From assembly GCA_947478685.1 (NCBI GenBank), contig CANJWO010000004.1, positions 1-61,178 of the forward strand: DNA of 61,178 nucleotides. Reading direction: 5' to 3'. Made by a program: the position numbers and the translations under genes. The notes beneath the pieces were generated by a model, which saw only the letters and a list, made by a program, of their open reading frames with translations, was not told the origin of the DNA and made no database searches. The stretch is from Chlamydiota bacterium (GTDB taxonomy: Bacteria > Chlamydiota > Chlamydiia > Chlamydiales > 2-12-FULL-49-11). Positions 1 to 61,178 of the stretch are shown here, piece after piece (position 1 is the first letter of the stretch; every line of letters starts with the position of its first letter).

Positions 1-44
1 GCTTGTAGCCTTTGTTGTTCCACTTTAAAATTCTCCCAAGCCAT
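1..44 (-). CDS. IS481-family transposase, N-terminal fragment (runs off the window)
   Basis: The minus strand reads ATG GCT TGG GAG... = MAWENFKVEQQRLQ, which fits the MPW...v.eqR..f start of IS481-type transposases. A GAGG RBS lies just upstream. Confidence 0.6.
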   Translation of the reverse strand, partial: MAWENFKVEQQRLQ

Positions 45-93
45 AAAAACCTCATAAATTATTTAATATAAGGTTATTATAACATATTTTTGT

Positions 94-149
94 AAAGTGT
101 TACCTATGTTGGTGAATCAAAGTGTTACCCATGTTGGTGAACTGGACCA
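94..149 (-). mobile_element. Left end of IS481-like element with two subterminal direct repeats
   Basis: AAAGTGTTACC(T/C)ATGTTGGTGAA occurs at 94-116 and 119-141 (25-bp period, 1 mismatch), upstream of the transposase start. This is a typical AAGTGTTACCCATGT end motif. The exact terminus is uncertain. Confidence 0.6.
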
Positions 150-234
150 CCACAGAGATCACAGAGAACACAGAGAAAAAATAGAAAGTTTTTTTGCGCG
201 CAGCGCCTCTGTGTTCTCTGTGCTCTCTGTGGTG
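148..234. repeat. CACAGAG-triplet palindromic element (REP-like), copy 1
   Basis: CACCACAGAGATCACAGAGAACACAGAG - spacer - CTCTGTGTTCTCTGTGCTCTCTGTGGTG. Homologous to 28228-28311 and 52766-52851. Confidence 0.9.
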
Positions 235-408
235 AAAATTTTTTCTTTATATTCTGATAATAAACATGTTGCATGAGAATGCTTAGGATAGCTTTCTAAA
301 AAATCCTAAAGTTCTAGTCCGTGATCTCTGTGGTGTATATATTTTTCTAAGTAGAAATCTGGTGGTTTTTGCTAGTGTTGCAATTCGGGGTGCTGATATG
401 AGTTAGGT

Positions 409-2064
409 ATGAAGATATTGGTGGCGCAGCTTAATCCGGTTATTGGCGATCTTGAAGGCAATATGGAGAAAGTCCTTGTTGCCATGGAGGTAGCTAGGAC
501 GCAAGAAATTGATATTGTGGCGTTTCCAGAAATGACGCTTTGTGGGTATGCTCCTGAGGATCTTGTTCTTCATAAAAATTTCATTGAGGAGATGGAGTTA
601 TGTCTCGATAAAATTGTGCGTGAGTCAAAAGGGATAGCAGCGCTCGTTGGACTTGTACGGAAAAATCCGATTCATGAAGAGAAGGGGTTGCTCAATAGTG
701 CTGCGGTTATTTCGGATGGGAAGCTTCTAGGATTTCATGACAAGTGGCTCTTGCCTACCTACGATGTTTTTGATGAACGGCGGTATTTCTCGCGAGGGAA
801 GAATGTTAACATCTTTGAGATAAAGGGGATGCGCATAGCGGTCCTCATATGTGAGGATATGTGGCAAAATGCGGGCGAGGAGATTTCTGGCACGTCGTAT
901 CCGTGGGATCCTGTGAAGGAGCTTGTTATTTATAAGCCCGATATTCTGTTTAATTTGACAGCTTCCCCCTTCCAGTCAAGGAAGGCTGACATTCGTGTAG
1001 AGGTGTGCAGGGCTGCAGCAAAGACACTTAAGTGTCCGATTGTCTATACTTGTCAGGTTGGGGCAAATGGTCCTGTAATTTTTGATGGATACAGTCTCTT
1101 TGTCGATAAAGAGGGTCATCTTAAGCAAGTAGCAAAGGGATTTCAGGAAGATTATATGATAATTGACTTGAATGCCAGGGGAAATGTCTTGTCGTTTGAG
1201 CACGATCCGATGTATGACATGTTTGCAGCTCTTAAGTTGGGCCTGCATGACTATTTTAAAAAGTCGGGGCAAAAAAAAGCGATCATCGGTTTATCAGGTG
1301 GGATTGATTCGGCTCTTGTGGCAGCTATTGCAAAAGAGGCTTTGGGTTCTGAAAATGTTTTAGGTATTTACATGCCAACTAGGTATTCGTCGCATGAAGG
1401 TTTTGAGGATGCCAAAAAACTAGCAGAAAATTTAAATATAGAATTCAAAACAATTGACATAGACCAGCTTTTCCAAAACTTTCTCGACATTCTCCATCCC
1501 TATTTTAAAGAGGAGGAAGAGGATGTGACTGAAGAGAATATTCAAGCTCGAATTCGCGGTTTGATTTTAATGGGTTTTGCAAATAAGTTTCGAGCGCTTG
1601 TCTTATGTACAGGAAATAAAAGTGAGCTTGCTCTTGGCTATTGCACTCTTTATGGCGATATGTGCGGCGCGCTAAGTGTTATTGGGGATGTTCTTAAGAT
1701 GGAGTGCTATCAATTGGCCAGATGGATTAATCGGGAAACTGAGATCATCCCTCTTCGTACTTTAGAAAAGGCCCCATCGGCAGAGCTTAGACACCATCAA
1801 AAAGATTCTGATTCGCTTCCCCCTTATGAGATTATTGATAAAGTGATTCGTGGCTATATCGAAGAGTACAATACAATTGAAGATATTGCAAAAAACTATC
1901 AAATTGATGAAGAGACGGTTAGGTCAATTGTTCGTCGTATCTATAAAGCGGAACATAAGCGCAGACAAGCAGCTCCGAGTCTCCGTATCTCGAAAAAATC
2001 ATTCGCAGTTGGCCGCAGAAAGCCTCTCCATTTTTCAGGCACCTTATCTGAAAAAGTCTATTGA
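409..2064 (+). CDS. nadE: Glutamine-dependent NAD+ synthetase
   Basis: N-terminal nitrilase domain (FPEM, K..LPTYDVFDERRYF, ICED) and C-terminal SGGIDS, NIQARIRG, TGNKSE, TLYGD, PSAEL. Confidence 0.96.
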   Translation: MKILVAQLNPVIGDLEGNMEKVLVAMEVARTQEIDIVAFPEMTLCGYAPEDLVLHKNFIEEMELCLDKIVRESKGIAALVGLVRKNPIHEEKGLLNSAAVISDGKLLGFHDKWLLPTYDVFDERRYFSRGKNVNIFEIKGMRIAVLICEDMWQNAGEEISGTSYPWDPVKELVIYKPDILFNLTASPFQSRKADIRVEVCRAAAKTLKCPIVYTCQVGANGPVIFDGYSLFVDKEGHLKQVAKGFQEDYMIIDLNARGNVLSFEHDPMYDMFAALKLGLHDYFKKSGQKKAIIGLSGGIDSALVAAIAKEALGSENVLGIYMPTRYSSHEGFEDAKKLAENLNIEFKTIDIDQLFQNFLDILHPYFKEEEEDVTEENIQARIRGLILMGFANKFRALVLCTGNKSELALGYCTLYGDMCGALSVIGDVLKMECYQLARWINRETEIIPLRTLEKAPSAELRHHQKDSDSLPPYEIIDKVIRGYIEEYNTIEDIAKNYQIDEETVRSIVRRIYKAEHKRRQAAPSLRISKKSFAVGRRKPLHFSGTLSEKVY

Positions 2065-2116
2065 TTTAATCTTTCTCTTTCCATAGTCTTAACCCTCAAA
2101 TTTTAGGGGTATTATA

Positions 2117-2647
2117 ATGACAGCTATTACGAATGTGGTGTTTCCTGTACTGACAATGGATGGTAAGGCTTATCTTCTTTTAGATACGATTCCGGAAACT
2201 CTCAAAAAACCTGTGACTCTTGATTTCATTGCATCTGTTCAGGACCTTGGGGTTTTGAGAAAGAGGTGCGAAGCTACTTCTCAGATAACTCACGAGGGTG
2301 AAGTGGCTATTCATACCTATATTCTCCGTCCCAAAACTAGTTTTCATATAGGCGATTTAATTTCTAGGTTTTCTACAGAAGAGATCTCCTATTCAATATG
2401 TGTATCATCTTCTAGGTTTGAGGCAAGAGGTCAAGCGCTTGAAATTATTAAAAATTTTGGGGAGAGCTTTTTATCCACTAGTCAGAAGGAAGAGATTCTT
2501 ACTCGAGCATTATCTGTTCTTCATGCTGACTTCATAGGGGACAATTCTAAAATAGATAAGACGAAAGTCAAAATAGTGATGTTAGTCGGTATTGTAATAT
2601 TTAGTTTTGCTGCAATTTCTTTGATTATGAATAAAATGTCTAGGTGA
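2117..2647 (+). CDS. Hypothetical protein with C-terminal transmembrane helix
   Basis: 176-aa ORF with a GGGG RBS and a single C-terminal hydrophobic helix (IVMLVGIVIFSFAAISLIM). Confidence 0.65.
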   Translation: MTAITNVVFPVLTMDGKAYLLLDTIPETLKKPVTLDFIASVQDLGVLRKRCEATSQITHEGEVAIHTYILRPKTSFHIGDLISRFSTEEISYSICVSSSRFEARGQALEIIKNFGESFLSTSQKEEILTRALSVLHADFIGDNSKIDKTKVKIVMLVGIVIFSFAAISLIMNKMSR

Positions 2648-3521
2648 GGTTGTCGGGGAAAAGGAGGACTTCAGCTAGGGTCTCCTTTTTAAGGGCTAGC
2701 ATGAGAAGTCTGTCAAAGCCGACGGCAATGCCATAAGTGTTAGGAGGGAGCCCTTTTTCTAGGGCAGCAAGGAAAAAACTGTCGATAGTAAGATCGGGTT
2801 TCTCTTCGAGGGCCCTTTTTCGATTGGCCTCGATGAAACGATTTTTTTGTTCAACAGGATCTGTCAGTTCACAAAATCCATTTCCGAGTTCGATCCCTTG
2901 ATAATAGTATTCGTAGCGTTTGGCGATCTCTTTTCCGTTTATGATCGCAGTTGTTGCAAGAGCTGCGTCTTCTGCAGGAAAATTTGTGATGACTGTGATT
3001 TTATCGATTCCTAAGTTTGGTTCAACTGAAGTTGCCCAAATGTAGTGTCTTTTTATCTCTTCTCGCCAAGAGCTAGTGTTGATGTTTGAAGGCTTTGCAT
3101 AGCGATAATAAGCCTCTTCATAGGTGAGGGTTTCAACGGGTAACTTGCCCAAAAAAATAGAGAGAAAATCGAGCACCTCTTGCAAAAAGATGCTCTCTTC
3201 TGTATCTGTTTTATACCATTCGCACATGGTGAATTCAGGATTATGTCTTGATCCAGACTCCTCTTTGCGAAAGGTGTGGCCAAGGAAATAGATGTCTCCA
3301 GAGCCATTAGCAAGGAGGCGCTTCATTGCATATTCAGGGGATGTGTGGAGAAACCTTCCATCTTTTGTTTCAAAGGGATCGATGTAGGTGTCAATGGCTG
3401 CAAAGCGGGATAAAATGGGAGGATCTACTTCAAGAGATCCTCTTTCATCAAAAAAAACACGAACTTTTTTAAAAAAATTCGCCCTAAATCCTACTAACGT
3501 ATTCGCTCGTTCTCGTGTCAA
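2640..3521 (-). CDS. epmA: EF-P lysine aminoacylase EpmA (GenX/PoxA)
   Basis: LHTSPEYAMKRLLA, FRKEE..SRHNPEFTMCEWY, GIELGNGFCEL, GIAVGFDRLLML. Directly downstream of efp. Start codon uncertain. Confidence 0.92.
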   Translation of the reverse strand: MTRERANTLVGFRANFFKKVRVFFDERGSLEVDPPILSRFAAIDTYIDPFETKDGRFLHTSPEYAMKRLLANGSGDIYFLGHTFRKEESGSRHNPEFTMCEWYKTDTEESIFLQEVLDFLSIFLGKLPVETLTYEEAYYRYAKPSNINTSSWREEIKRHYIWATSVEPNLGIDKITVITNFPAEDAALATTAIINGKEIAKRYEYYYQGIELGNGFCELTDPVEQKNRFIEANRKRALEEKPDLTIDSFFLAALEKGLPPNTYGIAVGFDRLLMLALKKETLAEVLLFPDNLT

Positions 3522-4047
3522 CTTTGATTTTCTCTCCCTCTGAGATAAAAATAGGCACTTGAATCTCTGCCCCTGTTTCTGTTTTTGCAGGTTTTAAAAC
3601 TCTACCTGAACTATCGCCTCGTGCGCCAGGAGCTGTCTCAATAATAAGCATATCCATGAATGTTGGAGGGGTAAAATCGACCGCCTCTCCTTTGTAAAAG
3701 ACAATTCCGTAGAGGAGTTCTTCCATCAGCCAAACATGTTGCTCGCCGATTAAGCTCATCGGGATCATGATTTGGTCAAAAGTAGCATCGTCCATAAAGG
3801 TCGCTCCGTCTCCATCTTTAAAGAGGAGTCTCATTTTCATCTCTTCTACGTCTGCAAGGGCGATTTTTTCATTAGATTTAAAGGTTTTCTCCATTTGAGA
3901 GCCGGTCTTTAAATTCTTTAATCTTGTTCTAGTGAAAGCTTGACCCTTCCCAGGTTTCACAAGATCTACAGACACAACGTTATATGGATTGTTATCAATT
4001 TCGACCTTCATCCCTTTGCGGACCTGGCCCGATTCAATTTCTGACAT
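3484..4047 (-). CDS. efp: Translation elongation factor P
   Basis: KPGKGQAF loop, KPAKTETG, VPIFI..GEKIKVDTR. Confidence 0.97.
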   Translation of the reverse strand: MSEIESGQVRKGMKVEIDNNPYNVVSVDLVKPGKGQAFTRTRLKNLKTGSQMEKTFKSNEKIALADVEEMKMRLLFKDGDGATFMDDATFDQIMIPMSLIGEQHVWLMEELLYGIVFYKGEAVDFTPPTFMDMLIIETAPGARGDSSGRVLKPAKTETGAEIQVPIFISEGEKIKVDTRTSEYVSRI

Positions 4048-4074
4048 AAAAGATACCTAGTTATTTTGAAGATA

Positions 4075-4869
4075 TTATTGTTCAACTACCACTTTTAGTG
4101 CAAGTAGAGAAGATCCGGGTAACTGGTTTGGGTCTACTCGAGTTTGGCGAAAGGCATCGGCAACAACTTCGGGGAGCGAATCGATGTGTTGCTCCAGCCT
4201 GGCAGTTACGGCTTCGAGGCGCCTTGTTTGAGACTCAATTTGGATGAGGATAGATCCAAGGTGCTCTGTTTTAGTTATAATGCTTGCCTGGATATCTGAT
4301 TCTACAGAGATAGCAGCGTGAACTTTTGCTTGAGCCTTATCAATTTCAGCTGTAATTATTCGTAGTTCAGGTTGTAGACGGTGAAGCTGATCTAGCGCTT
4401 TAGCAAGATGTTGATCTGAGATCTTGAGTTCAGCATGTAATCTCAAAGCCTCCTCGCGGTCGTTCGACATAACTCTAAGTGAGCTGTTTAATGCAGCTAC
4501 CGAATTTTCCAGATCTTCATTTGCCGCCGTGAATCCGGCTAGCTTACCATCAAGGTTAGTGTTTAGTAATTGAAGAGCAGCTAGTTGCTTTTTCATCTCT
4601 TCTAGTTCTGCATATCTGCTTACATAATGACTCCCAAAGCCGATAACAGCGGAAGCAACAGTTAAGACTACTCCTAAAAGAAAGGCTCCCTGAAAGAACG
4701 CCGCCACAGCGCCTACAACTGCAATAACAAGCCCCGTTAACATTACCGAATCGCGCCAATAGAGACTTACTCTTTGACTAAATGGAATAGGGTCAGCACA
4801 ACTAATAAGAGCCTGCACCCAGCTGCAACAACTCATGCTACATAAATTTGGTATTTCCATCACATACAC
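4075..4869 (-). CDS. Inclusion-membrane (Inc/IncA-like) protein candidate
   Basis: Bilobed hydrophobic segment of about 40 aa (VMLTGLVIAVVGAVAAFFQGAFLLGVVLTVASAVIGFG) followed by a long coiled-coil region. Confidence 0.6.
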   Translation of the reverse strand: MYVMEIPNLCSMSCCSWVQALISCADPIPFSQRVSLYWRDSVMLTGLVIAVVGAVAAFFQGAFLLGVVLTVASAVIGFGSHYVSRYAELEEMKKQLAALQLLNTNLDGKLAGFTAANEDLENSVAALNSSLRVMSNDREEALRLHAELKISDQHLAKALDQLHRLQPELRIITAEIDKAQAKVHAAISVESDIQASIITKTEHLGSILIQIESQTRRLEAVTARLEQHIDSLPEVVADAFRQTRVDPNQLPGSSLLALKVVVEQ

Positions 4870-4921
4870 CCCAAAATTAAAAGAAGATGTATATCATAAA
4901 ACTTTTAAGATTTCAATAAGA

Positions 4922-5563
4922 TTATTTCTTGTTCTTCTTTCTAGTTTTAAAGGCAGTTTCGACTTGAATTGCTTGCTTGAGGAGAAGCCCGGCATGGAGG
5001 AGGTTTGTCTCTGATTGATAGACTAGGTGGATAGCAAAGAGTTCCTCAATTGTCTGTTTTTCTTTCTCGTCAAAAGATTCTAGCGAGATTAAAATAAGCT
5101 CGTTAATGATCTCTTTGATCGTCGCTTTTTCATCGATGAGGGAGGTCGCTTTTCCTTGAAGGTCGAGAATATTGCGCTGCAAATAAATTTGGAGATTTTG
5201 CGTAAGTTCCACAATTTCAGATCTTCTAATATTAGGTGTCTCATCTTCAGTGAAATGAAAGGGATCAATTTCTTGCAATAGGGACTTAATTGCCTGAATG
5301 ATCTTATTTCCCCGTTTTTCTAGATCGTCAGGTAGAAGGAGAAACTCATCTATATCTGAATGGAGCTTCTTAAGATAGCCATTCATCTTTTCCCCAAAAG
5401 GGGGAGCCATCATCGTCTTTAACTCAGGAAGCAATTTTGTAAGTAGGTCTAGCTTGCTATTCAAATCCTTCGAGCGTCCCCGCTCACAAATAGACAAAAT
5501 GGAACCGATTGTCACTTTTAGTGAGTGAATAATTTTATATCTGTGATTTATTATATATTTCAT
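4922..5563 (-). CDS. Hypothetical helical protein
   Basis: 213-aa ORF with no recognised motif. The true start may be further downstream. Confidence 0.55.
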   Translation of the reverse strand: MKYIINHRYKIIHSLKVTIGSILSICERGRSKDLNSKLDLLTKLLPELKTMMAPPFGEKMNGYLKKLHSDIDEFLLLPDDLEKRGNKIIQAIKSLLQEIDPFHFTEDETPNIRRSEIVELTQNLQIYLQRNILDLQGKATSLIDEKATIKEIINELILISLESFDEKEKQTIEELFAIHLVYQSETNLLHAGLLLKQAIQVETAFKTRKKNKK

Positions 5564-5631
5564 AATTATTATTTATTATTTTTTTATTTATACTAACAAT
5601 ACAGCATGCTAGTTAATAATAATAATGAAAT

Positions 5632-8600
5632 TCAGAGAGGGGGCTTAGTGAGAAGCTTGACGACGAAAGCTTCGAGGGCAGCGGGTGAGGGTTGAGGGGG
5701 GAGGAGGTACGATTTTGAGGGAAGTGAGACGTGCTCAGTGGCAATTGTATGAGCTAGGAATTTGAGAGTTGTGTAGTTAAGTTTGTTTGCAAAGACTCTG
5801 ATTCTGGTCATGTGGTAGAGCCAGGTAACAGAGATGGGTGGAGCTCCAAAACGGTCTTTGAGCTCTTCAAAGATGTTGTCGACTTCTTCATTCGACGTGG
5901 CCTCTCCAAGCCGGTGGTAGATTTCTAGGCGAAGAGATGAGTCGGGAATGTAGTCGGATGAAAGTTTGGCATCAAAGGAAAATTCGAGTCTTGTCTCTAA
6001 GAAGGTAGTTGGGGCTTCATGTTTGAGGGCTTCGATTGTCCTTTTAAGGAGTTTACAGTAGAGGTGAAAGCCGATGCTTGAGACGTGGCCCGATTGTTGT
6101 ACACCTAGAATATCGCCAGCACCTCTCAGTTCTAGATCGCGCATAGCAAGTTTCATGCCGCCTCCAAATCCGGAAGTTTCAACAAGGGCATTTAACCGCT
6201 TTTGTGATATTTCGGGAAGTTGTCTGTTTTTGGGTATCATAAAATATGCATAAGCTGTTTTATTCCAGCGCCCAACTCTTCCACGGAGTTGATAGAGATC
6301 TGAAATTCCAAAGGTGTCAGCTCTGTCGATAAAAATTGTGTTAGCATTTGGCATATCGATGCCGCTTTCAATAATTGTGGTTGCGACGAGGACATTGATC
6401 TCTCCGTTTTTAAATGCATGGAAGACGTCATCGATCTGATCGCTTTCTAGTTGTCCGTGAACCACTCCAACTTTAGCTGCTGGGACAAGTTTTTCTAATT
6501 CTTCGGCAACTTTATAGATTGATTCAACTCGGTTATGAACAAAAAAGACTTGGCCATCACGGGATAGCTCGCGAAGGATCGCATTCCTGATAAGGCTTTC
6601 CTCTCGTTCAACAAGGAGGCTTTTAATGGGGAGTCTGTCGCCTGGTGGGGAATTTATAACAGAAAGTTTTCTAGCTCCAACAAGAGAGAGATAAAGTGTT
6701 CTGGGTATAGGTGTTGCGCTCATGCTGAGGGAGTCGACTCCCACTTGGAAGGCTTTAAGCTTCTCTTTTGCTCTGACTCCAAAACGTTGTTCCTCATCGA
6801 TGACAACAAGGCCTAAGTCTTTAAATAGGACGTCTTTACCAATCATCCGGTGAGTGCCGATTAAGATGTCGACTTTCCCCTCAGCTAACTTTGTTAGCGT
6901 CTCCTTGTTCTCTTTTGCAGTTTGAAACCTGGAGACAAGAGATATATTAATAGGAAACAGCGCCATTCGCTCTTTAAATGTCTCATAATGTTGAAGCGCC
7001 AAAACGGTTGTTGGGACAAGGACTGCTACTTGTTTTTTTCCATCGACAACAACTTTAAATGCGGCTCGCATAGCAACTTCTGTCTTTCCATATCCGACAT
7101 CGCCACAAAGGAGGCGATCCATTGATTCTGGGATCATCAGATCTGCTTTAATCTCTGAAGTGGCTTTTACTTGATCTTCAGTCGGTATATAGGCGAATGC
7201 TTCGTCAAATTCACCAACTTCAGAGCTGTCAGGTGGGCAAGAAAATCCCCCTTTTACAGCCCTCTCAGCTTGCATTTGAAGGAGGTCTTTTGCATATCCA
7301 AGTATGGCTTGCTGCGCTCTAACTTTTGTTTTAGCCCACGAAGTCGTTCCCAGTTTATGTAGCTCAGGTTTCTCCTCATGAGAGCCTATGTATCTTGAAA
7401 TTAAATGTGATTGGGAAGAGGGAACGTAGAGTTTGCTACTCCCCGAATATTCGATGATAAAGAATTCGTCCTCAATGCCGAGGTGATTTTTTTGTTTATC
7501 AAGGCCTAGATATTTTCCAATGCCGTTATGAAAATGGACAACATAATCGCCTGGTTCAATATTATGAAAATCGGAGAGGGGTGTGTGATAAGTAGAACGC
7601 CAGGCAGTTCTTCGTGTTTTTGGCCTACCAGAAAATTCAGTGAATGGAATTAGAGCGGTCTTATCATAGGCAAAGCCGCTTGATAGATAGCCTTGGATAA
7701 ATTGTGAATTAGGAGGGAGAGGATCTAGGGATTCTCTGACGGAGGTCTCCTCTTTTTCCCCTTCAACTAGAAAGATCTGTTTTTGCTCTTGATCTAAGTT
7801 AGCAAGATCGATTGGATAAAATGGATGGTGGTACCGTTTAAAGGGAAGACTTTTTCCAAACATTTCTAATTCAGCATTTTCTGACAAAGATTCTAAAGGA
7901 TGATCGGAAAAATAGACCCGTTTTGTCTCTCCTGCTAAAAAGGTGGGGAAGTCGATAAAAAAGCGAGGCCCGAATCCGGCGAGCTCTTTTAGTTGGACAA
8001 AGTGATTCTCGGAAGATAAAAGGTCTTCAAAAATGACTATGCTATTTTGCATGTAGTCGAGTAGAGATTCTAGGGCCAGTTCCTTAAAAATAATTGTATA
8101 CTCATCTGCATGAGAAAAAGTGAGTTCAGTTACCTTTTCAATAGAACGTTGGCTCATCGGATCAAATATTCTAATAGCTTCGATTTTGTTACCAAAAAAT
8201 TCAATTCGGTAAGGGGTCTTTTCAGAAATTGGAAAGACGTCGATGATTCCGCCGCGAACGGCAAATTGACCTTTGTCATCAACTAATTTTGTCCTTTCGT
8301 ATCCAAGAGATAAAAAGACGTCGACAAGATCCTCAAAGTTTGCCTCCTCACCTACTTTCAGCGACCAGAAAAGGGAAGAGAGAGTCTTTCTCGGTACTAC
8401 TTTTTGAAGAAAGGATTGAAGGGAGGTCAAAAGTATGTGGGGCTTTTTAGATAGGCTTAAGTTATGTAGTACCTCTAGTCGCCTTCCCATAATGTCTCTG
8501 CTTGGCGGAAGTTCTTCACCTGGAAGCGCTTCCCATGATGGTATTTCAAGTACACCATCTGGATGAAAAAAAGCTAAGTCTTGAAAGAGCTGATTTTCAT

Positions 8601-8772
8601 GAGCATCGCTTGTAATAACAATTACATTTTTTCCGGAGATCTTTTGAATTGCATGAATCAATAACGCTTTAGGACTTTCCCAAAGCCCCTCAAATAAGAG
8701 TGGCTCAAGCTTAAGTTGATTTGCCAACTCTAAAAAATAGGGTCCGTCTAATATCTCAGGTCTCTTCAACAT
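5632..8772 (-). CDS. mfd: Transcription-repair coupling factor
   Basis: UvrB-like RGGIIDVFP, CarD-like VVHFHNGIG, GDVGYGKTEVA, DEEQRFGV, QLRGRVGR, TRCF C-terminus. Start moved to ATG 8772. Confidence 0.97.
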   Translation of the reverse strand: MLKRPEILDGPYFLELANQLKLEPLLFEGLWESPKALLIHAIQKISGKNVIVITSDAHENQLFQDLAFFHPDGVLEIPSWEALPGEELPPSRDIMGRRLEVLHNLSLSKKPHILLTSLQSFLQKVVPRKTLSSLFWSLKVGEEANFEDLVDVFLSLGYERTKLVDDKGQFAVRGGIIDVFPISEKTPYRIEFFGNKIEAIRIFDPMSQRSIEKVTELTFSHADEYTIIFKELALESLLDYMQNSIVIFEDLLSSENHFVQLKELAGFGPRFFIDFPTFLAGETKRVYFSDHPLESLSENAELEMFGKSLPFKRYHHPFYPIDLANLDQEQKQIFLVEGEKEETSVRESLDPLPPNSQFIQGYLSSGFAYDKTALIPFTEFSGRPKTRRTAWRSTYHTPLSDFHNIEPGDYVVHFHNGIGKYLGLDKQKNHLGIEDEFFIIEYSGSSKLYVPSSQSHLISRYIGSHEEKPELHKLGTTSWAKTKVRAQQAILGYAKDLLQMQAERAVKGGFSCPPDSSEVGEFDEAFAYIPTEDQVKATSEIKADLMIPESMDRLLCGDVGYGKTEVAMRAAFKVVVDGKKQVAVLVPTTVLALQHYETFKERMALFPINISLVSRFQTAKENKETLTKLAEGKVDILIGTHRMIGKDVLFKDLGLVVIDEEQRFGVRAKEKLKAFQVGVDSLSMSATPIPRTLYLSLVGARKLSVINSPPGDRLPIKSLLVEREESLIRNAILRELSRDGQVFFVHNRVESIYKVAEELEKLVPAAKVGVVHGQLESDQIDDVFHAFKNGEINVLVATTIIESGIDMPNANTIFIDRADTFGISDLYQLRGRVGRWNKTAYAYFMIPKNRQLPEISQKRLNALVETSGFGGGMKLAMRDLELRGAGDILGVQQSGHVSSIGFHLYCKLLKRTIEALKHEAPTTFLETRLEFSFDAKLSSDYIPDSSLRLEIYHRLGEATSNEEVDNIFEELKDRFGAPPISVTWLYHMTRIRVFANKLNYTTLKFLAHTIATEHVSLPSKSYLLPPQPSPAALEAFVVKLLTKPPL

Positions 8773-8899
8773 TGGAGGACAATTATTACAAAGTGGGCAA
8801 TTCCAAAACCACCCTTTTCTTATGAAAGATAAGTAATTGCACAAATAGAATGTTTTGTGGTAAAGTATTTATTATTATGAACTAATAGGGGTTTTAGTT

Positions 8900-9259
8900 A
8901 TGGATTGTTTATCTAAATCTAGTTTTGTTGCTGCAGCTCATCAAAGATTAGACGTGGCAAAAGGTGCATTAAAAGAGCTCTCTCTAGATGCAGTATCTTC
9001 AAGGTTTGATATATATGACTGGGCTGGAGAGGTTTGTGATGCGAGCGCTGAGGTTGCTCTTGCTGAAAAGAGGTTTGCAGATGTTCAAAAAAGGACAAAT
9101 AGGATCGCTGGAGCTTGGTTAGAGGAGGAAAGTAAATCTTTAGTTGCACGGCCTGCTTGGGTAATGCCTATCGTAATAGCTCCCACAAGAGTTAGTAGAG
9201 GGTCTGCTCTAACAACACCAAAGGCCACTGGGGCCTCGATTTTTGGTAAAATACTCTAG
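8900..9259 (+). CDS. Hypothetical protein
   Basis: 119-aa ORF divergent from mfd, with a GGGG RBS and no recognised motif. Confidence 0.5.
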   Translation: MDCLSKSSFVAAAHQRLDVAKGALKELSLDAVSSRFDIYDWAGEVCDASAEVALAEKRFADVQKRTNRIAGAWLEEESKSLVARPAWVMPIVIAPTRVSRGSALTTPKATGASIFGKIL

Positions 9260-9286
9260 GATTGCCAGCCTTGCAGATCTTGGGGG

Positions 9287-10714
9287 TTAAATAGCTATGG
9301 GGGCCTTCTTATCGGAGATTTTACCTAGTTTTTTGGCCGAGAGGAAGATTGCGGTCATGAATGATATGGAGAGGATGGCGATCGAAGGGATATAGGCGCC
9401 AGTAAAGAGGATGAGGAGGAATTGGTGAAGGAGGGAAGAGCCTGATTTGCCAAGTCTTGATCCTACGCTATCGATGATCGATTTTGCCTTAATGCGTTCT
9501 TCCGGCTCGATGGCAAGGAAGGCGATCTCTTTGCTTGAGTCAAATAGGGAGTATTTTGCCCCGAGTGAGAGGATGTAATGGAGCGATCCGAAGGTCATTA
9601 CAAAATAGGCGTATGGCATATGGAAGAATTTTGCAAAAGAGGGGGCCTCTAAAAAGAGGAAAAAGAGGGAGCTTGTGATCAGAAGAGCTGCAGGTGTCAT
9701 AAGTAAAATAGAGGATTGTTTAAAAAATCTAAAAATATAGCGCATGAGAAACGAGAGAATTAGCGAGACCACTCCTATGATTGTCGTTATTTGATTGATA
9801 TAGGCGTTATAATCTGCGGGCGCTTGGTGAACGCTTTTGATGCTGTTTTTCCAGACCACTTCAAATAGATTATTTGTAAGTGCAAATCCAACGACTAGTG
9901 CTGCAATGCAGAGTAGCTCAGGTTTCCGCCAAATATTTTGTAAACTCTCTTTAAAAGAAAATGAGAGTTTCTTCTCTTTTTTTGTCACAATTTGGGGTAG
10001 GTTATGATAAATGCGATAGTGGACAAACATCAGCAAAGCAGCAATCGCAGTTACTACCAGAATTAGAATCTGGACAGAGTGATCAAAGCTCTTGTTTTTA
10101 CAGAGATAGTGGATTATAAAATAGGAGACTTGACCTGATACAATACCTGCGAAATTTCCAATCATAATGCAGGTTGGAAAAAAGCGTTTTGCGAGACCTG
10201 AAGGGGTGATTTCGTTGAGGCTCGACCAGAAGAGGACCGAGATTACAAGAACCGACCACATTTCAGCGAGCGAATAGAAGAGGGAAAAACTCCAATAGCG
10301 GATCATATTAGTCCACCCACTAAATGAGGCTGGCAATATCCTTTCAAGGCTTGTTGCAAGCCCATTAAGATGGAGAGTTTCACGGTTTGGAAATAGATAA
10401 AAGGCAAAAAAGAGGTAAAAAAGGGCAAGTGAACCGACTAAAATATAGAAAGTTCGATCTCTCCCAAATCGGGTATACAATTTTTGAAATACATAACTAC
10501 CGAGAAGGGCCAATGGGACCATAGCCCAAATTTTAATAAATGGTATGATCTTCGCTCCTGTATCACAGGAAGTAACGATCAAAGTATCTTTTAAATCTCG
10601 CAAGATATGATAGGCAATAATAATGAGAAAGAAATTCACAAGTATGAAAATCTTCCTCCCCCCTTTTGAGAAGGAGCTTTGTGCATTTAAATCTTTAATT
10701 TCAGGATGGATCAT
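9287..10714 (-). CDS. Npt1/Npt2 (TLC) family nucleotide transporter
   Basis: LRDLKDTL, IPFIKIW, FYSLAEMW, EVVWK, AKYSLFD..KEIAF, IDSVGSRLGKSG, and about 12 hydrophobic helices. Confidence 0.92.
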   Translation of the reverse strand: MIHPEIKDLNAQSSFSKGGRKIFILVNFFLIIIAYHILRDLKDTLIVTSCDTGAKIIPFIKIWAMVPLALLGSYVFQKLYTRFGRDRTFYILVGSLALFYLFFAFYLFPNRETLHLNGLATSLERILPASFSGWTNMIRYWSFSLFYSLAEMWSVLVISVLFWSSLNEITPSGLAKRFFPTCIMIGNFAGIVSGQVSYFIIHYLCKNKSFDHSVQILILVVTAIAALLMFVHYRIYHNLPQIVTKKEKKLSFSFKESLQNIWRKPELLCIAALVVGFALTNNLFEVVWKNSIKSVHQAPADYNAYINQITTIIGVVSLILSFLMRYIFRFFKQSSILLMTPAALLITSSLFFLFLEAPSFAKFFHMPYAYFVMTFGSLHYILSLGAKYSLFDSSKEIAFLAIEPEERIKAKSIIDSVGSRLGKSGSSLLHQFLLILFTGAYIPSIAILSISFMTAIFLSAKKLGKISDKKAPIAI

Positions 10715-10770
10715 GTGCTTTTTTTTTTACAAAAAATCGTTTACGAAGTTTTGTAAAAAAAGGTGCATGA
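10711..10770. promoter_or_regulatory. Long inverted repeat overlapping the NTT start codon
   Basis: TCATG..TTTTTTTACAAAA pairs with TTTTGTAAAAAAA..CATGA. Confidence 0.55.
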
Positions 10771-10801
10771 AGTTTAGACGATTATGAATCCCTAGCTCAT
10801 T

Positions 10802-11470
10802 TTATTCAAGCAAAATGGGGTTTTTGAAGAAGTTTTTGATGGCGCCATCGCGCCAGCAGAGTTGGATGTCGCTGTATGAGGGACCTTGCTGGGCAAAAAT
10901 TTCATTGAAATACCAGCGGTCCTTGGCCATGAGGAGGTTCCATTTATAATCGATTGCATTTTTTGGTGAATCTATAAAGAACAGATCATTTTCCATCTGT
11001 TTGTAACAGTATAAAAACATTGTTGCGAGTGTTTTAAAATAGTGATTATTAATAGCATAGGCGTGGGCGCATTGGGAAAAGAGAGCTCGGTTGATTCCGG
11101 AAAGGGAGGTTTTTTCAAAATGCTGTACTGTACCACCAATTAGAAAAACGTCCCAGTTTAGTCCCAAAGAGCTAGTAAAGTGCTCAATAATTTTTTCGAT
11201 ATCTGCTCGGCTTGATAATGAGATAAAGTCATCTTCAAGAATCAGAGCATTTTTAAACCCTTGATCGATTGCATATTGAGCAGCCTTGGAATGACTCAGC
11301 GCGCAACCCTTATGACCGTTTAATGGTTCAAAATGGGCCGATATTCGGTGAATCTTCCCCTTTGCCACTTGGAGCCTGTCAAGCTCCTTTAAAAGAGCCT
11401 CATTCCTATCTGTGCGATGATCAAGATTGATATAAATGATTGCATCAAAGTAATTAAGCCCTCTATCCAT
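10802..11470 (-). CDS. Glycosyltransferase family 25 protein
   Basis: YINLDHRTDR, GCALSH, ALILEDD, AHAYAIN. Confidence 0.88.
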   Translation of the reverse strand: MDRGLNYFDAIIYINLDHRTDRNEALLKELDRLQVAKGKIHRISAHFEPLNGHKGCALSHSKAAQYAIDQGFKNALILEDDFISLSSRADIEKIIEHFTSSLGLNWDVFLIGGTVQHFEKTSLSGINRALFSQCAHAYAINNHYFKTLATMFLYCYKQMENDLFFIDSPKNAIDYKWNLLMAKDRWYFNEIFAQQGPSYSDIQLCWRDGAIKNFFKNPILLE

Positions 11471-11517
11471 TAATCAATTCACATGTTGTCTATTATCCAA
11501 CATATGAATTGATTAAT
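11469..11517. terminator. 20-bp inverted repeat filling the alaS-GT25 gap (terminator or regulatory hairpin)
   Basis: ATTAATCAATTCACATGTTG - 9-nt loop - CAACATATGAATTGATTAAT, 1 mismatch. Confidence 0.55.
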
Positions 11518-11518
11518 T

Positions 11519-14140
11519 TTAGGCAAGGGTTTCGGTGAGGAGTGTACGAGCAAGGTCGAGGGAGGTTTTGAGTCCTGAAGGATCTTTGCCGCCAGCTTGT
11601 GCGCTGTCTGGTTTGCCGCCGCCGGAGCCGTTTACAGGTTTAGCTATTTCGGGAAGGAGTTTATTTGCGTGGAGCCCTTTGGCAACAAGGTCGGGGCTGA
11701 TTCGGAGGAGGAGTTGGCAGCGGTCACCCTCTTTAACGGCGAGGAGGAGAATTCCCGATCCAAGTCTATTCATGAGGTCGTTTGCGAGGGGGGTGAATTC
11801 CTCTTTTTGTATGGTTATCTCCTTGATAATGATAGGGATTGAATTGATCAGTTCTCTATTTTGAAGGAGTTCCTCTTTCAATAGATTGATGTGGACCCCG
11901 CGCATTGCTTTTAATTCTCCTTTCGTCTTTTTTTGCTCTTCAAGGAGGGAGTGGATAGATTCTTTTGCCTTTGCAGGAGTGGTTTCGAGAAGATGGCAGA
12001 GGTGATTCAATAGGTCTTCTCTACTATACATGTAGATCTCAGCATTTTTTCCTGTTGCAGCTTCAATTCTGCGAACGCCAGCAGCGATGCTCGATTCGCC
12101 TGTAATGCGGAAAAGTCCAATCTCTCCTATATTATGTATATGAGTCCCTCCACAAAGTTCTTTAGAGAACTCGCCGATTGCAACAACGCGGACTTCGCTT
12201 CCATACTTATCGCCGAAGAATTGCTTGATCTCTTTATGCCCTTTTATCGAGTCGTAGGAGGTGGAGTAAGATTTTACAGAATTGCTTAAACAAATTTTCT
12301 CATTAACAAGCTCTTCTACTGTTCTTATCTCTTCAGGTGTCATCGATTTATGGTGGGAAAAATCAAATCGAAGTCGAGCTTCTTCAACGAGAGAGCCGGC
12401 CTGTCTTATGTGAGAACCTAGTACTTTGTCAAGGGCCCAGTGAAGAAGATGGGTAGCTGTGTGATTGCGCGATGTAAGGCTTCTATGATGTTTATCTACA
12501 GCTGCATGGAGAGGTTCTCCAAGTAGGATAGTGCCTGTTTGAAGCGAGCCATTATGCAAGATAATTCCTGGGTAGGGCTTTGTGGCCTTTGTTACAGTAA
12601 AATGGGCATTATCATGGAAAATGTTTCCACAGTCGCCCGACTGTCCACCACCTTCACCATAAAAAGTTGTTGTATCTAGAATTAAAGAACCCTCTTCGCC
12701 TGTGTCCAATCGCTCTTTGAATTCGCCATTAACAAGGATTCCGATCACGGTTCCATTTGTGTTAAGATCTTCATATCCAATAAATTGTACGTCTCCGTTT
12801 TTTTCGAGAAAATCGGTAAATAGGCTCTCCTCTGCAACTTGGACGTGTTTGGCTTGTGCTTTACGCGAGCGGTCTTTTGCTGCCTCTTCAAGGATCATAT
12901 AAGAGTCTAGATTTACGTTAAGTCCATTGTCTTTTGCAATAAGGAGAATCTCTTCTACAGGAAAGCCGTAAGTATCTTTTAGTTTAAAAGCATCTTCGCC
13001 TGTTATCTGCTTAGAATGAGTAGCCTCTTCTATGATATTGCTTAAAATATTTCCGCCCCGTTTGAGTGTGCGGAAAAAGCTTTCTTCTTCATTTGTAAGG
13101 ACTTCGCAAATTTTGTTTGAGGATGATTTTAGTTCTGGGTAGTCTTCGCCCATTAGATTTAAAAGCGTTGGGAAAAGTTTTGATAGAAAAGGGGTCTCAA
13201 ATCCAAGTTTTTTTCCATAACGGACAGCTCTACGTAAAACTTTTCTTAAGACATAGCCTCTGTCCAAATTGCTTGGGGTAGCACCGTCAGCGATGGTGAA
13301 CGCGAGCATTCTGAGGTGGTCTGCAATAACATGAAAGGAGGGTTTGTCTGATTCATATTTGATTTTAGAGAGATTTTCGACCGAGGCAATGATCGATCTA
13401 AGCACATCTGTCTCAAAGACGGTTGTACTATTAATTAGTAGAGAGGCCATCCTCTCTAGGCCCATTCCTGTGTCAACGCAAGGTTTCGGAAGGGGATTCA
13501 TATGTCCTTCACTATCTTTGTTATACTGCATAAAGACTAGATTCCAAAATTCAAAAAAGCGTTCGCCATCAGTGTCTTCATAAGGGGATTTTGCAGGGCC
13601 GAAACTGTCGCCTCTATCAAAAAGAAGCTCTGAACAGGGGCCACAAGGTCCGGTATCGCCCATCGACCAAAAGTTGTCTTTTGCGCCCAAACGAACTATC
13701 CGCTCCGCTGGTAAGTACTTTCGCCAAATCTCAAATGCCTCATCGTCATCCTGATAGACCGATACCCAAAGTCTGTTCATGTCGATCTTAAAAATATTTG
13801 CGGAGGCTTCAAAAGCAAATTTGATCGCATCTTCTTTGAAATAATCGCCAAAAGAGAAGTTCCCAAGCATTTCAAATAAAGTGAGGTGTCTAGTTGTAAA
13901 TCCTACGTTATCAAGATCGTTATGCTTTCCGCCGACTCGGACGCATTTTTGAGAGGTGGTGGCTCTTGTGCAATCAAGCTTGCTTGCGCCTAAAAATATC
14001 GACTTAAATTGGTTCATTCCAGCGTTTGTAAAAAGGATGGTAGGATCTTCGTGAGGGATTGTAGGTGAAGAGGATATAATCCTGTGGTTTTGTGCTTTAA
14101 AAAAATCTAAAAATTTTTGGCGAAGTTCTCTTGTGTCCAT
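11519..14140 (-). CDS. alaS: Alanine--tRNA ligase
   Basis: LFTNAGMNQFK, FEMLGNFSFGDYFK, NHTATHLL, ELCGGTH, GGGGKPDSAQAGG. The real start is MDTRELRQ at 14140. Confidence 0.98.
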   Translation of the reverse strand: MDTRELRQKFLDFFKAQNHRIISSSPTIPHEDPTILFTNAGMNQFKSIFLGASKLDCTRATTSQKCVRVGGKHNDLDNVGFTTRHLTLFEMLGNFSFGDYFKEDAIKFAFEASANIFKIDMNRLWVSVYQDDDEAFEIWRKYLPAERIVRLGAKDNFWSMGDTGPCGPCSELLFDRGDSFGPAKSPYEDTDGERFFEFWNLVFMQYNKDSEGHMNPLPKPCVDTGMGLERMASLLINSTTVFETDVLRSIIASVENLSKIKYESDKPSFHVIADHLRMLAFTIADGATPSNLDRGYVLRKVLRRAVRYGKKLGFETPFLSKLFPTLLNLMGEDYPELKSSSNKICEVLTNEEESFFRTLKRGGNILSNIIEEATHSKQITGEDAFKLKDTYGFPVEEILLIAKDNGLNVNLDSYMILEEAAKDRSRKAQAKHVQVAEESLFTDFLEKNGDVQFIGYEDLNTNGTVIGILVNGEFKERLDTGEEGSLILDTTTFYGEGGGQSGDCGNIFHDNAHFTVTKATKPYPGIILHNGSLQTGTILLGEPLHAAVDKHHRSLTSRNHTATHLLHWALDKVLGSHIRQAGSLVEEARLRFDFSHHKSMTPEEIRTVEELVNEKICLSNSVKSYSTSYDSIKGHKEIKQFFGDKYGSEVRVVAIGEFSKELCGGTHIHNIGEIGLFRITGESSIAAGVRRIEAATGKNAEIYMYSREDLLNHLCHLLETTPAKAKESIHSLLEEQKKTKGELKAMRGVHINLLKEELLQNRELINSIPIIIKEITIQKEEFTPLANDLMNRLGSGILLLAVKEGDRCQLLLRISPDLVAKGLHANKLLPEIAKPVNGSGGGKPDSAQAGGKDPSGLKTSLDLARTLLTETLA

Positions 14141-14197
14141 GGGCTTTTTTCCCTTGCTAAGTTTACCATTGAAAGTGAAAATATAGCATAAAGAGGG

Positions 14198-16198
14198 GTG
14201 AGAGTGGAAGAGGAAATACTTTGTGAGATCGCGGGTACAATTAGAGGGCTTTCGATGGATGCTGTACAAAAGGCAAACTCTGGCCATCCAGGTCTTCCAA
14301 TGGGTTGTGCGGAAATGGGGGCCTATCTTTGGGGTAATTTTATGCATTATAACCCTAAGAATCCGAGTTGGTTCAATCGCGACAGATTTGTTCTTTCTGC
14401 TGGGCATGGCTCGATGCTGCTTTACTCTGTCCTCCATCTCTCTGGCTATGATCTTTCTATAGAAGATTTGAAAAATTTTCGACAGCTTGGTTCTAAGACC
14501 CCTGGTCACCCTGAACGGCTTGATACTCCTGGAGTTGAGGTAACTACTGGGCCGCTTGGACAAGGTGTAGGAAATGCAGTTGGTATGGCTCTTGCCTACA
14601 AAATATTAGAAAATAGATTCAATTGCGAAGGCTTCCCTATTGTAAGCAATAAAATTATCTGCTTAGCAGGGGATGGTTGCATGATGGAAGGGGTCTCAAA
14701 TGAGGTCTCATCTTTAGCTGGCCACCTCTGCCTAAACAACCTTATTCTAATTTACGATATGAATAAAGTTACTCTTGATGGAGAGTGGAAAGACAGTTGC
14801 TCTGATAATCAAGCGCTTAGGTACAAAGCATATGGATGGGACGTCATAGAGATAGAAGATGGTAATGACATTGATGAGATTTCAAGGGTCTTTTTAAAAC
14901 TGAAGAAGCCTATGCAAAAACCGACGATTGTGATTTTACACACCGTTATAGGGAAAGGTGCAGCAACAAAAGAGGGGACCTGTAAAGTACATGGATCTCC
15001 GCTTGGGCAAGAGGAGCTTGTTGCAACTAAGAAAAAACTAGACCTTCCAGAGCAGTCATTTTATGTATCTCCGATGGTTCGCGACTACTTTAATCACAAA
15101 CAGAAAGAATGTCAAAAAACTGAGGATGAATGGGATGGGATGTTTGATCGTTGGAAGAAGGCGCATCCGGACCTGTATGAACTCTTTCAAAAGATGGAAA
15201 ATCACCAAGTATCAAAAGAATTAATAGATGAAATTCGTAAGTTGCCCGTAGAAGAAAAAATGGCGGGACGAAAAATGTCTAATGTTGTCCTTCAGCTCCT
15301 TGCAGAAAAGCTCCCCTATTTGCTTGTCGGTTCGGCCGATCTCTCTGAATCTGATTTTACTTATATAAAAAACGGAAAGCCGATTCTGCCCGAAAACTTT
15401 GAAGGTAAGGTTGTTAGATATGGAATTAGAGAGTTTGGTATGACTGCAATGGCAAATGGAATATCGACAACATTTCTTAGGCCTGTAGTCGGTACATTTT
15501 TCTGCTTTTCAGACTATGCAAGGCCTGCCCTTAGACTCGCAGCTCTCTCGCATCATTCTATATTATCGATCTTCACTCATGACTCAATAGGTCTTGGAGA
15601 GGATGGGCCTACCCACCAGCCTGTAGAACATTTAGCGGCTCTTCGGGTAATACCTAATATGTACGTGTTTAGACCAGGTGATGCCAATGAAGTAAAGGGG
15701 GCGTATGCATGGATCTTGAATCACAAAACAGGCCCTGTATCTTTAATTTTGACAAGGCAACCACTTCCCACATTAAAAGAGACTGATCGTAGCTTTGAAG
15801 ATGGGGTAATGAAAGGTGGCTACATTTTAATTGAGGAAGATAGATCAAAACCGGTTGACTACATTTTGATTGGAACAGGATCAGAGCTTCAATTGGCAGT
15901 AGAAGTTGCTAAGAGATTAAAGAATGACTCGAAAAATGTTCGTGTGGTTTCGCTTCCCTGTTTTAGATTATTTGAGGACCAAAATTATGAGCATAAAGCG
16001 CACGTCCTCGGAGGACAAGCTGGTAAACGGATAAGCATTGAAGCAGGCGTCTCCTTTGGATGGGAGAGATACATCGGTCCAGAAGGGATAGCAATTAGCA
16101 TCAATGAATTTGGAAGATCGGCCCCTATCGCAGATGTAATGCGCCACTTCGGTTTCACCGTAGATCAAATCCTCGAAAGGATAAGAAGTGCTAAGTAG
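14198..16198 (+). CDS. tkt: Transketolase
   Basis: SGHPG, DRFVLSAGH, GDGCMMEG, THDSIGLGEDGPTHQP. Confidence 0.98.
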   Translation: MRVEEEILCEIAGTIRGLSMDAVQKANSGHPGLPMGCAEMGAYLWGNFMHYNPKNPSWFNRDRFVLSAGHGSMLLYSVLHLSGYDLSIEDLKNFRQLGSKTPGHPERLDTPGVEVTTGPLGQGVGNAVGMALAYKILENRFNCEGFPIVSNKIICLAGDGCMMEGVSNEVSSLAGHLCLNNLILIYDMNKVTLDGEWKDSCSDNQALRYKAYGWDVIEIEDGNDIDEISRVFLKLKKPMQKPTIVILHTVIGKGAATKEGTCKVHGSPLGQEELVATKKKLDLPEQSFYVSPMVRDYFNHKQKECQKTEDEWDGMFDRWKKAHPDLYELFQKMENHQVSKELIDEIRKLPVEEKMAGRKMSNVVLQLLAEKLPYLLVGSADLSESDFTYIKNGKPILPENFEGKVVRYGIREFGMTAMANGISTTFLRPVVGTFFCFSDYARPALRLAALSHHSILSIFTHDSIGLGEDGPTHQPVEHLAALRVIPNMYVFRPGDANEVKGAYAWILNHKTGPVSLILTRQPLPTLKETDRSFEDGVMKGGYILIEEDRSKPVDYILIGTGSELQLAVEVAKRLKNDSKNVRVVSLPCFRLFEDQNYEHKAHVLGGQAGKRISIEAGVSFGWERYIGPEGIAISINEFGRSAPIADVMRHFGFTVDQILERIRSAK

Positions 16199-17135
16199 GT
16201 TAAAAAAAAGCATAGTGTTTTTCTTTGTGCTGGTTTGGAGTCAGGGTTGGTGTAGTGTCATTACGACAAACAACTTGGGTGAGTATTTTGATCTTACTGC
16301 TAATAGCGTAGAGAGATACATCTATGGCCAACTTGTCCTTACTACGACTAATCCAGCGCCTTCCACTGTGCCGACTAACGCAACGCTTCAAATTTTTTCT
16401 CCTCTGATAACGGCTGAAATAACTGCTGAAATAGCCCAATTTAGTCTTGCAAATATTGTAGTTAAACCGGCGATTGTCACAAAATCATTAGTACAAATTG
16501 CGATCGATAAGAAGCTTGCCGCTGATGTTGAGATTACATTCACTCCTAATTTTAAAGCATTTCCAGGCTATCAAGCGACATTGTCTCTCTTAGGGCAAAC
16601 TCTCAATACAAATGTTTTTTCCTCTCCAAATCCGGCTCAGTATTTTCTTCTTCAAATGTCTCCAATTACAGCAGGCATTACCCAGTATGTCTATTGTGAT
16701 CTTTTTTATGGAGGCAAAGCAACCAATAAGTGGGTCCTTCCTCCTGCAAATAATTTACCTTCTCAAGGCCTTTTTGCCTCTCAAACATGGAAGACTCCTA
16801 CAATTTTCCAAACAAAGACAAATGAGACCCAGACCCTAAAATTTTCTCTTGAAATCCCCTTAAGTTCTTTTATAGGTTTAAAAGTGGGTGCATATCAGAT
16901 ACGGATTGCAGCTGTTATGATTCCTCCAGAAACGGCAGCGGTTGTAGCAACAACGGTCTCGCCATTTGTCCCTACACAATTAGCAACCCTTCAAAAATAT
17001 CTAGATAGTGCAATTTCTACTGCAGAGGGGAATAGCTTGCTCTACGTGCCAACGGGGGTACAACTTGCAAGCATCACTGCAAATATTGCTTTTCTCTTAA
17101 AGCTTATTGTAGAAATATCTGCTGCTAACCCCTAG
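16188..17135 (+). CDS. Secreted hypothetical protein (Thr/Pro/Ala-rich, beta-rich)
   Basis: Signal-peptide-like N-terminus; overlaps the tkt stop codon. Confidence 0.65.
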   Translation: MLSRLKKSIVFFFVLVWSQGWCSVITTNNLGEYFDLTANSVERYIYGQLVLTTTNPAPSTVPTNATLQIFSPLITAEITAEIAQFSLANIVVKPAIVTKSLVQIAIDKKLAADVEITFTPNFKAFPGYQATLSLLGQTLNTNVFSSPNPAQYFLLQMSPITAGITQYVYCDLFYGGKATNKWVLPPANNLPSQGLFASQTWKTPTIFQTKTNETQTLKFSLEIPLSSFIGLKVGAYQIRIAAVMIPPETAAVVATTVSPFVPTQLATLQKYLDSAISTAEGNSLLYVPTGVQLASITANIAFLLKLIVEISAANP

Positions 17136-17149
17136 ATGCCCTGGTTTCT

Positions 17150-17323
17150 TATAGTGAATTAAATTTACATTGATAAGTTTACACAGTATGTGCCCTTGGG
17201 TTTCATTAGGCATTAGCCGGCGCTGAAGCAGGCCGTGTGTTTTCACACGAGCGATGCAAGCAAATGGAACCCAAGGGATACAGACGCAGTAAAATTATCT
17301 AATAGCAAATTTAATTCGCTATA
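17150..17323. mobile_element. MITE with TATAG(T/C)GAATTAAATTT terminal inverted repeats
   Basis: 17-bp TIRs at 17150-17166 and 17307-17323 (1 mismatch). Internal inverted repeat CCCTTGGGTT..CATT / AATG..AACCCAAGGG. Core shared, in inverted orientation, with 24596-24786 and 57051-57182. Confidence 0.8.
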
Positions 17324-17582
17324 ATAGCGCCGCCATTCTTACCTGAAAAGGAATATCCCTTGGAAAATGAATCCCTTTTTGAGCTAGTGCTGTCTTATAT
17401 TTTATAACAATAGTATTGAGCCTGTTGAGCAAATCTCTCTTTTCGTATTTGAAAAGAGGGGTTTCTGGATTGCTAACATCAAAGAAATGTTGATTGGGTC
17501 CATAACTACAATAGACTTCTTGCGTAACTGTAACCGACCTTTTCTTTATAAATAATTTACTTTGATATAGAATATTTCGCAA
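17319..17582 (-). CDS. Small hypothetical protein or gene remnant
   Basis: 87-aa ORF with a TTG start. Its stop codon is supplied by the MITE TIR. Confidence 0.3.
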   Translation of the reverse strand: MRNILYQSKLFIKKRSVTVTQEVYCSYGPNQHFFDVSNPETPLFKYEKRDLLNRLNTIVIKYKTALAQKGIHFPRDIPFQVRMAALL

Positions 17583-17605
17583 GTGCTCATTTAATAGATA
17601 AGTTA

Positions 17606-18223
17606 TTATGAAAAAGTTCCTTTAAAGGTCTCCTTCAAGGTTTGCTCTGTAATGTGTTCGATGAACCCCATTTCGAAGACGGGGCAGGCGTGGGAGTATT
17701 GTTCAATGGTACGTTTATTGATGGCATCTTTTTCCCCATTGAGGAGGACCCCGAAGATAGGGATTCCTTCACGCTCGAGTTTTTCTAGTGTAAGAAGAGC
17801 CTGATTAATGGCTCCTTTATTATTGCGGATGACAAGGAGGGTTGGGGCATTAAACGCTTTCATAAAATCGAGAACGAGCTCTTTTTCATTTAGAGGGAGC
17901 ATAATCCCTCCCGCGCTTTCAACAATGAGGTGAGAATGTGGAATGAGAGATTTTTCCGGCACAAGCGATCTGATATCTATCCCTGTATGTTGAGCATGAG
18001 GGAGGAGAGGTTCTCCAAATATGTAACTCTCCCTTAAAAAGTGAGAATGTGGAAGGCCGGTAGCTTCATGTATCCATTCAGTGTCAGTACAAGGGCTGAC
18101 TCCGCACTGTATCGGCTTCCAATAGCACCCTTTCAATCCGAGAGTTAATACAGCAGAGACAAATGTTTTTCCCACATTAGCATCTGCGCCAGTAATGAAT
18201 AATGTCTTAGGAAAGCTAACCAT
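17606..18223 (-). CDS. bioD: Dethiobiotin synthase
   Basis: FITG.D.NVGKT P-loop, YWKPIQCG, VESAGG, GAINQALLT. Confidence 0.9.
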   Translation of the reverse strand: MVSFPKTLFITGADANVGKTFVSAVLTLGLKGCYWKPIQCGVSPCTDTEWIHEATGLPHSHFLRESYIFGEPLLPHAQHTGIDIRSLVPEKSLIPHSHLIVESAGGIMLPLNEKELVLDFMKAFNAPTLLVIRNNKGAINQALLTLEKLEREGIPIFGVLLNGEKDAINKRTIEQYSHACPVFEMGFIEHITEQTLKETFKGTFS

Positions 18224-18308
18224 ATACTACCTCCGATCATATTGTTAAAAGACGAACTATATTGAATGAAGATTATTTAAAGAACATAAATTTTTTAAAA
18301 TTTGAGGG

Positions 18309-19277
18309 TCAGACGAATTTGAGGGCTTCGAATTGGGGGATCTCTTTGTAGGAGGAAAAGCTCAGGAAGAGGTTTGAGATATCCTTTTCTGTGAGGCCAA
18401 GATTGGGAAAGAAGGTGAGGGAGGATGAGGATGTGCCTGGGAGAAAAAAATGGTCGCAAAGATGGAGGTGGACATTCTTCATTTCGGAAGGATTTGAGAA
18501 GGGGAGGGAGACGAAGGGGGCCTTTGTTTCAAGGGGCTGAAAACCTATTTTTCTGAGGGAGGTATAGAGAAGGTGCTTCAAATTAAATAGTCTTTTTCTT
18601 TCAAATAGCATTGATGGAATAAGCTTTATTGTAGCATCGATCATACCTAAAAAAAGGGGGGGGATATATTGTTCTTTATGCAAAGCGGGAAGCTTTTCAA
18701 AAAGGTCTGCTTTTATCTTTTTGGAACAGGCGAAGTAGGAGACATACGATCCAAAGCATTTGTTAAAACTTCCTAAGAGAAGATCAACATCCTCTTTTTG
18801 GGCGGCAAGTCCGAATCCATGATTTCCAAGGCTTGAGAAGCTTAAGCTGTCATCAACTCCGAGAAATGAATTTGAATTTTCTTTTATAGTTCGAAGGTCA
18901 TCAAAACAGATGAGTGTTCCGGTATTCCGAGAGATGCTTTGAGTTAAAATGAGGGGCTTGCCATTCAGCATGTTGATCTTAGAGAGGAGATAAGGATCGG
19001 ATTCGTAAAAAGTGACTGTCTCATGACCTAGAAACTTAGCAAGGAGATCTTCACTCTTTTTTAGAGCCTCTTCATAGGAGGGGAGTCCTCTTGTCGGTAG
19101 AGATCCCGAGCCCCATTTGATCGAATAAGCGATGCCTTGCTCCTTTACATAGGGATGTGAAGCGAGATTTAGATAATCTGTTGAAGAAAAATTGATAGTG
19201 GATGGATTGATTCCAGGAAAGAGAGTTCTAAGTCGTCTTTGACACTTCAGTTTATATTTTCTCTGAGGTTCTTCCAT
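18309..19277 (-). CDS. Divergent 8-amino-7-oxononanoate synthase-like (BioF-like) PLP fold protein
   Basis: NFSSTDYLNLASHP, GSGS, GSFNKCFG. Shorter than a typical BioF, and DEAH is replaced by DDSL. Confidence 0.7.
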   Translation of the reverse strand: MEEPQRKYKLKCQRRLRTLFPGINPSTINFSSTDYLNLASHPYVKEQGIAYSIKWGSGSLPTRGLPSYEEALKKSEDLLAKFLGHETVTFYESDPYLLSKINMLNGKPLILTQSISRNTGTLICFDDLRTIKENSNSFLGVDDSLSFSSLGNHGFGLAAQKEDVDLLLGSFNKCFGSYVSYFACSKKIKADLFEKLPALHKEQYIPPLFLGMIDATIKLIPSMLFERKRLFNLKHLLYTSLRKIGFQPLETKAPFVSLPFSNPSEMKNVHLHLCDHFFLPGTSSSSLTFFPNLGLTEKDISNLFLSFSSYKEIPQFEALKFV

Positions 19278-19278
19278 G

Positions 19279-19776
19279 TTACCTATAAATTAGAGGATAA
19301 TCATCTGAACTTAAAGCGTCGCCATAGTTATATCCCTGTTTTTTAAGACGGGCAGTAAAGGGACTTTTTTCTTTAAAGGTAAAAACAGAGTTTAGTTCAC
19401 CATATACAATTAATAGAGAACGTTCTTCTACAGTAAAAGGGAGTTCGGAAGTGAAAATTATTAGCGAAGTGGGTAAGATAAGGACGCCAATAAAAGCGCC
19501 TTGAAAGGGTGACTTGGTTAAATCGACTGTCTCATTTTCTACAATCTGATCGTAGAGGAGACGAATGGGGCGTATGTCTGTGAGTTGAAAAAGGATGGTC
19601 CCAAGCTCTCTATTCAGCGCAATTTTTTTGATTTCGGGGTGCTTTCTCCATAGATCAAAACCCGATGTATATTTGTGTGTTGAATCATTAACTGTAATAG
19701 AAAAAAAATCTTCAAAAAGGATTGTTTTATTTTTTGTAAAATAGGCAATTTGAGATTGGGTTACTTCATAACGCAT
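19279..19776 (-). CDS. Conserved hypothetical protein
   Basis: 165 aa, translationally coupled between dapL and the bioF-like gene. Confidence 0.7.
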   Translation of the reverse strand: MRYEVTQSQIAYFTKNKTILFEDFFSITVNDSTHKYTSGFDLWRKHPEIKKIALNRELGTILFQLTDIRPIRLLYDQIVENETVDLTKSPFQGAFIGVLILPTSLIIFTSELPFTVEERSLLIVYGELNSVFTFKEKSPFTARLKKQGYNYGDALSSDDYPLIYR

Positions 19777-20960
19777 AACTTATCTCCATGATTGCAAAAT
19801 CTGTTGATTGTTTGGTTTAATGTCTCCTCAGTAATAAATGAGGAGAGTCTCATAAATCCTTCTCCAGAAAGGCCAAAGCCCCTGCCAGGAATAGTGATAA
19901 TGTGCAGTTCATTTAGGAGAAAATCAAAATATTCCCATGAATCAGTAGTGGGTATTTTCCACCAAATATAAGGGGAATCAGTCCCGCCATAGCATGTAAA
20001 TCCTAAGGATTCAATACAATGTTTTAATTTCTTCCCATTATTTGCGTAGAGCTCGACTTGCTTTTCGACCTCTTTTTTTCCAGCTCCAAAAAGAGTTGCA
20101 AACCCAGCTTTTTGGACTGTGTAGGAGATCCCATTTGTCTTTATATCCTGTCTTAATCGCCAGAGGGAAGTAATTGAGTGCCTTTCTTTATTCGAATAGA
20201 GAAAGAGCTCTTTTGGTATGACTGTGTACCCAAGTCTAAGGCCTGTAAACCCAGCCGATTTCGAAAAGCTTCTAAATTCAATAGCAACTTCTTTAGCGCC
20301 CTCAATTTCATAAATTGTTTTCGGAACATCCTTCGATGTAATAAATTTTTCATAAGCGGCATCAAAAAGGAGGATGGTATTATGCTCTTTTGCCCAATCA
20401 ATCCATAGTTTTAGATGAGCTTTTGTCATTGCAATTCCCGTAGGATTATTCGGTGAGCAGAGATAGACAAGATCGAGCTTTTGGTCAGGAGGAAGGGGAA
20501 TAAATCCATTTTCTTCTAGACAAGGGATGAGGTGGATTTTTTTTCCAGCTAGGATTGTCGTTTCAAAATAGGCTGGGTAAGTGGGATCGATGATTCCAAC
20601 TGTAGCATCATGATAAAAAAGATCTTGAATATCACAAATATCTCTGACAATTCCATCGGATATAAAAATTTCTTCTGCAGAGAAGCCAAGTCCGCCATAT
20701 TCTATTTCAAGTAGTTTTTCGCGTAAAAATAGATGGCCTTCAGCTGACCCATAGCCATGGACAGTCTCGCCCATATCGTCTGCAGCATCTTTTAAACTTT
20801 CTACTATTGTGGGGGCAAGGGGGAGAGCTATGTCGCCAACACCTAAATTTAGAAGTGGAGCCTCTTTCTCTCTCTCACGTAGCGCCTTCACCTTTTCTCC
20901 AATTGTAGAGAAAAGATAGCTCCGAGATAGTTGCAAAAAATTTATATTCATCAATGCCAT
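19761..20960 (-). CDS. dapL: LL-diaminopimelate aminotransferase
   Basis: SYLF, LGVGD, CSPNNPTG, DAAYE, EFRSFSKSAGFTGLRLG, PG.GFG..GEGFMRLS. Confidence 0.93.
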   Translation of the reverse strand: MALMNINFLQLSRSYLFSTIGEKVKALREREKEAPLLNLGVGDIALPLAPTIVESLKDAADDMGETVHGYGSAEGHLFLREKLLEIEYGGLGFSAEEIFISDGIVRDICDIQDLFYHDATVGIIDPTYPAYFETTILAGKKIHLIPCLEENGFIPLPPDQKLDLVYLCSPNNPTGIAMTKAHLKLWIDWAKEHNTILLFDAAYEKFITSKDVPKTIYEIEGAKEVAIEFRSFSKSAGFTGLRLGYTVIPKELFLYSNKERHSITSLWRLRQDIKTNGISYTVQKAGFATLFGAGKKEVEKQVELYANNGKKLKHCIESLGFTCYGGTDSPYIWWKIPTTDSWEYFDFLLNELHIITIPGRGFGLSGEGFMRLSSFITEETLNQTINRFCNHGDKLCVMK

Positions 20961-20996
20961 GGGCTATAGTCTACTGATAAAAAGAGTTTTAGGCAA

Positions 20997-21779
20997 CTAG
21001 TTGTGATGCCTGTTTGATTCAATCCAGTCGGCGTAGGAGGATATGGGGAGAATGAGGTTGAAGGAGTCATAGCTCCCTTTGCCTGCCAGAAGGTGGATAA
21101 GGCCAAATAGGTGGAAGGTCTCGTTAGTAGCAATAAAGGTGCCAGCCCCACTGTCTCCCTGAGAGCCAATCCCTTCCATGCTTGAGCAAGCCTCTGAATC
21201 GGGATTATCAAAAAAACTGATATAACACTCATCACACCAGGGCTCTGATAGAAGTTCCGAGATCTTGTTTGAGAATCCCCTCTTCTCAAGATCAAGAGAC
21301 GCTGGACCTGAAGTGCCTGGTCCATTCTTTCCAAAACCGGCTGAAATAAATGAAAAAGCACTATGTTTTACGCTATAATCTATCTCGGCGGGTTGGATAG
21401 TGTAAATTGGGGAATAGAGGTGAATTAGGGCGATATCGTTGTGGATCTCTTGGACAAGATGTTTGTCAGATTGAGTGTAGATAAATCCTTCATGAACTTG
21501 AGTTTTCCCACTGATAGTGATCATTTGTTTGGTGGAGGGATCGAGTATATTAAAAATAACTTCTGCTCCATCACTTTTTACCACATGAGCTACTGTCAAA
21601 ACTGTATAAGGATCGATCAATGTCCCCGTTGCTGAACCAATAGATCCATTAATAAGGCCCACGCAAGAAAATCTTGGATCACTGCCAAAATTGAGATACT
21701 CGCTATCTGGAATATCATCCCTTCGAACAACACCTTGAAGAGTTGAAACTAACATGAATAAAAGAGCTAAGATTCGCAC
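20997..21779 (-). CDS. Secreted trypsin-like (S1) serine protease
   Basis: Signal peptide; catalytic triad motifs LTVAH, DIALIHL and GDSG. Confidence 0.88.
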   Translation of the reverse strand: MRILALLFMLVSTLQGVVRRDDIPDSEYLNFGSDPRFSCVGLINGSIGSATGTLIDPYTVLTVAHVVKSDGAEVIFNILDPSTKQMITISGKTQVHEGFIYTQSDKHLVQEIHNDIALIHLYSPIYTIQPAEIDYSVKHSAFSFISAGFGKNGPGTSGPASLDLEKRGFSNKISELLSEPWCDECYISFFDNPDSEACSSMEGIGSQGDSGAGTFIATNETFHLFGLIHLLAGKGSYDSFNLILPISSYADWIESNRHHN

Positions 21780-21834
21780 AGTGATCTAGTTTAAAGAAGG
21801 GCGAATTGTGATGCAATTACAAGATGGTGGAAAA

Positions 21835-21863
21835 TTGACAAATTCAATCATTTATGTTAAAAT
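21835..21863 (+). promoter_or_regulatory. sigma66/sigma70 promoter for the alpha/beta hydrolase
   Basis: TTGACA - 17 bp - TAAAAT with an extended -10 TG, 23 bp before ATG 21887. Confidence 0.7.
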
Positions 21864-21886
21864 ATAGCCTACTATATTGAGGTTTC

Positions 21887-22729
21887 ATGAATATTGTGCT
21901 CGCAACATTGACTGCTATCACACTTAATTGCAGTGAGATAGAAAATAAACTCCCTGAACCTAAACCTCAAGAGGCAGAGCTTGCTTTAGAGGAGATCATC
22001 AAGCAGGCTAAGGGGGAGATTTTTTCTCTATCAACTGGCGATATTGCCGAATTTATGTGGAATCGGTATGTAAAGGGTGATTCGGTTGATTTTCATGAGT
22101 ATGGAGCCAATCCTAAGTCTCTGACGCCTATAGCAGCATTAATGCCAGCAACGATCTTGGTCCATAGTAGCGCTTCAAATCAAGGCCAGTGGAGCTCCCT
22201 TTTAAAATCTTTTGAAAAGGTGGGCAATTTAGGGCCGGTATTTACCTTAAATTACGAAGATGGGGATGAATTGGCCTCGCTTAAGCAAAAAATTTTAGAG
22301 GTTAAAGCTCTTTATAGCTCTGCTGGGGTGGATGTCGTGAATATTAACCTAGTAGGCCATTCACTCGGAGGTATTGCAGCGGCAGAGTATGCTTTTTCCC
22401 CAGAGATGTGGGTAGTGGGGACTCACGTTGCTAAGGTGATTACAATCGCTGCTCGGCTAAAAAACATTGCTAATCCGATAGATACCCCCTTTTATGCCTA
22501 TGCCTTTCCCACCCTAAAGCATATTGAATCTGTTTTTCAAAGGATTGAGCAAAATAGAGCTTTAGTCGAGCTCTACACGATCGCCGCAGCCAATGATTGG
22601 CTTGTTCCAGCAGAGTCTTCTTTAGTCGCTGCTGATGAAGCTCATAAAGCTGTCGTTCCAGAAGTAGGGCACGTCCTAGTTGCTCAGTCAATCATCACTA
22701 ATGATCTAGTGATTAAGTTTATCCGTTGA
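21887..22729 (+). CDS. Alpha/beta hydrolase (lipase/esterase-like)
   Basis: GHSLGG nucleophile elbow, DWLVP Asp and VGH His. Confidence 0.85.
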   Translation: MNIVLATLTAITLNCSEIENKLPEPKPQEAELALEEIIKQAKGEIFSLSTGDIAEFMWNRYVKGDSVDFHEYGANPKSLTPIAALMPATILVHSSASNQGQWSSLLKSFEKVGNLGPVFTLNYEDGDELASLKQKILEVKALYSSAGVDVVNINLVGHSLGGIAAAEYAFSPEMWVVGTHVAKVITIAARLKNIANPIDTPFYAYAFPTLKHIESVFQRIEQNRALVELYTIAAANDWLVPAESSLVAADEAHKAVVPEVGHVLVAQSIITNDLVIKFIR

Positions 22730-23882
22730 AGTCGAGGTCGTGGGTGAAGGCGCCATGGAGCCGTTTTTTGTAACGGCGGATGTCGGCTAGGTGCTTTAGC
22801 CAGAGGAAGCCTTGGGCAAAGAAGGGAAGGGGGTCTCTAAATTGAAAGACTAGGTCCTTGAAGCTAAGTAGACGGTGAAAATAGAGGGGGAGTTTTTTGC
22901 AGGTGATGGCTGTGCGCCAGCCATAAAGGAGCATACCCGTTGTAATCTGCTTTTTGATCTTTGGATCGGCTTTAATTAGGGTTTTATTGATCCCAAAAAG
23001 GGCCTGATCGAGGTTAGAGCGCTTAGAAAAGAGGGTGACACCACTTGTAATTCTTGGGTTGCATTCAATAGCATACAATTCGCCATTTGGGAGTTCTATA
23101 AAATCAAAGGCGATTTGACCGGTAAACGTTATCTTTCTAGCAAAGTTTTCGACCCAATTTTGAATTGCTTCATGATCGATCGATCTAAACGTCATACAAT
23201 AACTGCCGACAGTTGCATTGAGCTTCCCTTTGTTTTGGATTGTAAAATCTACAGGATAAGTTGAATGAGCGTGAACCTTTCCTTTGTGGCAGAGACTAAA
23301 AGTACAAAAGCACTTCCCTTCTAACCACTCTTGAGCAACCCACGGTGAACTCCTGCTTGGTTCAATATCTGGTAAAGGATCCCCGTTTTTTATTTTATAA
23401 ACACTCTGGGATGCTCTTGAATAACAAGCCTTTAGGGCATACTGTGGAAAATTGATCTCTTTTAATGCATTGAGAGACTCTACAATTACTGTTTTAGGCG
23501 TTTTGATATTGTGTGATTCTAATAAGTCTATAAATAGACTCTTATGATGAAGTCTATGTAAAATAGGATATTTTGAGGCAAAGACAAAGCAGGAGGTCGG
23601 GAACTCTTTTAAGTGCTTAGAAATCAAAAATATATCCTCCCATGCAGGGATGAAAAAATCAATTTTGTTGTCACAAATAATTTCTATCAATTTACGAATG
23701 TGTTCTTTAGGTGAGAATCGTGGGCTAGGTACAACGAAACTTCTCTTCACGCAGTTTGAAAATTTACTTAAATGGAGGTTGCTTGTCTCTGCAACATAGA
23801 TCTCATGCTTTGCATGGCAGAGCGTTCTAATAAAATCTAAAGTGATGGGAGATCTGCCGTTAGTTATTAAAATTCGTTTCAT
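22719..23882 (-). CDS. ATP-grasp domain protein
   Basis: ILITNGR, LHHKSLF, LKACYSRA, WVAQEWLEG, IAFDFI, AIECNPR. Confidence 0.85.
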   Translation of the reverse strand: MKRILITNGRSPITLDFIRTLCHAKHEIYVAETSNLHLSKFSNCVKRSFVVPSPRFSPKEHIRKLIEIICDNKIDFFIPAWEDIFLISKHLKEFPTSCFVFASKYPILHRLHHKSLFIDLLESHNIKTPKTVIVESLNALKEINFPQYALKACYSRASQSVYKIKNGDPLPDIEPSRSSPWVAQEWLEGKCFCTFSLCHKGKVHAHSTYPVDFTIQNKGKLNATVGSYCMTFRSIDHEAIQNWVENFARKITFTGQIAFDFIELPNGELYAIECNPRITSGVTLFSKRSNLDQALFGINKTLIKADPKIKKQITTGMLLYGWRTAITCKKLPLYFHRLLSFKDLVFQFRDPLPFFAQGFLWLKHLADIRRYKKRLHGAFTHDLDFNG

Positions 23883-24052
23883 ACATATTGTCCTGCTTAA
23901 ATAGACAATAAATTATTCTAAATATTTGTATATATTTTTAATTTTTATCATACGACTGATCTTTTAAAATCGTCTTTATTTAAATTTCCTAAAGATTTTA
24001 AACAGGCTCTGAGTGTATAGTCTGCCTGCCAGTTATAAAAGGATTTTTAGTT

Positions 24053-24592
24053 ATGTCTGTTGATAGTAAATCAATTACGATATGGGATTTTTGTCCTTGG
24101 AATAAATGGGAAATGCTTCATGATAATGCTAGAGACGTAGATGATAATTATTTTAATTATGATGGGCGTTATGAAAAAGATGTGACGACTGGAAAGGCTT
24201 ATTTATATCAACATTCTGGGACATTAAGAGCGAAACATGCAGGTCTTTTAATTTTATCAGTTACATGGCATGTCTATCAAGCAATCAGTAGACTTTTTAA
24301 AGTTCTTACCTTTTACTCTTTTTGGGGAGATAGCACTAAAACATATCCCTTATTAGGGCGTCTTGGTTTCATGGGAAAAGATATTCTTAAACTGGCACTT
24401 ACTCCAGGGTTAGTGTTGGCTTTGGAAATAGCTGCTCTTTATGGTCTGTTTTTTCCTAAAGAGGGAAGGAAAGAGTATGCCTCCATAGAGCGATTTGCTC
24501 ACATAAAGTTGGGGATATCTGGGAAGGATCTATTTGGGCGCTTCGTCCCTTATTGCGCACCTTGCTATCAGCCCTTCTTCGGAATGTCATGA
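24053..24592 (+). CDS. Hypothetical membrane-associated protein
   Basis: 179 aa with two hydrophobic stretches and an AAGGA RBS. Confidence 0.6.
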   Translation: MSVDSKSITIWDFCPWNKWEMLHDNARDVDDNYFNYDGRYEKDVTTGKAYLYQHSGTLRAKHAGLLILSVTWHVYQAISRLFKVLTFYSFWGDSTKTYPLLGRLGFMGKDILKLALTPGLVLALEIAALYGLFFPKEGRKEYASIERFAHIKLGISGKDLFGRFVPYCAPCYQPFFGMS

Positions 24593-24595
24593 CTA

Positions 24596-24786
24596 TATAG
24601 TCATTTGACTTCAAATTAAGACTATAGCAAATTTAATTCGCTATATGGCTTCAAGAGCATCTTCACCTTCTTACATGCCTGTATCGGCCCTGTAAAAACA
24701 GAGACCTGCTTCGGCACCGCGCTTGCTTGTAAAAATCTGAAGCGCTCTTTTTGCCAATAGTCTGAATTTAAAATCAAATGACTATA
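24596..24786. mobile_element. MITE with 30-bp TATAGTCATTTGA... terminal inverted repeats
   Basis: TATAGTCATTTGACTTCAAATTAAGACTAT pairs with ATAGTCTGAATTTAAAATCAAATGACTATA (3 mismatches). Contains the other TIR type (AAATTTAATTCGCTATA) internally. Confidence 0.85.
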
Positions 24787-24829
24787 CCATTGCAAAAAAT
24801 TGTGGAAACAAGAGATTCTTGGTGGCAAC

Positions 24830-25537
24830 ATGGATCCACTTTTACATTTAAGAGAAAATAGAGCTGAGATTGAGAGGAGGTTAGGTTACTCATTTGTGAA
24901 TGAGGAGCTTATGGAATTAGCCTTCATTCATAAGTCGTATTTTTATGAGAATGAGGCCACGGTTCCTGCTCATAATGAGCGGATTGAGTTTTTAGGGGAT
25001 GCAGTTCTTCAACTTCTTAGTAGTGACTATTTATATAAGAACCATCCGCTTTTGAATGAGGGGGAGCTTTCTCAGTATCGCTCGCGACTTGTCGATGCGA
25101 AGGCCCTTTTTGGATATAGTGAAAAGATTGGGATTTCCGAGTTCTTAGTTTTAGGAAAGGGGGAGCGGCGCCAGGAAAAACGGGACTCTCTTGTAGCCAA
25201 TTTATTTGAAGCGGTCCTTGGTGCTATTTATCTTGATGGAGGGATTGAGAAGGCCTCAAATTTTTTATTTAGCCAGATCAAAGAACAGATTCAAAGTACA
25301 ATGAGCGCCCCTTCACAGAGCTTAAAGAGTCTTTTACAGGAGTGGGCACAAAGAACTCATCAGATTTTGCCTGAATATGTTGTGATTGAAGAGAGTGGGC
25401 CCGATCATAGGCGATTTTTCCGTATTGAAGTGAGACTTACAGAGCAGATGATTGGATATGGTGAAGGATTTTCCAAAAAAGAGGCCGAGCGCAATGCTGC
25501 GGATGATGCACTAAAGAAAATAGGGCCAATTGTATGA
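24830..25537 (+). CDS. rnc: Ribonuclease III
   Basis: NERIEFLGDAVL, ANLFEAVLGAIYLDGG and a dsRBD. Confidence 0.97.
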   Translation: MDPLLHLRENRAEIERRLGYSFVNEELMELAFIHKSYFYENEATVPAHNERIEFLGDAVLQLLSSDYLYKNHPLLNEGELSQYRSRLVDAKALFGYSEKIGISEFLVLGKGERRQEKRDSLVANLFEAVLGAIYLDGGIEKASNFLFSQIKEQIQSTMSAPSQSLKSLLQEWAQRTHQILPEYVVIEESGPDHRRFFRIEVRLTEQMIGYGEGFSKKEAERNAADDALKKIGPIV

Positions 25538-26880
25538 AGCAAAAAGAGAGCTGGGTGTGTGGGGAGTGCGGTCACGATCAGATGAAGTGGTCGGGCAGTT
25601 GTAATGAGTGTAAGAGATGGAATACGATTCAGAAATTCATAGAAGTTGCAGATAGTAAACCTAGATTTATGAGAACTAAGTCAAAGCCTCTTCTGTTGAA
25701 AGATATTGTACTCGATAAGTTTGAGAAAATTGAGACTGAGTTAAAAGAGTTTGATCGGGTCATGGGTGGTGGAATTGTTCCGGGATCGCTCAATTTGATC
25801 GGCGGGGATCCCGGAGTGGGGAAGTCGACACTTATGCTCATGATTGCAAAAGAGCTTTGTAAAGCAGGTAAAAGAGTGCTCTATGTTTGTGGGGAAGAGT
25901 CATTAGAGCAGACAAAAAATAGGGCTGAAAGGCTTGGGATTGATAGTGACCAACTCTATTTGTATTGTGAAACTCAATTTTCTAATATTAAGGCCCAAGT
26001 GGAAGAACTTGAACCAGATGCGCTTATTATTGATTCGATCCAAATTGTATACAAACCTGAAATTGCATCGCTTCCTGGTTCTGTCATCCAAGTAAAAGAG
26101 ATTGCCATGGAGTGTATGCATATAGCTAAGCAGATGGGAATTACCTGCTTTCTTATTGGGCATGTGACCAAATCAGGCGATTTAGCTGGTCCAAGGGTTT
26201 TAGAGCACATTGTCGATGTGGTCCTCGATTTTGAAGGGGATCCAGACCTTGGTCTCAGAATTTTGCGCGCTCGAAAAAATAGGTTTGGACCAACAGATGA
26301 AGTTGCTATTTTTCAAATGAATGAAAAGGGTTTAGAAGAGGTCCCAAATCCGTCACAGATCTTTTTAAAAGAGCGGCTTAAAGAATCGACAGGTTCTTGT
26401 ATTGTTCCAACAATGGAAGGGACACGGGCGATCCTAATCGAAATTCAGGCGCTTGTCGCAGCGTCTGCCTATGCAGCTAGTGCAAGACGTGCAAGCGGTA
26501 TTGACCCGAATCGATTAGCTCTCCTTTTAGCGGTATTAGAAAAAAGGGTCGGTCATCATTTTCATAGTATGGATGTATTTGTATCTATTGCCGGAGGTCT
26601 TAAAATTAAAGAGCCCGCAATCGACCTTGCTATTGCACTCGCGATCTCTTCATCCTTTGCGAACCGCCCGATCGATCCCCACACAATTGTCCTCGGTGAA
26701 ATCGGCCTTGGCGGCGAAATCCGCAGTGTTCCTCGCATCGAAAGTCGGATCAAAGAGGCAACTCACATGGGATTTAAGCGGTGTATCCTCCCAAAAAGAT
26801 CGCTCCCCAAAGAAAAAGGTCTTATCGAACTAGTAGGCGTCGAACGACTTGAAGACGCCATCCAAATTCTCCTCTCCTAA
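25534..26880 (+). CDS. radA: DNA repair protein RadA/Sms
   Basis: C4 zinc finger, GDPGVGKST, KNRFG and a Lon-like C-terminus. Confidence 0.97.
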   Translation: MKQKESWVCGECGHDQMKWSGSCNECKRWNTIQKFIEVADSKPRFMRTKSKPLLLKDIVLDKFEKIETELKEFDRVMGGGIVPGSLNLIGGDPGVGKSTLMLMIAKELCKAGKRVLYVCGEESLEQTKNRAERLGIDSDQLYLYCETQFSNIKAQVEELEPDALIIDSIQIVYKPEIASLPGSVIQVKEIAMECMHIAKQMGITCFLIGHVTKSGDLAGPRVLEHIVDVVLDFEGDPDLGLRILRARKNRFGPTDEVAIFQMNEKGLEEVPNPSQIFLKERLKESTGSCIVPTMEGTRAILIEIQALVAASAYAASARRASGIDPNRLALLLAVLEKRVGHHFHSMDVFVSIAGGLKIKEPAIDLAIALAISSSFANRPIDPHTIVLGEIGLGGEIRSVPRIESRIKEATHMGFKRCILPKRSLPKEKGLIELVGVERLEDAIQILLS

Positions 26881-26929
26881 GAAAGGCCCGTTTCTACTAT
26901 TATTTAAATTTTAATAATAAGGGGGGAGC

Positions 26930-27607
26930 ATGATTAATTCTAGAAAGCACGCCTTGTATTTAGGGGTAGATCCGTCGCATTTTCAGACAGAGAAAGAGAT
27001 CGTTCACATGCCACTTATCAAGATTGTGAGAAGGCGGGTTGATTCAAGTGAGATCATGAAAATTTTTGAGCACATTCCTGATTACACTCATATTGTATTC
27101 ACAAGTAAGAGTTCAGTAAGGATTTTTTTATCCTATTTTAAAAGACACGGCCATCTTACAGAAGAGCTTGCAGGTAAGCATATCATAGCGATAGGTCATA
27201 TGACTGCCTATTATTTAAAAGAGGAGGGGTTAGCTCCATCTTATATAGCAGCAGATGAAACAGAGGAGGGAATTGTACGTGTTTTGGCAGCGCTTGATTT
27301 AAAGTGCGCCTATGTGCTTTTGCCAAAATCATCGGTGCCAAGGACTTTATTGACCCATTTTCTTGTAGAGCATGAAGTGAGACATCAGATTTGCGTTCTA
27401 TATGATGCTCTTGAAGATGTCCCTGAAGAGCCTATCGATTTAGAATTAATTGATGAAGTAATTTTTACAAATCCATTAACAGTAGAAGTTTTTTTTTCTA
27501 TCTACCCGGAAATTCCAACGTTTATTAAACTACATCCGTTAGGAAATGTAACGCGCGAAGCACTTCGTGCTAAATTAAGAGACATACAGACTTTACAGAC
27601 TGTTTAA
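26930..27607 (+). CDS. hemD: Uroporphyrinogen-III synthase-like protein
   Basis: IVFTSKSSV, IAIG..TA..L, VIFTNP..V. Confidence 0.75.
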   Translation: MINSRKHALYLGVDPSHFQTEKEIVHMPLIKIVRRRVDSSEIMKIFEHIPDYTHIVFTSKSSVRIFLSYFKRHGHLTEELAGKHIIAIGHMTAYYLKEEGLAPSYIAADETEEGIVRVLAALDLKCAYVLLPKSSVPRTLLTHFLVEHEVRHQICVLYDALEDVPEEPIDLELIDEVIFTNPLTVEVFFSIYPEIPTFIKLHPLGNVTREALRAKLRDIQTLQTV

Positions 27608-27619
27608 CAAGGAGAGATC

Positions 27620-28210
27620 ATGACTTTAATCGAACTTCCAAAGCTTCCCTATGCTTATGATGCCTTAGAGCCTTATATCGACGCAAAGACAATGGAGATC
27701 CACCATACAAAGCACCATCAAGCCTATCTCACGAATTTAAAGGCGATACCAGATGTCGATTTGACTCTTTCAATTGAGGATCTTCTTATTAAAGATACTC
27801 GCCAAGCTGTTCAAAATCAGGGTGGTGGCGTTTTTAACCACAACCTTTTTTGGCTTATGATGAAACCAAAAGGGGGTGGAAAGCCAACTGGGGAGCTTTT
27901 GGAAGCTATTGAAAAAAAATTTGCTTCGTTTGAAAAGTTTCAGGAGGATTTCACAAAAGCGGCTCTAACCCAATTTGGTTCAGGCTGGGCATGGCTTGTA
28001 AAAAATAAAATTGACGGTCAACTCTCTATTTTACAGAAGCCTAATCAGAATCATCCCGACATTCAAATAAATACAGCCATCTTAGGGATTGACGTTTGGG
28101 AGCATGCTTATTATTTGAAATTCCAAAATAGACGGGCAGACTATATAAAAGATTTTTGGAATGTCGTTAATTGGGACTTTTGTAGCGCTCAGTACGCAAA
28201 AACAAAGTAA
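27620..28210 (+). CDS. sodA: Fe/Mn superoxide dismutase
   Basis: LPYAYDALEP, HHTKHHQAY, NQGGGVFNH, DVWEHAYY. Confidence 0.95.
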   Translation: MTLIELPKLPYAYDALEPYIDAKTMEIHHTKHHQAYLTNLKAIPDVDLTLSIEDLLIKDTRQAVQNQGGGVFNHNLFWLMMKPKGGGKPTGELLEAIEKKFASFEKFQEDFTKAALTQFGSGWAWLVKNKIDGQLSILQKPNQNHPDIQINTAILGIDVWEHAYYLKFQNRRADYIKDFWNVVNWDFCSAQYAKTK

Positions 28211-28227
28211 AAAGAAAATTTTTTTTT

Positions 28228-28311
28228 ACCACAGAGGTCACAGAGAGCACAGAGGCGCTACGCGCAAAGAAATTTTTGTTTTTTCTCTGTGTTCTATGTG
28301 ATATCTGTGGT
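28228..28311. repeat. CACAGAG-triplet palindromic element, copy 2
   Basis: ACCACAGAGGTCACAGAGAGCACAGAG - GCGCTACGCGC spacer - inverted arm. Confidence 0.9.
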
Positions 28312-28379
28312 GAATATCTTTATTTCTTTATTATACCAAGGCAATCTGGTATAATTATGACTTAGTTTATGAGGGTATT

Positions 28380-29285
28380 ATGATAGACTTTATTAGGTTG
28401 TTTCGAAGATCGGGTCCTAAAATTAAAATTGAGTTGTCTAAAAAGGACCGATTTAGTGGATGGATAAAATGTTCGGGATGTACGGAGTTGATCCATGCAG
28501 ATGAACTTACCCACTCTTTGAATTGTTGTCCCAAGTGTAATCATCATTATAGACTGACATTAAAGCAGAGATTAAAGCTCCTTGTCGATCTCGATAGCTT
28601 TGAGGAGTTATTTACCGATTTATGTGCGGCAGATCCATTAAAATTTTCTGATACAGAAAGTTATGAAAGTCGTTTGAAACGAACCATTGAGAAAACGGGA
28701 CGAAATGAGGCGATTGCAGTCGGGACTTGTAAAATTAATAAGCAACAAGTCGCACTAGGTGTTCTCGATTTCTCTTTCATGGGAGGATCGATGGGTTCGG
28801 TCGTAGGTGAGAAAATTACTAGACTCATTGAACTCGCTATTGTTGAAAGATTACCTGTTGTTATTGTCTCTGCATCGGGAGGTGCTAGGATGCAAGAATC
28901 TATCCTCTCACTTATGCAGATGGCAAAGACATCAGCAGCACTTGCTAGATTGAGCGGGGCTAGACTTCCTTATATATCAATTTTAACAAACCCAACAACT
29001 GGGGGTGTAACTGCCTCATTTGCATCGCTTGGAGATGTGATCATTGCGGAACCTGGAGCATTAATTGGATTTGCAGGCCCTAGAGTGATTGAGCAAACGA
29101 TGCTTCAGAAATTGCCAGAAGGTGCTCAAACCTCCGAATTTTTAGAAAAGAAAGGGATGATCGATCTAGTGGTCCCAAGAAAAGAATTAAAAGAGAAGCT
29201 TTCGTTTTTTCTTGAATTTTTTATGCAAAAAGCTACAAAGTCTAATCGTAAGAAATCAAAAGTTCAGGAATATGTAAGCGTATGA
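28380..29285 (+). CDS. accD: Acetyl-CoA carboxylase carboxyltransferase beta subunit
   Basis: C4 zinc finger, [27 protein letters not shown]. Confidence 0.97.
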
Positions 29286-29295
29286 GTTTAGAGAT

Positions 29296-29745
29296 ATGAA
29301 TTTAGAAAAAAAAGAAGTGATCGTAATTTGTGAAGATGAAAGGAATCTCCCTTTGTATGCCACTCCCTTTGCAAGCGGAGCAGATGTTTATGCAAATTTG
29401 ACAGAAGCTCATACTATTGCAAGTGGCGAGAGCGCTCTGATTTCAACAGGTCTTTTTTTTGAAATTCCAGAAGGTTATGAAATTCAAGTTAGACCTCGAA
29501 GTGGCTTAGCGTTAAAAAATAAAATTACCGTTCTAAATACACCGGGAACCATAGATTCCGATTATCGGGGCGAGTTAAAAGTTATTTTGATCAATCATGG
29601 AAGACAAGATTTTATCGTAGAGCCAAAAATGCGTATTGCACAAATTGTCCTTGCAAGTGTTGTAAGGGCAGAGTTTAGAATCGCCGAAAAGATCTCAACA
29701 AGTGAGAGGGGATCCGGTGGATTTGGACATACAGGAAGGTATTAG
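29296..29745 (+). CDS. dut: dUTP diphosphatase
   Basis: [27 protein letters not shown]. Confidence 0.97.
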
Positions 29746-29747
29746 AT

Positions 29748-30179
29748 ATGACAGCAGTTATTGAGAGTGCTCCATACGTTTGTATTTTAAATGCAAGGAG
29801 CAGGGAAGAGGCCATTGCCTCACTCGTTTCAGAGCTTGATGTGGATCATAAAATGGTCTATGAGGCTATTATGCAAAGAGAGCGGGTCATATCGACTGGA
29901 ATTGGAATAGGAATTGCAATTCCTCATGCAAAAATATCAGGTATTGAAGAGTTTAATGTCGTTATAGGGATTGTCCAGCACGAAGGGATCAATTGGGATG
30001 CAATTGACCATCTGCCAGTTAAACTAATAATGTTGATTTGCGGTCCAGATGATAGACATAGAGAGTATTTGCAACTTCTTTCAGAATTGACGAAAAAAAT
30101 TAAGCAAGAAAGTGTGAGACAGGCGCTTTTTTCTGCAAAAAATAGAGAAGAGGTTGTAAAAATTTTCGGCGAATGCTAA
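29748..30179 (+). CDS. ptsN: PTS EIIA (Ntr-type)
   Basis: RE..ISTGIG.GIAIPHA. Confidence 0.88.
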   Translation: MTAVIESAPYVCILNARSREEAIASLVSELDVDHKMVYEAIMQRERVISTGIGIGIAIPHAKISGIEEFNVVIGIVQHEGINWDAIDHLPVKLIMLICGPDDRHREYLQLLSELTKKIKQESVRQALFSAKNREEVVKIFGEC

Positions 30180-30180
30180 C

Positions 30181-30894
30181 GTGAGCTCCATGGACCTTAG
30201 AAAAAAAGATGTCGCAGAACTTTTGACAGTTAGCGAAGAGACAATCAATACCCTCGTAGAAAAAGGGAGATTACCTTGTTATAAACTAGGTGGTGAGTAC
30301 CGCTTCAATCGAAGCGAAATTGAAGATTGGATGGTAAAAGTGTTGGCTTCTGAAAGGGAGCTTCTCCCATTTGGAGAAGGACAGGGAGAAAAAGCTCCAT
30401 GGCAACAGTTTGGTCTCTATCGCGCAATTCACCGTGGTGAGGTTCTTTCCGAATTTGACACATCTTCAAAAGAAGAACTTATATATGTTACAATTGACGC
30501 TATTGCTGAAAAATTGAAACTCAATCCAGAAGCCGTGGCAGAACTCTTTTTAGAAAGAGAAAACCTCATGCCAACAGCGCTCAATCAAGGGATTGCGATT
30601 CCTCATACAAGAGAATTCCTTATTAACGGTCTCTTTGATGCTGTTGTCGTAGTCTATCCTAAAGTTCCAATTGAATGGGGCGCTTTAGATAGTATGCCTG
30701 TCCATACACTTTTCTTTCTCTTTGCTTGTGATGACAGACGACATCTAAACCTCCTAGCAAAAATTGCCCACTTTATTAGCAATGAAGACCACCTTCGCTT
30801 CCTTCAAACTCGCCCCGATAAAGCCACCCTCCTCGAATTCATCAAGCAATGGGAATCATCGATCAAGTCGCCAGGTTCTGAGATTTTACTCTAG
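30181..30894 (+). CDS. ptsN: HTH (excisionase-like) + PTS EIIA fusion
   Basis: N-terminal VAELL.VS..TI..L....LP.YK.GG.YRF and C-terminal RE.LMPTAL..GIAIPH. Confidence 0.88.
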   Translation: MSSMDLRKKDVAELLTVSEETINTLVEKGRLPCYKLGGEYRFNRSEIEDWMVKVLASERELLPFGEGQGEKAPWQQFGLYRAIHRGEVLSEFDTSSKEELIYVTIDAIAEKLKLNPEAVAELFLERENLMPTALNQGIAIPHTREFLINGLFDAVVVVYPKVPIEWGALDSMPVHTLFFLFACDDRRHLNLLAKIAHFISNEDHLRFLQTRPDKATLLEFIKQWESSIKSPGSEILL

Positions 30895-30939
30895 AGTTTA
30901 AAGGACTATATTCTACTCTATACTTCTATAATGAGAGAG

Positions 30940-30982
30940 TAACTCACCTATCTGCCTTTATGGTGGAGAGATAGGTGAGTTA
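30940..30982. terminator. 14-bp perfect hairpin between convergent ptsN and clpC
   Basis: TAACTCACCTATCT pairs with AGATAGGTGAGTTA. Confidence 0.55.
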
Positions 30983-30996
30983 TAGTCATTTGACTT
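30981..30996. repeat. Solo MITE TIR (TATAGTCATTTGACTT)
   Basis: Identical to the first 16 bp of the 24596 element; overlaps the clpC stop codon. Confidence 0.65.
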
Positions 30997-33562
30997 AGGT
31001 TGAAGGGTCTTTTTTTCGTTTGCGAGGGGTTGTAGCTGGGACAAGCGCTGTCTCTTCCTCTTCCTTATCTTTTTTATCAGGATCCTGGGTTTCAAAGACA
31101 AGGGCGTTTTCTTTAACATTGACATTGAAGATGGCGTTGAGATTTGGATTGCGAAGGAGCATTTCGGCAAGTGGGTCTTCTAGGAGCTGCTCAACGGCTC
31201 GTCTTAGGGGGCGAGCGCCCATCTCAGGCTGATACCCTTTGTCAACGAGGAGATTTTTTGCCTCGAGGGAGAGGAGAAGTTTGATGTTTTTGCGATCAAG
31301 ACGCTTTTGAAGCTTGCTTACTTCTAGGTCGATTACTTTAACAAGGTGTTCTTTATCAAAGGCACGGAAGATCACTATGTCATCAAGTCTATTTATAAAC
31401 TCTGGCTTAAAGTGTTTCTTTACCGCTTTTTCGATCTTGTCTTTCATTGTGTCGTAATCAATTTTGTCGTTATTGACTCCGAATCCGACTTCTGTTGATC
31501 TCCGAATTAGATCTGAACCTAAATTGGAGGTCATCACAACAATAGTGTTACGAAAGTCAACTTTACGTCCAAGAGAATCGGTGAGTCTTCCTTCCTCTAA
31601 TATTTGGAGAAGGATATTCATCACATCTGGATGTGCTTTTTCGACTTCGTCAAATAGAATGACAGAATAAGGACGTTGTCTTACTTGTTCAGTAAGCTGA
31701 CCGCCCTCTTCGTGACCTACATATCCCGGTGGAGAGCCGGTCATGCGAGATACTGCAAATTTCTCCATATACTCAGACATATCAACTTGAATAAGGGCAT
31801 CTTCCCCGCCAAAGAGTTGAATTGCTAAATTTCTGGCTAAAAGCGTTTTACCAACTCCTGTAGGGCCTAAAAAGAGGAAGGCTCCAATCGGACGGTTTGG
31901 GTCTTTGATATCAGCACGAGACCGTTTAAGTGCTCTTGAAACAACGCCAATTGCATCATCTTGACCAATAATATCCGCTTTTAGAGTCTCTTCCATTTTC
32001 AAAATTTTAGAAGTTTCTGCCTCAGTCAACCGAGTGACAGGTATCCCTGTCTGTTTTGCAATGATTGCAGCAATATCTTCCCAGTCGACAATAACTTTTT
32101 GCTCTTCCTTATTCTTTTCCCACTCTTCTGAAAGTTTCTCTAACTTTTCACGAAGTTGCTTTTCTTGGTCTCTCAGTTTTGCAGCTTTTTCATATTCTTG
32201 ATTTGCAATTGATCCCTCTTTTGCTAATCGTATCTCTTCAATTTCTGTTGTAAGTAGAGCAAGATCTTGTGGTTGGTGCATAACCATGATTCTAGCTTTT
32301 GCGCCAGCTTCATCGAGCACATCGATAGCTTTATCAGGGAGGAATCTTCCCGCAATGTATCTATCAGATAAAATGACAGCCTCTTTAACAGCCTCATCTG
32401 TATAGATACATTTATGGTGCTCTTCATATTTAGTTTTCAGGCCGCCCAGAATTTCAATAGTCTCTTCATTAGATGGGGGAGCGACAATAATCTTTTGGAA
32501 ACGTCTTTCAAGAGCGGCATCTTTTTCAATGTGTTTTCGATACTCATCAAGAGTGGTGGCGCCAATACATTGGATTTCACCGCGAGAGAGAGCGGGTTTT
32601 AATATGTTTGAAGCGTCAATAGCACCTTCTGCAGCGCCAGCTCCTACAATTGTATGCATCTCGTCGATAAAAAGGAGGATGTTTCCAAGTTTTTTCACTT
32701 CATCCATTACTGCTTTGATTCGCTCTTCAAATTGACCACGGTATTTAGTGCCGGCAATCATTAAAGTAAGGTCGAGAGAGATCAGTTTCTTTTTAGCTAA
32801 ATTCTCAGGAACTTCACCTTTAACAATAGCGTGAGCAAGACCTTCGACAATAGCTGTTTTTCCAACACCGGCCTCGCCAATAAGGACAGGGTTGTTTTTT
32901 CTCCGTCTACATAAGATAAGGATGAGGCGTTCAACCTCTTTTTTACGACCAATAACAGGGTCTAGGCCGCCTTCTCTGCAAAGTTCAGTAAGGTCATGAC
33001 CATATGCTTTTAAGGCATGCATTTTTTCAGTGCCGGCTACCCCGCCTGAGCTACTTGCTGTACGATCTTGATTTTGTTTTTGGTTCTGACTGTTTCCCAA
33101 AGTGACAGGGGGAACTTGTAAATTAAATGTTTCAAGCTCCTTTAAAATTTCCTTACGTACTTCTTTTAAGTTTACATTTAGGTTTTCTAAAATTTGAGCA
33201 GCGACTCCATCTTGCAGTCTGATAAGGGCTAAAAGTAAATGTTCAGTGCCAACATAGTTGTGGTTTAGGGCTAAAGCCTCTTCATTTGCATATTCAAAAA
33301 CTTTCTTCACCTTGCTCGTAAGCGCTGGATCTCCATATACTTGTATTTCAGGTCCATAGCCTACTGTCAGCTCGACTTCAGCGACGACAGTGTCGTATTC
33401 TATGTTCATGTTCTTTAAGACGTTAACCGCAATTCCTTGCCCTAACTTCATGAGGCCAAGCAGGATATGCTCTGTCCCTAAGTAATTATGATTAAGGCGC
33501 TGAGCCTCTCTTTTTGCTAACTTGATTACCTGTTTTGCTCTATTGGTAAACTTATCAAACAT
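30995..33562 (-). CDS. clpC: ATP-dependent Clp protease ATP-binding subunit ClpC
   Basis: Clp N repeats, [11 protein letters not shown] middle domain, [15 protein letters not shown]. Confidence 0.97.
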
Positions 33563-33628
33563 AAAACACCCTAGATTGTCTTTTTTATATTTTATACTGT
33601 TCGCGATTCAAAAATTGGTTTTTTCATT

Positions 33629-33729
33629 GTCCAAAATCCCCATCTTTAAATTTGCCTCACCCTCGCCTAGTAAAATAGAGCTCAGTCTCGGCAGCGGCTT
33701 CGCCTAATTCAAATTTGGAGATTTCTGAC
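33629..33729. repeat. Degenerate palindromic element upstream of clpC
   Basis: Imperfect arms GTCCAAAATCCCCATCTTTAAATT / AATTCAAATTTGGAGATTTCTGAC. The core GTAAAATAGAGCTCAGTCTCGGCAGCG resembles the MITE core GTAAAAACAGAGACCTGCTTCGGCACCG. Confidence 0.55.
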
Positions 33730-33879
33730 TCTGAAAATTCCTCTTTTTAAATCACTCTCAGTATAGCCCTGATTTTCTTTCTTGTAAATTATCGGACGAG
33801 ATTAAACAAGAAGAAATATGCTTAAGCTAATAAATTTTTTTTAAAACAAGTAGCGTATGAGTAAGATGTTTTTTATATC

Positions 33880-34464
33880 TTAATATTGATATCCGTAGGA
33901 ATCTTTCAAAAAAAGCTTTGGATATGCTGGTTTAAATTGGCGGTCCTTGGTTAAAATTTGACCAATTGTTTTTTTTGACATTGATAAATTGTGAGATTCT
34001 TTTGAATGTAGAGGTTTTAATAAAGATTTAGGTTGAGAAAAGAGAGATAGAATTTTGTGTTTATCGGCGATACGACTTATTAGGAGTTCTTTAAGTCCTT
34101 TTCGCGCTCCATATAAGAAGGGCTCGTATTTGTCTATGTCTAAGAGAGCTAATTCTTGCTTCACCCCAGTCGTAATTGCTTCGATGAGTTTTTCTTGTTC
34201 ATCAGGATTGTTATATAGATCGCCATATAATTTTTCAGATCGAAGGGAAAGAGAATACAAAATGGAATCTTTTAAAATATCTATTTTAGAGATATTTACA
34301 ACTTGAAGGCTGCCATCTTTTAAAAGACGTAAACGGCCGCTTGAACTGGTATTTCTAAGTTCATAGAATTCATTAAGAGTTTTTAAGGTATTAAAATTTG
34401 TTGTATGCATAATTATTCCTATTAAATATAAAAATTTGTTTTGTATTAAGGGAATATTATGCAT
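33880..34464 (-). CDS. Hypothetical protein (AT-rich orphan)
   Basis: 194-aa ORF; a likely start is the internal MHTTNF. Confidence 0.5.
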   Translation of the reverse strand: MHNIPLIQNKFLYLIGIIMHTTNFNTLKTLNEFYELRNTSSSGRLRLLKDGSLQVVNISKIDILKDSILYSLSLRSEKLYGDLYNNPDEQEKLIEAITTGVKQELALLDIDKYEPFLYGARKGLKELLISRIADKHKILSLFSQPKSLLKPLHSKESHNLSMSKKTIGQILTKDRQFKPAYPKLFLKDSYGYQY

Positions 34465-34666
34465 GGATTATTTATTATTATCAATCCGATAATTTCTCTT
34501 TTTTTATGCACAAGTTGGACTATCGGCAGCTGCTCTGCGCTGACCCATTTTTTAAAATAGATTTATCCTAGCTGAGAACCTAGTTTCTCCATTTTTGAAT
34601 TTCGTTGTGTATAGCCGAAATCTTAGAGATGGGTTATAACAATATTAAATAGTCAGGAGGGAATTT

Positions 34667-35359
34667 ATGTGGAAGATTGTAAATAGTGGAACAAATCGGG
34701 CTGAGGTCAATATGGCGATGGATGAAAAGTTACTCGAAGAGTTGAATCCTAATGATCCTCCTATTTTACACTTTTATGATTTTGAATTACCGGCTGCAAC
34801 TTATGGGTTTTTTTTAAAGCCAGAGGGATTTTTAAAGGAGGGGCATGGGCTCAATTTGGCTAGAAGGCCAACAGGAGGGGGGATTCTTTTTCATCTTTGG
34901 GACCTCACCTTTTCTGTTCTCATCCCGAAAAATCACCCTGGCTATTCAGATGATGTGATGAAAAATTATAAATATATTAACGACCTAGTCCTTATCGCTT
35001 TATCAGAATATTTAGAGATGCCGCTTCTTAGTTTGCTTCCAGAAAATCCTATACCGATTGATGAAGTGACAAAACATTTCTGTTTTGCTAAGCCGACAAA
35101 ATATGATGTTATGATCAACGGAAAAAAAGTGGCAGGCGCCGCCCAAAGGAGAAAAAAGAACGGGTTTCTTCATCAAGGGAGCATTTCAATGATCATGCCT
35201 GATTTTGAGCTCCTTCAGAAAATTCTCCCTGAAGAGACTCTAACAGCAAGTAGTATGAAGCAGCACACCTTTGCCCTTACCGAAGGTAATTTGGATGAGG
35301 CGAAGAAAAAACTTCGCATCCTTTTACAAAAAGTGATTTCAGGAGAAGAAGCGCTTTAA
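34667..35359 (+). CDS. lplA: Lipoate-protein ligase / octanoyltransferase family protein
   Basis: NMAMDE, RRPTGGG, KKVAGAAQRR, HQGSI; strong AGGAGG RBS. Confidence 0.88.
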   Translation: MWKIVNSGTNRAEVNMAMDEKLLEELNPNDPPILHFYDFELPAATYGFFLKPEGFLKEGHGLNLARRPTGGGILFHLWDLTFSVLIPKNHPGYSDDVMKNYKYINDLVLIALSEYLEMPLLSLLPENPIPIDEVTKHFCFAKPTKYDVMINGKKVAGAAQRRKKNGFLHQGSISMIMPDFELLQKILPEETLTASSMKQHTFALTEGNLDEAKKKLRILLQKVISGEEAL

Positions 35360-35695
35360 TACAACGGCTTCTAAGTGGTTTCCATACTCAGATGTTCCCG
35401 CTTCGTCCGGACTACTTTTTTCTCTAAGCTCGCGAATGGTTGTTCTAATAACGCTTTTATGAAATTTTATAGAGATAGTAGCTTGCGTGCTATCTAGTGA
35501 TAGCTTAGATAAAACAACCTTGCCAAGATCTTTCATTGATAGGTCCAATAGAGAAGGGGTGCTAGATCTTCTTTCTACATCGCGATTACTTAATAACAGG
35601 GTTTTAGTATTTATAAAGGTGTTTTCAAAAAAAATTACTTTTACGTAAATGTCGTCTCTTGTAGCACTTGTCAGCCTTGTTATTGGACTTGTCAT
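35339..35695 (-). CDS. Hypothetical protein
   Basis: 118 aa, MTSPIT start, AGGAG RBS. Confidence 0.55.
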   Translation of the reverse strand: MTSPITRLTSATRDDIYVKVIFFENTFINTKTLLLSNRDVERRSSTPSLLDLSMKDLGKVVLSKLSLDSTQATISIKFHKSVIRTTIRELREKSSPDEAGTSEYGNHLEAVVLKRFFS

Positions 35696-35818
35696 CTTGC
35701 TCCTCTCTCAAATAAATTTCGCAATGATTGTAGACGTTGTAAAAAAAAAATTGCAATTGATTTTTTTATCTCTAGAGATATTGCTTAAATTGGGGAGGAT
35801 GGGATATAGTTGATCGCT

Positions 35819-37315
35819 ATGACAACTGCTGTTACACCTATACGAAAAGATGATTTCCCTGGTTGGTACCAAGAGGTATTGACTCTGGCTGATTTGGCTG
35901 AGCATGCTCCTGTAAGAGGGTGTATGATTATTAAGCCGAATGGGTATGCTATTTGGGAGGTGATGCAGCAGATTTTGGATAAGAAGTTCAAGAAGATGGG
36001 GGTGAAAAACGCCTATTTTCCATTATTGATCCCTTTGAGCTTTTTTGAAAAAGAGGCGGAGCATATTGAGGGATTTGCAAAAGAGAGTGCAATTGTTACT
36101 CATACGAGATTGGAGAAAGGGGCTGATGGAAAATTGCATCCTGCGTCTCCTTTAGAAGAACCCCTAATTATCAGACCGACATCTGAGACGATCATCGGAG
36201 CGAGTTTTTCTAAATGGATTCAATCATATCGCGATTTGCCAATGAAACTCAATCAGTGGTGCAACGTTATGCGCTGGGAGATGAGGCCAAGACTTTTTTT
36301 AAGAACATCAGAATTTCTGTGGCAAGAAGGTCACACTGCGCATGCATCTGAAGATGAAGCAAGAGCAATGTCTCTTGAAATGCTGGGTGTTTATGCAGAT
36401 TTTGCGGAACATTATCTAGCGATTCCTGTGATCCGTGGAGAGAAATCAGAAGGGGAGCGGTTCCCTGGAGCTGTTAATACCTATACTTTTGAAGCTATGA
36501 TGCAAGATGGAAAGGCTCTGCAGATGGGAACTTCCCATTTTATGGGGACAAATTTTGCAAAAGCATCTGATATTCAGTTCCTTTCCAAAGAGGGGACTCG
36601 CGAATATGCAAATACAACTTCCTGGGGCGTAACGACTAGAATGATTGGCGCTATGGTGATGGTGCATGGCGATGATAACGGCATTATCCTCCCGCCAAGA
36701 ATTGCCCCTACACAAATTGCTATTGTCCCATTCCTTATGAAAGAGGGCGACTCAAGTGAAGTGTTGAATTATTGCCACAAACTTAAAGAAGAGCTTGAGA
36801 CTATTCAGTATGCAGATAGAAATTTATCGGTCTTCTTAGATGAAAGAGACTTGCGTGCTGGTGAGAAGAGCTGGGATGCAATAAAAAAGGGCTACCCACT
36901 TCGTATTGAAGTAGGAGCCCGTGAAATGAAAGAGGGTAAAGTTGCCCTGTTCCTAAGGACCAAAGAGAAGAAAGAGGTCCTATTTATTCCTCGTGAAGAA
37001 CTTAGATCAAAAATTTCTACCATTTTGGACCAAGTTCACAGTGACCTCTATGCCAAAGCTCTCAGCTATAGAGAGGCGAACACGGTTACTGTTGCCAGTC
37101 AAATAGAATTTGAAAAGATCTTTCGGCAAGAAGTAGGCGCTACCCCGTTTGTTATGGCACCATTTAAGGGCGATAAGGCCCTCGAGACCAAAATCCAAAA
37201 GGAGTTCGGTGTAACGATTCGGTGTATCCCTCATAATCTTCCTCCTACCTCTTTATCTTGTTTATTTACCAAACAATCTGGCGCAACACAAGCAATATTT
37301 GCAAAATCTTACTAA
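35819..37315 (+). CDS. proS: Proline--tRNA ligase, archaeal/eukaryotic type
   Basis: WYQEV, VRGCM, RPTSET, QWCNV.RWE, EFLWQEGHT, TSWG.TTR and C-terminal FAKSY. No INS editing domain. Confidence 0.96.
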   Translation: MTTAVTPIRKDDFPGWYQEVLTLADLAEHAPVRGCMIIKPNGYAIWEVMQQILDKKFKKMGVKNAYFPLLIPLSFFEKEAEHIEGFAKESAIVTHTRLEKGADGKLHPASPLEEPLIIRPTSETIIGASFSKWIQSYRDLPMKLNQWCNVMRWEMRPRLFLRTSEFLWQEGHTAHASEDEARAMSLEMLGVYADFAEHYLAIPVIRGEKSEGERFPGAVNTYTFEAMMQDGKALQMGTSHFMGTNFAKASDIQFLSKEGTREYANTTSWGVTTRMIGAMVMVHGDDNGIILPPRIAPTQIAIVPFLMKEGDSSEVLNYCHKLKEELETIQYADRNLSVFLDERDLRAGEKSWDAIKKGYPLRIEVGAREMKEGKVALFLRTKEKKEVLFIPREELRSKISTILDQVHSDLYAKALSYREANTVTVASQIEFEKIFRQEVGATPFVMAPFKGDKALETKIQKEFGVTIRCIPHNLPPTSLSCLFTKQSGATQAIFAKSY

Positions 37316-37629
37316 CTTTTAAGTTTGCCTGTTAATAATTTGAATTCAAATTGTGATAGATTGGCTGTTATAATTGTTTTGCATGTTTTCTTGCTGATAA
37401 TACTGAATGCTATTTGCGATGTGTTGTCTTCCACGATCATTGCAGAAACCGTATAATTCTCCAATGTTGCTGCGCGTTTAAGACCTTTTGCGCTATTTGC
37501 TGCTACTAAAATTGAATTTTGTTCATCGATTGACAATTTGATTTCAAGTGAATCGGATTCAGTAGAAGAACAATCGCTAACTGTTGATGAGCATATTGAT
37601 GGACTTGTTGATGTAACTGGTGACGACAT
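37312..37629 (-). CDS. Hypothetical protein with Ser/Thr-rich N-terminus
   Basis: MSSPVTSTSPSICSSTVSDCSSTES; AGGAG RBS. Confidence 0.6.
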   Translation of the reverse strand: MSSPVTSTSPSICSSTVSDCSSTESDSLEIKLSIDEQNSILVAANSAKGLKRAATLENYTVSAMIVEDNTSQIAFSIISKKTCKTIITANLSQFEFKLLTGKLKS

Positions 37630-37890
37630 ATAATTTCTCCTTGTTATTATTTTTATGTTAATTATAAGTCAATTATAGCACATAATTAAAATAAATTCAA
37701 TAAATCACTATTATGAAACTTAGTGAGTTATAGATCTGGACAGCCTATCTGTCTTGCGCTTAGGTCTTTACGTGTGTTAGTAATTTTTATAAAATTTAGT
37801 GCTTTGTTACTCTTTATTGAGGTTTGATCACTCTTTCTTGCTGTAAACCCTTTTCTTTGCTACTATCTTGGGTTTTACGAGGGGATTTCT

Positions 37891-40026
37891 ATGCTCAAGC
37901 TATTAAGGAAATATCAAAAGTCGATTTTTGCCGTTGTTGCATTTATGGTTATCGCAAGCTTCTCATTCTTTGGGACTTATGGCGCAATGCAAAGTGAAAG
38001 TCATAAAGAAGAAGATGTGGTTATTGGAAAGGTGCTAGATGGGAGTGATTTATCGAGCAAGGATGTGGCCCAATTGGTCCGGTTTTTAGATACAGATTTC
38101 CATGATATTATGAATGGTGACGGGAGAGGGGGGGCTAATTTATTAAATGATGGCGTCTTACGAAATGATATCCTTAAAAGCGGACTTGGTAGCTTAGTAT
38201 TTGATGCTTATAAGGGCGAAATTGGGGAGGAACTCTCTAAAAAGACGAGAAAATTTAAGGAATTTAAGCCATATATTCATCCGAGTAAATTTTTAAGTTT
38301 TGAAGGGATGCTCAGTCAGTTTGCTCCGAATTATTACGAGGATTTTCAAAATTTTCGAATGGCAAGAGAGGAGAAAGAGGCTTTTGAGACCCTTGCAAAG
38401 CTCTATGTTGATCAAACAATTTTCCCTGCAGAGATGATGAGAAAGATGATGCTTTATGTTGAGCATCAATATTCTACCATGGCAGCAGGCGACCCAAACT
38501 TAAGAAGTGTCGATCTATCACTATTCTACGCAAAGAATGTTACAGACTGGTTTGGTCCGAAGTTTTTGGAGAAGGTGAGCCATTTTATTATAAATGGAGC
38601 AGCGTATGCATCGATGCAGGGTTACAAAGTAAGTCTGGAAGAGGCAAAAAGTTCGCTCATGCAGATTGGAGCAAGGCACTTAAAGGAGCTTGATCCTGCC
38701 CGAACAATTACTAATGAGGATTTGCATAAGTTTTATAAACAGCAGGTCTCCCAGCTTCAAATGCTCGAGAAAGATGTTATTAGGACATGGCAGAAGATTT
38801 TAGTATTTAGAAAGATGCTTGATGAAGTGGGGAATAGTATCTTTGTTGACTCTGTCTTATATAAAGAATTCTCTGAATTTGCTTCAAAGGGTGCCAAGAT
38901 CGAGATTTATAGATTGCCTTTAGCTCTAAGAATGAAGAAACCAGAAGATGCGATGAAGTTAGAGAGCTATCTTGAAGGGGTTTCAAAAAAAAGAGGTCAA
39001 ACTGTTTTGACAGAAGAGTTTGCTTCGATTGATGATATAAAAAATAACGTTCCTGAGCTTGTTGAAAAGAGATTCTTAGTAAAGGTTGCTGCCCTTAAAA
39101 AAGGGAGTTTAACTTCTGAAATAGGGGTGAGAAAAACCTGGGATTGGCAGCTCAATCAAGAGAATTGGGATGTTCTAAAAGAGGCTTTTCATGAGTTAAA
39201 TAAATGTGCAAGTTTTGAAACAGAAGAGAGATTTGCCTATTTACAAGGCTTAGATGAGAGTTTAAGGGAGAAAATAGATCAGTTCTCTAGAAAAAAAATT
39301 CTTGAAGCAGAGCCGGAACTTGTAAAAGAAAAGCTCTCTATGATCCATCCTCAGACAAGGCTTCTAGCAATTACTCTTGCGGGTAGGGATGAAATTCTTC
39401 CTGGGATTGTGGATAGAGTCTCTCTATTAGATCTTTTAGAAACTGAGAGTGAAAAGCTCTCTTGCTATAGTGAAAATGGGGAAGATTTTTATCGTATAGA
39501 AATTATCGACAGAGGTTCTCTTTGGGAAGTGCTTACATTTGAAGAGGCTAACAGCAGGGGCATTCTAGAGAGTCTCTTCAAGAAAAAAGAGATAAAGGAA
39601 AATTTAGTAGCAGCTCAAGAGATGCTTGTACCTTATATGAAGAAGATAGCGCAAGAGGTTATTGCTGGAGATGAGGGAATGGTCGGAGATGTGAGTGGAT
39701 CTGACAAAGGAACTGGCCCGCGGGAATCATTGAACCTAAAATCTCCTTTAGAGAAACAATGGAATCTTCAAAAAGAGGAACTCCGAATCACTCGAAAGAT
39801 GGCTCATCCCCTTTTTGATGAAAAACTTTTCTCAATGAAAGAGGGGGAGTGGTCAGAGGTAGTCTCCTCTATAGATGGGCCTTTTTTCTTTCATGTACTC
39901 GAAACTTTTGTTGATACGAGTGAAGTCGCTAGGAAAATGGAGGAGGGAAGAGCCCTTCTTGGAAGAGAGGCAAAAGAGGATCTTGTAAAAGAGCTTCTTC
40001 AAAAAATTGGAAAAAATGGATCTTAG
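37891..40026 (+). CDS. Conserved chlamydial protein, SurA-N/PpiD-like (CT283-like position)
   Basis: MLKLLRKYQK + transmembrane anchor as in PpiD/SurA-N proteins; syntenic between lplA and gcvH. Confidence 0.7.
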   Translation: MLKLLRKYQKSIFAVVAFMVIASFSFFGTYGAMQSESHKEEDVVIGKVLDGSDLSSKDVAQLVRFLDTDFHDIMNGDGRGGANLLNDGVLRNDILKSGLGSLVFDAYKGEIGEELSKKTRKFKEFKPYIHPSKFLSFEGMLSQFAPNYYEDFQNFRMAREEKEAFETLAKLYVDQTIFPAEMMRKMMLYVEHQYSTMAAGDPNLRSVDLSLFYAKNVTDWFGPKFLEKVSHFIINGAAYASMQGYKVSLEEAKSSLMQIGARHLKELDPARTITNEDLHKFYKQQVSQLQMLEKDVIRTWQKILVFRKMLDEVGNSIFVDSVLYKEFSEFASKGAKIEIYRLPLALRMKKPEDAMKLESYLEGVSKKRGQTVLTEEFASIDDIKNNVPELVEKRFLVKVAALKKGSLTSEIGVRKTWDWQLNQENWDVLKEAFHELNKCASFETEERFAYLQGLDESLREKIDQFSRKKILEAEPELVKEKLSMIHPQTRLLAITLAGRDEILPGIVDRVSLLDLLETESEKLSCYSENGEDFYRIEIIDRGSLWEVLTFEEANSRGILESLFKKKEIKENLVAAQEMLVPYMKKIAQEVIAGDEGMVGDVSGSDKGTGPRESLNLKSPLEKQWNLQKEELRITRKMAHPLFDEKLFSMKEGEWSEVVSSIDGPFFFHVLETFVDTSEVARKMEEGRALLGREAKEDLVKELLQKIGKNGS

Positions 40027-40627
40027 AGATTTTCCAGCTATCCTCCCTCTCCACTTTTTTGAAGTGGAGTTGGAGGTTAATAAGGGGGTAAAACCCGCAA
40101 AGTTAAAAGGGTATTCCGAATTTCTTGATGAGGACTCTTTTTGTGAAGTTAGTATGGCTTGGACTGAAGGTGGAATCCACATTGGTTTGAGCGTTTTAAA
40201 GCCGTTTGAGAAGGCCTTTTTTCCAGAGGTTGAAAAGGGCGATGGAATGGAGATTTTTATCGATACTAGAGGAATCTCGGATGCCCTCATTATCCATAAA
40301 TATTGCCACCATTTTGTCTTTTTACCGAAAGAGGTGGATGGCATTATTGGTGTTGAAGTTACTCGCTTCAGGACAAATGATAAAAGGGAGCTCTCTCGTA
40401 AAGAGAGTTTAAAAGTCGCTACTCAATTTACAAAGAATGAGTACTCAATGCAAATATTCATTCCTGATGAGGCACTTTTTGGATTTGATCCAATAGAGTG
40501 TTCACTACTAAAAATGGCCTATATCGTCCACCGAGGATCAGATGAGCCTAACTATTTTCCGAAGAGTGGTAATGATTACAATCTTAAAGATCACCCATCT
40601 CTCTGGGCTGCCCTCTTGTTAAAATAG
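40007..40627 (+). CDS. Hypothetical protein, possible DOMON/CBM9-like beta-sandwich
   Basis: AW...GIH.GL.V, GDGMEIFIDTR, YSMQIFIP..AL.GFDP. Confidence 0.6.
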   Translation: MEKMDLRDFPAILPLHFFEVELEVNKGVKPAKLKGYSEFLDEDSFCEVSMAWTEGGIHIGLSVLKPFEKAFFPEVEKGDGMEIFIDTRGISDALIIHKYCHHFVFLPKEVDGIIGVEVTRFRTNDKRELSRKESLKVATQFTKNEYSMQIFIPDEALFGFDPIECSLLKMAYIVHRGSDEPNYFPKSGNDYNLKDHPSLWAALLLK

Positions 40628-40681
40628 TTTTCTCTTTTTCTTTTTGATCTTCTAGATTAGTCTAGATCGAAAAGAGGTGAT

Positions 40682-40990
40682 ATGAAAATTGAGACAGATT
40701 CACACGAGTGGGTGAGAAAAAATGGAAGTATTGCCACGATTGGGATTACAAAGAAGGCGAGCACTGAATTAGGTGAAATTGTCTATGTGGAACTTCCTAA
40801 AGTAGGCCAGAATGTGATAAAGGGCGATGAGATTGCTGTATTAGAGTCAACAAAGGCAGCAATCGATAGTTATGCTCCTCTTAGTGGAAGGGTGGTAGAG
40901 GTAAATTTTCTATTAGTGGACAAGCCTGAGTTAGTTAATAGTGATCCAGAAGGCGCTGGGTGGATGTATAGGATTTCTCTGTTAGATTGA
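40682..40990 (+). CDS. gcvH: Glycine cleavage system H / lipoyl carrier protein
   Basis: HEWV, LGEIVYVELP, ESTKAA (lipoyl-Lys), VNSDPEGAGW. Confidence 0.93.
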   Translation: MKIETDSHEWVRKNGSIATIGITKKASTELGEIVYVELPKVGQNVIKGDEIAVLESTKAAIDSYAPLSGRVVEVNFLLVDKPELVNSDPEGAGWMYRISLLD

Positions 40991-41001
40991 TTAGAGCTAA
41001 A

Positions 41002-41024
41002 ATAGGGGGATCTCTTCCCCCTAT
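41002..41024. terminator. Hairpin between convergent genes
   Basis: ATAGGGGGA pairs with TCCCCCTAT. Confidence 0.5.
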
Positions 41025-41047
41025 AAGTAGTAAATTATAAAATATTA

Positions 41048-41776
41048 TTAGGAGCGCCACTTTATGGTCATTCTATCTTTATGGCTTCTTTGGAGAATCT
41101 CAGTAGGATTCAGGCGTATAATAGGTAGCAGAGTTCCTGCCCATTTTCTTGAAGTTGGTGGCTCTCTTCTATCTTGCGTAGCTTCTTCCTCTTGAATAGG
41201 CATTGCTATTGGGATAGGTGCTTCCATTGGGATAGGTGCTTCCATTGGGATAGGTGCTTCCATTGGGATAGGTTCATGATGTGGAAGTCTTTTTGTAAAT
41301 TCAAGAGATCTGAAGAGAGCCTCATTGACAGCTTCTGGAGATAGTTCATGATGACGGCTCATTTCAAATTTTAACTGTTCCAAGGATACCAAGGGCTCTT
41401 TTGGAATTGGGTGATCAAATTTTAGAGATTTAGCCTCTGTAAGAAGTATTACCGCGCGAGGAGATGAATTCATTTTGTATAGTATAGTGTTGGCAGTTGC
41501 GTCGTAATGAATATAAAATTTTAAGGACTTTTCAGAAATGGGAAAGGTTCGGCTAAGCAAGGTTGTGATATTGTTGTTAATTATTCTAGATACCTGGATT
41601 AGTGATTCGCCAACTATTAGCTTTCCGGAATAACTGCTCGTTTCAGCTGCATAATGTGAAGATATGTTTTTAGTATAAAAGGGTTCGTGATTTAATGTTA
41701 CTTCAAGATCGTAAGGAATTTGAGAGTGGCCGGCAACGGCTAGTATTTCACAATTAATTGAAGGTAATGGTGTCAT
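41048..41776 (-). CDS. Hypothetical protein with PIPMEA repeats
   Basis: 242 aa, AAGGA RBS, Pro-rich tandem repeat. Confidence 0.6.
   Translation of the reverse strand: MTPLPSINCEILAVAGHSQIPYDLEVTLNHEPFYTKNISSHYAAETSSYSGKLIVGESLIQVSRIINNNITTLLSRTFPISEKSLKFYIHYDATANTILYKMNSSPRAVILLTEAKSLKFDHPIPKEPLVSLEQLKFEMSRHHELSPEAVNEALFRSLEFTKRLPHHEPIPMEAPIPMEAPIPMEAPIPIAMPIQEEEATQDRREPPTSRKWAGTLLPIIRLNPTEILQRSHKDRMTIKWRS
41208..41273. repeat. 18-bp coding tandem repeat, about 3.7 copies
   Basis: ATTGGGATAGGTGCTTCC exact copies at 41208, 41226 and 41244, with a partial copy at 41262. Confidence 0.95.
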
Positions 41777-42215
41777 AATTTTTTATCCTTTTGGTGACAA
41801 ATTAAATTTTATTATCTAGCATTAACTTAAGTTGGTGTCATCTAGTCTGTTAAATCGGGAGCTTTCATCGTATATTGGTGCTTTTTTTGTCATGAATAGA
41901 GGTTTATGTTATTTCCTTCAAAAATACCAATATACTTTCCGAAGATTCTGATTTCACTATAGGGAAATCTAAAAACTTGGGTTATTAATGCTCAGCTAGG
42001 TCATTTATATGAGATTCTTAGTTTAAAAAATATTACAGTCAATTAGTGACTCTCGTCAGCGCTAAGAGGGGATAATCGTCTCATAAATTTTAATGTTTTA
42101 TTAAAAGATTTTCAATAATTATACTCTTTTAAATAATTATTGTTAAGTTCTTATGGACGCCTTCTCTAAATTTTGTTAAGATTCGTAGGTATATTATATA
42201 AAAACTATTTTTAAA

Positions 42216-45200
42216 TTGAAAAAGTTTCTGGAAAAAAAGCGGTTTTTGGTGCTCTCGGCCTTGCTGGTCTGTCTTGCGCTTGGGTTTTCTTTTAGGCATT
42301 GGATTTTTCAACTAGGAGTAGAGACTTATTTAAATAGTAAGGTTCCTGAGAAGAATTGGCAGTTTGAATATGAAAGAGTCTCTCTTAAAAAAGGTCAAAT
42401 TTCGTTTTTTAATATAACGCTTGTTACTAAGGTTCCCCTTGTAGAATGTCAGATTGAAAGAGTTGATCTTATTGTTAAACATCGCGGTGGGATACATTTT
42501 GATTTCGGGATGAAGATTCAAGCCCCTTTTATTTCATTAAAACAGGATAGTGAGAGCTCTTTTTCTCTTCTTGATTACGCAAAATCTCCATTTTCTAGGT
42601 TGAAAGTTGATATCGAGGAAGCTGAGGTTCAGTTTATCGGAGAAAGTGAGCCTACAAAGATCTATTTCTCTTTGGTAAGTGATGAGAAGAGAAGAGCGCT
42701 CGGAACATTTTACCTCTCTAATAAGCTCCTAGCTCGGGAAAATTCTAATATAGCAATGAAGTTATATGAATGGCCAGAAGAGTTGATTTTGGAGCTTGAG
42801 TTTCAAGAGGCCTCTTTGTCATGGATGAGTCAATTAACAAGGCTCGCTAAGGATAATAAGTGGGCTAAGTGGAATGTTTCAAAAGGGGCATTAAATGGGC
42901 ACTTATGGCTTGGTGTGACAAAAAATGGAGTAGTCAGCCAAGCAAATGCTACGCTGCGTGTCACAGATGTGGCTTGTGCTCATGAGGAAAATGGCTTACA
43001 AGCAGATATTGAATCTCTATTGATAGATACTACTTATCCAAGCGGGAAGAAGGGGGAGATTTTTTGGCAGAATTGTGCTCTGAAGATGGATATTAAAGGG
43101 GGTAAAATTGGTTGTAGAGATGATGAGGCAAATGTTGATTTTGCAATTTGTGATTTAAGCGGTCATTTAAATTTTCACTCATTTAAAGATTCAGAGATTC
43201 TATTGAAGGGTTATCTTGATCATAGAGATCAGATGACACCCATTGTGCTGAGTGCAAACCCGAGTGGTATTGATAAAGATACGCTTGATGTCGACTTGAA
43301 GCTGTCTGAGTCTAATTTTCTTGCCCACTTAAATCTATCAATTGCAAGGGAAGGAGATGATCTTTGTGTTGTAAGAGGGCGGCTTAAAGAGATGGACGCT
43401 CCAGAGCTTGCAATGTTGCAACATGCCATTGGGTTTTTCTCCCCACAGGTTAAAGGCTTTCAACTCAATAAAGGGACAGTTACTTCTGAGCTAAGTCTCC
43501 GCATAGTTAAGGGGAAAGTGGAAAAGGTCTTGCTAGATGATATACTAGCAGATGATTTGGAAGTCTATTGGATCAATCGAGATATTTTGGCAACCTGCTC
43601 CCATCTTTCTGGTAGTGCTAACCTGGATTTTCAACACCTGTTTTCATTTGATATGCCAAATTGGGAAGTGAATGTACAAAATGGACAGTTAGTTCAGGGT
43701 GGTGTAAAGCCAATAAGTATTCAAGGCATCAGCATGCAGCTTTTCATGTGTAGAAAAGTGTTTGAACCTTCTTGGATTCGGGCTACATATGGTGGAATCG
43801 ATATTCTATTAGATGTTGTGGGCTATTATTCTGAAGCTGATCTAAACATGCATCTTTCGACAACGGGTGATAGGCTACTTCATCTTATTTGTGGAGGAAA
43901 AGAAGATTTTTTAAGGTTTAGTCAACACAGAATTCACACCGATATTGATTTTCATAGACAGCTTGGCTATTGGGAAGTATTGGGAAAAACCTATTTGAAT
44001 GTGATTGATGATTGGGAAGAGTGTGCAAGGGTAGGGTTTTTCTTATCAGACCAAATTTTTAAGGAAAGTAATTGGAAAGAGATGATTCGAGAATCTGTCT
44101 CTAAAGGTTGGTTTGAGACAGAGTCGATCTCTTGTGAATTCATGAAATTTGTCAATGCCTATACTGGTGCGGATTGGCTGTTAGAAGGGATGGGCTCTTT
44201 TAACGGAACATTTAATGGTGAGAGTCTTGATGCAAAAATACAATTTTCCCATGCAAATTTTTTTTCACCCTTTTTAGATATTCGGTTGAACCCATCAAAT
44301 GATCCAGGTAATGCAAGAACTTCGGATGGAATCGTCTGGTGCAATTTTGAGAAGATGGAGTGGAAGGTAAATATCCCGCTCTATGAGGCACTTATCCATG
44401 ATAAAGCTCATGATTTCTACTTTAATGATACAAGAGGGGATCTCTGTTTTGAAAATGGTTTGATCCAATTAAAGAAATTTGTGACAGAGTCTGAGGGAGT
44501 CGTTTTCGGAGGTAGCTTAGAGTTTTCCTCACCTGTTTTTAAATTAGAGATTGATTCATTAGTTGGTAATGTACGCCAGCTAGAAAAGTGTCTTCAGCAC
44601 ATTCCGACTTGGAAATCGCTCCATGTTCCATTTGATGGACAAATTCGAACTAAGGAGGGCGGGGTTAGCATTATATATGACCCTGATAAAGAACTTGTAT
44701 TGCAGGTCCATTTAGAACTCTTACACGGTATGTGGGAAGTCTTTCAGGCATTAGCTGTGACTGAGCTCTCATTTGACTTTGATTTTAGTTCAAATGAGAA
44801 GAGAGCCCTTTTAACAAGCGTCGTAGGAAAAATCCCCTCTGCCTTTCATGAAGGGGGATACTGTTTAAATGGAAAGGAGATCGAACTCTGTTTGGGAGAG
44901 GATTCCACATTGCAGTTTGATGTTCGTCTAGAAAACAGGGTAATGGATCTGATTAGATGTGTAGGTGTATATCATCTAGATTCAAAAGAATTTCAATTTG
45001 ATAGGGAGAGATCACATCTCTTCAGTGTCCACCCAAATAAAATTGATCTTAGTTTGGATTCAAATTTTTTTCCAAAAGTTGTCGATCTCTTGATAGATAT
45101 CCCTTTGCAGGAGGCGGAAAATTATGGGAAAATTCTTGCAGATATGAAAATAATAGGAGAAGAGCCTATTGAATTATTCAATAAAATTTATGATTGGGAA

Positions 45201-47084
45201 GGTGATGTTCACGCTAAGATCTCTTTAAAAGAGAATATTTGGGAGATCGATCTTACCTCGGGTAAATTTCATTGTGATGTAAAAAAAGAGTTTGAAAGCT
45301 GGAGAGTAAACCATTTATGTTTAGCTGGATTTGAAATTAGTGGAGAGCTTAAAAAAAGTGAGATTGGGTTTGTGATATCTAATTTGAAAGGAGTTGGAGA
45401 GAGCTCTCTCTTTTCATTTAAGGAGGGTTTTTTTGTACCAGAAAAAAGGCGTATCACGCTCCCTATTCAAGAGGCTCTTATAGATTTTAAAGAGTGTTTT
45501 CCAAAATTAGGTGAGGGAAGGGTAAGTTTAGGTGGAGTTTTAGAGATTGATTTTTCTAAAGGATTTAGCAATTCCTTCGTAGAAGGAAAACTCAAGCTTG
45601 AGGCTGAAAAAGATCATTTACAAGCTGTATCGATCTCTGAGCTCTATCTGATTTATAATTTAGATAGAGGACTAGTTATCAAGGATAGCATTTTTGAGCT
45701 CACATATGAAAATGCAAAATGTTTAGTTGAAGTGCCTTTTGGCTCTTACTCTTTTATTGATAAGTTATGGCAAGTTTATCAGATCAAAACAAGTTATGGC
45801 GATCCTGAAATCCAATGTTTGCTTAATAAAATAGGGTTGCAAATGGATCTTCCTAAAAACAATTCTGGAAAAACAGAAGTTGTCCTTGATATCGAATTTT
45901 CAGAAGATCAGTTTCAGACCAGCTGCGCTTTTGGGCCAGGAAATTATGTGTGGAAAGGAAAAGAGATTTTTTTAAAAGAGATGAGATGGTTTTATGATAA
46001 AAATCATCTCGATATCGATACAGTTCTCCCTTTTTGGGGATCGGAATTTACCATTCATGCGAAAGTCTATCCAGACGATATGGGACTTGCCATCATAGAG
46101 GGTTTTGAAAAAGATGTAGAGGAGAGAGCTCTCTATATAGAATGTAGGTTGCTTGATCCTGAAGGCCTATCTATTCAAAAATTTCAAGGTAATTTGTTTG
46201 GTCTTGATTTTCAATTTCTCCCTAAAAATAAGATGGAAGAGTGGGTCTTTCTTGGTGATGTAAAAATTGACGTTGGCTCCTTGAAGAGAGTTGTAGGGCC
46301 TGATGTAAAGCAGCTCATTGACGAACTTAAATTTCATAAAGGCTATGAATTAAAAGGTGAGCTCACCTTAAAAAAAGATAATTTAGCTGCATCAAGCTTT
46401 GAAGGATATTTGAAAGGACGTGATTTTGATTTTCTTGGATATATGTTTAAGACGCTTTTAGCAAATATAAGTATTGATCAGAATGGGGTCTCTCTTAAAG
46501 ATCTTTCTATTAGTGATGAGGGGGTCACAGTAGCGATTCCGGAGCTTAAGATAGATGTTTCGGGAAAAGGGGATCTATCGATGCGTATTCCTGAGATCAC
46601 GATTGACGAGTTGAGACCTTCACTATTAAAGAAAAAACATGTCCATCAAAGATTGAAACCATTTTGCATTAAAACAATGGTCTTCCAAGATGTTACAGGA
46701 AATTTAGCCGACGAGAGATCTTTTACCGGTAGAGGCCATCTAAAATTTCATAACACATTTAAAGAGGGGCATAACTTATTAGATATTCCGATTGAGATTA
46801 TTAGCAGATTGGGACTCGATATAGGTCTTCTTGTCCCTATTCAAGGCGAACTTGATTATGTCTTGAAAAATGGCAAACTTGTTTTTACAAAATTAAAAAA
46901 TAGCTTCAGCGAGAGCAAACGATCCTATTTCTATCTTTGGAATAAAACAGAATCGTATATTGATTTCTCAGGAAATATGCATATCGATATTCGGATGAAG
47001 CAATACGTCCTATTTAAAATCACTGAATTATTCATCCTCTCAATTCAAGGCCCCCTTGAAAAACCAAAATGCTTCTTGCGATAA
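42216..47084 (+). CDS. Very large beta-rich membrane-anchored protein (AsmA/TamB-like candidate)
   Basis: 1622 aa with an N-terminal transmembrane helix and alternating beta-strand patterns. It ends with ISIQGPL.KP, like AsmA C-termini. Confidence 0.6.
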   Translation: MKKFLEKKRFLVLSALLVCLALGFSFRHWIFQLGVETYLNSKVPEKNWQFEYERVSLKKGQISFFNITLVTKVPLVECQIERVDLIVKHRGGIHFDFGMKIQAPFISLKQDSESSFSLLDYAKSPFSRLKVDIEEAEVQFIGESEPTKIYFSLVSDEKRRALGTFYLSNKLLARENSNIAMKLYEWPEELILELEFQEASLSWMSQLTRLAKDNKWAKWNVSKGALNGHLWLGVTKNGVVSQANATLRVTDVACAHEENGLQADIESLLIDTTYPSGKKGEIFWQNCALKMDIKGGKIGCRDDEANVDFAICDLSGHLNFHSFKDSEILLKGYLDHRDQMTPIVLSANPSGIDKDTLDVDLKLSESNFLAHLNLSIAREGDDLCVVRGRLKEMDAPELAMLQHAIGFFSPQVKGFQLNKGTVTSELSLRIVKGKVEKVLLDDILADDLEVYWINRDILATCSHLSGSANLDFQHLFSFDMPNWEVNVQNGQLVQGGVKPISIQGISMQLFMCRKVFEPSWIRATYGGIDILLDVVGYYSEADLNMHLSTTGDRLLHLICGGKEDFLRFSQHRIHTDIDFHRQLGYWEVLGKTYLNVIDDWEECARVGFFLSDQIFKESNWKEMIRESVSKGWFETESISCEFMKFVNAYTGADWLLEGMGSFNGTFNGESLDAKIQFSHANFFSPFLDIRLNPSNDPGNARTSDGIVWCNFEKMEWKVNIPLYEALIHDKAHDFYFNDTRGDLCFENGLIQLKKFVTESEGVVFGGSLEFSSPVFKLEIDSLVGNVRQLEKCLQHIPTWKSLHVPFDGQIRTKEGGVSIIYDPDKELVLQVHLELLHGMWEVFQALAVTELSFDFDFSSNEKRALLTSVVGKIPSAFHEGGYCLNGKEIELCLGEDSTLQFDVRLENRVMDLIRCVGVYHLDSKEFQFDRERSHLFSVHPNKIDLSLDSNFFPKVVDLLIDIPLQEAENYGKILADMKIIGEEPIELFNKIYDWEGDVHAKISLKENIWEIDLTSGKFHCDVKKEFESWRVNHLCLAGFEISGELKKSEIGFVISNLKGVGESSLFSFKEGFFVPEKRRITLPIQEALIDFKECFPKLGEGRVSLGGVLEIDFSKGFSNSFVEGKLKLEAEKDHLQAVSISELYLIYNLDRGLVIKDSIFELTYENAKCLVEVPFGSYSFIDKLWQVYQIKTSYGDPEIQCLLNKIGLQMDLPKNNSGKTEVVLDIEFSEDQFQTSCAFGPGNYVWKGKEIFLKEMRWFYDKNHLDIDTVLPFWGSEFTIHAKVYPDDMGLAIIEGFEKDVEERALYIECRLLDPEGLSIQKFQGNLFGLDFQFLPKNKMEEWVFLGDVKIDVGSLKRVVGPDVKQLIDELKFHKGYELKGELTLKKDNLAASSFEGYLKGRDFDFLGYMFKTLLANISIDQNGVSLKDLSISDEGVTVAIPELKIDVSGKGDLSMRIPEITIDELRPSLLKKKHVHQRLKPFCIKTMVFQDVTGNLADERSFTGRGHLKFHNTFKEGHNLLDIPIEIISRLGLDIGLLVPIQGELDYVLKNGKLVFTKLKNSFSESKRSYFYLWNKTESYIDFSGNMHIDIRMKQYVLFKITELFILSIQGPLEKPKCFLR

Positions 47085-47596
47085 CAAGATTTCTATTCCC
47101 TAAAGTTTGTCTCTATTGTAGAGAGATTCATCCAGACAAAGGCTTGCTTTGTGAAAGGTGTCTAGTTGGTTTGGATTTACTCTTTCCTAGGGGAAGGTGC
47201 TATACTTGTTTTAGAGAGAGTGAGCGGCGAAAATGTCTCGCCTGTTTTAAACAGCCCTCGCCATGGTATCAGGCGGGAGCTCTCTTCTCGAGCTATAGCT
47301 CGGGCACTGTGTTATTGCAAGATCCTGACCGCTTTGGAAGGGAGATCGCAGCTTTTTTTATCATCCAATACATCAGAATGAGATGGCCCCTTCCAGATGC
47401 CTTTTATGTAGAAGGTGATTTAAAGCCGATCTCTTCCTATATACGTAAATTTCTCCCAATAAAAAGAGCCTCAAAAAGAATAGAGTATGGTGGAAAAAAA
47501 ATTCTCTACTTTACAAAAGATGCAGCTGAATGTGAGATTCCCGAATTTCTTTTAGGATCAAGAATCTATCTCCTCTCATATACCCACTTTGATTAA
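47069..47596 (+). CDS. ComF-like double zinc ribbon protein, degenerate PRTase domain
   Basis: LFP..CLYC..LLCERC..CYTC..CLAC; no VDDV.TTG motif. Confidence 0.65.
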   Translation: MLLAITRFLFPKVCLYCREIHPDKGLLCERCLVGLDLLFPRGRCYTCFRESERRKCLACFKQPSPWYQAGALFSSYSSGTVLLQDPDRFGREIAAFFIIQYIRMRWPLPDAFYVEGDLKPISSYIRKFLPIKRASKRIEYGGKKILYFTKDAAECEIPEFLLGSRIYLLSYTHFD

Positions 47597-47597
47597 T

Positions 47598-48938
47598 TTA
47601 TGACTCTAAGTTTTGTTTGGTCATTTGGATTTGCCTGCGGAGGGTTTCATCGGTCTCTAGCTGCTTTTTGATTTTGTTCCAAGAGTGAAGTAGGGTTGAG
47701 TGAGTTTTGCCACCGAAGGAGGAGGCAAGTTTCATTAATGACTCGTTAATCAGCTCTTTAGCAAGATACATGGCTACTTGGCGAGGGAACGCAACCTCTT
47801 TTTTTCTGTTAGAACCTCTAAGATCTTGAACACGCACATTGAACATGGATGAAACACTTTTAAGAATGCTCTCTACAGTCACTTTCTTTTGGGGAACGTA
47901 TTGAAAGAGTTCGCTCAAAGTAGTTTCGACAATTTCTTGAGTGATCTCAGTTTGAATAAGGCCGCAGTATGCGCTCAATCTGTTAATCGCCCCTTCAAGT
48001 TGACGAACGTTATTAAAGATGTGTTCTGCAATAAAAAAAGCTACTTTTTGTGGGATTTTTAGACCCTTTCTCTCGGCTTTGTATTGAAGGATGGCAACTC
48101 TTGTTTCTAAGTCAGGGATACCAATATTTGCAACTAGGCCCCATTCCATACGTGCAATCAGGCGTTCAGAAAGTTTGAGAGCGCTAGGAGGCTTATCACT
48201 TGTAATTACGATCTGTTTATTCTGATTAATCAGTGCCTCAAATGTGTTGCAAAACTCCTCTTCAAAGTTAAGTCTGTTTTGTAGAAACTGAATATCATCG
48301 ACTAGAAGTATATCAAGATTTCGGTAAAACTTTTTCATTTGATCGACCGTTTTATTTCTTAGGCTGTCTACAAGATCGTTAATGAACTGTTCAGTTGTGA
48401 TGCATTGTACTTTGACCTTTTTGTGCTGCTCTTTACAATAGTGGCCAATGCTGTGCAAAAGGTGTGTCTTTCCAAGGCCAACACCACCATGAATAAACAG
48501 AGGGTTGTACGATTTTCCTGGGCGGAGTGCAACACCGAGTGCTGCAGATTTTACAAACTGATTGGAGGGACCTTCAATAAAATGCCCGAATGTATAACCA
48601 AGATTAAGTTTAATCTCATATTTTGAATCAATCTCTTTTTTCTCTTCAATGAAAACAGGTTCAGAAACTGTCTCATCTCTCCTTGGTTCTTTGATCACAA
48701 AGCGAATTGAAGGTTCACCTTTATTATTTAAAGGAAAGTAAGAGACAAGCTCATGTCTGTAATTTGAAAGTAGATAGTCTTGAACAAAAACATTCGGCAC
48801 TTCAAGTACAATATCGCTATCGTTTGATTCAACAAAATGGATGGGTGCGATCCAGTTTTGAAATTCAGCAAGAGAACATTTTTTCTGAAGGAGCCCTACA
48901 AATTCTCCCCAAATCTCTTGTGCATCTTTCACCAACAT
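47598..48938 (-). CDS. dnaA: Chromosomal replication initiator DnaA
   Basis: [45 protein letters not shown]. Confidence 0.97.
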
Positions 48939-48974
48939 CTACAAACTCCTCCACTTATATCTGCACATCTTTAG

Positions 48975-49078
48975 TTATGAACAATGTTTCCACAACATCT
49001 TCTAAAGGTGTAATTTACGATCAAAATTTAACACCTCCCAAATAACAATACAAGGAGATTTCTGAATATATTGGATAA
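48975..49078. promoter_or_regulatory. Possible degenerate DnaA boxes upstream of dnaA
   Basis: TTATGAACA (48975), GTTTCCACA (48986) and TTATCCAAT on the minus strand (49070-49078). Confidence 0.4.
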
Positions 49079-49109
49079 CCTGTTTAGCATCAGCCGAAAA
49101 AAAAGATAC

Positions 49110-49505
49110 TTACTGATAAGCTAAGATGAGGGCTTCGGCTTGGCCTGAAATCTTTAAATCTGGATGGCTTTTTAGAACAGCGGCCTGTTCAAGTCCTTGT
49201 CTATGATAGCCTAATAGAAAAAGTGCTTTTGCGCGATTGATTAGGGTAGGGGGACTATTAGGATCATACTGTAAGGCTCTATCAAAAAAGTTAAGGGCCA
49301 TTAGATTATCACCCAGCTCTAGATGAAGGGCGCCTAAGGTTTGAAGATCGTAACTTGATTCAGGACAAAGAACTACGAGGGCATCAAAGAATTTCATCGC
49401 GATCTTATAATGACCTTGTTTGATGTAAGAATAGGCGACAAAACGAAGATCGTTCACCTCCTCTTCTGACCAACCTAAAAGATCCATCCAATGAATTTCA
49501 CTCAT
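49110..49505 (-). CDS. TPR protein, putative type III secretion chaperone (CT274-like)
   Basis: LRFVAYSYIKQG, YDLQTLGALHL and TPR motifs; syntenic next to dnaA. Confidence 0.8.
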   Translation of the reverse strand: MSEIHWMDLLGWSEEEVNDLRFVAYSYIKQGHYKIAMKFFDALVVLCPESSYDLQTLGALHLELGDNLMALNFFDRALQYDPNSPPTLINRAKALFLLGYHRQGLEQAAVLKSHPDLKISGQAEALILAYQ

Positions 49506-49516
49506 GCATATCCTTT

Positions 49517-50035
49517 TTATCCTTTGCAGTAGCGATAACGCTCTGAGGTGATTTGTGCCATGATTTTATTCAAAACCTGAATACTTTGCATCATATCAAT
49601 TAGTGCATTGGCTTCTTTATCAATCAGTTTTACCTCTTCTTCACTTTCCCAAGAGGGCTGATGCTGCTTTTTTCTCTCATCATCACGCTTATCTTTCTCA
49701 CTCTTCCGTTTTTCCTGAATTCTACCCATTTGAAGTTCTAATAGTTCAGCGGGGCCAAGTTTAGGGGCAAGCTGGTGAGTGAAAAGCCGCCCTTTTTGAT
49801 CGTTATACTTCTCGGGCGGCGGCATATTGCTCCAAGTCTTCCCCTTGGTCCCTAACTCAAACAAGATTTGATAGTCTGTAACTATCATAGGTTCAAATAT
49901 ATCAGTAGATAATTGAGAGGCAATCGATCTGCCGTTAGAGATCATTTCCTCATCAAAATACTTTCTATTCTGCTCATAATGAATGTAGGATTGAATTCCT
50001 ATATCATCGATGGTTTTGGTCGATTTTGTGCTCAT
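49517..50035 (-). CDS. Conserved chlamydial protein (CT273-like)
   Basis: TIDDIG, W..MPPP..Y, LFT.QL.P.LG and C-terminal KG; syntenic position. Confidence 0.75.
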   Translation of the reverse strand: MSTKSTKTIDDIGIQSYIHYEQNRKYFDEEMISNGRSIASQLSTDIFEPMIVTDYQILFELGTKGKTWSNMPPPEKYNDQKGRLFTHQLAPKLGPAELLELQMGRIQEKRKSEKDKRDDERKKQHQPSWESEEEVKLIDKEANALIDMMQSIQVLNKIMAQITSERYRYCKG

Positions 50036-50075
50036 ACCCCCGTCATAGCAAATGAGCTATTTTGTGACTAGCAGT

Positions 50076-50100
50076 TATAGTCATTTGACTTAAAATTTGA
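50076..50100. repeat. Solo MITE TIR
   Basis: TATAGTCATTTGACTTAAAATTTGA. Confidence 0.7.
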
Positions 50101-50154
50101 ATTGATAGAGAGGCCTTGATATCCTTACTAGTGTAACTGTCAGGTGAATATAGT

Positions 50155-50448
50155 TTATAGTCTCCAAATGAGGTTTAGGGTATCTACCTTCCTCATAACT
50201 TCCTTTGAAATTTCTTCAGTATCATAGCATATCCTTCCTGCCATTATGATATTAGGATGTTTTCCTTGGGCCTCTCTTGTAGCTATCTCATCTGGAGTAT
50301 ATAGTGCTTTTTTTGCTAGTTCTGTAAGATCGCCCATATTTTTGCATATGGATGGGTCTATTTCCACCTTCTCATACTTACCTTCTATAGATTTAAATAA
50401 TACTTTAAATGCCTCTGATGAACCGGATGAACCTACTGGGTCTGACAT
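50155..50448 (-). CDS. Eukaryotic ubiquitin-like protein lacking diglycine; candidate effector
   Basis: FKVLFKSIEGKYEKVEIDPS aligns with ubiquitin 1-20. NIIMAGRICYDTEEISKEVMRKVDTLNLIWRL aligns without gaps to ubiquitin 42-73. GAGG RBS. Confidence 0.75.
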   Translation of the reverse strand: MSDPVGSSGSSEAFKVLFKSIEGKYEKVEIDPSICKNMGDLTELAKKALYTPDEIATREAQGKHPNIIMAGRICYDTEEISKEVMRKVDTLNLIWRL

Positions 50449-50688
50449 AAATATACCTCTTAATTAATGGTATTTCTAAATAAATATATTATTTAAATTT
50501 ATGCAAGGCATATCTTGTGTTGGATAAAAAGTAATTTAACATGCTTTAAATAAGCATATTAAATTAATAATTTTAGGGTCAAGCTTTGAGTGTTTGAGTT
50601 TCAATCTCACTCAAACCTGATCCTATTTTCTTAAGCTATATTCTGGTTTTTTAGCTTTTTGGGGGTGGATTAAAAATTATTTTAACAA

Positions 50689-50850
50689 TTCCCACTGGTT
50701 CCCACTTTTTTATTTTTGCAAATAGGGCTTTGATAGTCTTTTGCTTGTGTGCAATTAATTTTTTTAAAGGTTGAGGGTAAGTGGGGGTTTTATCCAAAAT
50801 CGCTTGCGAAGTTTGTGATCAATTGTTAGTATGTGGGAAATTGTGGGAAA
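50689..50850. promoter_or_regulatory. MraZ-box-like GTGGGAA direct repeats
   Basis: TGTGGGAAA twice at a 10-bp period (50832, 50842), TTCCCACT twice at a 10-bp period (50689, 50699), and GTGGG near 50781. Confidence 0.65.
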
Positions 50851-50851
50851 T

Positions 50852-51385
50852 ATGGCGAAGTCCTTTTTTAGTGGCTCTTATAGTGCGAAGCTTGATGAGA
50901 AGAACAGATTTGTTCTTCCTCAAGAACTCCGCTATCAGCTCGTAGAGGACGGAAAGCTAGAATTTACAATTGCTTTGAGTATGGGTGGATGTCTTGCGAT
51001 TTATAAAAAAAGTGACATCACAGAGATCGTAGAAAGATTTAAAAAGAAGCAACACATTGCAAAATTTCAGAAATTTTTCACCCTTTTCTTTTCGACATTG
51101 GTTGAAGCAACTTGTGACAAAGTTGGAAGAATTATGATCCCTTCTGTTTTGAAAAATGGAGTGGGAATGAAACAAGAAGTTATTATTGCAGGGGCTCTTA
51201 ACAAAATAGAGCTTTGGCCGAAAGAAGTTTATGATAGAGATCTTGCTAAATTTATCGGTGGCGAGGCTGAAGGGGATTTACAAATGATGATGGAAGAGGC
51301 GTTTTCTTTACTCTCAGATGAGGAAGAATCAAACGGAATCGAAAATGCAGTTGAAAGAGTGCAAAATGAGGTCGTAAAACTATGA
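50852..51385 (+). CDS. mraZ: Division/cell wall cluster repressor MraZ
   Basis: LDEKNRFVLP, DKVGRIMIP, IELW. Start moved to ATG 50852. Confidence 0.92.
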   Translation: MAKSFFSGSYSAKLDEKNRFVLPQELRYQLVEDGKLEFTIALSMGGCLAIYKKSDITEIVERFKKKQHIAKFQKFFTLFFSTLVEATCDKVGRIMIPSVLKNGVGMKQEVIIAGALNKIELWPKEVYDRDLAKFIGGEAEGDLQMMMEEAFSLLSDEEESNGIENAVERVQNEVVKL

Positions 51386-52292
51386 CATTACAGAAAGCAC
51401 CCCATATCCCAGTAATGATGGATGAAATGCTTGAATACTTTGCAGATGTTTCTATTAAGGTCTTCTTTGATGGGACATTAGGTGCAGGTGGTCATGCAAA
51501 AGCAATGTTAGAGGCTCACCCCGAAATAGAGATGTATATTGGTTGCGACCAAGATCCAATGGCCTTAGCAATTGCAAAAGAGAATTTAAGTGCTTTTGAG
51601 CACAAGATAAAGTTTATACATGGAAACTTTCTTAATCTAGACCAGATGATCGCATCGGTTGGTGTTAAGCAGGTAGACGGTTTTTTTTTGATTTAGGAGT
51701 GTCATCTATGCAATTTGATGAAGATTTTAGAGGCTTTAGTTTTCAGAAAGAAGGTCCTCTCGATATGCGCATGGATCCTACGACGGATCTTACAGCTAAG
51801 GATGTTGTGAATGAAATGTCCGAAGATGATTTAGGGGTTATTTTCAGAGATCTCGGAGAAGAGAGATTTTGGAGAAGAGGCGCTAGGGCAATTGTAGATG
51901 CACGCAAAAAGAAGACAATTGTTACAACAACAGAGCTTGCAGGGGTAATTGAGAAGGCGATTTCTAGAAAAGAGGGAATCCATCCTGCAACAAGAATATT
52001 TCAAGCTATCCGAATCTATATTAATAAGGAGCTTGAATCGATTGAGGGATCCTTAAAAAAAGCGATAGATGTCTTAGCCCCAGGTGGAAAAATTGGCGTT
52101 CTCAGTTTTCATAGCCTAGAAGATAGAATTGTAAAAAACATTTTTCGTGATGCAGCAAAGTCTATAAAAGGACTTGATCAAAAGCCGTTACTTGCCCTTT
52201 TAACAAAAAAACCTAGAGTCCCAACTCCACAAGAGAAGAGGATTAATCGTAGATCTAGAAGTGCTAAGTTGCGTTTTGCTGAAAAACTATGA
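51382..52292 (+). CDS. rsmH: 16S rRNA m4C1402 methyltransferase RsmH, split by a frameshift at T9 (51681-51689)
   Basis: Part 1 has HIPVM and DGTLGAGGH. Part 2, in the -1 frame, has DLGVSSMQ, RGFSF, PLDMRM, SFHSLEDRIVK and RSRSAKLR. Confidence 0.93.
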
Positions 52293-52657
52293 AGAAGATT
52301 TTTTTTGTACAAGTTCTTGTATGTGCATTTTCGTGTGGCGGGGTTCTTTACGCCTACGTAAGACAGCAGAACGATGTTACGAAAGTTCGGATAGAGCTCC
52401 CTAGACTCACAAGAGAAGTGAGACAACTAGAGGAGCAAAACTCAAGATTAAGATACGAAATTGAGCGCTTTGAAAATCCAAAACATTTAATGGAACTTGC
52501 TAAGCGTCCAGAATTTAGTCATTTAAAGCACCCTCTTATCGGTGAGATCTTTGTCCTTCAGATTAAAGAAGATCTCCAAGAAGCTAAAGAGGAGAGCAAA
52601 CTCCTCCCAAGAGTTAGAGCAATTTTTGCCCACTCTCTTCCCGAAACTTCAAAATAA
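52289..52657 (+). CDS. ftsL: Cell division protein FtsL-like
   Basis: Transmembrane helix plus coiled coil, FENPKHL, located between rsmH and ftsI. Confidence 0.75.
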   Translation: MKKIFFVQVLVCAFSCGGVLYAYVRQQNDVTKVRIELPRLTREVRQLEEQNSRLRYEIERFENPKHLMELAKRPEFSHLKHPLIGEIFVLQIKEDLQEAKEESKLLPRVRAIFAHSLPETSK

Positions 52658-52765
52658 TTTTTCTTTTTTTCTGTATGTTCTATCTCGAGTTTAGGGTTTT
52701 TTAGAAATACATTACAAGAATTCACATATAACATGCTTATAATAAAAATATAAAGAAAACTTGTT

Positions 52766-52851
52766 CACCACAGAGATCACAGAGCACACAGAGGCGCTAC
52801 GCGCAAAGAATTTGTTATTTTTTCTCTGTGTCCTCTGTGATCTCTGTGGTG
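52766..52851. repeat. CACAGAG-triplet palindromic element, copy 3 (plus half-element at 52901-52920)
   Basis: CACCACAGAGATCACAGAGCACACAGAG - GCGCTACGCGC spacer - inverted arm. Shares a flank of about 50 bp with copy 1. Confidence 0.9.
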
Positions 52852-52959
52852 AAAAAATCTTAAAAAACCTATTATCACACAAGCTTGCTCCTAAATTTTT
52901 CACCGCAGAGACGCAGAGGCACTAGAAGAAAAAAGTAAACTACTTTGAGTTGAGAAAAT

Positions 52960-54921
52960 ATGGGTAAGAGATTTCGGTTTGTTAGTGTTGCGATTTTTGT
53001 GCTGGCGCTCTTTGCCATTCTAATTGTTCAGTTCTATAAAATTCAGATTTTTGAGCATGAAAAGTGGGTGCATGTTGCAAAAGGGCAGCATCAAACAGTT
53101 GTGAAAGAGCCTTTTAAAAGAGGTGTTTTTTATTCAAATACCCAACTGAAAGCTTTGCATATTGAAGAAAAACAACCGTTTGTTATTGATGTGTTAGCAT
53201 ACCATTTGCATATCGATCCATTTCTGATTCCAGAGCAATTTAAAAAGGAGATGAGTGAGAAGCTTTGTCAGCTTTTAAATCTTCCACCCGACATTTCTGA
53301 CCATTTCTATAAAAAGAGTCGCTATAGAAGAGTTGCAAGCATGATCTCTTTTCAAGAAAAGGAGAAGGCAGAACTCTTTTGGAATGAGTATGCAAAGAGT
53401 AAGAGACTTCCAAAAAATGCCCTATATTTTGTTAAGGATTATCAGAGAAGTTACCCGTTTGGAAAGATGCTCGGTCAGGTTCTTCATACGGTAAGGGGAG
53501 AGAAGGAAGAGAAGACCCATCAAGCAATTCCTACGGGGGGTTTAGAGGTTGTTTTTCATAAATATTTAAAGGGTGAAGAGGGTTCTAAAGTTATTTTAAG
53601 ATCACCTCGGTATGAGATCGATAGTGATTTTGTTGAGACGCCACCTAAAGATGGCTCTGATGTCTATTTGACAATCAATCACATATTGCAAGCTATTACA
53701 GAAGAAGAGCTTGCAAAAGGCGTTAAAAAGGTTGGCGCAAAAGGTGGCTGGGCTGTAATGATGAACCCCTTTTCAGGGGAAATTTATGCAATGGCACACT
53801 ATCCGTTCTTTGATCCATCACATTATCAAGATTATTACAACGACCCAAAAAAGGCAGAACATACTAGGATTAAAGCGATTACAGATTGTTTTGAGCCGGG
53901 TTCTACAACGAAAGCAATCACTTTAGCGATTGCCCTTAAGGCAAATCAAGAATTGCTCAAGCAAGGGAAAAAACCAATTTTTTCCCCAAAAGAGATGATG
54001 CGTTGTGATAATAATATGTTTCCCGGAAGAACGCAGCCATTAAAAGATGTTAGTAATCATAAATACTTGAATATGCAGATGGCTATCCAAAAATCATCTA
54101 ACGTATATCCCGCAAGATTAATGCAACGTGTGGTGGAGACGTTAGGCCCTAGTTGGTATAGGGAGCAGTTAGTCAATGTATTTGGATATGGTGAGAAGAC
54201 GGGAATAGAACTTCCTTATGAAAATGCAGGAATGGTTCCTATGCCTGGAAAAAAGTATGCGAATGGTAGTTACGAATGGTCACTTCCAACCCCTTACTCG
54301 TTAGCAATTGGATATAATTTGCTTGTTAATTCAGTTCAGGTAGTAAGGGCTTTTTCAGTCCTTGCAAATGGAGGCTATTTAGTAAAGCCAACGCTTTTAA
54401 GAAAAATTGTTTCCAAAGAAGGGGTAATTGTTGATAATACCGCTACATTATTTAAGAAAAAAGTATTAGATGAAGCGATTGTAGAAGAAATAGTTAAGGC
54501 AATGAAATTTACGACAAAGCGGGGCGGAAATGCGGCTTTGGGGGATATACCTGGTTTTACAGAGGCCGGAAAGACAAGTACTTCTGAAAAATTAATTAAG
54601 GGGCAATATTCTAAATCACTGCATTTTTCGAGTTTTATTGGATTTGCCCCTTTAAAAGATCCGAAGTTTGTCTTGTTTGTAGGAGTTGATGAGCCTCAAA
54701 AAATTTATATCCCTGGATTTGGAACGACTCATTTTGGGGGTAAATGTGCAGCACCTATTTTTAGAGAGATTTCAAAAAGATCTCTTGAATATTTAGGTAC
54801 ACACCCTGATGATTCATATGGTTATCCGAAAGGAGATCCGAGAGCGTGTATAGAGAAGGCTGATTGGACAAATGAGGTAAATCAATTAAATGAGCTCTAC
54901 AAGAAATATAATGAAACTTAA
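52960..54921 (+). CDS. ftsI: Penicillin-binding protein 3
   Basis: EPGSTTK (SxxK), SSN and GKTST. Confidence 0.93.
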   Translation: MGKRFRFVSVAIFVLALFAILIVQFYKIQIFEHEKWVHVAKGQHQTVVKEPFKRGVFYSNTQLKALHIEEKQPFVIDVLAYHLHIDPFLIPEQFKKEMSEKLCQLLNLPPDISDHFYKKSRYRRVASMISFQEKEKAELFWNEYAKSKRLPKNALYFVKDYQRSYPFGKMLGQVLHTVRGEKEEKTHQAIPTGGLEVVFHKYLKGEEGSKVILRSPRYEIDSDFVETPPKDGSDVYLTINHILQAITEEELAKGVKKVGAKGGWAVMMNPFSGEIYAMAHYPFFDPSHYQDYYNDPKKAEHTRIKAITDCFEPGSTTKAITLAIALKANQELLKQGKKPIFSPKEMMRCDNNMFPGRTQPLKDVSNHKYLNMQMAIQKSSNVYPARLMQRVVETLGPSWYREQLVNVFGYGEKTGIELPYENAGMVPMPGKKYANGSYEWSLPTPYSLAIGYNLLVNSVQVVRAFSVLANGGYLVKPTLLRKIVSKEGVIVDNTATLFKKKVLDEAIVEEIVKAMKFTTKRGGNAALGDIPGFTEAGKTSTSEKLIKGQYSKSLHFSSFIGFAPLKDPKFVLFVGVDEPQKIYIPGFGTTHFGGKCAAPIFREISKRSLEYLGTHPDDSYGYPKGDPRACIEKADWTNEVNQLNELYKKYNET

Positions 54922-56344
54922 AAAGCTTATCGATGGTTTTGATATCAAAGTTGTAAAAGGTTCAAAAGAGATCGATATATCGGGCCTTTCAAGTAATTCT
55001 AAAGAAATTGGTCCGGGCTTTCTTTATATTGCGAAGCGGGGTAAAACTCACGATGGCAACCAGTATGTCGCAGATGCAATATTAGCTGGCGCTAGCGCTA
55101 TCCTAAGTGATCTTTATAATCCATTTTTAGAATCGGTTACACAATTGATTACAAGTGATACAGGGATTATGGAATCATTGCTTGCAGCAAGATTTTATGA
55201 CAATCCCCATGAGAAACTATTTCTTGTAGGAATCACGGGAACAAGTGGAAAGACTACAACTTCCTATCTCATTAAGCATCTTATTGGAGAGTCGGGATTA
55301 ATCGGTACTATTGAATCAGTTATTGGTGACCATCGAATCAAGAGCGATCTAACTACTCCCGATTGTATTACCTGCTATAAACTATTAAAAGAGATGTGCT
55401 CAGCTAAGCTCTCTTCCGCTGTCATGGAGGTCTCTTCTCACGCTCTTTCTCAGAATCGGGTCGAGGGGCTTTTATTTGATGTTGCATTATTTACTAATCT
55501 GACTCCTGAACATCTTGACTATCATGAAAATATGGAAGCATATGTAAAAGAAAAAGCGAAGCTTTTTACAAAACTTAAAAAAGAGGGTGTTGCCATTGTC
55601 AACAGGGACGACCCTTGGGCCGTTTTTATGAAAGCAGATCGAAGACAAATCACATATGGGATTGAGAGTAATGCAGACTTTAGGGCTAAAGATATTGTAA
55701 TGACCCTTTCGGGAACTAAATTTACCTTAGAGTTTGATGGAAAGGAAGAGGCATTTAAAACCCCCCTTATTGGAAGATTTAATCTCTATAACGCGCTAGC
55801 AGCAATTTCTGTCGCATTTGTAAAAGGGATTGACATAGCTGAGATAAAGAGACGAATTGCTACATTTAAGCCAGTTCCTGGAAGATTACAACCCGTTAGA
55901 TGCAATGAAGGGGCTTATATTTTTGTCGATTTTTCCCATAAGGCAGATGCTCTAAAAAATGTTTTACTTACATTGCATGAATTAAAAAAAGGGAAAATCA
56001 TTACTGTTTTTGGATGTGGTGGTAATCGAGATCGAGAGAAAAGGCCGAAGATGGCGAAAATAGCTGAAGATTATAGCGATATTGTTATTGTTACCTCTGA
56101 CAATCCTAGAAATGAAGATCCTGAAGAGATTATTAGAGAGATCCAAAAGGGATTCACAAAGAAGACCTACCTTATTGAAATTGATAGAAAAAAAGCGATT
56201 GAAAAGGGGATATCCCTCCTTAAAAAGGGTGACATACTTTTAATTGCAGGTAAGGGACACGAGACAAATCAGATCTTTGCTTCGATGTCGATCATTTTTG
56301 ATGACGTCAAGGTTGCGCAAGAATTAGCAAATGCGATAAGTTGA
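54890..56344 (+). CDS. murE: UDP-MurNAc-Ala-Glu--DAP ligase
   Basis: GITGTSGKTT, MEVSSH, EHLDYH, DNPR, AGKGHE. The start is probably the internal MKLKK. Confidence 0.96.
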   Translation: MSSTRNIMKLKKLIDGFDIKVVKGSKEIDISGLSSNSKEIGPGFLYIAKRGKTHDGNQYVADAILAGASAILSDLYNPFLESVTQLITSDTGIMESLLAARFYDNPHEKLFLVGITGTSGKTTTSYLIKHLIGESGLIGTIESVIGDHRIKSDLTTPDCITCYKLLKEMCSAKLSSAVMEVSSHALSQNRVEGLLFDVALFTNLTPEHLDYHENMEAYVKEKAKLFTKLKKEGVAIVNRDDPWAVFMKADRRQITYGIESNADFRAKDIVMTLSGTKFTLEFDGKEEAFKTPLIGRFNLYNALAAISVAFVKGIDIAEIKRRIATFKPVPGRLQPVRCNEGAYIFVDFSHKADALKNVLLTLHELKKGKIITVFGCGGNRDREKRPKMAKIAEDYSDIVIVTSDNPRNEDPEEIIREIQKGFTKKTYLIEIDRKKAIEKGISLLKKGDILLIAGKGHETNQIFASMSIIFDDVKVAQELANAIS

Positions 56345-56348
56345 TAAA

Positions 56349-57041
56349 ATGATGAAAATTTTTACGATCTTTCTCTTAAGTCTACTTTTTTCTTCTTGTG
56401 CTACAAACAAAACAACCTCAAGATCAGATGCTAGTGCATACAAACATAATTCTGCTGAAAAAAAGGTAGCTGCACATAAAAAGGAGATGGTCCCCCTTAT
56501 CGTAATCGATCCGGGTCATGGTGGATTTGATTTAGGGACTCACAGTAAAAGTTATGAAGAAAAAGAGATCTGCTTAAAAACTGCCGGATTTCTTAGAAAG
56601 CACTTGGAAAAAGCTGGTTACCACGTCATTATGACAAGAAGTAGAGATGAATATCTCCCTTTAAAAAAACGGGCCGAGATCGCAAACCAGGCAAAGAGCC
56701 AAGTCCTCATCAGCATCCATTGCAACTCTGCTAAAAACACCAATGCCAAAGGGATTGAAATTTTCTACACACAAAAAACTGAGCCATGGCGCGCTAAAAA
56801 ATCTAAGCAATTAGCTCAGGCTGTACTTTCTAGTTTCTTAGCCCAAACAGGGGCAGATTCCCGAGGGATTAAAGAGGGTAATTTCTGCGTCATTCGTGAA
56901 ACAAAAATGCCTTCCATCCTCATCGAAACCGGCTTCCTCACAAATGAAGAGGAGCGTAAAAAACTGAGCAACGACTTCTATCTCGACACTGTCGCCAAAT
57001 CGATCACCACCGGCGTCGACAACTACTTCAAAAGCACCTAG
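56349..57041 (+). CDS. amiA: N-acetylmuramoyl-L-alanine amidase
   Basis: IDPGHGG, EKE, SIHCN, LIETGF; lipoprotein-like signal. Confidence 0.93.
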   Translation: MMKIFTIFLLSLLFSSCATNKTTSRSDASAYKHNSAEKKVAAHKKEMVPLIVIDPGHGGFDLGTHSKSYEEKEICLKTAGFLRKHLEKAGYHVIMTRSRDEYLPLKKRAEIANQAKSQVLISIHCNSAKNTNAKGIEIFYTQKTEPWRAKKSKQLAQAVLSSFLAQTGADSRGIKEGNFCVIRETKMPSILIETGFLTNEEERKKLSNDFYLDTVAKSITTGVDNYFKST

Positions 57042-57050
57042 CATAGATTT

Positions 57051-57182
57051 CAAATCTTATTCGCTATATCTGCTTGCATCGGGCCTGTAAAAACAGAGCC
57101 CTGCTTCAGCATCACCTAATGGTTGATAAAAAGGCGAAGCGATCTTTTAGCCTAAGTGAAATTTTAAATTTAAATGACTATA
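57051..57182. mobile_element. MITE family copy with hybrid ends
   Basis: CAAATCTTATTCGCTATA, then the core TGCTTGCATCGGGCCTGTAAAAACAGAGCCCTGCTTCAGC, then AAATTTAAATGACTATA. Confidence 0.75.
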
Positions 57183-57271
57183 TCATTGATATTCAATAGA
57201 TAGCGGCTATTTTATTAAATTTGTAGCTAAGAACTCTGATTATGGGGTTAATTTGGGATTAGTGAAGGATG

Positions 57272-57344
57272 CGTCCCCGGCGCGACTTGAACGCGCGACC
57301 TGCCGCTTAGGAGGCGACCGCTCTATCCACTGAGCTACGGGGAC
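57272..57344 (-). tRNA. tRNA-Arg(CCT)
   Basis: GTCCCCG acceptor stem, AGTGGATA D-loop, CTCCTAA anticodon loop, GTTCAAGT T-loop. CCA is not encoded. Confidence 0.96.
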
Positions 57345-57398
57345 AAAAAAGTATAATTAATATATGCTAAAGAGAAATTATATTGAAGGGGTGTTTTT

Positions 57399-58850
57399 AT
57401 GGCGACGGCAGATATTGGTCTTATAGGACTTGCAGTAATGGGGCAGAACCTCATTTTGAATATGAATGATCATGGGTTCACTGTGGCCTGTTTTAATCGA
57501 ACAGTCTCTAAGGTTGACGATTTTCTTGCCGGGCCTGCGAAGGGGACTAAAGTCATTGGCTGCAAAACGTTGAAGGACTTTGTATCTAAGCTTAAAAGCC
57601 CTAGGAAGATAATGATGATGGTGAAGGCTGGTGAAGCAGTTGATGATTTGATTGCTGAGCTTACCCCCTTCCTTCAGAGAGGTGACATCTTGATTGATGG
57701 AGGCAATAGCCACTTTACCGATACTGAGAGAAGGTGTGAAGAGCTTAAAGCTAAAGGTTTTTTGTTTATAGGTTGTGGGGTTTCTGGGGGAGAAGAGGGG
57801 GCAAGAAATGGGCCGTCGATGATGCCCGGTGGTAACGCCGAGGCGTGGGATGCTGTGAAGCCTATTATCCAAACCATTTCGGCTAAGACAGAAAAAGGGG
57901 AGCCTTGTGCCGATTGGTTAGGCAATGGGGGCGCCGGTCACTATGTAAAAATGGTCCACAACGGCATTGAGTATGGGGACATCCAAATCATTTGCGAAGC
58001 TTACGATATGATGCAGAGGATAATCGGTTTGAATGAAGCTGAAATGGCAGAAATTTTTAGAAATTGGAATAAAGGGGAGCTTGATAGCTATCTGATTGAG
58101 ATTGCAGCAAATGTGCTTGCATTTCAAGACGTTGACGGCAAGCCGCTTGTGTCTAAAATACTTGATTGTGCAGGGGCAAAGGGTACAGGAAAATGGACTA
58201 CAGAGAGCGCTCTAGAAGAGGGTATGCCTCTCTCCCTTATCGGTGAGGCTGTTTTTGCAAGATCACTTTCTGCGCTAAAAGATGAAAGGGTCAAATTAGC
58301 CAAGATTTTTACAAAACATCCAAGGCTCTTTACTCAAGATAAAGAGGAGACTATCGACAACATCCGAAAAGCCCTCTACGCCTCAAAAATTATGAGCTAT
58401 ACACAAGGCTATATGCTTATGCGCGCTGCCTCTGTCCACTATAAGTGGGATCTTAATTACGGGAACATTGCCCTCATTTGGCAAAATGGATGTATTATCC
58501 GAAGTGTCTTCCTAAGTAAAATTAAAGAGGCTTTTGATCGAAATTCCGACCTTCAAAACCTCCTCTATGATGATTTTTTCAAGAATGCCATTGTCAGGTC
58601 TCTTGAAGGATGGAGAAAAGCGGTAGCGCTCTCAGTTGAGCACGGTGTGCCCACTCCTTGCTTTAGTTCAGCTATTTCCTGGTTTGATGCCATGACATCA
58701 GAAAGACTTCCAGCAAACCTCTTGCAAGGCCTCCGCGACTACTTTGGCGCTCACACTTATGAGCGGACTGATAAACCGCGCGGCACCTATTCCCATACTA
58801 ATTGGACAGGAACTGGCGGCAGCGCAGCATCAGGATCTTATAATGCTTAA
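57399..58850 (+). CDS. gnd: 6-phosphogluconate dehydrogenase (NADP+)
   Basis: GLAVMG, SGGEEGA, KMVHNGIEYG, RDYFGAHTY. Confidence 0.98.
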   Translation: MATADIGLIGLAVMGQNLILNMNDHGFTVACFNRTVSKVDDFLAGPAKGTKVIGCKTLKDFVSKLKSPRKIMMMVKAGEAVDDLIAELTPFLQRGDILIDGGNSHFTDTERRCEELKAKGFLFIGCGVSGGEEGARNGPSMMPGGNAEAWDAVKPIIQTISAKTEKGEPCADWLGNGGAGHYVKMVHNGIEYGDIQIICEAYDMMQRIIGLNEAEMAEIFRNWNKGELDSYLIEIAANVLAFQDVDGKPLVSKILDCAGAKGTGKWTTESALEEGMPLSLIGEAVFARSLSALKDERVKLAKIFTKHPRLFTQDKEETIDNIRKALYASKIMSYTQGYMLMRAASVHYKWDLNYGNIALIWQNGCIIRSVFLSKIKEAFDRNSDLQNLLYDDFFKNAIVRSLEGWRKAVALSVEHGVPTPCFSSAISWFDAMTSERLPANLLQGLRDYFGAHTYERTDKPRGTYSHTNWTGTGGSAASGSYNA

Positions 58851-59589
58851 GTTTTGGGCTCTCGATGACGGATATCTTGAAATCAATCAGAGAGGGCTTT
58901 TTGGCGAGAGTGTGGAAGATATTAAGTTTCGAATCCCCATTCACTGCTTTCTTGTAAAAACAGAGGATCAGCTAATACTCATTGATACCGGTTGCGGTAC
59001 CTATTTTGGGCCCACTGCGGGCCGGTTAGGAAAAAGCCTTAAAAAGACGGGGCATAGCCCTGACCAAGTTACTCTCATATTCTGCACCCACCTCCATCCC
59101 GATCATATCGGAGGCCTCTCCCTCTTTCCAAATGCAACTCTTTGTGTATCTGAAAGGGAAGTAAAATATTGGATAAATCCTGAATCTGAGGTAAGTGAAT
59201 ATAATAAGAAATACGTCCCCTTCGTAAGGGAGATGGTAGCATCGCATCAAGGAAAAATTCTCCTGATCAGGCCCGGAGAAGAGATCGTTCCCGGGGTGAC
59301 CTCCGTAGAAGCATATGGCCACACTCCAGGTCATACAGCCTTTCTCTTCGAGTTAAATGACCAAAAACTCCTCATCTGGGGCGATCTTGTTCATAAAGCA
59401 GATCTGCAATTTCCCCATCCAGGGCGTCTTGTAGTCATCGATGACAATCCGGAAGCTGCAGCCATAGCCCGCATGCGCTTATTGGGAGTAGCCGCAGACG
59501 AAAAACTCCTTGTTGGAGGGGCGCATCTCCCAGATCCTGGGTTATTTCAGGTCTCTAGACTGGGTGGCATTTTTGAGTTGTTAAACTAA
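58843..59589 (+). CDS. Metallo-beta-lactamase fold hydrolase
   Basis: IDTG, THLHPDHIGG, GHTPGH, WGDLVH, GAHLP. ATG at 58843 overlaps the gnd stop codon. Confidence 0.88.
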   Translation: MLKFWALDDGYLEINQRGLFGESVEDIKFRIPIHCFLVKTEDQLILIDTGCGTYFGPTAGRLGKSLKKTGHSPDQVTLIFCTHLHPDHIGGLSLFPNATLCVSEREVKYWINPESEVSEYNKKYVPFVREMVASHQGKILLIRPGEEIVPGVTSVEAYGHTPGHTAFLFELNDQKLLIWGDLVHKADLQFPHPGRLVVIDDNPEAAAIARMRLLGVAADEKLLVGGAHLPDPGLFQVSRLGGIFELLN

Positions 59590-60963
59590 ATATGAGCAGG
59601 GGATGGCATAACGTGAAAAAAAGTCCTTATCACCAAGGGTCCTTGCAATATTTGCTTTAATTTTACCTATGTCGATCGTATCAATGTTCTCTTTCTCTTT
59701 TCCATCTAATAAATGGGGATTCTCATATATAGTCCGTTCCAATGCTCTTTTGAACTCGGCATGAAGCGTGCCGGAGAATTTCTGATTTGCTGTTGGATGA
59801 GGAATTTTTGAAGAAAAAAGGCTCTTGAAAAGATCGGGTATATGACGACTAGATAGTAGAGGGTGGGTTAGTGATAGTGGGGGCGCGTTAAACCTTCTAA
59901 AAAAAGGAAAATCCATATCAATGATATTGCTATAAAGGGCTTCGAGGTAGAGGCGTATTTCAGGAGCATCAGTTCGCGCTATTTCTTCGAGAATCGCTTC
60001 CGAATATTCTATGAACGCTCTTCGTAACTCAGGGGGGATATTAGTAGCCATTACTCCGTGGTGAAAATCGTGACGAATACAATGAAGAGCAGTATGAGCT
60101 GGAAATGTATCTAATTTTTTAGCTAATTTAACAGTTACAAATGGGAGCGCCATATCGCGTTCATCTTTTACACCATTTCTCGCAATATCCTCTTGGGTGG
60201 ACATATCAAATGTTGGGATAATTCTGACAGCGTCTCTCTCTCCTCCATATGCATTTAAAAACTCTTGAAACATGGAAAAAGTGGCGGTCATTTCATAGTA
60301 TTTCCCTTTGTAGGAAAATTCGTTAAAAATATTATTGCCAACTTGTTGAATTCTTTGAATAATTGTTTTTTCTTCGGGCATCCCTGTTATTTCTTTTACT
60401 TCGGTGAAGAAAAGAACTTGTTCGGATGGGGGCTTTTCTCTCATTTTGATATAAAAGCTAGAGAGTTGATCTTCATTAAGAAATGCACCTGTTCCTGAAT
60501 AATATCCACTCTGCCGTATTGTTTGGCGGATAAAATTATCTGCAAGGGGATTTATATTGCCAGTTTCATCAAATAGCGATATCACATGGACTTTAGCATC
60601 AGGATAATCCTTTGATAGAGACCATCGAAAAATAAGGGTGCTCAATTGCGATGTTTGGATGTCCTCTGATTTAAGTGCTTTGAGTCCGTCGACTGCAAGC
60701 TTATCTGGATCACTTGAGTATCTCTCTGATATTGCATGCCAGTCACCTTTCGCAAGATCGCTAACAAGAGATTTAGTTGCTGATGAGCGAGAAGAGGCCT
60801 CTAGTAGAAGCTTATCGCAACTAGGTAAATAGCGTGTGAGATAACTATATGATCCTGATGGCGCTTCTCTACCAATTCTTTTTGAACAAGTCGAAAATGT
60901 TACCTCTACTCCCGCTCGAGCAATTGACGCAAATTTGTTAATAGAATGCATAGTTATCTCCAT
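59581..60963 (-). CDS. Hypothetical protein (effector-like orphan)
   Basis: 460 aa with a His cluster HCIRHDFHH and IIDMD. Confidence 0.65.
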   Translation of the reverse strand: MEITMHSINKFASIARAGVEVTFSTCSKRIGREAPSGSYSYLTRYLPSCDKLLLEASSRSSATKSLVSDLAKGDWHAISERYSSDPDKLAVDGLKALKSEDIQTSQLSTLIFRWSLSKDYPDAKVHVISLFDETGNINPLADNFIRQTIRQSGYYSGTGAFLNEDQLSSFYIKMREKPPSEQVLFFTEVKEITGMPEEKTIIQRIQQVGNNIFNEFSYKGKYYEMTATFSMFQEFLNAYGGERDAVRIIPTFDMSTQEDIARNGVKDERDMALPFVTVKLAKKLDTFPAHTALHCIRHDFHHGVMATNIPPELRRAFIEYSEAILEEIARTDAPEIRLYLEALYSNIIDMDFPFFRRFNAPPLSLTHPLLSSRHIPDLFKSLFSSKIPHPTANQKFSGTLHAEFKRALERTIYENPHLLDGKEKENIDTIDIGKIKANIARTLGDKDFFSRYAIPCSYLV

Positions 60964-61029
60964 GTGTAATTATAATTACTAATAAATTATAAGTGATTAT
61001 TATAAAAATGTATATACTCAACTTGATTA

Positions 61030-61178
61030 TGTAGGCGTTTATTACAAATGTCCTATTTCCGTTAAATAGAAATGTCCGCTTTTGGTACTAAAAAGGTTAA
61101 TTAACCTAGGAGGTGCTAAACATGAAAGGAGATATTTCTATGAGTATCAATGAGTTAAGTCGATTAAAGATTATACAA
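61030..61178 (+). mobile_element. Left end of IS1202/ISNCY-like element
   Basis: Begins TGT at 61030, has AAATGTCC repeats at 61046 and 61070, then an AGGAGG RBS and a transposase-like start. Confidence 0.6.
61122..61178 (+). CDS. IS1202/ISNCY-like transposase, N-terminal fragment
   Basis: MKGDISMSINELSRLKIIQ fits the MS..EL.RL.(V/I)IQ start of this group. Confidence 0.55.
   Translation, partial: MKGDISMSINELSRLKIIQ

Follow-up and report, generated by a model that had tools for sequence, protein, structure and literature searches.

The window analysed here, the whole 61,178-nt stretch of DNA from a chlamydia whose assembly comprises 1.62 Mb in 58 contigs and is 91% complete, holds a 97-aa ORF that is a real gene, restricted to its species and encoding a member of a two-member orphan family. 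That the gene exists, that it is rare, where it lies, and that its product lacks a C-terminal Gly-Gly (GG) are established. We give an even chance to the reading that the product is a strongly diverged ubiquitin-like (beta-grasp) protein without GG, belonging to an orphan family and encoded in a variable slot beside a candidate chaperone pair. An earlier sequence-only reading of this DNA had presented the ORF as a bacterial mimic of ubiquitin. That observation is accurate, yet statistically weak.

The gene and its only homologue

The position and the protein sequence given for the ORF in the sequence-only reading matched the ORF list exactly, with 97 aa and an ATG start. The features of the gene and its surroundings are collected in Table 1. 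The GC content of the ORF is 0.371 and its GC3 is 0.286, with a genome GC of 0.396 and a GC3 of 0.315-0.416 in the neighbouring genes. A promoter scan near the ORF was uninformative: shuffles predicted 6.2 promoter-like sites and 4 were seen. Rfam, run over 49000-51000, returned only sub-threshold snoRNA noise.

Table 1. Features of the 97-aa ORF and its surroundings, in positions of the window
Feature	Positions	Strand	Basis and remarks
dnaA	47598-48938	-	
TPR protein, 131 aa, LcrH/SycD-like candidate type III secretion chaperone, CT274-like	49110-49505	-	TPR families; TIGR02552 E 2.9e-11, below curated cut-off
DUF5399 (CT273-like) gene, 172 aa, downstream of the ORF and co-oriented	49517-50035	-	PF17377 E 8.4e-13
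Dispersed repeat copy, 16-23 nt	50074-50096	+	Within the 119 nt that separate the ORF from the DUF5399 gene
97-aa ORF	50155-50448 (stop included)	-	ATG start; ORF list; orphan-family member, 1 of 2 known; candidate divergent ubiquitin-like beta-grasp protein
Residues 66-97, C-terminal block	50158-50253	-	HMMER; 11/32 identities to ubiquitin 42-73; ends WRL, no GG
Residues 64-74, HPNIIMAGRIC, E2-active-site-like motif	50227-50259	-	Shares residues with the LIFAGK look-alike of ubiquitin
Residues 34-63, two predicted helices	50260-50349	-	Alignment A1 and AlphaFold2; contains C35-A56 and the residues extra vs ubiquitin
Residues 14-30, predicted beta-hairpin	50359-50409	-	DSSP on AlphaFold2 models; aligns with ubiquitin beta1-beta2 (HMMER, chain 6n5m_A)
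Residues 1-13, Ser/Gly-rich N-terminal extension MSDPVGSSGSSEA	50410-50448	-	Sequence; modelled disordered
Shine-Dalgarno-like AAGAGG	50456-50461	-	7 nt upstream of the ATG of the 97-aa ORF; read from sequence

DNA at >=99% identity to the ORF region was found in contigs of freshwater and lake metagenome runs. Three DNA runs, from three studies and none flagged as a possible source, were compared in detail, and runs with a small share of matching words (X11-X19 apart from X18) were left out of the contig comparison. The ORF was intact in run X7, with 0 differences over 49100-50606. In run X10 the ORF differs at 50410 alone, by a change that is synonymous as read by eye. The contigs of run X8 leave 50350-50576 uncovered and have no bearing on absence of the ORF. 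Additionally, a 158-nt contig of the freshwater metatranscriptome library X18 is identical to 49850-50007 (0 differences), the 5' part of the DUF5399 gene, and ends short of the ORF. This contig is a weak hint of transcription of the DUF5399 gene, with DNA carry-over possible.

An exhaustive HMMER search of 1.84 billion representative sequences gave six matches at E <= 0.001, one of which, P0005, is a true homologue. Another was the ORF itself. The remaining four (P0002, P0003, P0004 and P0006) were long repetitive proteins in which many weak stretches add up, and they were dropped as spurious. P0005 has 113 aa and matched at E 3.4e-4, with 40% identity over the matched stretch by phmmer and 37% over alignment A1. 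The two proteins agree best in C35-A56, which covers the first helix and the insert (CK..GDL.EL.K..LYTP.EIA), and additionally at KYEK, GK and WR. P0005 runs eight residues beyond WR, ending in ...WRPQPLSKIG, and so also lacks GG. No eukaryotic or other ubiquitin-family protein was significant among the 1.84 billion representatives. With no significant similarity to a eukaryotic protein, no origin can be inferred for the gene.

Searches closer to the source genome confirmed the rarity of the ORF. Neither the 4 same-genus genomes nor 56 further relatives searched yielded a homologue, and the two-member profile found no further member in 400 same-order genomes. One match of A1 to genome G151 reached E 0.003 for one genome among 401 and contained 2 internal stops; it was dropped as chance. 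All 20 other TPR-bearing genomes of the family lacked the ORF at the syntenic position. In a word-index search the ORF found only itself, and the two-member alignment found only its two members. Scans of genome and metagenome contig collections with A1 gave 63 and 592 pattern matches, respectively, and tblastn confirmed 0 of them. A further scan of the genome contigs, with the DUF5399 protein, likewise gave no confirmed match.

Resemblance to ubiquitin and predicted fold

The residue-level description in the sequence-only reading was reproduced by HMMER. Alignment to ubiquitin chains gave the same C-terminal block, with 11 identities in the 32 columns N66-L97 by hand count, and chain 6n5m_A gave the same N-terminal block, in which K, GK, E and PS are identical. 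The blocks are separated by two gaps of 6 and 5 residues in the 6n5m_A alignment, in agreement with the roughly 11 extra residues proposed. In ubiquitin numbering, the equivalents of L8, I44 and V70 are I21, I68 and I94, those of K6, K11 and K63 are K19, K24 and K87, and K48 is replaced by R72. The protein terminates in ...LIWRL-stop, at the equivalent of L73 and without GG, and its N-terminus (MSDPVGSSGSSEA) is Ser/Gly-rich as claimed. Because these equivalences and the L73-equivalent end follow from the HMMER alignment, the earlier description is correct. Conjugation in the manner of ubiquitin is impossible for a protein with no C-terminal Gly-Gly.

The resemblance to ubiquitin stood in part. 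The listed residue matches are present, but the similarity is below significance by Pfam, PDB and hhalign comparison. The patch equivalents I21, I68 and I94 are hydrophobic, and P0005 has V, F and L at these positions; these equivalences come from an alignment below significance, and strand positions carry hydrophobic residues anyway. The K6 equivalent is Y in P0005 and the K48 equivalent is D.

Profile comparisons went against assignment to the ubiquitin family. HMMER found 0 Pfam families for the ORF at E <= 10 and 0 matches to PF00240 genome-wide at E <= 10, and NCBIfam gave no family for the ORF. In the PDB search, single ubiquitin chains matched at E 0.36-0.45 and poly-ubiquitin chains at a whole-sequence E of 0.018-0.13, the latter being low because the weak scores of repeated copies sum. 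Per-domain scores were all 2.5-5.9 bits, with i-Evalues of at least 150. The ten PDB matches at E <= 0.5 comprised 8 ubiquitin or poly-ubiquitin chains, 1 engineered ubiquitin variant and 1 UFC1. Every ubiquitin match was lost when the two-member profile was used against the PDB. P0005 by itself had no ubiquitin among its PDB matches, and its ubiquitin scores were equalled by 647-1195 of 3000 real windows, meaning that it has no ubiquitin likeness.

As a closer reference set, 19 PF00240 domains from same-order genomes were used (20 loci fetched, L028 dropped). The profile-profile comparison by hhalign, with the two-member profile against these domains, gave a probability of 0.7% and a P of 0.081, which counts against the ubiquitin-like reading. 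An HMM of the 19 domains scored the ORF at 4.2 bits (E 3.9), rank 27 of 2332 sequences. Pairwise local alignments were unremarkable for 17 of the 19 domains, with at least 15 of 500 shuffles equalling the observed score. The alignments to L027 and L033, which have longer loops, were near whole-domain and in the right register, and shuffles equalled their scores in 4 of 5000 and 9 of 5000 cases, respectively. Against a fairer background, 3000 real windows of 97 aa cut from long ORFs of this genome, 43 windows equalled the ORF by best score, 13 by top-two sum and 18 by total. These ranks put the ORF among the most ubiquitin-like 0.4-1.4% of protein segments, which is suggestive. In a scan of about sixty ORFs, such likeness arises by chance with a probability of tens of percent.

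Structure prediction gave a mixed picture. AlphaFold2 reached a pLDDT of 42.5 without an alignment and 51.7 with a two-row alignment. By DSSP, the models contain strands at residues 14-21 and 24-30 and helices at 38-49 and 52-60. Residues 31-60 were the best part (pLDDT 66-76), and pLDDT stayed under 50 over residues 1-15 in one model and 1-21 in the other. The C-terminal third was unreliable, and a helix instead of strands was placed at residues 77-87. In these low-confidence models only the hairpin and the helices are recognisable, and the hairpin-helix order recalls the N-terminal half of ubiquitin. Foldseek on the second model gave 0 matches at E <= 0.001; its top match was an N-terminal ubiquitin fragment at E 1.4.

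The ESM Atlas holds its own model of the exact sequence, with a pTM of 0.62 and a pLDDT of 0.70. Seven of the ten structural neighbours listed carry a ubiquitin-family Pfam domain in the aligned part, with a TM by query of 0.63-0.67 over 80-86 residues. An Atlas feature search stayed below 0.9 and is a lead only; it named clusters of Rad60-SLD, CIDE-N, Par3 N-terminal and GRHL1_C, all of which we take to be ubiquitin-like superfolds. The same search with P0005 gave no usable match and no model. The Atlas model is not independent of the sequence signals, because a language model can catch the same short motifs. A ubiquitin-like fold is plausible, given one language-model structure and weak sequence signals, and we judge that the protein probably adopts the beta-grasp.

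Genomic neighbourhood and type III context

The ORF is co-oriented with the CT273-like and TPR chaperone-type genes, as had been stated, and the Pfam and TIGRFAM matches in Table 1 bear out the identity of both, the latter below its cut-off. The genes mraZ, rsmH, ftsL and ftsI lie on the plus strand, divergent from the ORF. The DUF5399 gene is kept at 67-76% identity in 3 of 4 same-genus genomes, and 20 of 21 other family genomes have the TPR gene. Genomes G001, G002 and G004 keep the dnaA-TPR-DUF5399 block, and the region beyond DUF5399 differs among them. The different orphans found beyond DUF5399 in each genome place the ORF in a variable slot and not as a fixed member of a chaperone module.

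In sister species, the slot upstream of DUF5399 holds different orphans, at 2112-3352 (+) of locus L011 and at 2672-3058 (+) and 3-1073 (-) of locus L012. The slot genes encode 112 and 301 aa in G002, and others are present in G001. Pfam found nothing on the slot orphans of G001 and G002. A guess that the 301-aa protein of G002 is a cysteine protease had no support from Pfam and was discarded.

The genome encodes the type III export gate SctV (PF00771, E 1.1e-217). No terminator-like sites (0) were found between the ORF and the DUF5399 gene, so co-transcription of the two may be possible. A complex prediction for the ORF (A1) with its TPR neighbour (A2, 21 rows) scored 0.03 vs a mark of 0.32; it was run with no controls and speaks neither for nor against binding. 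In the part of PMC3576375 available, the C. trachomatis TPR protein CT274 is described as a candidate class II chaperone that self-interacts and bound 0 of 35 substrates tested. According to an excerpt of PMC3931295, CT273 was expressed too poorly for its secretion to be judged.

The spacer between the ORF and the DUF5399 gene carries a dispersed repeat with the core TATAGTCATTTRAMTT. The window holds 4 copies vs 0 expected, the other three being at 24594-24616, 24766-24788 and 30979-31001. The 16-nt core occurs in 23 copies genome-wide at <=2 mismatches. One inverted pair, 24596/24771, is about 170 bp apart. The sequence-only reading had placed a MITE end between the genes. A repeated motif is indeed present there, with one inverted pair elsewhere, and the MITE nature itself goes no further than plausible. 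Either a small MITE end or a regulatory site could explain the repeat.

Two ORFs in different frames, of 104 and 197 aa, make up the nearby rsmH (mraW) gene at 51382-52292 (+). The gene breaks at a nine-T run (51681-51689), and the stop of the first frame is at 51694-51696. Either an assembly error at the homopolymer or a genuine frameshift could account for this break.

Competing explanations and known systems

If the ORF encodes a diverged ubiquitin-like protein, the fold would consist of a hairpin, a helix, an extra short helix of about 11 residues and two or three C-terminal strands. Lacking Gly-Gly, the protein would escape ubiquitin-style conjugation, and any action it has would be through non-covalent binding. 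Its gene occupies a slot between the DUF5399 and LcrH/SycD-like TPR pair and mraZ-rsmH-ftsL-ftsI that other orphans fill in each sister species. The main competitor, which we hold to be somewhat unlikely but serious, is an orphan of another fold whose resemblance to ubiquitin is a chance match of short motifs, as expected when about 60 kb are scanned. All sequence tests fall below significance once the search space is counted, and a top-1% rank among real windows means that about 1 in 100 genes would be equally ubiquitin-like. The homologue P0005 is without the resemblance, AlphaFold2 did not reproduce the C-terminal strands, and a UFC1 chain matches the same stretch equally well, showing that such matches arise easily. 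Against chance, the ubiquitin alignment runs collinearly through the entire domain and stops exactly where the domain stops, the Atlas neighbours are mostly ubiquitin-family, and the hairpin-then-helix order fits a beta-grasp. The UFC1 match itself (chain 9i9m vs residues 51-75, E 0.079, 13 of 25 identities by hand count) raises the alternative of a truncated E2-like (UBC/UFC1-like) protein, or a mimic of the E2 active-site loop, with a catalytic-type cysteine in residues 64-74. Here HPNIIMAGRIC fits HPN[LIV]x(3-4)Gx[LIVP]C, which we take to be the E2 active-site signature, as the sole match in 2332 ORFs (556,103 aa) and with 0 matches in 20 shuffles; 9i9m was also the only PDB match kept by the two-member profile, at E 0.85. 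The UBC fold requires E2 helices beyond the cysteine that are longer than the 23 residues left in the ORF. P0005 has VGT and a gap in place of HPN and the cysteine, the ORF has no Pfam match, and PF00179 had 0 matches at E <= 0.001 in 400 same-order genomes, the source genome included. The Atlas neighbours are ubiquitin-like and not UBC, and the motif was spotted post hoc. Together these points make the E2-like alternative the least probable of those weighed. Since the same stretch matches both ubiquitin and UFC1, which cannot both be by descent, caution is due about either.

The sequence-only reading had gone further, to a host-derived copy of ubiquitin secreted by type III secretion and, as a decoy that cannot be conjugated, engaging ubiquitin receptors, deubiquitinases or the proteasome through its I44 patch. 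This is improbable. Both family members have hydrophobic residues at the patch equivalents (I/I/I and V/F/L), GG is absent, the Ser-rich N-terminus is modelled as disordered, a candidate chaperone gene adjoins the ORF, and the secreted bacterial ubiquitin homologue BfUbb, described as lacking GG in the accessible part of PMC6194340, is a precedent. However, no significant similarity to any eukaryotic protein was found, hydrophobic strand positions are expected in any beta-grasp, and the equivalents of K6 and K48 are not kept in P0005, conservation peaking in the helix and insert, away from the patch. The ORF is also unlinked to the chaperone pair in all 20 other family genomes. Secretion is suggested solely by gene position and N-terminal composition, and delivery into a protist host with binding of ubiquitin-system proteins is speculative. 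A bolder version, in which a 97-residue non-conjugatable ubiquitin-fold protein is injected into a protist host and its E2-like HPN...Cys loop traps or jams the ubiquitin or UFM1 machinery, would make it a new effector type unrecognisable by sequence profiles; we regard this as more improbable still. Slightly below it we place a spurious, non-coding frame in the intergenic region from which the DUF5399 gene and mraZ diverge. In its favour, the ORF is short, none of the related genomes searched carries it, and its GC3 is lower than that of the neighbours. Against it stand the strong Shine-Dalgarno at the right distance, the pTM of the Atlas model, and P0005, found at 40% identity and E 3.4e-4 in 1.84e9 sequences. 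A diverged ubiquitin-like protein of an orphan family is thus the explanation we prefer.

Stand-alone ubiquitin look-alikes are known from bacteria. BfUbb of Bacteroides fragilis is described, in the excerpted text of PMC6194340, as a secreted ubiquitin homologue, 63% identical to human ubiquitin, with a signal sequence, a C-terminal cysteine and no GG. Its demonstrated role, in the passages available from PMC6194340, PMC5705921 and PMC11467351, is killing related Bacteroides. Without Gly-Gly, BfUbb acts without conjugation. The 97-aa ORF shares with it a stand-alone, bacterial, ubiquitin-sized form and the lack of Gly-Gly, but its identity to ubiquitin is not significant, no signal sequence is obvious on inspection by eye, and it carries an additional helical insert. 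In text searches, the available part of PMC13720258 gave no passage on bacterially encoded ubiquitin-like proteins, that of PMC12751079 had no occurrence of bacterially encoded ubiquitin mimics or BfUbb, and that of PMC4209131 had none of ubiquitin-family domains.

Other small proteins offer partial parallels. Eukaryotic ubiquitin aligns collinearly with the ORF over the whole domain, including hydrophobic patch equivalents and an end at the L73 equivalent, whereas the ORF has about 11 extra residues, a 13-residue N-terminal extension, no RGG tail and R at K48. E2 and UFC1 proteins share the HPN...G.IC at active-site spacing and one chain match, but the ORF has no profile match, is too short after the cysteine, and its motif is lost in P0005. 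ThiS and MoaD sulfur carriers are small stand-alone beta-grasp proteins that depend on a GG at the C-terminus and on a neighbouring E1-like adenylating enzyme. The ORF resembles them as a small stand-alone beta-grasp candidate, but it ends in WRL, has no such Pfam match and is neighboured by DUF5399, TPR and mraZ genes.

The closest comparison lies within the same order. PF00240 domains were found in 36 of 400 same-order genomes at E <= 0.001 and in 30 of 400 over the Pfam cut-off (25-89 bits). Loci L016-L035 carry clear PF00240 domains, with tandem arrays in G298, and some copies come about as near to ubiquitin as L016 does. Copies ending in RGD-stop or RGGC-stop, with no free GG, were seen in L019-L022, and proteins of this type are stronger candidates for ubiquitin mimicry than the ORF. 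Like the ORF, the chlamydial PF00240 proteins include small proteins with ends lacking a free GG; they match the Pfam profile, whereas the ORF gives nothing with PF00240 and reaches 4.2 bits with the HMM built from them. Given these copies and BfUbb, a bacterial non-conjugatable ubiquitin look-alike is not a new idea. What would be new here, if true, is a member too diverged for profiles and with an added helix. If both fold and delivery were true, the ORF would be a chlamydial ubiquitin-fold effector invisible to profiles, and such mimics would be under-counted among the orphans of intracellular bacteria. The better-supported and more useful result is the presence of clear PF00240 domains in 30 of 400 same-order genomes, several of them without a usable GG end.
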